IMG/VR virus record: IMGVR_UViG_3300043184_000051
Location: 1-33,963 of that record
Length of the DNA: 33,963 nucleotides
DNA from: a virus
Taxonomy: Duplodnaviria > Caudoviricetes
Direction: 5' to 3' (one strand)
Part shown: positions 1 through 33,963 of the stretch, in pieces
Numbering within the stretch: the stretch's first letter is position 1
How the letters are laid out: every line of letters begins with the position of its first letter
Notes under the pieces: model-generated
Databases searched by the model: none
Seen by the model: the letters and a program-made list of their open reading frames with translations, nothing else
Told to the model about the DNA's origin: nothing
Program-made: the position numbers and the translations under genes

Positions 1-79
1 GAATACTTGTTCGTCGTTTTGCTCATCATGGCTCCACCTTCTCAAGAGTTGGAGCCTCCGGCAATCCCGGCGCGGTTCA
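1..79 (-). mobile_element. Left end (IRL and start of orfA) of an IS3-family insertion sequence, IS51-like group; truncated by the window edge
   Basis: Minus strand from 79 reads TGAACCGCGCCGGGATTGCCGGAGGCT, an IS3-type TG terminus. It is followed by a GGAG RBS and an ATG at 29 encoding MMSKTTNKYS, a typical IS51-group OrfA N-terminus. Confidence 0.85.
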
Positions 80-147
80 GGCAAGTAACAAAGTAACAGG
101 GAAGGTCGATTGATCTATTTGGACTATCCCGAAACTGGATTGCAGAG

Positions 148-843
148 GTGCGCCACGTGTCTTTTGCCGATGATCGCGCTGTACTTCGTCAATCCGAGCC
201 GAAAATCGTCGCCGCGCCGCTGACGCTCAGCCTGCATTACGCTCAGACCATCGCAACCGATGCCATCGCCTATTATCTGAGCCATGGCGATCTGCAGGCC
301 AATATTGTGAGGCATGACAGCCTGCCGACACGGCGCGATGAAACCGCCGATGTGACCGTCATCGTTCAGTCGCCGCTGAAAGGTTTGCCGATGGCCGCCG
401 AAATCATCGCCGCTTTCCGAAGTTGCGGCGCGCCGCCCACCTTAGTAATCGTCGCCTCGGCTTTCGCGACGGCGGTGCCGAACTATGTCGAAGCCGGGAT
501 TCAGGGCGTCCTTTCCCACACAACGCGCTTGCCGGTCTTGGCCCACGCCGTTCGTCTCGTCAGCGCGGGCGGTCGGTTCGTCTCGCAGGAATTGCTGGAT
601 GCGCAATGGGCCCAGGCCGGCACATTGGCCGATCGGGTGCCCGCTCATTTCCGCGGTCGCATTCCATTGACCACGCGCGAGCGTGAAGTTTTGGCGCTTT
701 TGCGCCAAGGGCAATCCAATAAGCAGATCGCCGGCGCTCTCGAAATCGCCGAGACGACGGCCAAGCTCCACGTGCGCCGTTTGATGCAGAAACTGAATGT
801 CGAAAACCGCACCCAAGCGGCACTGGCCGCGGGCCTGATCTAA
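148..843 (+). CDS. NarL/LuxR-family response-regulator-like transcription factor (host gene)
   Basis: C-terminal LuxR HTH (LTTREREVLALLRQGQSNKQIAGALEIAETTAKLHVRRLMQKLNVENRTQAA) and a degenerate N-terminal receiver-like region. Start codon uncertain. Confidence 0.88.
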   Translation: MRHVSFADDRAVLRQSEPKIVAAPLTLSLHYAQTIATDAIAYYLSHGDLQANIVRHDSLPTRRDETADVTVIVQSPLKGLPMAAEIIAAFRSCGAPPTLVIVASAFATAVPNYVEAGIQGVLSHTTRLPVLAHAVRLVSAGGRFVSQELLDAQWAQAGTLADRVPAHFRGRIPLTTREREVLALLRQGQSNKQIAGALEIAETTAKLHVRRLMQKLNVENRTQAALAAGLI

Positions 844-943
844 AGCACCTGAATCAGGCAGCGCGAGCGCCGCCCGGCCGAGCCGGGGAGAAATCGTCGA
901 TACCGTTGAGTTTCTTCGCTTTTCCACCCCTCTCAGCAAGCCT

Positions 944-972
944 TTGACAAGGGCGGCAAAGCTCTGTACGCC
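944..972 (+). promoter_or_regulatory. Candidate sigma70 promoter for tRNA-Lys
   Basis: TTGACA (944-949), 17 bp spacer, TACGCC (967-972), about 65 bp upstream of the tRNA. Confidence 0.5.
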
Positions 973-1037
973 CATTCTTCGTCTCACCGCCGGTCGGTTG
1001 CAACCGCCCGGCAGCGAACGCGCCCGTCGCGTCGTCA

Positions 1038-1113
1038 GAGCCCATAGCTCAGCCGGTAGAGCATCTGACTTTTAATCAGAGGGTCGATGGTTCGAATCCA
1101 TCTGGGCTCACCA
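1038..1113 (+). tRNA. tRNA-Lys (anticodon TTT); probable prophage integration site
   Basis: 76 nt cloverleaf: acceptor stem GAGCCCA/TGGGCTC, D arm GCTCAGCCGGTAGAGC, anticodon loop CTTTTAA, T loop TTCGAAT, encoded CCA. Confidence 0.97.
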
Positions 1114-1129
1114 ACCTTTCCCCTTTACA

Positions 1130-1204
1130 TATCAACAACTTAGCAAAACTATAGATTTCCAGGCCGGAAATATTTACCGTCGTATTTACCAGCGGCATTT
1201 ACCG
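1130..1204 (+). promoter_or_regulatory. att-arm region: IHF consensus site and three direct repeats (candidate integrase arm-type sites)
   Basis: TATCAACAACTTA (1130-1142) matches WATCAANNNNTTR. YATTTACCR occurs at 1171, 1183 and 1196. Confidence 0.65.
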
Positions 1205-1219
1205 GCAGGGGAACAGACG

Positions 1220-2407
1220 GTGAAGTACAGCGGGGTTTTCCGGGCCGTTGTGCGGGTGCCCGGCGCGAAGGCCATTCCACGCCAGACCAAGGCCGGGATG
1301 AGGGTCTACTACTACTGCCGCCGAACCGGCGCGGCCCTGGGCACTGAACCGGGGGAAGCCCGCGCCCGGCTGGCAGAGATACAGGCCGCCGCGACCCGCC
1401 CCCATGCGCTCGATGCGGCGACCCTTGGCGGTCTGATCGCGGCGTTCTATCGGGATGAGCGGTTCACCCGGCTGAAACCGAAAACCCGTGCGGATTACCG
1501 CTGGCACCTAGAAGCCATCCGGGAGCGGTTTGGAGACCTGCCGGTGCGCGGGATTGATGAGGCATGGATTGATCGCCTGAAAGCCAAGGGCGCAGCCAAG
1601 CCGTTCCGGACCAACGCCCGTATCGCCCGTCTCCGAAGGCTGTTCGCCTTTGCCGTCCGCGCCGGTTACGCCAAGAGCAACCCCGCGGCGAAGCCTGAAA
1701 TGCTGCGGACCCGGCCGCGGCGTATCCTGTGGTCGGAAGCCGCCGAACGGAAATTCCTCAGCGCGAAGCGTGAGGTCTTGCTTGGCGGCAATCCGAAGAT
1801 GTTGAAGTCAGCAATGCGGACCCGCACAGAGCCGTTGCCGCCGATGATCCGCCGCGCTTATCTCGTCGCGGTCTACACCGCGCAACGCCTTGCCGATGTT
1901 CTGGCGATGCGATGGGAGCAATATCAAACCAAGGGCGCGCGGGCATGGCTCCGCGTCAGGCAGGCGAAGACCGATGCTGTTGTCAACATCCCGGTCCATC
2001 GCACGCTGCGCCGGGAATTGGAGACGACGCCGAAGGACCGCCGCGCCGGGCCGATCATCACAACCGCAACCGGCCGGGCTTGGCGGCAGAAGGCGTTCTT
2101 CGTCCGTTGGCGGGCTTGGATAAAGGCGGCGGGGCTTGACGGTCTACAGTTCAGAGACCTCCGCCGCACCGCGATGGTGCGGCTTGCGGAAGCCGGAGCG
2201 AACCCCATTCAGATTGCGGCGATCAGCGGTCACTCCATCGACTACTGTCAGGGCATCTTGGAGACCTACATCCCGCGAAATCAGTTGATGGGTGAGGCCG
2301 CGATCAACCTTCTGGAAGCTCATCAAGCCGACGATGAGCCTCCTTCTTCGCCGCGTCGTCGTCATCCGGCGAAGACGGTTCCGGCGAAGGCGGCGCAGCG
2401 CCGTTGA
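1220..2407 (+). CDS. int: Phage integrase, tyrosine recombinase
   Basis: Catalytic motifs TAQRLADV (R), QAKT (K), FRDLRRT (H-x-x-R variant), SGHS and ETY (Y). Adjacent to the tRNA. Confidence 0.95.
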   Translation: MKYSGVFRAVVRVPGAKAIPRQTKAGMRVYYYCRRTGAALGTEPGEARARLAEIQAAATRPHALDAATLGGLIAAFYRDERFTRLKPKTRADYRWHLEAIRERFGDLPVRGIDEAWIDRLKAKGAAKPFRTNARIARLRRLFAFAVRAGYAKSNPAAKPEMLRTRPRRILWSEAAERKFLSAKREVLLGGNPKMLKSAMRTRTEPLPPMIRRAYLVAVYTAQRLADVLAMRWEQYQTKGARAWLRVRQAKTDAVVNIPVHRTLRRELETTPKDRRAGPIITTATGRAWRQKAFFVRWRAWIKAAGLDGLQFRDLRRTAMVRLAEAGANPIQIAAISGHSIDYCQGILETYIPRNQLMGEAAINLLEAHQADDEPPSSPRRRHPAKTVPAKAAQRR

Positions 2408-2615
2408 TCCTGGCCTTGATGGCGTCAACATGGGCGTCAAGATCGCGGACATCGAAGCGAATGGCCTTGCCCCATCGAACCGGCGTCAGCAGCGGGCGGG
2501 CGTGCTTATCGAACGCGGTCACGGCGATCTGCAAATAAGCCGCCGCCTGCTCCCTGGTCAGCACACGCGGCGTCATCCCGCGCGGAAGCTCGATGTCTTT
2601 ACGAGGCAAGGGCAT
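2304..2615 (-). CDS. Excisionase-like small HTH protein
   Basis: PRVLTREQAAAYLQI...PVRWGKAIRFDVRDLDAHVD is the Xis/AlpA-like pattern. Last gene of the early operon, convergent with int. Confidence 0.75.
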   Translation of the reverse strand: MPLPRKDIELPRGMTPRVLTREQAAAYLQIAVTAFDKHARPLLTPVRWGKAIRFDVRDLDAHVDAIKARINGAAPPSPEPSSPDDDDAAKKEAHRRLDELPEG

Positions 2616-2619
2616 CCGT

Positions 2620-3234
2620 CTAGGCCGCCGCCTTTAGGAAATCATGGTGGAGCCGGAGACGCTTCATAACCTCAAAGCAGGCGATGGCGTCCGCCTCTGC
2701 GGTATGCGCGTTCTCAAGCTGGCGACCAAGGAAGAACTGATAGGCTTCACCAAGGTTCGGTGTTTTGTAGTGACGACGCCCGGCGGCCAACATCTTCGCC
2801 GTCGGCGGCAGCTTCAAAACCTTCGTTGATGCTGTTGCCGTGCAGCCCGACGGTGACGCCTTCCACTCATCCGCAAGCGCGGCGTCGTAGAACCGCATCA
2901 GCGCAATCCGAATAATTCTCGCATCGAAGGTCTCATTGTGGGCGACCCGGCGCGCGGCCTTGCGCCAGAGCGATAGAAACGCGGTAACAACGTCCCGCTC
3001 CGGTACGCCCTCGGCAAGCGCCCGCTCGGTTGTGATCCCGTGGATGGCGGCGACATCATCCGGGATGATCCACCCCTCCGGCTTCACCGTCGCGGTGTAG
3101 CGCTCAACGACCTCATCGCCGTCGGTCAGCAGCGCCGCGATCTGAACGATATGCGGCTGCCTGGGGTCTTCCGATGGATCATTGAAAAGCGGAAGCCCGG
3201 TGGTCTCGGTGTCGTAAACAAGGATCAATCCCAT
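2620..3234 (-). CDS. DEDDh 3'-5' exonuclease (DnaQ/epsilon-like)
   Basis: ExoI YDTETTG, ExoII AHNETFD, ExoIII AHTAEAD, plus the HGIT motif. Confidence 0.93.
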   Translation of the reverse strand: MGLILVYDTETTGLPLFNDPSEDPRQPHIVQIAALLTDGDEVVERYTATVKPEGWIIPDDVAAIHGITTERALAEGVPERDVVTAFLSLWRKAARRVAHNETFDARIIRIALMRFYDAALADEWKASPSGCTATASTKVLKLPPTAKMLAAGRRHYKTPNLGEAYQFFLGRQLENAHTAEADAIACFEVMKRLRLHHDFLKAAA

Positions 3235-3273
3235 AGCGCTTTCTCCTTCTCCGGTTGTTAAGTCACTGTGCGG

Positions 3274-3630
3274 TCAAAGTCGCCACTCATACCAATCGCC
3301 ATTGGCGCGCTCGAAGATCACCACGTCCTGCGGCTGCGTCATGAAGAAGAAAAGCGGGATACCGAAAAGCTCTGCTTCTCCGCGCTTGACGCTGTGAGGC
3401 GACTGAAGGCTTGGAACAAGTGGGGCGTAGTCATAGAGCGCGGGATAGTGCTCGCGGTGTAGACGGATCGCCACCGGACGCCAGCCGCGCCAGAACTGAC
3501 GCTGGCCTAGTTCCTTGCTGATCCGACGCGCTATCTCGATCCCCGGCAACAATGATGAACCGAGCCGAATTCCGTGCATCCGGCAATACGCAGAACCGCG
3601 TTCATGCCACGCGATCGGTCTGGTCATCAT
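3274..3630 (-). CDS. Hypothetical phage protein
   Basis: Start overlaps the stop of the upstream ORF in the leftward operon. No motif recognised. Confidence 0.55.
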   Translation of the reverse strand: MMTRPIAWHERGSAYCRMHGIRLGSSLLPGIEIARRISKELGQRQFWRGWRPVAIRLHREHYPALYDYAPLVPSLQSPHSVKRGEAELFGIPLFFFMTQPQDVVIFERANGDWYEWRL

Positions 3631-3812
3631 TATCTTCCCCGCTCATCGTGATCAGGAATTAGCTGGGCGCGTAACTCCCGAATTGGCCCCTGCTCGATGC
3701 GATGCGCCTCGTGAAAGTCCCTACGCGCCTCAGCCGCTTTTGCCTCAGCCCTGAGCCTGCCGATTATTTCTTGCAGCAGTCGATTTACCGCTCTCTCAAT
3801 CGGATGAAGCAT
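3630..3812 (-). CDS. Hypothetical helical phage protein (MLHPIERAVNRLL...)
   Basis: GGAGG RBS before ATG at 3812, so shorter than the ORF-track call. Coupled to its neighbours. Confidence 0.6.
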   Translation of the reverse strand: MLHPIERAVNRLLQEIIGRLRAEAKAAEARRDFHEAHRIEQGPIRELRAQLIPDHDERGR

Positions 3813-4029
3813 CTGGCCTCCGCCGCTCGGAAAGATAGCGCTTCGCCTCCTGCGCCGCGCGGACATAAGCCTCACTCGGACGCTTGTCGTCTTCCTGCCC
3901 CTTGCGGTAGGTCCGCCATATCTCGTCACGGATCGGCTTCGGCAGCGCAAACCAATGATCTCGGCACATGAAGCGATGAGTAGGGACTTTACGGGAGCAG
4001 CCCGGTGCGTGGCAGGTATGTTTAATCAC
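3796..4029 (-). CDS. Small Cys/His (probable zinc-binding) phage protein
   Basis: GTG at 4029 after GGAGAGG. Pattern HTCHAPGC...FMCRDHWFALPKPIRDEIW. Confidence 0.7.
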   Translation of the reverse strand: MIKHTCHAPGCSRKVPTHRFMCRDHWFALPKPIRDEIWRTYRKGQEDDKRPSEAYVRAAQEAKRYLSERRRPDASSD

Positions 4030-4030
4030 T

Positions 4031-4384
4031 TCACGACCTCTCCTTGGCCGCAAGCGCAAGGCGCAGGCACTCAATCCGGGTGTCGCCGACAAAGCGGATG
4101 TCAACAAACTCCGTCCATCCGCCATTGCACAAAACGGCATGATCCGGCTGATCATTAAAGTCCGGGTTGGCGCAGAGAAAAGTAACGCTGTCGGCTTCGT
4201 GCTCCGTGAGCGTTTCAATTATCCGCCATGCCTCCAATGCCTCTGCATTGGGCGGCGACTGCAAGCGTTCTAGTGTGGCAACGGCCGCGCGAAGCTGATC
4301 CGCGAACGGCATGGAGAACCGCTTTCCTGCGTAGTCGGCGTACCAACGCAGCGCTTCGATCTGTTGGTCAAGCGTGTAGCTCAT
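4031..4384 (-). CDS. Hypothetical phage protein (MSYTLDQQIEAL...)
   Basis: ATGA overlap with the upstream stop at 4381-4384. Confidence 0.65.
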   Translation of the reverse strand: MSYTLDQQIEALRWYADYAGKRFSMPFADQLRAAVATLERLQSPPNAEALEAWRIIETLTEHEADSVTFLCANPDFNDQPDHAVLCNGGWTEFVDIRFVGDTRIECLRLALAAKERS

Positions 4385-4605
4385 CGCACCGTCTCCGGAA
4401 TAGTGACTACACCATATCGAATTTGCGCCCTCAGCATCCGTATCGCATCCCGCTGTTCGCGGAGACCGATATAAGCCTCCCACTCCCAAGGATGCCGGGT
4501 GCCTTGATAGGAGAGACGGAAGCGCTGCGCCTGTTGGTTCAGTTCGTATTCCGCATTGCTAAGCGCAGCGACCAGCGTTTCCGGATAGGACCGAGGCTTC
4601 TTCAT
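4381..4605 (-). CDS. Hypothetical phage protein
   Basis: ATGA-coupled at both ends. Confidence 0.65.
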   Translation of the reverse strand: MKKPRSYPETLVAALSNAEYELNQQAQRFRLSYQGTRHPWEWEAYIGLREQRDAIRMLRAQIRYGVVTIPETVR

Positions 4606-5243
4606 CCCGCCACCTCTGCCGGATCGAGCTCCAAGAGATTGCTTTCATGCACGGTGAAGGTCATCGCGGCGACGACGGGATTTTCGAGCCAATCGCCGGA
4701 GCCGTTGATTGTATCCCAGAGCTTCGCAAAGCAGTTGCGGGGGCTACTACCTAATACCGGCAGCATCACAGCCCGCCTGCCGCGACCGACTTTGTACTCA
4801 GCGCCGGGCACCGTCCAAATTTTCCCCCACTCGGTTTCTTGCTCAACAACGCCTTCTGCCTTTGCATCCCAGTTGTGGATGTCATGGACCGGATCAAAGC
4901 GGACGCCGGTAACGACCAAGGTCAGCCGGGAGCGCTCATAGGGCATGTGGATTGCGGGCTTCCACTTGATGATGTCTTTAACCGATGCCGTCACTTCACG
5001 ATCGAAGTCGGCGCGGAAGATCGTCCGGCGCGTATCTTGCGGGGCGTCGTTATCAGCGCGCCACGTCTCCTTAACCCAGAGAAGATCGCCGACCCTGACC
5101 TTACGCCATATCGTCGGCCGCTCAATCGGGAGACGGCCCTTGCGGTTGTCGAGACGAAAAAGGTGGCGGCGGGTCTGCGTCTTGCGGCCTTCGATCAGCG
5201 CGCGGATCATCGGACCCTTGAAGGTGATCGGGAAGACGCTCAC
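4602..5243 (-). CDS. ASCH/PUA-like domain phage protein
   Basis: PITFKGPMIRALIEGRKTQTRR (GxKxxxxR), VGDLLWVKETW, WKPAIHMP, AKAEG and the C-terminal W..NP.V...F motif. Confidence 0.8.
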   Translation of the reverse strand: MSVFPITFKGPMIRALIEGRKTQTRRHLFRLDNRKGRLPIERPTIWRKVRVGDLLWVKETWRADNDAPQDTRRTIFRADFDREVTASVKDIIKWKPAIHMPYERSRLTLVVTGVRFDPVHDIHNWDAKAEGVVEQETEWGKIWTVPGAEYKVGRGRRAVMLPVLGSSPRNCFAKLWDTINGSGDWLENPVVAAMTFTVHESNLLELDPAEVAG

Positions 5244-5452
5244 TGCTTCTTCTCCGACGGCTTAAAGACCTTGGCGTTTGTTGAAAGGATCGCATCGGCG
5301 AAGGCGTTCAGCGCGTCCTGTCCGTTTAGGTCAGCGGATTGCAAAGCGAACTGCCGGGCGTGCGTTGCGATGGATTGCGTCGCCGCCTCAAGCGCGACTT
5401 TCGACATTTCACGCATGACTTCATCCGGCGGAAGCTGGATCGGTTTAGTCAC
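5240..5452 (-). CDS. Hypothetical phage protein (VTKPIQLPP...)
   Basis: GTG at 5452 after GGGAGGGA. Stop overlaps the next start. Confidence 0.6.
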   Translation of the reverse strand: MTKPIQLPPDEVMREMSKVALEAATQSIATHARQFALQSADLNGQDALNAFADAILSTNAKVFKPSEKKQ

Positions 5453-5651
5453 TGCTATGTCCCTCCCACTGTTTGCAGCCCTGCCAAAGCGTCCGCTTCT
5501 GGCCGTAGACATCAGACGCCGGATTGCCGCAGCGGGAGCGCGAAACCATCCGCGAAACTGATGGCATGTAGTTAAGTCCGCCAAGGCGCTTCCAGGTAAT
5601 GATCTGCAAGTGAATACAGCTACAGCACTCGCGGGTTTTAGGAGCGCTCAC
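5445..5651 (-). CDS. Small Cys-rich phage protein
   Basis: CCSC...C...C pattern; GTGA coupling with the upstream gene. Confidence 0.55.
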   Translation of the reverse strand: MSAPKTRECCSCIHLQIITWKRLGGLNYMPSVSRMVSRSRCGNPASDVYGQKRTLWQGCKQWEGHSSD

Positions 5652-5962
5652 TTTACTTCTCCATCCGCGGTCATTTCGCGATCGAATACCGCCTCAAGGC
5701 TTTCATCGCAGCCAAATATTCCCACGCCCTGCCATTCGAGAGTATAGAGCTTCCCATGCCACGCCTTCCGGCTCTCCGGGGTGACATGGACAAGCTCTTG
5801 AGCGATGAAGTTCCATCGCCGCTCAACGTGATGAAGTCGCGACACTTCCGCGCGAAGCTCTTTGATGGCGTCGGCGCAATCCCGGAATAGATCGGGAGTT
5901 GGGGGCTTGCACGCCTGCGAGCGAAGCCATGCCTCATAAGCGTCAAGATCGGCGTCGTTCAT
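5648..5962 (-). CDS. Hypothetical phage protein (MNDADLDAY...)
   Basis: ATGA overlap at 5959-5962; short coiled coil. Confidence 0.6.
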   Translation of the reverse strand: MNDADLDAYEAWLRSQACKPPTPDLFRDCADAIKELRAEVSRLHHVERRWNFIAQELVHVTPESRKAWHGKLYTLEWQGVGIFGCDESLEAVFDREMTADGEVK

Positions 5963-6243
5963 GGCTCGCACCCCAACTGTCGAATGCGGCGCTCCCACCC
6001 GGCAATTTGCTGAGTGATGATCTGCCGCACCAAGTCCACCGGGAATTCAACTTTGACCCTGCGAACCTGATGGACGCCTTGCCCGACGTAGAAATCTTTT
6101 TCCGCCGGAAAGCCGCTGCCCAAAATGTACGGCCATTGCAGGACCTCTAAGTCCTTTTTTCGATGGCGTATGCACTCCCGTAAGTGATCGACCTCATTGA
6201 TCGTTTTCGCCGCCTCTCGCATCTGTTGTTCCGTTAGGTGCAT
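5959..6243 (-). CDS. Hypothetical phage protein
   Basis: Preceded by AAGGGGAACAGCG; coupled to the downstream gene. Confidence 0.6.
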   Translation of the reverse strand: MHLTEQQMREAAKTINEVDHLRECIRHRKKDLEVLQWPYILGSGFPAEKDFYVGQGVHQVRRVKVEFPVDLVRQIITQQIAGWERRIRQLGCEP

Positions 6244-6254
6244 CGCTGTTCCCC

Positions 6255-6698
6255 TTATCTCGGTTGGGCCTGTTTCATTTCATCTAAGGTCTCGAATACC
6301 GGCGCTTCCATATCGAGCTTGCTGCGATCGTAAGCCCCAAGACGCTCCATCCAACGCATCCACTGGTTCGGCCTGTCCTGCCGCTCCAAGAAGATTGCCG
6401 CTCCGGCGCAGTGCTGCTCGTCGCTGTGCGGCACACACTTGCCGTCATCGCTAAAGCGCGTCGTCTTGTGGCAGGTGAAAGAGGCGTCATGGAGAAGTGA
6501 CGATACAATATGCGTTACCCGCTCACGGGTTAGATAGCCGGGCCGGTCATTGCGGAACGGGCACTCTGCGCAGGGGCGAACTAGATCGAACTTCAAGTGA
6601 CGGTCTCCGGCTTTGACCACCGCGCCGCCGCGCCTTGTTTCGCAATCGCCGTTCTTTGCTCCGGCGACAAAGCAGACGCGCGCGTCATCGCTGATCAC
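6255..6698 (-). CDS. Cys/His-motif phage protein (DUF6283-like)
   Basis: RPCAECPFR...FTCHKT...QHCAGA pattern. Confidence 0.7.
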   Translation of the reverse strand: MISDDARVCFVAGAKNGDCETRRGGAVVKAGDRHLKFDLVRPCAECPFRNDRPGYLTRERVTHIVSSLLHDASFTCHKTTRFSDDGKCVPHSDEQHCAGAAIFLERQDRPNQWMRWMERLGAYDRSKLDMEAPVFETLDEMKQAQPR

Positions 6699-6967
6699 TC
6701 CCCGAGGTGCTCAACAAACGTAGTCTTGAAGTCATCGCCAGACCCGTACAATGAGAGCCACGGATGAAAATCGACGGCCTCAACAACCAGTTTCCCCGGC
6801 ACGTTGAAGGCTTCGGCGACATCAGCAAAACTTACCGGCTGATACTTCTGACACCGGGTCCAGACCTGAACGGCGTTGGAGAACAGAATAATTCCCGGCG
6901 CTCCGGTCTCGTGATCCCAACCGTCTTCTTCCGCGCCGAACTTCTCGAAAGCGTATTCCTCCGTCAT
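6695..6967 (-). CDS. Acidic hypothetical protein with possible HTH
   Basis: VSFADVAEAFNVPGKLVVEAV is HTH-like; coupled at both ends. Confidence 0.65.
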   Translation of the reverse strand: MTEEYAFEKFGAEEDGWDHETGAPGIILFSNAVQVWTRCQKYQPVSFADVAEAFNVPGKLVVEAVDFHPWLSLYGSGDDFKTTFVEHLGE

Positions 6968-7191
6968 CGCTGATCCTCTCCTAACGTAAATTGGTTTAGA
7001 TGCTGCACCAATCCGCTTAGCGCGTCCCGGTGCCAGCCCCGCGCCTGCGCTTCCTTCGCCTTGCGGACGCAGTTGAGCAGCGCGCGAAGCGTCTGCGGCT
7101 CAACCCTGGCCTTCCCGTCCGGCCCGCGGGTGCGGTCAACATCGGAAAGAAGGTGATGAAGGTTGTGCGGCTTCGGCAGATTGCGGCTCAT
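6964..7191 (-). CDS. Hypothetical phage protein (MSRNLPKP...)
   Basis: ATGA overlaps at both ends. Confidence 0.6.
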   Translation of the reverse strand: MSRNLPKPHNLHHLLSDVDRTRGPDGKARVEPQTLRALLNCVRKAKEAQARGWHRDALSGLVQHLNQFTLGEDQR

Positions 7192-7910
7192 AGCAGCCCC
7201 CGCGGTGCCCACTTCTCGAAGTCGGCTTCTATCTCTGCATAATTGCGGGGATGCATCTTCTGAAAATCAGGGAAGCTACCGCCGTTGACGAAGCCGTTGG
7301 GCGTCCGCTCCAACCAGAAGTCGGTGAACCGGCGGTGATCGAGACCGAGGTGTTTGAAGTCTTGGCGGGTGACTGCACCATTTCGCTTTAGGAGAACGGC
7401 AAGCCTGATGGCGCGGATTTTCCAGTCCGTCAGTTGAACCGGCGACTTCGCCCCCGCCGCTACATCCGGCACATACTCCGGCACCGTGCAGCGCTCCGCC
7501 GGGCAAAGCTCATGCCAATCATTCCATTCAAAGTGCTGCTCACCGATCTTTGGAAGGTCCGGGCGCACGAATGGGCGGGGACCGCTCTTCCATCGCTCGA
7601 TTGAGAACTGAACCGTCGTGATTTTGAGAGCCGCACAAATTGAAGTCAGCGCGCCGTTCGCCGGGCTCGGCACCAACACCGCGCGGAAGTCCGGCCCCCA
7701 TGGTCTGTAGCGGTCTTCCATCGCCTGCACGACGACTTCGGCGTTGAGCCGAAGCTTCGCCTGAACTCCGATTTGATAACCATCGCCGCGGACGAGCAGG
7801 ATGTCCCATCCGGCGGTTTCGGGATATGCCCGCCATCCCTGTTTCTCCGCCCATGGAATGAAGGCCGCGCATAGCTCAGCCTCGGTCTTGAACTTCTCTC
7901 CGGGCTTCAT
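7188..7910 (-). CDS. Putative PD-(D/E)XK-fold nuclease-like protein
   Basis: True start is probably ATG 7910 (MKPGEK, ATGA overlap). TEAELC...YPE...WDILLV...IGVQAK resembles an E...D...(Q)xK core. Confidence 0.55.
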   Translation of the reverse strand: MKPGEKFKTEAELCAAFIPWAEKQGWRAYPETAGWDILLVRGDGYQIGVQAKLRLNAEVVVQAMEDRYRPWGPDFRAVLVPSPANGALTSICAALKITTVQFSIERWKSGPRPFVRPDLPKIGEQHFEWNDWHELCPAERCTVPEYVPDVAAGAKSPVQLTDWKIRAIRLAVLLKRNGAVTRQDFKHLGLDHRRFTDFWLERTPNGFVNGGSFPDFQKMHPRNYAEIEADFEKWAPRGLL

Positions 7911-8767
7911 GCGTCCCTCGACAGATCGGCGAAGGTGTAATGACCTGACAACTTCCCCCAGACGTAAGCCTCCACTTTCGGGTCTTTCGTCAGTACCAAG
8001 ACGTTGACGCCCATGACTTGGCCGGGCGTCGCCTCGGACAGCCGCCTCATCCACGCCCGGACCTTCTGCATATTGGCGATTTCCTGACCGGCGGTGGCTT
8101 CCGTCATCCGGCCCTGCTCGATCAGCCGCGGATACACCGCACGGCGCTGCTCGACTTCGCGCGCCGCGCACCGATGCAGGCCGCTCATTTCGGAGCGCCA
8201 TTCCTTCGTCTCCGGCCTGCCGTCGGACGGCGGCCGAAGGATCAGAAGCGTCTGAACGACTTCATCAGCCCAGGCCCGCAGCATGTCGGCGCTGGCGTCC
8301 ACCGGCATGTCGGCATAAGCGCGGAGAAGACGATCAAGCGCCTGCATATCGCGCCTCTTTGCCCGCCGAAGCCGCTGCAACAGGGAAATCGTGCTCGACA
8401 CTTCGCCCGGCGTCGGCTGAGAGCCGAAGATATCGCCGAGCTTTGCCGCAAGCCCCTCGCGAAACCGCCTGCGCTGGTTCTTTCGGCTCGACTTCCGCTC
8501 GACGGCCTGAATGATCCTTGCCCGCAGCCGCGCCGCGCGCGGTGTGAATTCCGCGGCGCTCATCGAGCCCTTCGCGGAGTTGCAGGGCAGACAGGCCAGC
8601 ACCAAGTTTTCCGGCGCATTGGTGCCGCCGTGCGCCCGTGGCCTGACGTGATCGAAGGTCGGCTTGGTGTGCCACTGCGCTTCGTTCAACAGCGTGGCGC
8701 AGTAGAAGCAGCGACCGCCTTGTGAGATCAGCTTGCCGCGATACAGCAGCCCGTTTTTTCTCGGCAT
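7907..8767 (-). CDS. HNH endonuclease fused to a C-terminal helical phage domain
   Basis: CFYC...TFDHVRPRAHGGTNAPENLVLACLPCNSAKG. Confidence 0.85.
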   Translation of the reverse strand: MPRKNGLLYRGKLISQGGRCFYCATLLNEAQWHTKPTFDHVRPRAHGGTNAPENLVLACLPCNSAKGSMSAAEFTPRAARLRARIIQAVERKSSRKNQRRRFREGLAAKLGDIFGSQPTPGEVSSTISLLQRLRRAKRRDMQALDRLLRAYADMPVDASADMLRAWADEVVQTLLILRPPSDGRPETKEWRSEMSGLHRCAAREVEQRRAVYPRLIEQGRMTEATAGQEIANMQKVRAWMRRLSEATPGQVMGVNVLVLTKDPKVEAYVWGKLSGHYTFADLSRDA

Positions 8768-8773
8768 GCCTGC

Positions 8774-9394
8774 TCACGACCGAAGTTCCGTTCGGGCCTG
8801 GGCAATCGCGGCGTTGAGCGCAGCCATACGCTCAGCCGATCCGCCCATGTCGGGATGCGCCTTGTGCGCAAGCTGCCTGTAGCGGGCTTCTGCGATCGCC
8901 AGGACTTCAAAGCTGCCGAGACCATCCGGAAACGGCCCGAGAAGATCGCGCCATGAGATCACCGTCGGACTTGCGCCGTCCGGCGGTGGAAGCGCGGCGA
9001 AGCCCTGGAACGCCCGCTCCGACATCACCCCGCCGCCGTGCCGCTCCAACTGCCGCAGCCCTTCCAATGCCAGCCCAAGCGAGCGGAGATTGGCCAGCGG
9101 GGTTTTGAAGGCATCGCGCGCCATCGCAACCTGCTTCGCATCCCGGTAGAAGTAGATCGCAACACCGGGGTCTCTGTCGGAGCGCTCCGCCGCATTGGCG
9201 TAGGGCATGCCGTCGGCGCGCACCGGCATGTTGGATGAAATCACCAAGCCGCTTCCGCGGATCAGCCGGACCTGTTCCTGTAGATGCTTGATCGTATGCC
9301 CCGGCGTCACGGTGAACATATCGCCGGATTTCCGGGCATGGGGTTTGGACCGCGGCCAACCATCGGGCCATGCAAGCGGAAAAGCTGTTGTCAC
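8774..9394 (-). CDS. Phage protein with C-terminal J-domain
   Basis: N-terminal AFPLAWPDGWPR; C-terminal YRQLAHKAHPDMGGSAERMAALNAA containing the HPD motif. Confidence 0.85.
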   Translation of the reverse strand: MTTAFPLAWPDGWPRSKPHARKSGDMFTVTPGHTIKHLQEQVRLIRGSGLVISSNMPVRADGMPYANAAERSDRDPGVAIYFYRDAKQVAMARDAFKTPLANLRSLGLALEGLRQLERHGGGVMSERAFQGFAALPPPDGASPTVISWRDLLGPFPDGLGSFEVLAIAEARYRQLAHKAHPDMGGSAERMAALNAAIAQARTELRS

Positions 9395-9708
9395 TTCACC
9401 GGCTCCTTTGGCTGTTCTTTCGGCTGATGTTGGGCGCAGCCGTTGCCGGGCGTAACCCTTGGGTGCGGCGGCGGGTTGAGGTGGCAGTAGAACCGCTTTT
9501 CGTCGTCCGGGATGGCGAACTCACAGGTCCCGCAGAAGCCGAACCGTAACCGCCTCTCCGGTGGATGCGCGGCTTCAATGACGGCCTCCATCATCGCCCG
9601 GACCTCACCAATGGCGGCGGCGTTCATCGCCCGCATTTCCGCCAAGACGGACGGCGGGGGCCGCGTCGGCTCCGGCTGCTTAGCCGTCGGCTTTTCGGTC
9701 TTGCTCAT
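9391..9708 (-). CDS. Small Cys-rich phage protein
   Basis: CGTCEF...CHLNPP...C pattern; coupled starts and stops. Confidence 0.65.
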   Translation of the reverse strand: MSKTEKPTAKQPEPTRPPPSVLAEMRAMNAAAIGEVRAMMEAVIEAAHPPERRLRFGFCGTCEFAIPDDEKRFYCHLNPPPHPRVTPGNGCAQHQPKEQPKEPVK

Positions 9709-9965
9709 CGCGCACCGCCAAGAATGCCGAGGACAAGAAAGCCCCAGATCAGAATGAGACCGCCCCAGGCGCAGAGCATGACGATGCGTGCCCGGCGGTT
9801 GTGCTTCTGCGCCTCCCGGATGATCCGCTCAGCATCGCTATGCAGAACTTGCGTTTTGCGGATCAAAACTTCCGGCTCCGGGCTCAACTTCTCCGGCACC
9901 CGGCGCGACGGGATGACCCTCGGCCGCGGCCCGGTGAAGTCAAAAGAGGATGGGGGCTTTTGCAT
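9705..9965 (-). CDS. Small protein with C-terminal transmembrane helix
   Basis: ATG 9965 after AAGGAG; hydrophobic IVMLCAWGGLILIWGFLVLGILGG. Confidence 0.65.
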   Translation of the reverse strand: MQKPPSSFDFTGPRPRVIPSRRVPEKLSPEPEVLIRKTQVLHSDAERIIREAQKHNRRARIVMLCAWGGLILIWGFLVLGILGGAR

Positions 9966-9969
9966 CTGA

Positions 9970-10269
9970 CTACTCCTTCGTCGGCAGCGGCGGCAGAAGC
10001 TGGAGAAGTTTTTCGCGGGCTTCGTTAAAGCCCAGGCCGTCCGGCAGCCCCATTGCTTCCACGACGGCGCGGGCTTCATGCATGATGACCGATACGTTCA
10101 TCAGGAAGTGCGCCATGGCCGCGCGTTCGTCGGCGCTTCCCCATAGCAGCGCGATGCGGCGCTGATTGGCGTCGCGCATATAGACGGCACCCCCAAAGGG
10201 CGGCGTCCCCGGCGCGGCGTAGTCCTCCCACTCCCAGGGAAGCGGCGGCAGGTTGGTTAAGTTACTCAT
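9970..10269 (-). CDS. Hypothetical phage protein
   Basis: GGAG RBS; lies within the operon. Confidence 0.65.
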   Translation of the reverse strand: MSNLTNLPPLPWEWEDYAAPGTPPFGGAVYMRDANQRRIALLWGSADERAAMAHFLMNVSVIMHEARAVVEAMGLPDGLGFNEAREKLLQLLPPLPTKE

Positions 10270-10486
10270 TCGTCTTTTTCTCCTTCTCCGCTGTTACAAA
10301 AAACGTCCCGCTAGGCGCGGTCACAACGGCCTGCCCGTCCTTGAGTAAATGGCTGGCGAACTGCGCTTCGAACCTGATCCGCTCCAAGGCGTAGTCCCGC
10401 CAGAAATCCCGCTCAGCGAGCAGAAGGCGATTTCGCGCCTCCTGCTCGGCTGCGCCGGGCGTTGTAATGAAGTAACGGTAGGTCAT
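10262..10486 (-). CDS. Hypothetical phage protein
   Basis: ATGA overlap with the ATPase stop codon. Confidence 0.65.
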   Translation of the reverse strand: MTYRYFITTPGAAEQEARNRLLLAERDFWRDYALERIRFEAQFASHLLKDGQAVVTAPSGTFFVTAEKEKKTNE

Positions 10487-12162
10487 GCGGCGGCCTCGCT
10501 GATAACAGCTTCGGCGCGGCCGTTTTCTACCCAGTATGTTTTCCCGAGACCGAGAGCCGCTAAATCCGGCGCGCGGCGTGCTCCGTTAATCGTCATTCCG
10601 ACGAGAGCCGGGAGTGTTGAAATCTCTAAGGCCGACAGCAAGCCGTTGCGTGCCGCGCTGTCGAGAATATCCGCCTCGTCGATGACGACGACATGCGAGC
10701 GATCAAGGCGGGCGATCACAAGCTGTGATACAATCCGCGCCAGATACCGCTCGCTTGCGCTGCACAACGACAGCGCGCGGCCTCCTACAGTGACTTCAAG
10801 GTCGTCTGACAGAACGATCGTCGGCCAAGCCGCGGCGGCACATAGAATATGAGCGTCTTTGTTGAACCGCTGAACCGCCGCCGCCATCTTGCGCTGCCGC
10901 AAACCATCCGGTGCAAGTTCCGCAACGATTGCGGCATTCTCCAAAATCGTCCGATGCAGGCGTGCGGCGCGTCGCCGCTGATCGGTTGCGACGGCGACGG
11001 CTTCCGCCTTCGCCAACTCCGCGCGGGCGGCGGCGATTGCATCGGCGTTCTTAGAAAGACCTTCTTCCGCGGCCTTAACGGCGGCCTCAGCGTTTAGAGC
11101 GTCGTTGCGGTCGGTCTCTGCATGGGCAACGGCGTGACGGGCCGTCGATAGGGCGCTCTTGGCCTTCGACAGCGCGCCCTCGGCTTGCGCAATGGCGATC
11201 CGGCGCTCCTTCAGCTTCTGCGTATTGCCGATGTTCTCGACGGCGGCAAGCGACCAAGCACCGTCACGGAAGACCAGTGATGAAGTCTCGTTACAATGCG
11301 GGCAGGTGACTTCCGGGGCCTCTTTCTCAACATCGCCAAGCGCTGTGCGCTTTGCTTCGGCGTCGCTCAGCGCGGCCTCTGCGGCCGTTAAAGCGATCTT
11401 TGCATCCGCGACGCGCTGCGCTGCCGCGCTAAGGCCACCTGCGGTCAGGCGAAGCCGCTCTAAATCCGCCTCTGATACCGCGCCCTTTCCAACGGCCTTT
11501 TCGACGGCAATGCGGGCTTGTTCGACGGCGTAGGTTGCGGCGACGTCCTCGACATCATCCCAGGCGAGATCGTAGTTCTGCGGCAGCCATGTTTCGGCTT
11601 TCTTGGAGCCGTACTTTTCGCCGGTGATGTGCTCCCAGGCACCCTTTTTCTTGGTGCCGTTTTCGCGGGCGGTCTTGTGCGCGCTGTCCCATCCGTATTC
11701 GCCGATATGCGACCATATCGCTTTGATCGTGGCGTCATCCGCCTTGCCGCCTAGCGCGGCGTAAAGATCGGCCTCGACCGGCGCGGCGTTGAGAATTTCC
11801 GCCAACAGCGCCATCACCTGCGGCGGCTTGTAAGCGGTAAAGAAATCGAGACCAGCGGCGATGCGTGAAGCCCAGGGCGGATTGTCGCCCGCCGTAGCAA
11901 CCTCAGCTTGCGGCCACTTTACTTCGGCCGTGGCATTACCGGATGCAACGACAACCTGCGCCGCCTCTTTGCCGTCGTGGATAAGCTCCGCGGCGGTCTT
12001 CTTGCTGGTTCCCAACGGCGTCGGGTCGCGGGCAAGTGCCGCGGCGGCGGCTTGAAGGATGGAGGATTTACCGGCGCGGTTGCGACCGGCGATGAGCGCG
12101 ATGGGCGCGACCGTCACATTGGCGACGGCCGCCCCGCGGAAGTTCCGAACGGCGATTTCCAT
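10483..12162 (-). CDS. Rad50/SbcC-like (SMC-type ABC) ATPase with short coiled coil and zinc hook
   Basis: VRNFRG, Walker A GRNRAGKSS, central CPHC within an Ala-rich coiled coil, signature-like LCSASE, Walker B VVIDEAD. Confidence 0.85.
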   Translation of the reverse strand: MEIAVRNFRGAAVANVTVAPIALIAGRNRAGKSSILQAAAAALARDPTPLGTSKKTAAELIHDGKEAAQVVVASGNATAEVKWPQAEVATAGDNPPWASRIAAGLDFFTAYKPPQVMALLAEILNAAPVEADLYAALGGKADDATIKAIWSHIGEYGWDSAHKTARENGTKKKGAWEHITGEKYGSKKAETWLPQNYDLAWDDVEDVAATYAVEQARIAVEKAVGKGAVSEADLERLRLTAGGLSAAAQRVADAKIALTAAEAALSDAEAKRTALGDVEKEAPEVTCPHCNETSSLVFRDGAWSLAAVENIGNTQKLKERRIAIAQAEGALSKAKSALSTARHAVAHAETDRNDALNAEAAVKAAEEGLSKNADAIAAARAELAKAEAVAVATDQRRRAARLHRTILENAAIVAELAPDGLRQRKMAAAVQRFNKDAHILCAAAAWPTIVLSDDLEVTVGGRALSLCSASERYLARIVSQLVIARLDRSHVVVIDEADILDSAARNGLLSALEISTLPALVGMTINGARRAPDLAALGLGKTYWVENGRAEAVISEAAA

Positions 12163-12168
12163 GACGGC

Positions 12169-13170
12169 CTACTCGTCATCGAAAGCCGAACGGGTTTTTG
12201 CCGGTTTCTCAGGCTCCGCCTTCGCCGTCTCCTGCACCGGCTCCTTCTCCGGCTCCGGTGCCGCGGACTGCTGAACCGCCGGGCGCTTGTCTTCAAGCTG
12301 CGGCGATTGCTTCTTCGGCTCATCTTTCTTCGCCGTCTCGGGTTTGCCGCCGTCATTTTCGATGGTGGCACCGACAAGCCCCAACGCCGTTGCGGCGGCG
12401 ATGAATTGCTGAACGCCTTCCGCGCGCGCGGCATCAGACAGCCCGGCAATCTGATCCCATCCCAAACCCCAAACCGCTTCACGCGACAGCGGCACGGCAT
12501 GGCGCGCGGCGAAGGCCATGACGCCGTTGCGCTTCTGCTCGATGACGTTGCCGGTGATGTCGATGTCTTCGCCAAGCGCAAGGCACTGCTTCTCGAACTG
12601 AATTTGCACGTCCTGAGGCACAAGGCGGAGAACGGCGTTTCGATAGGCTTTGCTCTGCGCAATGGTTTGGAAGTTGGGCCGCTGATACGGCGTGCCGTCG
12701 CGCCGCGTTTCCATGCGAAGTTCGCTTCGCTCCATCTGCACCGAATTGCCGGTCTTGATGTCAGTGACTTCAATAACGACGGTGTAATAATCCGGGTCAG
12801 CGGCAAGCTCCGGAACCTGCGCCGCCGTTACCTGCATCGGCTGCCCCTCGCTTGGATAGGAGGTGAAGCGGAACAGCGAGCCGTTTTTTTCGACACTGGC
12901 GACAAGCCGATGTTTCAGCCCCTTGTAGAACCGCGCCAAGTGCGCCGCACCGATGACGGAAATCCCGGCGACTTCCTCGTTCTTGATCTTGAACTTGTAG
13001 ACAAAGGCGCGGCCCCTGCTGCCGTTGAGGATTTCATCGGCAAGCAGCGCCTCATCGGTGCGGTCCATCGCGTGCAAGAGGTCGATGTCTACGCCGCCGC
13101 CGGAAGCCGCCGCGGCGATGACCGCGGCCTTATCAGATCGTGCAGCGGCAAGTTTGGGGAGGTTTTGCAT
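12169..13170 (-). CDS. Conserved-looking phage protein; candidate single-strand annealing protein
   Basis: ATG 13170 after AAAGGA. Lies between exonuclease and ATPase, with AQSKAYRNAVLRLVP helix and a disordered charged tail. Function inferred from context only. Confidence 0.55.
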   Translation of the reverse strand: MQNLPKLAAARSDKAAVIAAAASGGGVDIDLLHAMDRTDEALLADEILNGSRGRAFVYKFKIKNEEVAGISVIGAAHLARFYKGLKHRLVASVEKNGSLFRFTSYPSEGQPMQVTAAQVPELAADPDYYTVVIEVTDIKTGNSVQMERSELRMETRRDGTPYQRPNFQTIAQSKAYRNAVLRLVPQDVQIQFEKQCLALGEDIDITGNVIEQKRNGVMAFAARHAVPLSREAVWGLGWDQIAGLSDAARAEGVQQFIAAATALGLVGATIENDGGKPETAKKDEPKKQSPQLEDKRPAVQQSAAPEPEKEPVQETAKAEPEKPAKTRSAFDDE

Positions 13171-13184
13171 ACGCGGATGTCCTT

Positions 13185-14015
13185 TCACTTGGGTTGAAGA
13201 AGGGAGGATGCGCCGTGCTCTCGACACCACTTCGTTCCGTGCGCCGGGCAGTATTTTGCGGAGCAGAGTTGCGATGCTGGGTTGGCGAGAAACACATGCG
13301 GATCACCGGACGCCCGGAAGGCTTCGACGTCGGCGGCGACGCGGTACGCGGTGGCCAGCGCGGCGCGCTCGGCAACGACGGGGTTGTAGGTGTAGGTCAG
13401 CGCCGGAGGCTGGTCTTTGTGGACCGAAACCCTGGGCACGAAATCTTCAAGCAGCATATCGACCTGATGGCCGTGACTGCGGCGGAGAAGCGAATAAATC
13501 CCAAGCTGATGGACGTGACTGCGCTTCATCACGCCGGTCTTGGTGTCACGGATACCGCCGGGTTCATGAACCGCTTGATCGGCGCGGCCGGAGACGATGA
13601 CGCCCGGCGCAAGCTCCGCCTGCAACCGTTGTTCGATCGTGATCGGTGCCACGCCCGGCGCAATGTCCCGGCGATAGGCCCGAAGCATCCGCTGCACCTG
13701 CCGTTCGGCGGTCCGCATATCGCCCGTCGTTCCATCCCAGACGACGCCTTCGCTGGCCTCTTTGCGGAGCGCATCAATCGCGGCGTCCGTCGCCGCGGTC
13801 TCCGGTGCCAGATCACCGCTGCGCATCTTCTCCGCATAGGAGACTTCGACCCCGGCATGAACCGCAGTGCCGACGCAAGCACCGACATTCTGCGGGGTTC
13901 GGTTGAGATCGAAACCGGCGTCTTTCAGCAGGGATGGCGCGATCTTGGCGATGCCACGACGGGGGCAGTCGACGTAAGACGCCAATGACGATGCGCGGAT
14001 GACGAGCGCGGTCAT
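13185..14015 (-). CDS. RecB/Cas4-like PD-(D/E)XK exonuclease
   Basis: Start ATG 14015 (MTALVIRASSL). Motifs YVDCPRR, GTAVH, IEQRL, SGRAD, DTKTG, QLGIY and C-terminal LCSAKYCPAHGTKWC (1+3 Cys pattern). Confidence 0.85.
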   Translation of the reverse strand: MTALVIRASSLASYVDCPRRGIAKIAPSLLKDAGFDLNRTPQNVGACVGTAVHAGVEVSYAEKMRSGDLAPETAATDAAIDALRKEASEGVVWDGTTGDMRTAERQVQRMLRAYRRDIAPGVAPITIEQRLQAELAPGVIVSGRADQAVHEPGGIRDTKTGVMKRSHVHQLGIYSLLRRSHGHQVDMLLEDFVPRVSVHKDQPPALTYTYNPVVAERAALATAYRVAADVEAFRASGDPHVFLANPASQLCSAKYCPAHGTKWCREHGASSLLQPK

Positions 14016-14173
14016 CGACTGCCACCCCAGGCGATGACGGCGGCCCCGGCGGCATAAACCGCGGCGACGTACAGCGCGAAGCGGCGGGTGTTGCGCGGAA
14101 GATCGGCGGTGCTCATCCCGAGACCGGCAGCGGCGACCATCAGCAACGCCCAAGTCAGTTGTGCGTCGGTCAT
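14012..14173 (-). CDS. 53-aa two-helix membrane protein (absent from the ORF track)
   Basis: Hand translation gives MTDAQLTWALLMVAAAGLGMSTADLPRNTRRFALYVAAVYAAGAAVIAWGGSR. ATGA overlaps at both ends. Confidence 0.7.
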   Translation of the reverse strand: MTDAQLTWALLMVAAAGLGMSTADLPRNTRRFALYVAAVYAAGAAVIAWGGSR

Positions 14174-14424
14174 ACGTCGTTCACCGGGATTAGAGCCTCA
14201 CGCCAGCCCGGCGTCTTTTCGTCGAGGCGCTTCATCGCGTCCTCGATCCTTGCCGCCTTGGTCTCCGGCGGGAGACCCATAAGGTTGAGCCACTTCACAA
14301 AGGCTGGCCAATAAGCAAGCGCCCGCTCCGGCGTCGGTTCGCTGATCCATGCATGATAAGCGCGGGTGTAGACGACGAAGGCGGAGAACGCCGGATCGGC
14401 GGGCTGCTGCTGATCTTGGCTCAT
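14170..14424 (-). CDS. Hypothetical phage protein (MSQDQQQPADPAF...)
   Basis: ATGA overlaps at both ends. Confidence 0.65.
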   Translation of the reverse strand: MSQDQQQPADPAFSAFVVYTRAYHAWISEPTPERALAYWPAFVKWLNLMGLPPETKAARIEDAMKRLDEKTPGWREALIPVNDV

Positions 14425-14627
14425 CCCCGCACCCATAGGCCGGTAGAGCCGGTGACGTAGCGATAACCGAGCAGGCGCATAACGCCGTGCGCTTCCACCG
14501 CGGTCTCACATTGCGCAAAGACCGGCCGCGCCGGATGCGAGGCGTCCCGCAGCGTGACTTTCGGGTCGCGCGGCTGATCCCAATCGACGGCCAAAACCGC
14601 CGGACAAGCCTGTGGATTGATCGACAT
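14421..14627 (-). CDS. First gene of the leftward early operon, hypothetical
   Basis: GGGAGGG RBS; coupled to the next gene. Confidence 0.65.
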   Translation of the reverse strand: MSINPQACPAVLAVDWDQPRDPKVTLRDASHPARPVFAQCETAVEAHGVMRLLGYRYVTGSTGLWVRG

Positions 14628-14694
14628 CCGGTGCCCTCCCTGTTCCCTTGGAAGACCCCTCGTTCAGCCCGTGGAAGCCCCTGGGCGGCCCGTA

Positions 14695-14716
14695 GAGTAC
14701 AATTTGGGTTGTACTC
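14695..14716. promoter_or_regulatory. Candidate repressor operator (perfect 8-bp inverted repeat) at the leftward early promoter
   Basis: GAGTACAA-TTTGGG-TTGTACTC. It overlaps a possible minus-strand promoter TTGCTT-N16-TACAAC (14735-14708). Confidence 0.65.
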
Positions 14717-14760
14717 AACCGGCAAAAAAAAGCAAGGCTCTTGGTAAAACCTTGGCGGGA

Positions 14761-15174
14761 CTACGGTTTTTTCTTGGCGGCCGGGCGGGGGGCGTCGGTG
14801 AGCAGGCGGCGCAGAGCGGCCAACTCCTCAGCCATGGCGGTAAGCTGCGCCTGAACCGCGGCGGCCAACTCCGCCGACTGTGCGGCTTGGAGATTGGCGA
14901 GCGCGCCCTGTCCGAAAATCGCCGTCTGCATATCGAGCAGCGGCGCGATTTCCTGCGCCGTTACGCCCTTTTCGATCAATACACGGGAGAGCGGAAGCGC
15001 GAATTCCGGCGGCAAGAAGTCGCCTTTGAACCGATTTTCATAATGGTTGATGAGCTGCTTGGAGCGGCCGGTGGCCTGCGCTAGCTCGACTTGGGTAAGC
15101 CCGGCGCGTTCGCGGAGGACGCGCAATAGGCGGCCGATATGGCCCGGCGGTTTTGGCTGGTCTGCTCCCTGCAT
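14761..15174 (-). CDS. XRE-family HTH prophage repressor (CI-like, no S24 peptidase domain)
   Basis: LRVLRERAGLTQVELAQATGRSKQLINHYEN plus a C-terminal coiled coil. ATG 15174 preferred over the track's TTG at 15213. Confidence 0.85.
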   Translation of the reverse strand: MQGADQPKPPGHIGRLLRVLRERAGLTQVELAQATGRSKQLINHYENRFKGDFLPPEFALPLSRVLIEKGVTAQEIAPLLDMQTAIFGQGALANLQAAQSAELAAAVQAQLTAMAEELAALRRLLTDAPRPAAKKKP

Positions 15175-15184
15175 GTAGTCGGGG

Positions 15185-15213
15185 CTTATACGCCCATCGG
15201 TCAAAAAGTACAA
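15185..15213 (-). promoter_or_regulatory. Repressor promoter (PRM-like)
   Basis: TTGTAC (15213-15208), 17 bp spacer, TATAAG (15190-15185), ending 10 bp before the ATG. No Shine-Dalgarno. Confidence 0.65.
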
Positions 15214-15290
15214 CTCCGATCATCCTCCCCCTTGACAACCCACCAAAGCCTGGGGTCCAAGCCATTATACCGCACGGGAGGGGACGGGCG

Positions 15291-15719
15291 ATGGCGCGGC
15301 GATCACGCCCTTGGACACCCGAGGAAGACCAGGCGCTGATGCTTAGGGTAGGCCGCCATGAAGACATGACGCAGATCGCCGCTGATCTCCGGCGCAATCT
15401 TCGTGAATGCCATATCCGCTACACCAAGCTCCGCGAACACAATCGAATTCAGACCTACCGCGCGCAACGCTCGGTTCGGGCGCAGCTACCGTCCGGCCCG
15501 TTCCGTGCGCACAACGCCGTCGCCGGGCGCAGCGCGCCGAATGATGCGGCGCTCCGTGATGAATGGCTTAAGCGCAACCGTCCGACGAAGTGCCCGCCGG
15601 GCTTCGCCATCGGCTATGCGCGAATGAACTGGCTGCCTGAAATCGCCGCAGACGAGCAGCCGGTTGAACCCGTTGCGGCACTCCCCAAACCAAACCGAAA
15701 GAAGGAAGTGAAGTCATGA
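15291..15719 (+). CDS. Myb/SANT-like (GcrA-related) HTH regulator in the Cro position
   Basis: ATG 15291 after GGGAGGGG. RPWTPEEDQALMLRVGRHEDMTQIAADLRRNLRECHIRYTKL. Confidence 0.7.
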   Translation: MARRSRPWTPEEDQALMLRVGRHEDMTQIAADLRRNLRECHIRYTKLREHNRIQTYRAQRSVRAQLPSGPFRAHNAVAGRSAPNDAALRDEWLKRNRPTKCPPGFAIGYARMNWLPEIAADEQPVEPVAALPKPNRKKEVKS

Positions 15720-16297
15720 TGCAGACGCCGTCAGGACAGGCCGTCGTTCTTGCCCGTGAAACGATGGTCGGCGACTTGAGAGATAACATCCTCGAAATCT
15801 TGAAGCACAATCACGACGCCCTGCCGTGGAATATGCGCGGCGTCGATAAGCAGCACGAAATCATCGACAACGTAACCCGTCGCGCTGAGGCCATCGTCGA
15901 GCGGGCGGTTGATATTCTGGCGTCCGATGGCCGCCGGGTGATGACCGGCAAGCTGGAAAGCGTCGCCGTCAAAGACGGCTTCGTCGCCAAGGTTAAGCTC
16001 AGCAAAGACGATCCGCTCCGTCATGCCTTGGTCGATGCCACCGGGCATAAGGTCGTCATCGTCGTCGCGGCGACCGATGATTATTCCGGTGCCCGCGGCG
16101 ATGTCAGGATTGAAAGCCCGCAGCGCGGCTTGCCGTTCGATAAGGCTAAGGACGGCGAAGAACTGCCGGAGCCGACGGCGGAAGAAGACGACGCCGAAAG
16201 TCAGACCGACGACATCGACGAAGATGATGACGTCGATGAAGACGGCGACGATGACGGCGAAGAATTTGACGACAGCGACGACGAAGAGCACCGCTGA
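15716..16297 (+). CDS. Phage protein with very acidic C-terminal tail
   Basis: Globular N-terminal region followed by EEDDAESQTDDIDEDDDVDEDGDDDGEEFDDSDDEE. Confidence 0.75.
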   Translation: MMQTPSGQAVVLARETMVGDLRDNILEILKHNHDALPWNMRGVDKQHEIIDNVTRRAEAIVERAVDILASDGRRVMTGKLESVAVKDGFVAKVKLSKDDPLRHALVDATGHKVVIVVAATDDYSGARGDVRIESPQRGLPFDKAKDGEELPEPTAEEDDAESQTDDIDEDDDVDEDGDDDGEEFDDSDDEEHR

Positions 16298-16321
16298 CCG
16301 ATGAGGGCTTGATCGGGGAAG

Positions 16322-16744
16322 ATGCGCGGCCGTCGTATCGCACTGCCGGTTCCGAAAGAACAGGACCTGCAGATGGCGGTCGTGCGCTTCCTCAACCTCG
16401 CTCTGCCGCGGGAGCGCGTGGCGGTGGAGTGGACCTGCTTCCCGGCTGGCGGCGGCGGAAAAATCCGCGGCTCGATCCTCAAAGGCATGGGGCTTAAATC
16501 CGGTTGGCCCGATCTTCAATTCCTCTACCGCGGCCGGATGTTTTTCATCGAATTAAAGCGCCCCGGAGAGAAGCCGGAAAAACATCAGCGCGATCTTCAT
16601 GACCGCCTCAGACACTGCGGCGGCCATGTGGATTGGGCGGATAGCGTCGAACAGGTCGAAGCCATCCTTCGCCGGTGGGGCATCCCCCTTGTCGCTTCCG
16701 TCTGCATGGGCAACCCCAACGCTTTTGAGCAGGCCATCCGATGA
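16322..16744 (+). CDS. VRR-NUC domain nuclease (putative Holliday-junction resolvase)
   Basis: EQDLQ...MGLKSGWPDLQFL...FFIELKRPG...Q...H..L...G. Confidence 0.88.
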   Translation: MRGRRIALPVPKEQDLQMAVVRFLNLALPRERVAVEWTCFPAGGGGKIRGSILKGMGLKSGWPDLQFLYRGRMFFIELKRPGEKPEKHQRDLHDRLRHCGGHVDWADSVEQVEAILRRWGIPLVASVCMGNPNAFEQAIR

Positions 16745-17304
16745 CCTCAGCCGCCGCCGTACAGGTTCCTCAGTTTTCATTCCGCAACGTCGATGAGCTT
16801 GTCCCCTACGCCAACAACGCCCGCACCCATAGCGAAGCGCAGGTGGCGCAGATCGCGGCGAGCATCGCTGAATTCGGCTTCAACGCCCCGGTTCTCATCG
16901 ACGGTGCCAACGGCATCATCGCCGGTCACGGCCGCGTCATGGCGGCGAAGAAGCTCGGTCTTGTTCAGGTGCCGGTGATCGAACTCTCCCACATGACCGA
17001 GGCGCAGAAGCGGGCCTATATCATCGCGGACAACAAGATCGCGCTTAACGCCGGATGGGACGAAGAAAAGCTTGCCGCTGAAATCGCGGCGCTTTCCGAT
17101 GTCGGCGTCATCAACATCGAAACGCTCGGTTTCAGCGAAGATGAAGTCGCCTCACTTCTTGCCGGTCATGGCGATGACGCACCGACGGCAAAAAAGCCGC
17201 CCGCACAGTTCCCGTCCTATGACGAGAAAATCCAGACCGAGCACCAATGCCCTAAATGCGGCTATCGCTGGTCCGGCAAATCCCAAGCCACGGATGATGA
17301 ATGA
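16741..17304 (+). CDS. ParB/Srx N-terminal domain protein with C-terminal zinc ribbon
   Basis: LVPYANNARTH, SIAEFGFNAPVLID, IIAGHGRVMAA, IADNK, and terminal HQCPKCGYRW. Confidence 0.9.
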   Translation: MTSAAAVQVPQFSFRNVDELVPYANNARTHSEAQVAQIAASIAEFGFNAPVLIDGANGIIAGHGRVMAAKKLGLVQVPVIELSHMTEAQKRAYIIADNKIALNAGWDEEKLAAEIAALSDVGVINIETLGFSEDEVASLLAGHGDDAPTAKKPPAQFPSYDEKIQTEHQCPKCGYRWSGKSQATDDE

Positions 17305-18500
17305 GCGAGAAGCCGCCCTATCGGGTCCCGTCGATGGCGGAGATTTCAGCGCTTGCCTGGAACGGCTTCAATGTCGCTTCGACCTTTTCCGGCTGCGGCG
17401 GCTCGTCTCTCGGTTATCGCATGGCGGGCTTCCGTGTCCTCTACGCCAGTGAATTCGTCGATGCCGCGCGCGATACCTACCGCGCCAACTGCGCGCCATA
17501 TACCTTCATTGACGGCCGCGACATCCGGCAGACCCAGGCGGAAGACATTCTAGCCGCCTGCGGCCTTGCCAGCGGGGAGCTTGATCTGTTGGACGGCTCT
17601 CCGCCGTGCGCGTCATTTTCTACCGCAGGCAAGCGCCATAAGGCTTGGGGGAAGGTCAAAGCCTACAGCGACACCCAGCAGCGCGCCGACGATTTGTTCT
17701 TTGAGTTCGCCCGTATCGTCGAAGGCGTTCGGCCGAAGACCTTCGTTGCGGAGAATGTCAGCGGTCTCATCAAGGGCGTTGCGAAGGGATATTTCCTGGA
17801 AATCCTTCGACGCCTCAAAGCCGCGGATTACGAAGTCGAAGCAAGACTTCTTGATGCGCAATGGCTCGGTGTTCCGCAGGCCCGACAGCGGCTGATCTTC
17901 GTCGGCGTCCGGCGTGATCTAGCCGACGTTTTCAACGTCGCTCCGGCCCACCCTTCTCCGCTTCCCTATCTCTATTCGGTGCGTGATGCGCTGCCCTGGC
18001 TGACCTCTGTGATCCATGACACCAGCGGCCAATTCGGAGCCGGTAAAGTCATCAACCGACCGTCGCCGTCGATCACCGTGGGCGTCAATTCGGTGAATAG
18101 TCTTCACTTTAAGATCGCCGGAGCCGCGCAGCCGGTTGAGCCGGAAGCCGATATTTCCCGCTTCGCCATCGCTGAGGAATGGGACAAGCTTGCACCGGGC
18201 GGGCAGAGCGACCGTTATTTTCAGCTTGTTCGCCCTGATCCGGATCAGCCGGTGCCGACGATCACCGCGCATGGCGGAACGACGAGCCTCGCCAGCGTCA
18301 CGCACCCGACGGAGCGTCGGAAGTTTTCGATTGCAGAGCTTCGACGGCTGTGCGGTTTCCCGGATGATTTTATTCTGACCGGAACCTATGCGCAGCAATG
18401 GGAGCGGCTTGGCCGCGCCGTCCCGCCGGTGATGATGATGCACATCGCCGCCGCCGTCCGTGATCGTATCCTTATCCCGCTTCGTGAAAGAGGTGCGTGA
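17301..18500 (+). CDS. DNA cytosine-C5 methyltransferase-family enzyme; predicted carboxymethyltransferase
   Basis: Motif I FSGCGG, IV GSPPC, VI ENV, VIII QARQR, IX RLCGFPDDF. Motif X is LGRAVPP, with Arg372 where Asn is usual. Confidence 0.9.
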   Translation: MSEKPPYRVPSMAEISALAWNGFNVASTFSGCGGSSLGYRMAGFRVLYASEFVDAARDTYRANCAPYTFIDGRDIRQTQAEDILAACGLASGELDLLDGSPPCASFSTAGKRHKAWGKVKAYSDTQQRADDLFFEFARIVEGVRPKTFVAENVSGLIKGVAKGYFLEILRRLKAADYEVEARLLDAQWLGVPQARQRLIFVGVRRDLADVFNVAPAHPSPLPYLYSVRDALPWLTSVIHDTSGQFGAGKVINRPSPSITVGVNSVNSLHFKIAGAAQPVEPEADISRFAIAEEWDKLAPGGQSDRYFQLVRPDPDQPVPTITAHGGTTSLASVTHPTERRKFSIAELRRLCGFPDDFILTGTYAQQWERLGRAVPPVMMMHIAAAVRDRILIPLRERGA

Positions 18501-18571
18501 TGTGCGGCATCGCCGGGACATTCAACGTGCCGAAATTTTATCAGCCTATGGACCAACGGCTGTTTAGGTGA
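18500..18571 (+). pseudogene. 23-codon remnant of an AsnB-like (Ntn, class II) glutamine amidotransferase
   Basis: MCGIAGTFNVPKFYQPMDQRLFR*. Has its own GAGGTG RBS and a TGATG overlap with the MTase stop, and ends 3 nt before the next ATG. Confidence 0.7.
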
Positions 18572-18574
18572 ACT

Positions 18575-19255
18575 ATGGATATTCCCCGGAATTGGACGTT
18601 CGAGACCAGTGAAGTCGCTAAAGGATTTGAGCGGCATGTCAGAGAACAGTTGCCTTGGTATGAACTGATCACCGGCGCGGTGGCTCATGTCGCCCGCCAT
18701 TACATTCCGACCGGCGGCCGCATCTACGATATCGGCGCTTCAACCGGCAATATCGGCCGCGCGCTAGCAGAGACCATCGAGGACCGCAAGGCGGAGCTTA
18801 TCGGCATCGAGGCGTCGGCTTCGATGGCTGAGCTTTACAGCGCGCCGGGCAAGGTAATTTGCGCTGATGCCCTCCATTTCGATTTCGAGCCATTCGATGT
18901 CGGCATCCTGATGCTGGTCATGATGTTTATGCCGGTCGCTGAACGCGGTGCTTTCTTAGAACGGCTTGCCGCAAAGGCCCGGCCCGGCGGAGCGCTGATC
19001 ATCATCGACAAAGTCGAAGTCGGCGGCGCCTACGCCGCAACGGCGCTTTACCGACTGGCGCTTGCCGGGAAGGTCGCTGCCCAAGTCCCTGCTGATGAGA
19101 TTATCGCGAAAGAGCTTTCGCTTGGCGGCGTTCAGCGGCCATTGAGCGGCCCGCCGATTGCTGGCGCGGTGGAGTTCTTCCGCTTCGGTGCCTTCGCCGG
19201 ATGGGTCTGGGAGGCCGCGGAGCGCCAGGCCCGGCCGCCGGGCTATGGACAGTAA
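18575..19255 (+). CDS. CmoA-like class I SAM-dependent enzyme (carboxy-SAM synthase-like)
   Basis: Collinear with CmoA as I recall its sequence: NWTFE..VA..F..HV..QLPWY, IYDIGASTG, AER..FL..L....RPGGALIIIDK, EIIAK..SL..V, FFRFGAF. Confidence 0.8.
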   Translation: MDIPRNWTFETSEVAKGFERHVREQLPWYELITGAVAHVARHYIPTGGRIYDIGASTGNIGRALAETIEDRKAELIGIEASASMAELYSAPGKVICADALHFDFEPFDVGILMLVMMFMPVAERGAFLERLAAKARPGGALIIIDKVEVGGAYAATALYRLALAGKVAAQVPADEIIAKELSLGGVQRPLSGPPIAGAVEFFRFGAFAGWVWEAAERQARPPGYGQ

Positions 19256-19290
19256 AACGTCATTGCACTACGGCTAAGCCCTGTGAAGAA

Positions 19291-19322
19291 GAAAGCCCGT
19301 CGGCGCGAACCGGCGGGCTTTC
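19291..19322. terminator. Strong hairpin after the modification operon (terminator or attenuator candidate)
   Basis: GAAAGCCCGTCGG-CGCGAA-CCGGCGGGCTTTC, a 13-bp stem with one G-U pair. The U tract is short. Confidence 0.55.
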
Positions 19323-19429
19323 AGGGGTGACGCCCCTTGCAGGGAACAGCGAAGCGTCGTGATCTCTATACAAGCCCAGCCGTTCCCGGTCAAATGTGAT
19401 TATACACCGCCGCAATACGGGGACGGGCT

Positions 19430-20029
19430 GTGCAGGCAATTCATGTTGAGGTCAAAAACCGCGACGCGCTCTATGCGCTCGATGCGCTTGCCCGTCGGCA
19501 AATTCCCTTCGCCACCGCCGTTGCGCTGACCCGTACCGCGATTGAAGCCCGCGATGCTGTGCGGATGCAGGCGAAGGAGCGCTTCACCATCCGAACCCCT
19601 TGGGTGCTTAAAGGCATTCAGGCGAAGTCAGCGGATAAGCGCAGCCTGACCGCGCATGTCATCGCCCGCGACGACTTCATGGCGCTACAGGAAGAAGGCG
19701 GGGTGAAGGAAGCCCGTGGCAAAGCGCTAGGCGTGCCGGTGGAAGCCCGCAATCCGAAGACGTTGGTAACCCGACCGAGTAAATGGCCCGGCGCGCTGCT
19801 ACGACGGAAACGCAAATTCTTCACCGGTCAGGTCAAGGGCAATGTCCCCGCCGTATTCCGGCGTGATGAGGACGGCGGCCTGACGCTGTTCTACACCCTG
19901 CGGCCTAGGGTTTCGATCAAGCCCCGTTTCGGCATGGTGGAGAAGGTCCGTGAGGTTGTGACTTCACGATATGCCGCGCTGTTCGCGGAAGCCTTCGCCC
20001 AAGCCCGCAAGACGGCGAAGCCGCGATGA
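19430..20029 (+). CDS. Basic phage protein, lambda gpZ-like (tail completion/neck family)
   Basis: RQIPFATAVALTRTAIEARDAV...F..RTPW...QEEGG.K pattern; Arg/Lys rich. Confidence 0.6.
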   Translation: MQAIHVEVKNRDALYALDALARRQIPFATAVALTRTAIEARDAVRMQAKERFTIRTPWVLKGIQAKSADKRSLTAHVIARDDFMALQEEGGVKEARGKALGVPVEARNPKTLVTRPSKWPGALLRRKRKFFTGQVKGNVPAVFRRDEDGGLTLFYTLRPRVSIKPRFGMVEKVREVVTSRYAALFAEAFAQARKTAKPR

Positions 20030-20367
20030 TCCTCAACCGCTATGACGTCGCCGATAGCTGGTCGGATTGGTGCCCCGACCTGGATACCATCGACCGCGTC
20101 GGCATGGCGTTTCTGCTGGAATGCTCGGCCAACGGCGTCGCCTATACCTCGACGCAGCGCCTAGCCCGTGCGCTCAGCATCACGGAGAGCCGGGCGGAGC
20201 AATTGATCTTGCGGCTTAAATTCCGGGGATACGCAAGAATTGCGCACTTGGGCGATTGCATCGAAGACGTCGATCAGTCGACCAGCCAATTCTATCAAAT
20301 CTACTTTGACGACATCTGCCTAAACGGCGGTCAGCCGCTCACCCTAATCCACGTCGCCAGACAGTGA
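20026..20367 (+). CDS. Winged-HTH-like hypothetical protein
   Basis: STQRLARALSITESRAEQLILRLKFRGY; ATGA overlap. Confidence 0.6.
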   Translation: MILNRYDVADSWSDWCPDLDTIDRVGMAFLLECSANGVAYTSTQRLARALSITESRAEQLILRLKFRGYARIAHLGDCIEDVDQSTSQFYQIYFDDICLNGGQPLTLIHVARQ

Positions 20368-20377
20368 GGACAGCACG

Positions 20378-21421
20378 ATGGCAAAGCTCCCCTTTGTGAA
20401 GTTTTTCCCCAACGACTGGCGGGCGGAGACATCTGTTCAGTTGTCGTCGCTGTCGGCGCGCGGCCTGTGGCTCGAAATGCTGCTGATCATGCACCGGGCA
20501 GAGCCGCGGGGGCACCTGCTGGTCGACGGCAATCCGGTGGAGCCGCCGGAGTTGGCAAGGCTGGTCGGTGCGCCGCTTGCCGAGGTCGAACAGGGGCTAT
20601 CCGAGCTTGAGCGCCGGGGTGTTTTTTCCCGCAACCGCGCCGGGGTGATTGTGTCCCGGCGGATGGTGCGTGAGGAGAAGCTGTCGAGCAAACAGAGAGA
20701 TAACGTCGAGAAAAGGTGGAGAAAACCGCAAAAACCAGACCCAGAGCAAACCACTGAGAACAAAGAGCAATCCGACTTTGGTAATACCAAACCGATACCA
20801 AACGGATACCAAACCGATACCCATCAGAGGTTCAGAGGCTCAGAGGTTCAGAATAAGGCTAGTTCTGAACCGTCAGAGCAAGCTTCACCGTCCCCTGTTA
20901 CCGTTAGAGCAAACGGAGAGGTCGGGGCTAGTTCTGAACCAGCGCGCGCGCGCAAGCTCGAACTGGACCCGGAGCCGGAACGCGCCGCCACCGTCATCCA
21001 ACACCCGAACCAGCAGTCATGGTCAGCCCAAGCCGTCACGGCCCTGCGCAAGCTCGGAGTTGATCGGGACAAGGCGCAGGAGGCCGTCGCGATCTGGCGG
21101 AAGCGTTTCAGCCAAGACGACATCGATGAAGCCATCGACACCGCAAAGTTGGAGGACCGACAGGGCGGTCAAAACATCATCGGCTTCGTTGGTGCGGTTC
21201 TCCGTCGGATGAAGCGGGAGCATGAGCAAGTCCAGGCCGCAGAGCGCCGGGCTGGCAAGAAGCAGCAGCGGACACGGTGGTCCCCGCGCTTCGGTCAGGT
21301 GACTTACACAATCGGCGAACGCCTGGACCTTCCCGATAAAAGCTACATCGACGAAGACGGCGTGCTCTACGAAAAGAACCTCAACGGTCCGGGATGGGAT
21401 CGTTACGGCGGCGGCTGCTAG
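20378..21421 (+). CDS. Phage replication initiator-like protein (lambda O analogue)
   Basis: N-terminal PFVKFFPNDW...LSARGLWLEMLLIMH...SRRM winged-helix pattern, a low-complexity middle carrying DNA repeats, and position directly before the helicase. Confidence 0.75.
   Translation: MAKLPFVKFFPNDWRAETSVQLSSLSARGLWLEMLLIMHRAEPRGHLLVDGNPVEPPELARLVGAPLAEVEQGLSELERRGVFSRNRAGVIVSRRMVREEKLSSKQRDNVEKRWRKPQKPDPEQTTENKEQSDFGNTKPIPNGYQTDTHQRFRGSEVQNKASSEPSEQASPSPVTVRANGEVGASSEPARARKLELDPEPERAATVIQHPNQQSWSAQAVTALRKLGVDRDKAQEAVAIWRKRFSQDDIDEAIDTAKLEDRQGGQNIIGFVGAVLRRMKREHEQVQAAERRAGKKQQRTRWSPRFGQVTYTIGERLDLPDKSYIDEDGVLYEKNLNGPGWDRYGGGC
20777..20940. repeat. Iteron cluster, probable phage replication origin
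   Basis: ATACCAAAC(C/G)G x3.5 at 11-bp period (20784-20821) with an inverted TTTGGTA at 20777. TCAGAGGY x3.6 (20824-20852). GGCTAGTTCTGAACC at 20857 and 20926. Confidence 0.75.
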
Positions 21422-21452
21422 CGTTTAGAAAATCGGAAAACGGGGAACAGCG

Positions 21453-23294
21453 ATGAGCGTAGCGGAAGAACTTGGTGCCAACGGAATACGGCCGCGGAGC
21501 TTTGAGCCCGGATCGTACAAAACCACATGTCCGAAGTGTTCTCACACCCGGAAGAAGAAAAGCGATCCTTGCCTCAGCATCACCATCAACGCGGATGAAA
21601 CCGCGCTGTGGTACTGCCACAACTGCGAATGGAAGGGAGCCGTCGGGAAATCCGACCACGGCAACCGGCAGACGAAAATCTACAAACGGCCGAAGCTACC
21701 GGAGGAACGGAAGACATCGGCGAATATGCTGGCGTGGTTCAAGAACCGCGGGATCAGCGAGGAAACCGTTCAGGAGTTCGGCTGCTACCGCACCGCGCAT
21801 TTCTTCCCGCAGCGAAACGGCAAGGTGAACTGCATCGCCTTCCCCTACACCGTCGGCGGCGAAGTCGTGAATGTGAAATACCGCGCGGATGTCGAAGACC
21901 CGCATACCGGGGCCTGGAACAAGATCATGGCGCAGGAGAGCGAGGCGCAGCCCTGTTTCTTCAACGCCGACAACATGGCGACCGATGAAGTCATCTTTGC
22001 CGAAGGCGAGACAGACGTGATGTCGCTTTGGGAAGCCGGTTATCGTTCGGTCGTCTCGCTTCCCAATGGTGCAGGCAAGACGGCGAAGTTCGATGCGCAT
22101 GATCTCCGCTTCGTTCCGTTCAGCTTCCACGCCGAACAGGTCATCAAGCTGTCGAAGGTCATCATCGCCACCGACATGGACGCCCCAGGTGAGGCGCTGG
22201 CGAAGGAAATCGCATGGCGCGTCGGAGCCGACCGCTGCTTCCGCGCCAATTGGCCCGATGACTGCAAAGACGCAAATGAGGTCTTGGTAAAGCACGGCGC
22301 TGAGAAGTTACGGGACTGCATCAACTCCGCAGCGCCTTGGCCGCTCGACGGCATTATGCGGCCGGTCGCATTTCGTGATGACGTCTTCGCTATCTATCGC
22401 GGTGAAATCGACAAAGGTCTCAGCACCGGATTTCTGGCGCTTGATCCCTACGTCCAATTGATGCCGTGTTCATTCAACGTCATCACCGGCTTTCCGAACT
22501 ACGGCAAATCGACGTTCATGAACCAGCTCTGCCTGAACCTGTCGAAGCGCGAAGGCTGGCGTTGGGCGGTGTTCTCACCCGAGCAGACCCCGCGATGGAA
22601 CATGATCCGCCTCGCCGAAATGTTCCTCGGCAAAAGCTTCAACGGCAGCGCCTATCTCCGGATGACGGAGGCAGAACTGGCCTTCGCCTTGGAGTGGATC
22701 GACAAGCACTTCGTCTTCCTCGGCTCGCCTGAGGCCGCACCGACGATTGAATGGCTACTCGAACGCGCCCGCTACGCCGCGGTTCGCTACGGCATCAACG
22801 GCCTCGTCATCGATCCCTGGAACGAAGTCGAGCAAAACAGAAGTCGCTACACCACCGAAACGGAATGGATCGGCGGCTCCATCGGACAGATCAAGCGCTT
22901 CAACCGGGCGCACGAAGTTTCCTCCTTCGTCGTCGCCCATCCGTCCAAACCGGCAAAGGAAAACCGCGGACAGATGAAACCGCCCGGCCTCTACGACATC
23001 AGCGGCTCACAGCACTGGGTCAACAAAGCCGACCTCGGCTTGGTCGTTCATCGCGATGACGATGCAGGGCGAACCGACATCCACATCCGCAAGGTCCGGG
23101 AGCAGCCGACCTTCGGCAAGCTCGGCACCGCGCATCTGCGGTTCAGCGGCACCACCCGGCGCTTCGAGGAAATCGAGGAACCCGCCCCCGGCCTCGGCTT
23201 CGGCAGTACCACCCCGGCTAGACCCTACCGGCCCTCGGCACCGCCCCCCGACCCGGAACCGGATCACCCGGCCTTTTCCGGCTTCGCGGAGTAA
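21453..23294 (+). CDS. Bifunctional primase-helicase (T7 gp4/Twinkle-like, SF4)
   Basis: Zinc domain CPKC...CHNC, TOPRIM EGETD and DMD, KDANE, Walker A GFPNYGKST, VIDPWN, VVAHP, YDISGS. Confidence 0.92.
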   Translation: MSVAEELGANGIRPRSFEPGSYKTTCPKCSHTRKKKSDPCLSITINADETALWYCHNCEWKGAVGKSDHGNRQTKIYKRPKLPEERKTSANMLAWFKNRGISEETVQEFGCYRTAHFFPQRNGKVNCIAFPYTVGGEVVNVKYRADVEDPHTGAWNKIMAQESEAQPCFFNADNMATDEVIFAEGETDVMSLWEAGYRSVVSLPNGAGKTAKFDAHDLRFVPFSFHAEQVIKLSKVIIATDMDAPGEALAKEIAWRVGADRCFRANWPDDCKDANEVLVKHGAEKLRDCINSAAPWPLDGIMRPVAFRDDVFAIYRGEIDKGLSTGFLALDPYVQLMPCSFNVITGFPNYGKSTFMNQLCLNLSKREGWRWAVFSPEQTPRWNMIRLAEMFLGKSFNGSAYLRMTEAELAFALEWIDKHFVFLGSPEAAPTIEWLLERARYAAVRYGINGLVIDPWNEVEQNRSRYTTETEWIGGSIGQIKRFNRAHEVSSFVVAHPSKPAKENRGQMKPPGLYDISGSQHWVNKADLGLVVHRDDDAGRTDIHIRKVREQPTFGKLGTAHLRFSGTTRRFEEIEEPAPGLGFGSTTPARPYRPSAPPPDPEPDHPAFSGFAE

Positions 23295-23669
23295 CCGCAC
23301 CCTACCCCGGCCTCTAGCATCCACGCCGCGCCCCAAATTCCGGGGGCTAGGCGCGTTGCAAGGGGTGGGGCGCTATACCCCTACGTAGCAGCCTCTAGAC
23401 CCCATTGTACGGCCGCCCAATCGCGATTATAACCCCGCCTACGGAGTACAATCCGTTGCCCTTGCCCCTACCGGCCGCGGCCCCTACCCTCTCCAGGCGC
23501 TTGGGCTGTCCTCCCAGGCGCGGCGGGGAGCGGGCAGGCCAGCAGCCGCGGCACCCCTCCCCGTCACCCCTACCCATATCCCATTGATAAACAACAGCAA
23601 TCAGTGAAACCGCGGGGCGTCGGTACAACAGCATTTGACGCTAACCCACTGGTTCGCATAGAAGTTCAC

Positions 23670-23725
23670 GGGTCCTTCCTGGGGTGTTATGCCGCGGGTA
23701 CGGCGCGCGCGCAGTAAAACGCTAG
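23670..23725 (+). other. Candidate cos site (cosQ/cosN-like)
   Basis: GGGTCCT (identical to lambda cosQ) at 23670-23676, then GC-rich GCGGGTACGGCGCGCGCGC...CGCTA, just upstream of the small terminase. Confidence 0.6.
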
Positions 23726-23765
23726 CGAGCGGGCGCTAAAAAAGGTTTGAACATCAGAGGGTTAG

Positions 23766-24425
23766 ATGGGGGTGCCGATCCGGCAAGCCGCCCGCGAACT
23801 CGGTGTTTCGGACGCCGCGGTTAGCAAGGCGATCAAGACCGGCCGGATCAGCGCTGAACCGGATGGTACGATCGACGTCGGACGCGCCCGGCGGGATTGG
23901 GCGGCCAACACCAACCCGGCATGGTCCCGGATCGGGCAGGACGGCAGCCGACGGCCGGACCCGAAGCAGAAGAAAAAGCCCCCGCGCAAAGCGCCGCTCA
24001 AAGGCACCGCCAAGCGCGATGAGACCGCGATCCCGGCCCCCGCCGATACGGCAACAGGTCAAGGCACTTCACCTGCGGACGCGCCGGAAGGAACGATCAA
24101 TCTCGCCCGCGCGCGAACCGCCAAGATGGCGGTTGACGCTCAGCTTGCCCGCCTGGAATTGCAGAAGGCGCAAGGCGCGCTCGTCGATGCGAAGGCGATG
24201 CGGGCGCTGTGGTTTACGACGCTGCGGACCATGCGCGACCGGCTGAACAACATTCCTTCAAGGGTTGCCGCCCGCTGTGCGCTTGAGACCGATCCGCGCA
24301 AGGTTCAATTCATCATCGAGGACGAAATCCAAAGCGTCCTGACGGAATTACAGAATGATCTCCGACCTATTGGCGGGCAGCCCGTCACTACACCATCTTC
24401 TGACGGCCGCACGGCAGGCGCTTGA
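23766..24425 (+). CDS. Terminase small subunit (Nu1-like)
   Basis: N-terminal HTH IRQAARELGVSDAAVSKAIKTGRI and coiled coil AQLARLELQKAQGALVD. Overlaps the large subunit. Confidence 0.85.
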   Translation: MGVPIRQAARELGVSDAAVSKAIKTGRISAEPDGTIDVGRARRDWAANTNPAWSRIGQDGSRRPDPKQKKKPPRKAPLKGTAKRDETAIPAPADTATGQGTSPADAPEGTINLARARTAKMAVDAQLARLELQKAQGALVDAKAMRALWFTTLRTMRDRLNNIPSRVAARCALETDPRKVQFIIEDEIQSVLTELQNDLRPIGGQPVTTPSSDGRTAGA

Positions 24426-26253
24426 GCCGGACACGGTTCAGACGGTGAGTGAATGGGCGGAAGCCCATCGCATCCTCAGCCGCAAGGCCAGTGCGGAGCC
24501 GGGACGTTGGCGAACAAGCCGGACGCCGTATCTCCGCGCCATCATGGACGCGCTATCGGCTCGTCATCCGGCGGAGCGCGTGGTCTTCATGAAGGGTTCT
24601 CAGGTCGGCGCAACCGAGGTCGGGTTGAACTGGATCGGCTACACCATCCACCGCGACCCCGGCCCGTTTCTGATGGTGCAGCCGACGGACCTTGCGTTGA
24701 AGCGCTATAGCAGGCAGCGCTTGGACCCGATGATCGAAGACAGCCCGGAGCTTGCCGTCAGGATCAGCGATCCGCGGAGCCGGGACGCCGCGAACAACGC
24801 GGTGATGAAGGAATTCCCCGGCGGCGTCATCATTCTGGCCGGAGCCAACAGCCCGTCGAACCTCCGCTCCATGCCTGCACGGAAATTCTTCGGCGATGAA
24901 GTCGACGCCTATCCGATTAGCGCCGGTATGGGGCAGAACGCGGAAGGCGATCCGGTAGACCTTGCCGAGCGCGCGCTACAGACCTTCTGGAACAGTAAAG
25001 AATATCTCTGCTCGACACCGTTGAAAAAAGGCTCAAGCCGTATCGAGAAGGCGTTCCTCGAAGGCAATCAGCAGTACTATTTCGTCCCCTGTCCGGAGTG
25101 CGGCGAATTTCAAATTCTGAAATGGGCGCAGGTGCAGTGGCCGGAAGGCAGACCGCAGGAAGCCCACTATGTCTGCGAGCATTGCGGTGCGGCGCTCAGC
25201 GAGGGCCACAAGCAATGGATGCTGGAACACGGACAGTGGCGGGCGATCTCCGATGGCGACGGACGGACATGGTCCTTCCATCTCTCATCGCTCTATAGTC
25301 CGCCGGGTTGGGAAAGCTGGCGTGGCTTGGCCCTCAAATTTACCCAGGCCAGAAACGATCCGCTTCGCCTACAGGTCTTCGTCAACCAGAAGCTCGGGGA
25401 GCCGTGGGAGGAAGACGGCGAACGACCGCCCGCCGATAGCCTTGCCGCCCGGCGCGAAGAATTCGCCGGTCTGGTTCCGCCGGACGCCGCCGTCATCACC
25501 GCGGGTGTCGACGTACAGGATGATCGCTTAGAGGCGCACGCGATTGCATGGGGCGAAGGCGAGGAATGTTGGTCCATCGACTATCAGGTCTTCTACGGCG
25601 ATCCGAGCGCGCCGCATGTCTGGGACCAGCTCGACACCTGGCTGTCCCGTCCCTGGGAGCACGCCCGCGATATTCCGCCGCTGACCATCGGCGCGGCCTG
25701 CATCGACACCGGCGGCCATCACACGCTCAAGGCGTATGCGTTTTGCAAAGGCCGTCATCACCGCAAGGTCTGGGCGATCAAAGGCCGCGGCGGGCAAGGC
25801 GTGCCGATATGGCCGCGCAAACCAAGCGCGAAGAACAAAGGAAAAGTCCCGCTCTACATCGTCGGCGTCGATGCAGCGAAAGAAGCGATTTATGCCCGCC
25901 TTAAGGTCGATACCGCGGGACCGGGCTATATCCACTTCTCCGCCGCCTATGACGATGAGTGGTTTCGCCACCTGACCTCGGAAAAGAAGATCACCCGCTA
26001 TCACAAAGGCAAGAGCAAGACGGAGTGGGTGAAAGGAAACGGCGTCCGCAACGAGCCGTTCGACACCTTCGTTTATTCGCTGGCGGCTCTTTACGGATGG
26101 GTCAACGCCGGATTATCGCTCGGTCGCAGGGTTGCGGAATTGGCGGATGCGCCCCTGCGAAAATCCCGCGCCGCCAACCCGCAACAATTGGCTGAACAGG
26201 CCGCGCGACCGCCCCGTGTTCTGGCGCGACGGGTCCGCGGCTCCATGGTTTAG
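24355..26253 (+). CDS. Terminase large subunit, lambda gpA family
   Basis: VSEWAE, TPYLR, MKGSQVGATE, GDEVD, CSTP, CPEC/CEHC, AGVDVQDDR, IDTGG, RNEPFD. Confidence 0.95.
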   Translation: MISDLLAGSPSLHHLLTAARQALEPDTVQTVSEWAEAHRILSRKASAEPGRWRTSRTPYLRAIMDALSARHPAERVVFMKGSQVGATEVGLNWIGYTIHRDPGPFLMVQPTDLALKRYSRQRLDPMIEDSPELAVRISDPRSRDAANNAVMKEFPGGVIILAGANSPSNLRSMPARKFFGDEVDAYPISAGMGQNAEGDPVDLAERALQTFWNSKEYLCSTPLKKGSSRIEKAFLEGNQQYYFVPCPECGEFQILKWAQVQWPEGRPQEAHYVCEHCGAALSEGHKQWMLEHGQWRAISDGDGRTWSFHLSSLYSPPGWESWRGLALKFTQARNDPLRLQVFVNQKLGEPWEEDGERPPADSLAARREEFAGLVPPDAAVITAGVDVQDDRLEAHAIAWGEGEECWSIDYQVFYGDPSAPHVWDQLDTWLSRPWEHARDIPPLTIGAACIDTGGHHTLKAYAFCKGRHHRKVWAIKGRGGQGVPIWPRKPSAKNKGKVPLYIVGVDAAKEAIYARLKVDTAGPGYIHFSAAYDDEWFRHLTSEKKITRYHKGKSKTEWVKGNGVRNEPFDTFVYSLAALYGWVNAGLSLGRRVAELADAPLRKSRAANPQQLAEQAARPPRVLARRVRGSMV

Positions 26254-26262
26254 GAGGCCGGT

Positions 26263-26475
26263 GTGGCGACGTTGGAAGAACTTCAGGCGCGGCGCGAACT
26301 GCTGGTCCGGCAACGGGAGAGCCTACAGACCTCCGTCCGATGGGGCGACAAGGCGATCAGCTACGACCTCACCGCCGCGAAGGAGGCTATCGCCGATCTT
26401 GACCGGCAGATCGCCGCGCGCAAAGGCCGCCGCGCCGGGCGGCAGGTCCGCTTTACGACATCGAAGGATTTGTAA
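26263..26475 (+). CDS. gpW-like head-tail joining protein
   Basis: Small basic protein between terminase and portal, ending FTTSKDL; AGGAGG RBS. Confidence 0.8.
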   Translation: MATLEELQARRELLVRQRESLQTSVRWGDKAISYDLTAAKEAIADLDRQIAARKGRRAGRQVRFTTSKDL

Positions 26476-26478
26476 CCG

Positions 26479-28083
26479 ATGAGCCGCTTTTCCGATTTCC
26501 GGCTGCTGGCCGCCGCATTGATCGCACCGCCGGTCTCGGCAGAAGGCAGCCGTAACAGCGGCGTGCTTGACCGCGCCCGCTTCCGATTGGCGGCGTCCGT
26601 CGCCGGTGTGACACCGCCGCGCACCGGATACGAGGGGGCCGCGCAAGGCCGCCGCCTGGGATATTGGAACCCCGGCAATCGCAGCATGAATGAAATCCTG
26701 CGCCATGACGCCCGGCTTCTCCGGGAGCGGGCGCGCGACGCCTCCCGCAACAACGCCTTCGCCGACGGACCGATTACACGGATGGTCAACCAGATCATCG
26801 GCACCGGCATTGTCCCCCGCTCGCTTCACAAAGACGAGGCGACGCGCGCGGCGATCATGAAGGCATGGCGGCGTTGGGTGCCGTATGCCGATGCGCACGG
26901 GATGCAGGATTTGTACGGCGTTCAAACCGCCGTCGCCCGTGAGCTTCTCGTCGGCGGTGAGGTCTTCGTCCGCAACCGGCCGCGCTATCCGGAAGACGGT
27001 TTGCCGGTGCCGGTTCAGTTTCAAGTTCTGTCGGCGGAGCATTGCCCGCTCGATTACGAAGAAGACCTTCCCAACGGCAACAAAATCCGGGCGTCGATCG
27101 AGTTCGATCGCATCGGCCGTCGCGTCGCCTATTGGATGCTTCGCGAACACCCCGGCGAACGGCCGCTGTTCTGGTCGGCGACCGAGCGGGTGCGCGTCCC
27201 GGCAAGCGAAGTCGCGCATATCTACGTCATCAAGGAGCCCGGACAAATTCGCGGCGTCACCGCTCTTGCATCGGCGTTGGTCAAGCTGAAAGACCTGGAT
27301 GAATATGACGACGCGGAGTTGATGCGAAAAAAGGTCTCCGCGATGTTGATGGGCTTCATCACCCGCCCGGCACCGGAAGACGATACCGAAGGCCAGGAGA
27401 CCGATCCGGCTCCGGTCATGCCGATGCAGCCTGCAACGATGCAGGAGCTTCTTCCCGGCGAAGGCATCGAATTCACCGACCCCAAGGATGTCGGCGGGCA
27501 GTATGAACAATTCATGCGGCAACAGATGCTCTACGTCGCAACCGCCCTCGGCAGCACCTACGAGCATGTCAGCAGCGACTACAGTAAGGTCACTTACCTT
27601 TCCGCCCGCGCGGCGCTGCTCGACTTCCGCCGGTCGATTGAGCGGATACAGCACCAAGTCATCGGGCACATGCTTTGCCGCTTCATCTGGTCCCGCTGGT
27701 TCGATCAGGCGGTTCTCTCCGGCGCTATTCCGGTCAGCCCGCGCGAACTTCTCCGCAACCGCGAAGACGTCACCGATGTTCGATGGGTTCCGCCGGGTTG
27801 GGATTGGATCGATCCGGGCAAGGACGCCGAAGCCAACATCGCTTTGGTCCGCGCGGGCTTTACCTCCCGGACGGAAGTCGTCGCCGAACGTGGTTACGAC
27901 ATCGAAGAAGTCGACCGGGAAATCGCCGCCGAACAGCAGCGCGCCGATCAAGCGGGCTTGAAGTTTGATAGCGATGGCCGTAACGCCCGAAGCGGTGCCC
28001 AGGCAAAACCGCCGGAGCCAAACAGCGAGGCAACGCCCGCCGATGAGCCGCGGCAGGATCAGAAACGCAAAGGTGCAGCATGA
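26479..28083 (+). CDS. Portal protein, lambda family
   Basis: YEGA, LRERARDASRNN, IEFDRIGRRVAYW, PGQIRGV, YLSARAALL, WDWIDPGKD. Confidence 0.95.
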   Translation: MSRFSDFRLLAAALIAPPVSAEGSRNSGVLDRARFRLAASVAGVTPPRTGYEGAAQGRRLGYWNPGNRSMNEILRHDARLLRERARDASRNNAFADGPITRMVNQIIGTGIVPRSLHKDEATRAAIMKAWRRWVPYADAHGMQDLYGVQTAVARELLVGGEVFVRNRPRYPEDGLPVPVQFQVLSAEHCPLDYEEDLPNGNKIRASIEFDRIGRRVAYWMLREHPGERPLFWSATERVRVPASEVAHIYVIKEPGQIRGVTALASALVKLKDLDEYDDAELMRKKVSAMLMGFITRPAPEDDTEGQETDPAPVMPMQPATMQELLPGEGIEFTDPKDVGGQYEQFMRQQMLYVATALGSTYEHVSSDYSKVTYLSARAALLDFRRSIERIQHQVIGHMLCRFIWSRWFDQAVLSGAIPVSPRELLRNREDVTDVRWVPPGWDWIDPGKDAEANIALVRAGFTSRTEVVAERGYDIEEVDREIAAEQQRADQAGLKFDSDGRNARSGAQAKPPEPNSEATPADEPRQDQKRKGAA

Positions 28084-29351
28084 GCCAGAGCCAACTTCTC
28101 CGCATCGCCGCTAGGGTGCTCAACACCCCGCTGCTGCTCCACCCGGAAAAGCTTGACGTCATCCTGAACGTCTTGGGCGGTCGCATCGGTATCGAGGCCG
28201 CGGAGATTACGGTCAAGCCGAAGGCGATGGACCAGGAGGATGAAGAAGATCAGCGCGAAGACCGTAAGCGGGACAAGCCCTATGCCGTCATCAACGGCGC
28301 GGCGATCATCCCGGTTCATGGCTCTCTGGTTCAGCGCTATTCATGGGCCGATGCGATGTCCGGTCTGACGTCGTATGAATGGCTCGACATGGCGCTTGCC
28401 GCCGCGATGAACGATGCTGGCGTTTCGCGCATCGTCATGGACATCGACAGCCCCGGCGGAGAGACAACCGGCGCATTCGATCTTGCCGACGCCATCTATG
28501 CGGCGCGCGGCAAAAAGCCGATGACGGCGATGGTCAACGAAGCGGCGTTCAGCGCGGCCTATCTGCTGGCGTCCGCCGCGGATGAAATCATCATCCCGCG
28601 GACCGGCGGTCTCGGCAGCATCGGCGTCGTCGCCGCGCATGTGGATGTCACCGGGCAGGATGAGCAGCGCGGTCACAAGTGGACCCATATCTACGCCGGG
28701 AAGCAGAAGGTCGATTATTCCCCTCACCTGCCGTTGTCCGACGCCGCCCGCGGCTCGATCCAAGCCGAGGTCGACCGGCTCTATGGAATTTTCGTCGATA
28801 CCGTCGCCCGCAACCGCCGGATGGCGGCGGAGAAGGTCCGGAAGACGGAAGCCGCCTGCTTCTTCGGTAGGGACGCCGTTTCAGTCGGCTTGGCGGATCG
28901 TATCGGGACTTTCAAAAGCACTCTTGCGAAATCCGAAAGCCCGGCATATCGCCCGAACCATGCCGCTATGAAAAGCGGCCCGGATCAAACCCGTATGGAG
29001 GACCAGAGGGTGGAGACAGAAGCCACGACCGGCCCGGCCGCGCAACCCGCCGGTGAAGTCATCGACATCAACGCCGCGCGGCGCGAAGGCGGAGACCAAG
29101 CCCGCGCCCATGCGGCGGCCATCGCCGAACTCTGCTCGCTCGCAGGGGCACCGGAGCGGGCTGGCGAGTTCATCGCCGCCAATGCGTCGGAGGCGGATGT
29201 CCGCAAGGCGCTGCTGAAACACAAGGCGGAAAAAGGCGGTCAGGAGATCGTTTCCGTCACCCGCGCAACCCAAGCCCCGGCTCAGACGACCTTGAACGCG
29301 AACAGCATCTACGCGAAGCGCAACAAGGCGATGACCACGGCGCAGGCGTAA
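28080..29351 (+). CDS. S49-family prohead protease (lambda gpC-like)
   Basis: DIDSPGG, AFSAAYLLASAAD, GSIGV, GLADRIG. Confidence 0.93.
   Translation: MSQSQLLRIAARVLNTPLLLHPEKLDVILNVLGGRIGIEAAEITVKPKAMDQEDEEDQREDRKRDKPYAVINGAAIIPVHGSLVQRYSWADAMSGLTSYEWLDMALAAAMNDAGVSRIVMDIDSPGGETTGAFDLADAIYAARGKKPMTAMVNEAAFSAAYLLASAADEIIIPRTGGLGSIGVVAAHVDVTGQDEQRGHKWTHIYAGKQKVDYSPHLPLSDAARGSIQAEVDRLYGIFVDTVARNRRMAAEKVRKTEAACFFGRDAVSVGLADRIGTFKSTLAKSESPAYRPNHAAMKSGPDQTRMEDQRVETEATTGPAAQPAGEVIDINAARREGGDQARAHAAAIAELCSLAGAPERAGEFIAANASEADVRKALLKHKAEKGGQEIVSVTRATQAPAQTTLNANSIYAKRNKAMTTAQA
29010..29351 (+). CDS. Nested in-frame scaffolding protein (Nu3-like)
   Basis: GGAGG (28997-29001) lies 8 nt before an in-frame GTG at 29010, after the protease domain. 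Matches the lambda C/Nu3 layout. Confidence 0.55.
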   Translation: METEATTGPAAQPAGEVIDINAARREGGDQARAHAAAIAELCSLAGAPERAGEFIAANASEADVRKALLKHKAEKGGQEIVSVTRATQAPAQTTLNANSIYAKRNKAMTTAQA

Positions 29352-29364
29352 GGAGTAAGGGACG

Positions 29365-30018
29365 ATGGCACAGGTTCTTCAAGAAGGCGTCTATTCCGCT
29401 GAGTTTCTGATTTCGGAAGGTCAGCGCAACATCAGCCGGGAAGCGGTTACGATCCTTTCCGGTGCGGACCTCAAGCCCGGCACGGTGCTTGGTCAAGTGA
29501 TTTCAGCAACCGCGACACCGGCCGCCGTCGCGGGCGGAACCGGCAACGGGACGCTGACCATGGACGCGACGACGCCGGTCCTGCCCGGCGCAAAGGAAGG
29601 CGTCTATCGCGCGACCTGCATTACGGCCGCCGCGAACGGCGGAACCTTCCGCGTGGAGGACCCCGATGGAATTGTTCTCGGTGATATTGCTGTCGGCGGC
29701 ACTTTCTCTGACGACATCAAGTTCGTCATCGCGGACGGGTCCGCCGATTTTATCGTCGGCGATGCTTTCACCATCACCGTCGCCGTTACCGCCCGGAAGT
29801 ATGGGGCGCTGGACCTTGCGTCCACTACCGGCCTCGCTACCGCCGTGGCGGTTCTCTACCATCCCGCGAAGGCGGCGGCGGCCGAAGTAACGGGCGTGAT
29901 CATCGCCCGTATGGCGGAAGTCAATGCCGCCGAAATCATTTGGCCCGTCGGCATCAACGCTGCGCAGAAGGCACAAGCCCTGCGGCAGCTTGAGGCCCGG
30001 AACATCATCGCGCGCTAA
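29365..30018 (+). CDS. Head decoration protein (gpD-like, with inserted beta domain)
   Basis: AEFLISEG...SREAVTI.SG..L.PGTVLG...AVAVLY...IARMAEVN...I.WP...L....I.AR. Confidence 0.88.
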   Translation: MAQVLQEGVYSAEFLISEGQRNISREAVTILSGADLKPGTVLGQVISATATPAAVAGGTGNGTLTMDATTPVLPGAKEGVYRATCITAAANGGTFRVEDPDGIVLGDIAVGGTFSDDIKFVIADGSADFIVGDAFTITVAVTARKYGALDLASTTGLATAVAVLYHPAKAAAAEVTGVIIARMAEVNAAEIIWPVGINAAQKAQALRQLEARNIIAR

Positions 30019-30100
30019 TCACGCGCAAGGCGCAACCAGGGGAACAGCGGAAGCGGAGGTGTAGTCAGCGCACGGCGCGCATCAGGAGGGAAGAAGCCCC

Positions 30101-31111
30101 ATGTGGTTGGATATTTTCAACAACTCCGCTTTCAGCGTCACGTCGCTGACCGGCGTCATCAACGAACTGCCCTATATCCCCGGCCGGGTGTCGCGGATGG
30201 GTCTGTTCACGGAGAGCGGCGTCGCGACGACGACAATCGCTATTGAGCAGAAGAAAGGCGTTCTGTCGCTGATCAAGACCACGCCCCGCGGCGGTCCGGC
30301 GGTGCAGAATACCAGCGAGAAGCGCACCGTCCGCTCACTTGCCATCCCGCATATCGCGGTTGAAGACACCGTGAACGCCGATGAGGTCCAGGGCGTCCGC
30401 GCCTTCGGCACCGAAAGCCAATTGGAAGGCGTTCAAAGCGTCGTCAACGCCCGGCTGAACCGGATGAACACCAACGTCGATGTCACGCTTGAATACATGC
30501 GGTTGCATGCGCTTAAGGGCATCGTCTTGGACGCCGACGGCTCGACGCTCTACAATCTCTTCACCGAATTCGATGTCTCGCAGCCGAGCGAAATCAACTT
30601 CGACCTCAACAACGCCAATCCCAGCAAGGGCGCGCTTCGCAAGGTCTGCCATGCGCTGATCCGGCAAATCGAGGATGAGCTTGGCGCGGCGACCTACAGC
30701 CATATCCACGGGCTGGTTTCGGCGCAGTTCCTGGACGAGTTGATCGAGCATCCGGAATTCATCGAAGCCCACAGCTTCGAGAAAACGCAGAGCCTGTTGC
30801 AGCAGCAGCTTGCCCGCCGCACCGTCGAATATGCAGGCATCATCTTCGAGGAATATCGCGGCAAGGTCGGCGCAACATCCTTCGTCGCCGACAACAAAGC
30901 GCATTTCTTCCCGGTCGGCGTGCCCGGCCTTTTTGAGACGATCTTTGCTCCGGCGGATTTCTTGGAGACCGTCAACACCATCGGCTTGCCGCGTTACGCC
31001 AAGATCGGGCAGCCCGATCCGATGGGGCGCAGCGTTCCCATTCATGTGCAGAGCAACCCGCTTTGCCTCTGCACCCGACCGAAGGTTTTGGTGCAAGGCC
31101 GCGTTCAGTAA
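30101..31111 (+). CDS. Major capsid protein, lambda gpE family
   Basis: DIFNNSAFSVTSLT..IN, TPRGGP, TLEYMRLHALKG, FEEYRG, FAPAD..ETVNT.GLP.Y, QSNPL.LCTRP. Confidence 0.95.
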   Translation: MWLDIFNNSAFSVTSLTGVINELPYIPGRVSRMGLFTESGVATTTIAIEQKKGVLSLIKTTPRGGPAVQNTSEKRTVRSLAIPHIAVEDTVNADEVQGVRAFGTESQLEGVQSVVNARLNRMNTNVDVTLEYMRLHALKGIVLDADGSTLYNLFTEFDVSQPSEINFDLNNANPSKGALRKVCHALIRQIEDELGAATYSHIHGLVSAQFLDELIEHPEFIEAHSFEKTQSLLQQQLARRTVEYAGIIFEEYRGKVGATSFVADNKAHFFPVGVPGLFETIFAPADFLETVNTIGLPRYAKIGQPDPMGRSVPIHVQSNPLCLCTRPKVLVQGRVQ

Positions 31112-31140
31112 CCGGCGGAGTTTTCGGGGAGTGCAACTCA

Positions 31141-31168
31141 AAGCCGGTGCGGGCAACTGCACCGGCTT
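31141..31168 (+). terminator. Hairpin after the capsid gene (terminator or mRNA stabiliser)
   Basis: AAGCCGGTGCGG-GCAA-CTGCACCGGCTT, a 12-bp stem with GNRA loop and weak U tract. Confidence 0.65.
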
Positions 31169-31190
31169 CATTGTCAGAAGGAAGTAAGCC

Positions 31191-31454
31191 ATGGCCGAAA
31201 ATGATATGCCCCGCGATCTTACATCGCCGCCGACGCGGTCATTCGTCGTCGCCCCGCACAACACCGATGAGCTTCCGCTGACCCCGCGCGCGCTCTATTT
31301 CTCCGCGGCGGGCAACGTCCGATTTCGTCTTTCGGATGATGTCGACCCGGTGACGATTTCCGTTCCGGCGGGAATGCTTCTGCCGGGCTTCTTTGCGCAG
31401 GTCTATTTAACCGGCACGACGGTTGCGGCCGGAAGCATCACGGCGTTCGTATGA
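31191..31454 (+). CDS. Head-spike base protein, RcGTA Rcc01079-like
   Basis: SP....F.V.P.....L....RALY....GNV......D...VT..VPAG..LP.....VY.TGTT....I pattern; 87 aa. Confidence 0.8.
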   Translation: MAENDMPRDLTSPPTRSFVVAPHNTDELPLTPRALYFSAAGNVRFRLSDDVDPVTISVPAGMLLPGFFAQVYLTGTTVAAGSITAFV

Positions 31455-31609
31455 TCGCGCTCGGACTGACCATCGGTCTCAACCGGGCGCAGCAAATCGG
31501 CGGCACCGTTCCGCCGCTGGAAGCGCCACAATATACCGATGCGACGGCATGGCCGGACGGCGATGTCGTCCTCTGGCCTGACGGCGATATTCTCGGATGG
31601 AGTGAGTAA
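31451..31609 (+). CDS. 52-aa head-spike adaptor-like peptide (absent from the ORF track)
   Basis: MIALGLTIGLNRAQQIGGTVPPLEAPQYTDATAWPDGDVVLWPDGDILGWSE*. ATGA and TAATG overlaps with both neighbours. Confidence 0.75.
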   Translation: MIALGLTIGLNRAQQIGGTVPPLEAPQYTDATAWPDGDVVLWPDGDILGWSE

Positions 31610-32538
31610 TGGCTGAGAAGCGTTGGAACGATCCGACCGTTACGGAACTGACCGCGGGCAATGCCGGAGACGGTTCCGGCGTCACCGCTCCCGGCGCGCT
31701 GGCCAATGCAAAGCGTTGGTGGTCATGGGCGACGCTGAAGACTTGGCTGGAAAGCAACCTGACCCTTGCGCAAGCCCGGATCACCGGCCTAGGCGCGGCG
31801 CTTGGCGCGAAGTCGGATGTCGGTCACGGGCACACCGTTTCCAATATCTCAGACTTCGGATCGGCCTTCCGGTCGCTGCTCGGCTCGCTGTTGCAGGCAG
31901 GCGCAAACATCACCATCACGCAAGACGGCGGGACCGGCGTCGTTACGATCGAGGCCGCGGGTGGCGGCGGTGGCGGCCTGGACGCTGAAGCCGTGCGCGA
32001 TACCATTGCAGCGGCGCTGGTCGCCGGGTCAGGCATTACGATCACCGTCAACGACCCGGCGAACACCATCACAATCACGCTGGCGGCGCATACGCACAAC
32101 ATGGCGGACATCGCGGACGCTGCCGTTCTGAGCGGCACGCTGAACCAGATCGTGATGTTCGATGAGAACGGCGACGCCCAAGCCCGCAGCCTCGCCTATA
32201 TGACGCAGACACTGCTAGGCTCATCCTTCTCCGTCGGCTCATTTTCCACGACGCGGCCGGTCGCAGACCGAACGATCTTCGTCGCGGAAGCCGCGGATGT
32301 CGGCCGGAAATGGGTCGGTCTCGGACAGGCAAGCTCGGTCAACGCAACGACGATCACCGCAAAACTGGTCAAGCCGGACAATTTGAGCGTGACGCATATC
32401 AACGCCGCCGTCGTGGACGCCACGCCGGACAGCATCGTGATCGGAACACCGCCGACGCTTGCCCTTGGTGATCGCATCGTCATCAGCACCCCGGTTGCGG
32501 CCGGTGAGCTTCGCTGGAATGTACTCTTGGGGTATTAG
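31609..32538 (+). CDS. Fibre-like virion protein
   Basis: His motifs GHGHTVSNISD and AHTHNMADIAD, two AG.(N/G)ITIT.......(V/I)TI repeats, a Gly hinge and a beta-rich C-terminus. Confidence 0.75.
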   Translation: MAEKRWNDPTVTELTAGNAGDGSGVTAPGALANAKRWWSWATLKTWLESNLTLAQARITGLGAALGAKSDVGHGHTVSNISDFGSAFRSLLGSLLQAGANITITQDGGTGVVTIEAAGGGGGGLDAEAVRDTIAAALVAGSGITITVNDPANTITITLAAHTHNMADIADAAVLSGTLNQIVMFDENGDAQARSLAYMTQTLLGSSFSVGSFSTTRPVADRTIFVAEAADVGRKWVGLGQASSVNATTITAKLVKPDNLSVTHINAAVVDATPDSIVIGTPPTLALGDRIVISTPVAAGELRWNVLLGY

Positions 32539-32540
32539 CC

Positions 32541-33963
32541 ATGGGCATCCGTAGGTTCGGCGGCAAGCTCCGCAAAGTCGGCGGCGCTCCGGTCGTCTAC
32601 AAAACGCGGCGACCGGCGACGACGATTGATGTCTCGGTTCTCCGTCTTTCGGCGGGGACCGGCGGCAGCTTTCTCATCACGCCAAGCGGCGGCTTTCCCA
32701 ACGATTATGTCGTCACCTTACTATCCGGGACCGATGTCAGCGTCTCGGCAAATTCGTTGGTCGTATCCGCAAGCGCCCTTTCGCAAGACATCGTCCTTCA
32801 GGTAACGAACAACAACAGCGAAATTCCGGCCAATCCCAAAACGGCGCAGTTCACCATCCCGCTCATCGTCGGAACCGAAACCGAAGTGGCGCGCCTCAGC
32901 CTGTTCAATGAAACCGGAACGGCGCAGACCGACGCCGTTGCAAACGTCGCCGTCGGCTTTGCGCCCGGGGCGTTCGATCCGAATACGCACTTCTTGCGGG
33001 CCTATCTGGAGGGCGATGAAACCACGCCGCTGCCCTTCACCGTCGATCACCTGCACAACAAACGCTACGACGGCTCCGCCCGCTTCGCCTTCTTGACGAC
33101 GCAGCTTCCGACGCTCCCCGCCAACCCGACGGCGAAGATCATCGTCAAGCGAAACACCGGCACCCGCCCGGCGCAGACGCCGGTCACGATGGCCGAGCTT
33201 TACGCCAAGAACTACGATGTCCGCGTCACCATCAATGACGCGACCGACAACAAGCTTTCGCCCGTAGTCTACACCAGCACGCTGCGAAGCGCCCTGGAAT
33301 TCCACGCGACACAGCCGAACCCCGAAACCTCGCAGCGCTACGTCCGCTACGCGGAAACTTATATGGGGCGTCTACAAGCCACCTCCCGCCAGACGGAATT
33401 CGTCTTCCAAGACAGCCCGAAGACCGTCGGTCTCGTCGTACATAATTTCCTGCGCATCGAATATCAGATCAAACCGCAGAAAAACCGCTTCGGGCAAATC
33501 GTCGGCGCAAAGCTGCACGTCGAATTCATGAACGGCTGGCTCAGTAACACCCGCGGTTCTTCTCCCAGTAATTCCGCCGCCAACAAGTCACTTCACTTCG
33601 GCTACAAGATCGAAGTCAACGACGGCACCGGCTGGCAAACCGTCGAGGACCGTCCGATCCTGCGCCCCAACACCGGCCTTACTTTCAACACGTATGACGC
33701 CGACGGCGGTGCTGGCGTGGAGCCTCGCATTGACGCTGTAACGGTCGCCGATACGAACGTGTTTTCGTTCGCGAACAACACCTACAACGGCTACGCCATT
33801 TTCGAGGTCGGCGGTCCCGGCGTCGGCTACTTCCAAGACGCGATCAGCGCCGCCCAATCGAAGATGACCGACCGCGTCGCCTTCACCGGACAGGTCATTC
33901 CGACGTTCTCCCTGGCGGCCAACAACTGGATCATCACGCAGTTCTTGAACGTCGGTCATCACG
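32541..33963 (+). CDS. Large beta-rich virion-associated protein, partial (>474 aa; absent from the ORF track)
   Basis: The frame from ATG 32541 (MGIRRFGGKLRKVGG...) stays open to the window end by hand translation. Confidence 0.8.
   Translation, partial: MGIRRFGGKLRKVGGAPVVYKTRRPATTIDVSVLRLSAGTGGSFLITPSGGFPNDYVVTLLSGTDVSVSANSLVVSASALSQDIVLQVTNNNSEIPANPKTAQFTIPLIVGTETEVARLSLFNETGTAQTDAVANVAVGFAPGAFDPNTHFLRAYLEGDETTPLPFTVDHLHNKRYDGSARFAFLTTQLPTLPANPTAKIIVKRNTGTRPAQTPVTMAELYAKNYDVRVTINDATDNKLSPVVYTSTLRSALEFHATQPNPETSQRYVRYAETYMGRLQATSRQTEFVFQDSPKTVGLVVHNFLRIEYQIKPQKNRFGQIVGAKLHVEFMNGWLSNTRGSSPSNSAANKSLHFGYKIEVNDGTGWQTVEDRPILRPNTGLTFNTYDADGGAGVEPRIDAVTVADTNVFSFANNTYNGYAIFEVGGPGVGYFQDAISAAQSKMTDRVAFTGQVIPTFSLAANNWIITQFLNVGHH

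Follow-up and report, generated by a model that had tools for sequence, protein, structure and literature searches.

Gene organization of the locus and its prophage setting

The window that we analyzed, a viral sequence of 33,963 nucleotides, carries on its plus strand a run of closely packed genes. These are listed here with the features that define their setting (positions are those of the window).

1038..2407, plus strand: tRNA-Lys(TTT) (1038-1113) and then a tyrosine integrase gene (1220-2407), the likely left prophage end
14761..15213, minus strand: XRE repressor gene (PF13560, E 1e-10)
16322..16744, plus strand: VRR-NUC-like nuclease gene (PF08774, E 0.004; phrog_824, E 1e-23)
16741..17304, plus strand: gene for a ParB/Srx-fold protein of 187 aa, with a GHGR motif and a C-terminal PxxFP..ETEHxCPKCGYxWSG tail (residues 154-179)
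17301..18500, plus strand: predicted CmoX-type DNA cytosine-C5 carboxymethyltransferase gene, 399 aa (SPPC 100-103, ENV 151-153, R195/R197, motif-X R372)
18500..18571, plus strand: 23-aa fusion mini-ORF made by a deletion, with its stop 3 nt before cmoA
18500..18526, plus strand: 5' remnant of a glutamine-amidase (Ntn, Cys2) amide-ligase gene, the first nine codons of the mini-ORF
18526..18567, plus strand: 3' remnant of the ligase gene, in another frame, ending at the ligase's own TAG
18575..19255, plus strand: gene for a CmoA-like predicted carboxy-SAM synthase, 226 aa, KExSL/QRP subtype (best PDB match 4GEK)
19291..19322: 13-bp hairpin (arms 19291-19303 and 19310-19322) with a U-rich tail on the minus strand

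A preliminary description had reported four tightly coupled frames, and every frame and junction was found as claimed: the ParB-like and C5-MTase genes overlap by ATGA (17301-17304), the C5-MTase gene and the 23-aa ORF overlap by TGATG (18498-18502), and the TGA stop of that ORF (18569-18571) is followed by a 3-nt gap and then by the ATG of the cmoA-like gene at 18575. The VRR-NUC-like gene upstream is also coupled to the ParB-like gene (ATGA, 16741-16744) and lies in the same operon; as a member of the cassette it is only a candidate, and tblastn found no match to it in the relative loci that were fetched. A 56,973-nt contig of run X1, possibly not independent of the window, covers positions 15500-21000 unbroken with one synonymous difference. 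A promoter search gave one consensus site within 14.5-21 kb, which is not above chance. The hairpin said to close the operon is real and stable (z -3.56; 0 of 200 shuffles as stable), but the U-tract is on the minus-strand side and a terminator scan found it terminator-like on that strand only, so that its closing role is no more than presumptive.

The temperate setting suggested earlier is borne out by the tRNA-Lys gene followed by the integrase gene, by the XRE repressor and by lambda-like head genes. A LuxR-type host-like gene lies at 148-843, and the ORF map places the cassette in a divergent rightward block, before the genes for replication and packaging. GANTC sites are absent from the prophage part (0 in 32.85 kb, against about 70 expected), which points to a putative alphaproteobacterial host; because the count is still zero, drift since integration appears to have been small. 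(No excision joint was found in window 1-4000 among the run X1 contigs.) The window ends within late genes. Because the 56,973-nt contig begins at window position 1084, the element probably extends some 24 kb further than the window, into a part where its tail and lysis genes should lie.

The CmoX-type transferase and its partners

As judged from sequence, the locus is very likely a prophage ParB-CmoX-CmoA cassette that belongs to the already published CmoA-CmoX-CmoY system, which carries out natural phage cytosine carboxymethylation in Synechococcus phage S-B43 (Yang et al., Nat Commun 2025;17:281, PMC12783734). The suspicion that the core chemistry might not be new was thus correct. We found no other publication on natural phage carboxymethylation within our reach, which most subscription papers lie outside.

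The product of 17301-18500 matches the C5-MTase family (PF00145, E 3e-51), and its best PDB match is SpCmoX (8YF3, E 5.6e-65), 43 orders of magnitude ahead of the runner-up (E 4.6e-22). The two proteins share 38% identity, and all nine SpCmoX residues named in PMC12783734 are retained; in the alignment F29, E51, F52 and D74 correspond to SpCmoX F25, E47, F48 and D69, the SPPC motif S100-C103 to S95-C98, and R372 to the carboxylate-binding R350. The cytosine-binding Glu and Arg of CmoX are present as well (E151, R195 and R197, all invariant), and in motif X Arg372 takes the place of the Asn of canonical C5-methyltransferases, where HaeIII has GNAV. Of the positions conserved in the CmoX family 77 of 78 are retained, which is within the normal range, with one conserved Gly replaced by D176. 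In the published work, SPPC plus R350 was the criterion for 5,615 CmoX candidates, wild-type SpCmoX accepted Cx-SAM only and not SAM, and the S-B43 homologues act through Cys attack on C6 and Arg-guided transfer (PMC12783734). Residues of about 210-330, the recognition region, align poorly to SpCmoX (GC); since this region differs, no target motif is predicted and GC cannot be assumed. (Word counts gave no usable signal of a target motif, GC and CG dinucleotides not being depleted.)

CmoX queries retrieved 140 complete relatives, which were grouped at 90% identity into 128 clusters; the loci were the best 80 per scan and not a random sample. Co-occurrence of homologues of the two genes, on which the preliminary description had staked its reading beforehand, is present: of 118 Arg-type clusters, 105 have cmoA no more than 4.5 kb away, against 0 of 10 Asn-type clusters (the latter are one clade, so that 0/10 amounts to little more than one event in evolution and is overstated by Fisher p values). 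Twelve of the 13 Arg-type clusters without cmoA are on contigs that are too short and one is a true miss; with 2.5 kb on both flanks, cmoA accompanies 31 of 32 Arg-type versus 0 of 5 Asn-type clusters. The Asn-type sequences nest among the Arg-type in a quick tree, but the AU test gave no support to the idea that they are reversions from carboxymethylation: Arg-type monophyly was not rejected (p 0.73) and the constrained tree scored higher (47 of 54 rows used; two long branches and five rows of unread state were dropped).

The CmoA-like protein matches phrog_4752 (E 9e-43) and, by profile, E. coli CmoA 4GEK (E 3e-47); its TIGR00740 score of 62.6 bits is far below the cut-off of 193.3. The best fold matches of its model are the E. 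coli (TM 0.81) and H. influenzae CmoA proteins, with the ordinary small-molecule methyltransferases CysG and BelI nearly as close (TM 0.75-0.77). Residues Y39, D62, G64, S66 and D117 are retained, D89 and E164 are changed to E and D, and E180 and M113 stand at the positions of E. coli R199 (carboxylate-binding) and N132. These altered residues had been put forward as distinctive, but the protein is typical of KExSL, a large subtype (197 of 253 sequences; one clade, support 100/100), and SpCmoA, which is active and 19% identical, also lacks R199 (E188 there), with L in place of N132 and H where the window protein has H21. Conserved positions of the subtype are retained at 50 of 51, within the normal range, with one Gly replaced by A152, and seven subtype-invariant residues (H21, M117, R160, E180, S182, Q187 and R188; 197/197) are unlike those of other CmoA types. 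Arg-type CmoX pairs with the KExSL subtype in 50 of 102 clusters and with other CmoA types in 52; in a further setting, 20 of 70 clusters have the same subtype next to an unrelated transferase fused to ParB. In none of five genomes with the KExSL subtype (completeness not given) does a CmoA score above the TIGR00740 cut-off, which fits a need for the phage to bring its own. Formation of Cx-SAM from SAM and prephenate is established for SpCmoA and EcCmoA only (PMC12783734).

The ParB-like protein (phrog_620, E 4e-57; AF2 model mean pLDDT 87) has Noc/ParB as its best PDB matches. Its tail is its most conserved part (mean identity 0.63, versus 0.43 for the N-domain), and the CPxC tail occurs together with C5-type transferases. 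The published CmoX survey recorded ParBc neighbours in 1,660 contigs (PMC12783734); the literature within reach, which leaves out most subscription papers, held nothing relevant on a ParB with a zinc ribbon.

A ligase scar between cmoX and cmoA

In the 74-nt gap between cmoX and cmoA the two ends of a ligase gene of ~1.37 kb are joined out of frame, and 68 of about 1,370 nt of that gene remain (the intact GATase plus Asn_synthase form has ~455 aa). An intact ligase gene of ~1.37 kb occupies the same position in three of the five nearest CmoX relatives (L182, 74%; L191, 72%; L104, 72%), and the ligase of another intact relative, L009, has both the GATase and the Asn_synthase domain. The 5' remnant, with a profile score of 30.1, is the best of 54,911 window 9-mers (the next scores 8.5) and has at the gene start the Cys2 Ntn motif of glutamine-amidase ligases; the TGATG junction recurs in 6 of 29 intact CmoX-ligase-CmoA relatives. 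The 3' remnant, a post hoc match spotted after L182 had been read, ranks second of 54,911 whether or not the profile includes L182, and scores 42 against the end of the L182 ligase (next 26, among 50,213).

The 23-aa ORF had been described as an AsnB relic. It is more than chance, but its anatomy is not as first read: only the first nine codons derive from the ligase, and the ligase C-terminus lies in the other frame. We rejected the whole ORF as an in-frame fusion of ligase N- and C-termini, the second half scoring -5.6 against 8.9-47 for members and -13.9 on the ligase-end profile; this half ranks 31 of 48,081 (shuffle p 0.0018), and the in-frame reading was dropped because the other-frame match is far better. 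The mini-ORF could keep translational coupling to cmoA.

Among 33 other loci with a cmoX-cmoA gap of at least 40 nt there was no convincing MCG-type scar and one weak internal LCG (L204). The ligase-less form is the majority in our sample (66 of 105 cassettes). The proposal that the ancestral cluster amidated its mark is supported; the ancestral product would have been amidated with glutamine-derived ammonia. Because the ligase is reduced to a 68-base scar, uncapped 5-carboxymethylcytosine is the predicted product.

Predicted product, alternatives and known systems

We consider it probable that the cassette makes Cx-SAM and carboxymethylates phage cytosine at C5 post-replication, and that, with the ligase deleted to a 68-nt scar, its product is uncapped 5-carboxymethylcytosine. 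The gene identities, key residues, co-occurrence, deletion and prophage setting are direct observations. Carboxy-SAM supply and post-replicative cytosine carboxymethylation, as put forward earlier, gain support at the level of sequence from the 8YF3 match, R372 and the co-occurrence of cmoA. The cassette would be expressed from the rightward operon after induction; CmoA would convert SAM to carboxy-SAM, presuming activity of the KExSL subtype, and CmoX would then move the carboxymethyl group to C5 of cytosine in replicated phage DNA. The mark may serve an anti-restriction role. Protection from restriction is known solely for SpCmoX versus HhaI, and we found no CRISPR data for the carboxymethyl mark in the accessible text (PMC12783734).

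The library names of the transferase (PF00145, TIGR00675 over cut-off, PADLOC MTase_II) would suit an ordinary SAM-dependent enzyme making 5mC beside an unrelated methyltransferase. We find this very hard to credit, since Arg stands in for the motif-X Asn, SAM was not accepted by wild-type SpCmoX (PMC12783734) and the presence of cmoA follows the Arg state. A less far-fetched, though unlikely, alternative, and the strongest of those weighed here, is that the KExSL CmoA yields some other SAM derivative or works with another carbon donor, and that CmoX consequently writes a related but different C5 adduct. The seven invariant residues, the single clade at 19% identity to SpCmoA and the service of the subtype to an unrelated ParB-fused transferase favor this idea; however, active SpCmoA shares the E, L and H at the R199, N132 and H21 positions, the CmoX cofactor pocket is unchanged, and the same CmoX family joins either CmoA type and the same carboxylate-requiring ligases.

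It is also conceivable, if somewhat more improbable than a different derivative, that the cassette of this resident prophage is in decay, with the ligase deletion as first step and little or no modification made. One gene is already destroyed and the element is integrated, but CmoX and CmoA retain conserved positions within the normal range (77/78 and 50/51), the genes are still coupled and their frames uninterrupted, cassettes without a ligase outnumber the others (66/105), and the zero GANTC count argues for small drift since integration. Slightly less probable again is that 5-carboxymethylcytosine is made yet receives its cap from a ligase encoded in another part of the prophage or in a co-resident element. 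The element probably runs about 24 kb past the window, and in PaBG other genes separate the ligase from cmoX; against this, neither ligase profile has a ligase match in the window, the ligase sits inside the ParB-to-cmoA block in the architectures read, and the part past the window should hold tail and lysis genes.

Beyond uncapped carboxymethylation itself, we tentatively suggest a fuller picture that is itself rather doubtful. Free, negatively charged 5-carboxymethylcytosine would be the final packaged base, in a motif other than GC; the CmoA active site would have been remodeled, with R160 or R188 as a relocated Arg at its center; the ParB CPxC tail would dock the transferase on phage DNA; and the scar would mark a step from an amidated to a free-acid pathway. 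Docking, if true, would explain the ParB partner left open in PMC12783734. The tail and the CmoA subtype supply concrete residues with which to address the role of ParB and CmoA action without R199.

The locus resembles S-B43 in its C5-MTase fold with SPPC and motif-X Arg, in the CmoA homologue next to it and in the AsnB-type ligase of the cluster; the ParBc neighbour is shared with contigs of the published survey. S-B43 is a 214-kb cyanophage, whereas the window is an integrated lambda-like prophage with, unlike S-B43, the order ParB-X-(ligase)-A; S-B43 has a short glycine ligase, whereas the window lost a long glutamine-amidase type, and the window CmoA is of a subtype divergent from SpCmoA (19%). 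S-B43 virions held the glycine-capped base only, free 5cxmC not being found, and a glutamine-amidase ligase cluster (A0A7T0Q3R0) was predicted to use ammonia and was not obtained soluble (PMC12783734). Relative to E. coli tRNA CmoA (4GEK/4IWN; TIGR00740; PMC3663124), the window protein is alike in fold (TM 0.81) and retains most of the residues that bind SAM, with R199, N132 and N90 changed to E, M and A; its partner is a DNA C5 enzyme, whereas that of bacterial tRNA CmoA is CmoB.

The ParB partner and amidotransferase, earlier taken to make this version distinctive, are both already in PMC12783734, and ligase-less cassettes are common (66/105). Neither new chemistry nor a new kind of system is added here; the local additions are the out-of-frame ligase scar, the conserved ParB CPxC tail and the GANTC absence. 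The locus confirms that the 2025 carboxymethylcytosine system reaches into integrated prophages and offers a clean natural ligase loss in which the two ends of the gene can still be read and close relatives keep the gene whole, so that scarred locus and intact relatives form a simple pair for comparing capped with uncapped DNA. Streptomyces phage TurkishDelight (gp122-125) has the same ParB-X-ligase-A order, a CmoX 65% identical to that of the window, and an intact ligase (466 aa); it and the glutamine-amidase ligases share the Cys-start N-terminus and C-terminal motif with the window remnants, whereas its CmoA is of another subtype (28%). Moraxella phage Mcat8 (KR093632, annotated hypothetical) encodes ParB-CmoX(Arg)-CmoA with the same CmoA subtype (45%) and neither ligase nor scar; its predicted end product is the same as that of the window, and its three-gene block stands before terminase, abutting the packaging genes.

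Gene order of the prophage and its cassette

The window, a single virus record of 33,963 nt, is the left portion of an integrated lambda-like prophage, organized as follows.

148-843: LuxR-type gene, the first gene of the window
1038-1113: tRNA-Lys gene
1220-2407: tyrosine integrase gene
Between integrase and XRE repressor: leftward gene block
14761-15213: XRE repressor gene
Rightward block, start: VRR-NUC gene, the cassette, gpZ/neck-like gene, O-like initiator gene, primase-helicase gene
Rightward block, remainder: terminase genes, lambda-type portal gene, S49 protease gene, decoration and capsid genes
17200-17277: acidic CPxC tail of ParB (residues 154-179), conserved, a predicted small two-strand element
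18526-18567: ligase C-terminus remnant, in another frame than the 23-aa ORF, ending with TAG 7 nt before cmoA

The stretch is present in one public run, a freshwater metagenome, of which a 56,973-nt contig starts inside the tRNA and spans 15500-21000 without a break, differing at a single synonymous position; this contig may be the window's own source. A second viral record (L021) is identical to window 19173-24232 (100% identity across 5,060 nt). The XRE repressor gene is flanked by a short palindrome (14695-14716) and a matching half-site (15207-15216) that are possible operators, and the first rightward ORF (15222-15719), where a Cro-type gene would sit, weakly resembles a Myb/SANT-like domain (PF13921, E 0.02).

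Re-reading of the sequence reproduced exactly the four frames and overlaps of the preliminary description. The hairpin said there to close the operon is real (z -3.56), but its U-rich tail belongs to the minus strand, and its role as the end of the cassette operon is therefore not established.

The CmoX-type transferase and its CmoA partner

The core of the preliminary description, namely carboxy-SAM supply coupled to cytosine carboxymethylation, held up. The best match of 17301-18500 was SpCmoX (8YF3) of Synechococcus phage S-B43 (E 5.6e-65), with HaeIII methylase as runner-up (4.6e-22), and 9 of the 9 cofactor-binding and catalytic residues named in the available text of PMC12783734 are retained, R372 for R350 included. 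CmoX queries of viral, metagenome and genome collections, with the best 80 kept per scan, gave 140 complete sequences (128 clusters at 90%). In this best-80 sample, 105 of 118 clusters with Arg at the R350 position in motif X (Arg-type) had cmoA no more than 4.5 kb away, as against 0 of 10 with Asn there (Asn-type); because the Asn-type rows form a single clade, this control is clean but not many-fold independent. For clusters with at least 2.5 kb on both flanks, again from the best 80 per scan, the counts were 31/32 and 0/5. (The 12 close relatives with the motif-X Asn, all of one clade, are at L014, L243, L247, L252, L300, L302, L305, L311, L313, L326, L328 and L329; no cmoA was seen at these 12 loci.)

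The downstream gene, 18575-19255, matches phrog_4752 and has E. coli CmoA as its first match both by sequence profile and by predicted fold; it falls below the TIGR00740 cut-off. When the E. coli contact residues given in the available text of PMC3663124 were read off the alignment, Y39, D62, G64, S66 and D117 were found to be retained, D89 and E164 were swapped for E and D, and N90, N132 and R199 were without counterpart. These altered residues had been thought distinctive. However, SpCmoA, which is active, likewise carries Glu in place of R199 and Leu in place of N132. The window protein, moreover, is unexceptional within its subtype, one clade in which H21, M117, R160, E180 and R188 are invariant and which covers 197 of 253 unique sequences. 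Partners of Arg-type CmoX belong to this subtype in 50/102 clusters and to other CmoA types in 52/102. Because identity to SpCmoA is only 19%, we go no further than to infer from sequence that 18575-19255 is active as a CmoA.

Judging from position, induction would lead the rightward operon to express the cassette together with the replication genes. CmoA would then make carboxy-SAM from SAM and prephenate, and C103 of CmoX would attack cytosine C6 while R372 held the carboxylate; replicated DNA would thereby acquire 5-carboxymethylcytosine. Carboxy-SAM synthesis and C5 carboxymethyl transfer have been demonstrated for the S-B43 homologues, as has protection by SpCmoX against HhaI, according to the available text of PMC12783734; the mark likely serves as protection from restriction. 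The window cassette is real, but of a published kind: the same text already describes the CmoA-CmoX-CmoY system, its association with ParBc and the cluster of amidase ligases. Among GenBank phages, Pseudomonas phage PaBG (L339) and Moraxella phage Mcat8 (L002) have an Arg-type CmoX and a CmoA, the former with ParB and asparagine synthase and the latter without a ligase.

The ligase remnant and the state of the product

The 23-aa ORF between cmoX and cmoA had been described as an AsnB relic, which is true of its beginning. When the 54,911 9-mers of the window were scored on a profile built from 20 cassette-ligase N-termini, the nine codons right after the TGATG junction came first, whereas the remainder of the ORF is not ligase sequence, the ligase C-terminus being in another frame. 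That C-terminus (18526-18567) ranked 2 of 54,911 against a ligase-end profile, with the nearest relative (L182) included or excluded, and scored 42 against the L182 ligase end (next best among 50,213, 26), a match that is post hoc in that it was spotted after L182 had been read. Intact neighbouring ligase genes are 1,359-1,380 nt long; therefore about 1.3 kb was removed by an out-of-frame deletion, and the resulting frame stops 3 nt short of cmoA by chance. No comparable scar was found among 33 other loci with a gap. Ligases of the lost gene's kind have GATase and Asn_synthase domains, a form for which the available text of PMC12783734 gives glutamine-derived ammonia as predicted substrate and reports that purification failed. 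Among the 105 Arg-type clusters with cmoA (best 80 per scan), no ligase was seen in 66, a long form was present in 20 and a short form in 19.

We think it probable that the prophage carries out carboxy-SAM-based cytosine carboxymethylation and that loss of the ligase would leave the acid free and the product uncapped. That the cassette writes a different adduct is unlikely. Less likely again is that, its ligase deleted, the cassette is itself decaying: CmoX retains 77 of 78 and CmoA 50 of 51 conserved positions, and neither sequence gives a sign of decay. Capping of 5-carboxymethylcytosine in trans has slightly less still to recommend it, and plain 5mC, given the retained residues and the co-occurrence of cmoA, is very improbable.

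Two further observations concern neighbouring loci. At L264 a ligase gene 3' of cmoX (1708-1858) ends after about 50 codons, close to the contig end, and is possibly another broken ligase. At L008, L022, L019, L170, L176, L180, L182 and L250, cmoX (or the ligase) is separated from cmoA by inserts of 0.6-1.0 kb that carry additional genes, part of them on the opposite strand.

ParB partners, a second candidate transferase and the host

The N-domain of ParB has a predicted fold like Noc/ParB, and its C-terminal tail is the best-conserved part (mean identity 0.63 vs 0.43 across 25 relatives). Of 169 ParBs encoded upstream of Arg-type CmoX, 163 had the CPxC tail, as did 7 of 9 beside Asn-type relatives, as against 0 of 51 beside a ParB-fused transferase sharing the window's CmoA subtype (note that the profile was made from CmoX-side ParBs and that many rows are close kin). 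The tail tracks C5-type transferases, which suggests that it serves the C5 enzyme, with docking as a putative role.

At L030 (4469-7654) the window's CmoA subtype follows ParB, a ParB-ParB-methyltransferase-like gene (phrog_5475, E 2e-107) and a HAD-like gene, an arrangement that replaces cmoX, precedes the terminase and occurs mostly in alphaproteobacterial genomes. The subtype accompanies this methyltransferase-like gene in 20 of 70 clusters from the CmoA query (L023-L055, L101 and many viral loci), and the product of the methyltransferase-like gene is a candidate second carboxymethyltransferase. A preliminary search described in the available text of PMC12783734 yielded no N6/N4-type carboxymethyltransferase.

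The prophage part of the window (1114-33963; 32.85 kb) contains 0 GANTC sites, with ~70 expected from 4-mer counts and ~165 from whole-window shuffles; the 1.1-kb host flank has 3. Among 293 fetched loci of at least 4 kb, only four were without GANTC: L018, L021 (another copy of the window's phage), and L182 and L191, two of the nearest CmoX relatives, with the ligase intact. In Alphaproteobacteria GANTC is recognized by CcrM, and the complete lack of this motif here points to an alphaproteobacterial host and suggests one that bears CcrM; a connection to CmoX specificity is not implied. The available texts of PMC8919816 and PMC9516812 describe GANTC depletion in one Pelagibacter provirus and in about half of 33 pelagiphages.

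Follow-up and report, generated by a model that had tools for sequence, protein, structure and literature searches.

A CmoX-type DNA cytosine transferase beside a ligase remnant and a CmoA-like gene in a putative temperate phage

Gene organization of the locus

The DNA analyzed here, a stretch of 33,963 nucleotides that we refer to as the window, contains a cassette in which genes for a ParB-like protein, a CmoX-type C5-cytosine transferase, the remnant of an amide ligase and a CmoA-like protein are linked by overlaps or 3-base gaps (Table 1). The ParB-like protein is recognized by its PHROG profile; its match to Pfam ParB_N is weak and below the cutoff. Elsewhere in the window, a tRNA-Lys(TTT) gene directly precedes a tyrosine integrase gene, and there are genes for a helix-turn-helix (HTH) protein, a primase-helicase, a lambda-type terminase, a portal and a capsid protein, with an overall GC content of 61.5%; the window thus appears to derive from a temperate phage, and the element looks integrated. 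Genes on the opposite strand for an AAA ATPase-like protein, a 353-aa protein and a PD-(D/E)XK nuclease probably form a recombination module. Brucella anthropi/intermedia and Azospirillum are the sources of the closest named homologs of the transferase, so our guess is that the host is an alphaproteobacterium. A promoter scan yielded nothing above shuffled sequences (1 versus 1.4).

Table 1. Position of the cassette and of other features in the window
Feature	Position	Strand	Evidence
tRNA-Lys(TTT)	1038..1113
Tyrosine integrase	1220..2407
AAA ATPase-like protein, 353-aa protein, PD-(D/E)XK nuclease; probable recombination module	10483..14153	-
ParB-like (ParBc) protein, 187 aa; stop overlaps transferase start	16741..17304	+	PHROG 620 ParB-like, E 4.1e-57
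CmoX-type C5-cytosine transferase, 399 aa	17301..18500	+	best PDB match 8YF3 by sequence and fold
Motif IV, S100-P-P-C103 followed by Ala104 (M.HhaI Gln82 position)	17598..17612	+	alignment, co-variation with motif X
Motif X, G371-R372-A373-V374 (SpCmoX G349-R350)	18411..18422 (R372 codon 18414..18416)	+	alignments
Ligase stub, 23 codons; relic N-terminus of glutamine-amidotransferase/asparagine-synthetase-like ligase (CmoY type)	18500..18571	+	translation, profile
Putative carboxy-SAM synthase (CmoA-like), 226 aa; E180 and R188 at the columns of E. coli Arg199 and Leu207, respectively	18575..19255	+	alignment, fold

The transferase and its characterized homolog

Residues 23-385 of the transferase match the Pfam DNA_methylase domain (PF00145; E 3.1e-51), and its score against TIGR00675 (152.8 bits) exceeds the cutoff of 100.65. 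In a sequence search of the PDB, the first match is 8YF3 (E 5.6e-65, with the runner-up at E 4.6e-22), which is also first in a fold search with the structural model of the transferase (mean pLDDT 80; E 5.7e-26); the model matches the folds of M.HaeIII and M.HhaI as well. The 8YF3 structure is that of CmoX from Synechococcus phage S-B43 (hereafter SpCmoX), described by Yang et al. (Nat Commun 2025, December; PMC12783734), the only publication that we found relevant in the literature on CmoX or phage cytosine carboxymethyltransferases with asparagine synthetase. In SpCmoX, R350 replaces N304 of M.HhaI and contacts the carboxymethyl group of carboxy-SAM (Cx-SAM); the wild-type enzyme accepts Cx-SAM as its sole cofactor, the R350N mutant is inactive with both cofactors, and DNA carboxymethylation by SpCmoX blocked HhaI (PMC12783734). 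The same work identifies SpCmoA of S-B43 as an active Cx-SAM synthase and reports that S-B43 DNA contains the glycine amide, with the glycine added by CmoY, and no free 5cxmdC. It also predicts 5,615 homologs that combine SPPC with R350 and have CmoA, ligase and ParBc neighbors, the ParBc neighbors being typical of CmoX contigs.

The transferase and SpCmoX share 152 of 362 aligned residues (42%). The original prediction that motif X reads G-R-A-V was confirmed by translation (GGC CGC GCC GTC, in the protein context QWERLGRAVPPVMMM) and by gapless alignments in which R372 lies opposite R350 of SpCmoX and opposite the Asn of G-N-A-V or G-N-S-V in M.HaeIII, human DNMT1 and DIM2; its equivalence to N304 of M.HhaI rests on the published overlay of 8YF3 and 1MHT, and its likeness to M.MpeI N374K on the discussion in the same paper (PMC12783734). 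Among the best 120 of 7,998 scored homologs (7,242 at E <= 1e-20), the R372 column holds Arg in 118, Asn in one and an unreadable residue in one, so that R372 is a feature of the clade rather than a product of chance or sequencing error. The codon is identical in a contig of run X1, which may be the source sample and is thus not independent.

The prediction that the other motifs are intact holds for motifs I (F29), IV, VI (E151-N-V), VIII (Q193-x-R195-x-R197) and IX, all of which are present, but not for the position after the catalytic Cys, where Ala104 replaces Gln; the combination of Arg372 and Ala104 differs from the motif X Asn and post-Cys Gln of canonical SAM-dependent 5mC methyltransferases. 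The four named cofactor contacts of SpCmoX (F25, E47, F48 and D69) are all kept, as F29, E51, F52 and D74, along with C103, E151 and R195. The transferase has both features that define the CmoX family in PMC12783734, the SPPC motif (S100-P101-P102-C103, SpCmoX S95-P96-P97-C98) and the R350 equivalent, and is flanked by CmoA and ParBc neighbors. By analogy with R350 of SpCmoX, for which there is a crystal structure and an assay, Arg372 would bind the carboxylate of carboxy-SAM and mark a cofactor switch, as originally proposed. This idea is right, yet already published (PMC12783734), and with a natural Asn-to-Arg switch on record in thousands of predicted homologs, the locus alone adds little.

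The two systems share the C5-MTase fold, SPPC, the motif X Arg, the F/E/F/D cofactor contacts, a small residue after the catalytic Cys (A104 in the window, S99 in SpCmoX) and a CmoA-like neighbor with Glu at the Arg199 column. In contrast, S-B43 is a cyanomyovirus with the gene order A-Y-X and the ligase CmoY, whereas the window, with ~61% GC, lambda-like head genes and a temperate character, has the order ParB-X-stub-A and no intact ligase. The variable regions of the two transferases are divergent, and the GC target motif of SpCmoX cannot be assumed for the enzyme of the window. Several 6-base palindromes (GCCGGC, GGCGCC, CCCGGG, ATCGAT, ACCGGT and AGGCCT) are strongly avoided in the window: AGGCCT is absent, GGCGCC and CCCGGG occur once each, and GCCGGC occurs twice, at 616 and 730. 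Because these only GCCGGC sites lie to the left of the tRNA-Lys gene, they suggest a host-prophage junction near 1.1 kb. The palindrome avoidance, which points to restriction pressure on the window, argues against assuming S-B43-like GC-wide protection, given that a long-standing GC-wide mark should make such avoidance unnecessary.

Association with CmoA and phylogeny

Searches with transferase queries produced 175 loci (4 + 11 + the top 80 of 592 + the top 80 of 554). Of these, 123 have Arg, 37 have Asn and one has Leu in motif X, the remaining 14 being truncated at this position. Adjacency was counted over the 127 Arg-type and Asn-type loci with at least 1 kb of downstream DNA, reduced to 112 by dereplication at 90%; the count excluded the three named phages and the loci fetched by the CmoA query. 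Of the 91 Arg-type loci, 88 have CmoA next to the transferase, as against none of the 21 Asn-type loci; with at least 2.5 kb downstream, the counts are 73 of 74 and 0 of 15, respectively. The three exceptions among the 91 Arg-type loci lack CmoA in the DNA covered, and two of these have only ~1.0-1.3 kb downstream. The Asn-type relatives are 50-63% identical to the transferase of the window and are therefore a near control for the Arg-types.

The enrichment of GRxV methyltransferases beside CmoA-like genes anticipated by the original prediction is thus apparent in the counts, at about three independent contrasts only. In a FastTree phylogeny of 90 rows, with motif X masked and the root placed on SpCmoX, 15 Asn-types nest inside the Arg clade, which requires 4 changes, at least 2 of them forced by strong branches; labeling the Asn-types as reversions depends on rooting by SpCmoX alone. 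Independent pairs on well-supported branches number 3 (2 concordant, 0 discordant and 1 uninformative; sign test p 0.5) and, because there are just these 3, the Fisher p values (7e-20 and similar) for the association between Arg and CmoA are not evidence of co-evolution. The association is near-perfect but inflated by kinship, and repeated co-evolution is not demonstrated by 3 independent pairs.

Several loci depart from the common arrangement. The transferase of L090 (991-1983), which the tree pairs with an Arg-type as its sister, has Leu in motif X; its catalytic Cys is followed by Asp, and there is no CmoA in 3.5 kb downstream. In L099, an Arg-type transferase (613-1788) has no CmoA within 3.5 kb downstream and is followed by an Asn-type C5-MTase (4250-5191). 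Two close relatives, L006 and L012, one of them in Azospirillum himalayense, have an antisense open reading frame (5208-6002 and 4695-5324, respectively, both on the minus strand) in the ~0.9 kb that separates cmoX and cmoA; these two frames resemble each other and match neither ligase profile.

A second residue probably linked to cofactor choice

Apart from R372, the best separator of Arg-types and Asn-types is column 104, directly after the catalytic Cys. After dereplication at 80%, 95 of 96 Arg-type representatives have Ala, Ser or Cys in this column, and 22 of 26 Asn-type representatives have Gln; before dereplication, Gln is found in 0 of 127 Arg rows and in 28 of 34 readable Asn rows (3 are unreadable). 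The loop 123-129 also differs between the two types. Ala104 corresponds to Gln82 of M.HhaI through the equivalence of C103, SpCmoX C98 and HhaI C81, and M.HaeIII has Gln at the aligned position. In M.HhaI, the transferable chain of the cofactor lies between Gln82 and Asn304, and the Q82A mutation lowers AdoMet activity ~16-fold (PMC3526304). The main text of PMC12783734 does not mention Gln, Q82, S99 or Ser-99, although the weblogo in its Fig. 8e may show the column.

Engineered enzymes have been altered at these positions of the pocket, in the Asn of motif X and in the post-Cys residue: in M.HhaI Q82A/N304A, both were changed to Ala for synthetic cofactors (PMC3526304), and M.MpeI N374K and M.MedI N377K have Lys in motif X and still methylate with SAM (PMC12015181), whereas the enzyme of the window naturally pairs Arg with Ala. 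Because these Lys variants use SAM, a basic residue alone appears insufficient to exclude it. The cofactor switch is likely a two-residue one, in which Arg recruits the carboxylate and a small residue at position 104 suppresses methylation; the kinship caveat, with its 3 independent pairs, applies to the co-variation of residue 104 too. Such a switch would explain both the inactivity of SpCmoX R350N and the continued use of SAM by the Lys variants. Given that R350N is dead with both cofactors and that Ala104 co-varies with Arg, R372N would probably not produce a clean switch.

The persistence of SAM methylation in the Lys variants, together with the three Arg-type loci in which CmoA is missing from the DNA covered (two of them short downstream), leaves some room for the view that the transferase is bifunctional, or simply makes 5mC from SAM in the ordinary way despite the Arg in motif X. 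This is unlikely, considering that wild-type SpCmoX took Cx-SAM only (PMC12783734), that Ala at the Gln82 position strongly impairs AdoMet activity in M.HhaI, and that none of the 21 Asn-type relatives adjoins CmoA. Specificity for carboxy-SAM remains the preferred reading.

The CmoA-like neighbor

The best PDB match of the CmoA-like protein is E. coli CmoA, 4GEK (sequence E 1.7e-11, fold TM 0.77), although CysG and BelI methyltransferases match the fold almost equally, so that the fold does not separate CmoA from CysG/BelI; the score against TIGR00740, 62.6 bits, is under the cutoff of 193.3. The protein is 26% identical to E. coli CmoA and 18% identical to SpCmoA. Compared with E. coli CmoA (4GEK/4IWN), it keeps the Y39, G64, S66, D117, F137, K165 and K198 columns but is shorter at the C-terminus, has Met113 for Asn132 and Arg at the Leu207 column, and carries Glu180 in place of Arg199, the residue that salt-bridges the carboxylate in the E. 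coli enzyme (PMC3663124). SpCmoA likewise has Glu here (E188), and Lys at the column of Arg188 of the window protein, eight positions beyond the Glu column. The available text of a review (PMC10491745) describes the CmoA mechanism with nothing on Arg199.

We surveyed 84 representatives of 119 CmoA-like sequences. An acidic residue at column 199 with a basic one at 207 is found in 49 of the 84, and a basic residue at 199 with a non-basic one at 207 in 25; none has a basic residue at both, and 81 have one at 199, 203 or 207. The Glu/Arg pair is present in all 120 close homologs listed for the protein of the window. Because the basic residue occupies either 199 or 207, and never both, this pattern suggests that the charge moved rather than vanished, a shift that would account for phage CmoA proteins failing the Arg199 rule. 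In a third subtype, formed by the CmoA-like frames of L002, L004, L009 and L010, the Arg199 column is occupied by Ala and the Glu203 column by Arg. No cmoB was detected among the open reading frames of the window that were scanned.

A relic of a ligase gene

In place of the intact AMP-forming amide ligase of a complete CmoA-CmoX-CmoY system, the window has only a stub, which shares its first base with the end of the transferase stop codon (TGATG), reads MCGIAGTFNVPKFYQPMDQRLFR up to its own stop and starts with MCGIAGTFN. With a profile built from 20 ligase N-termini, the stub is the top one of 54,907 six-frame positions of the window, at 30.2 bits, the next scoring 9.5. At this position, relatives encode a 450-472-aa protein with GATase and asparagine-synthase domains. 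The nearest relative on the tree, L033, keeps an intact ligase (GATase_6 and Asn_synthase), and the ligases of L029 and L032 start with MCGIAGTF. The one-base stop/start overlap is found in 6 of 22 amidotransferase-type ligase frames, including that of L033.

Only about the first nine ligase codons are recognizable in the stub. Its tail resembles ligase C-termini by eye, but its profile score of -6.9 bits, which is reached by 309 of 50,209 window positions, is not significant; we therefore rejected the idea that the stub joins the beginning of the ligase gene in frame to its last codons. We also rejected an assembly artifact or mixed alleles, as one contig of X1 (possibly the source) spans 15000-21000 in one piece with a single synonymous difference (at 18371), and the stub has no joint among the joints listed. 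The sequence of L026 is 100% identical to 19173-23252 of the window and ends short of the stub junction.

The cluster of A0A7T0Q3R0 (PMC12783734), gp122-125 of Streptomyces phage TurkishDelight and L033 are all CmoX clusters with a ligase of the glutamine-amidotransferase type. The order ParB, CmoX, ligase position, CmoA is common to the window, TurkishDelight and L033, in which CmoX is, respectively, 65% and 74% identical to that of the window, and L033 shares the identical stop/start overlap after CmoX; however, in clusters of this type the ligase is intact, at full length, whereas the window has a stub. Across the 91 Arg-type loci, in the DNA covered, 56 have no ligase, while the ligase is of the amidotransferase type in 19 and of the short type in 16; 76 ligase-less Arg loci yielded one loose pattern match (L048) and no stub like that of the window. 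Ligase HMMs run against the six frames of the window gave no match. Since the nearest relative keeps the ligase, the stub remains, and there is no ligase elsewhere in the window, the ligase gene was most likely deleted in the lineage of this phage, and the predicted product of the cassette is therefore likely bare 5-carboxymethylcytosine. The contig extends beyond the 34 kb of the window (to 56,973 bases in X1), so a ligase could lie outside the window.

Together with the integrated look of the element, with its tRNA-Lys gene beside the integrase gene, the reduced ligase would fit a CmoX-CmoA module retained by descent that is decaying or silent in a prophage-like element, where damage would have begun with the ligase and the DNA would stay unmodified. 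Ligase loss could indeed be a sign of a decaying cassette, but the transferase and CmoA-like frames have kept their full length and every catalytic and cofactor residue, and ligase-less modules are common, as the counts above attest; we consider a silent module very unlikely. The least probable reading is that the neighbor of the Glu/Arg subtype, with its shorter C-terminus and lacking the carboxylate binder Arg199 of E. coli CmoA (PMC3663124), makes a different acidic SAM derivative, or that a ligase encoded in the rest of the phage or the host genome, beyond the window, amidates the mark, so that the final base is not bare 5cxmC: SpCmoA, with the same Glu, is an active Cx-SAM synthase (PMC12783734), a basic residue is placed at 199 or 207 across most CmoA-like representatives, and the window is devoid of any ligase match.

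Proposed function and implications

Judging from the sequence comparisons, the transferase is very probably a DNA cytosine C5-carboxymethyltransferase that writes 5-carboxymethylcytosine on phage DNA, with carboxy-SAM likely supplied by the CmoA-like protein encoded two genes downstream. By analogy with SpCmoA, the CmoA-like protein would make carboxy-SAM from SAM and prephenate. As in SpCmoX (8YF3), Cys103 would then attack C6 of the cytosine while Arg372 holds the carboxylate, and the carboxymethyl group would be transferred to C5. Ala104 would disfavor plain methylation, selectivity resting on two residues, as suggested by the co-variation and the M.HhaI Q82A data. With the ligase gene that separates CmoX and CmoA in the nearest relative reduced to a stub, the mark would stay a free carboxylate instead of an amide; its purpose may be protection from host restriction.

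Three aspects of the locus are additions apparently absent from the text of PMC12783734: the co-variation of residue 104, the ligase stub and, in the CmoA-like neighbor, Glu in place of Arg199 with a basic residue eight positions later. We further put forward a tentative scenario, which may well not hold as a whole: the switch between Arg with a small residue and Asn with Gln would have flipped back more than once, the nested Asn/Gln relatives having lost CmoA and returned to SAM, and a fresh loss of the ligase would leave unconjugated 5-carboxymethylcytosine in virion DNA. The Asn/Gln relatives without CmoA are natural, ready-made controls. The co-varying second residue hints at how CmoX excludes SAM, which is relevant to the enzymes for carboxymethyl-based 5mC sequencing that still use SAM, and, if the scenario is true, the two-residue switch would be a rule for building strictly Cx-SAM-specific enzymes. 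The ligase stub would be the trace of a return from hypermodified DNA to DNA with a single modification and, again if the scenario is true, unconjugated 5-carboxymethylcytosine in virion DNA would represent a state unseen in S-B43.
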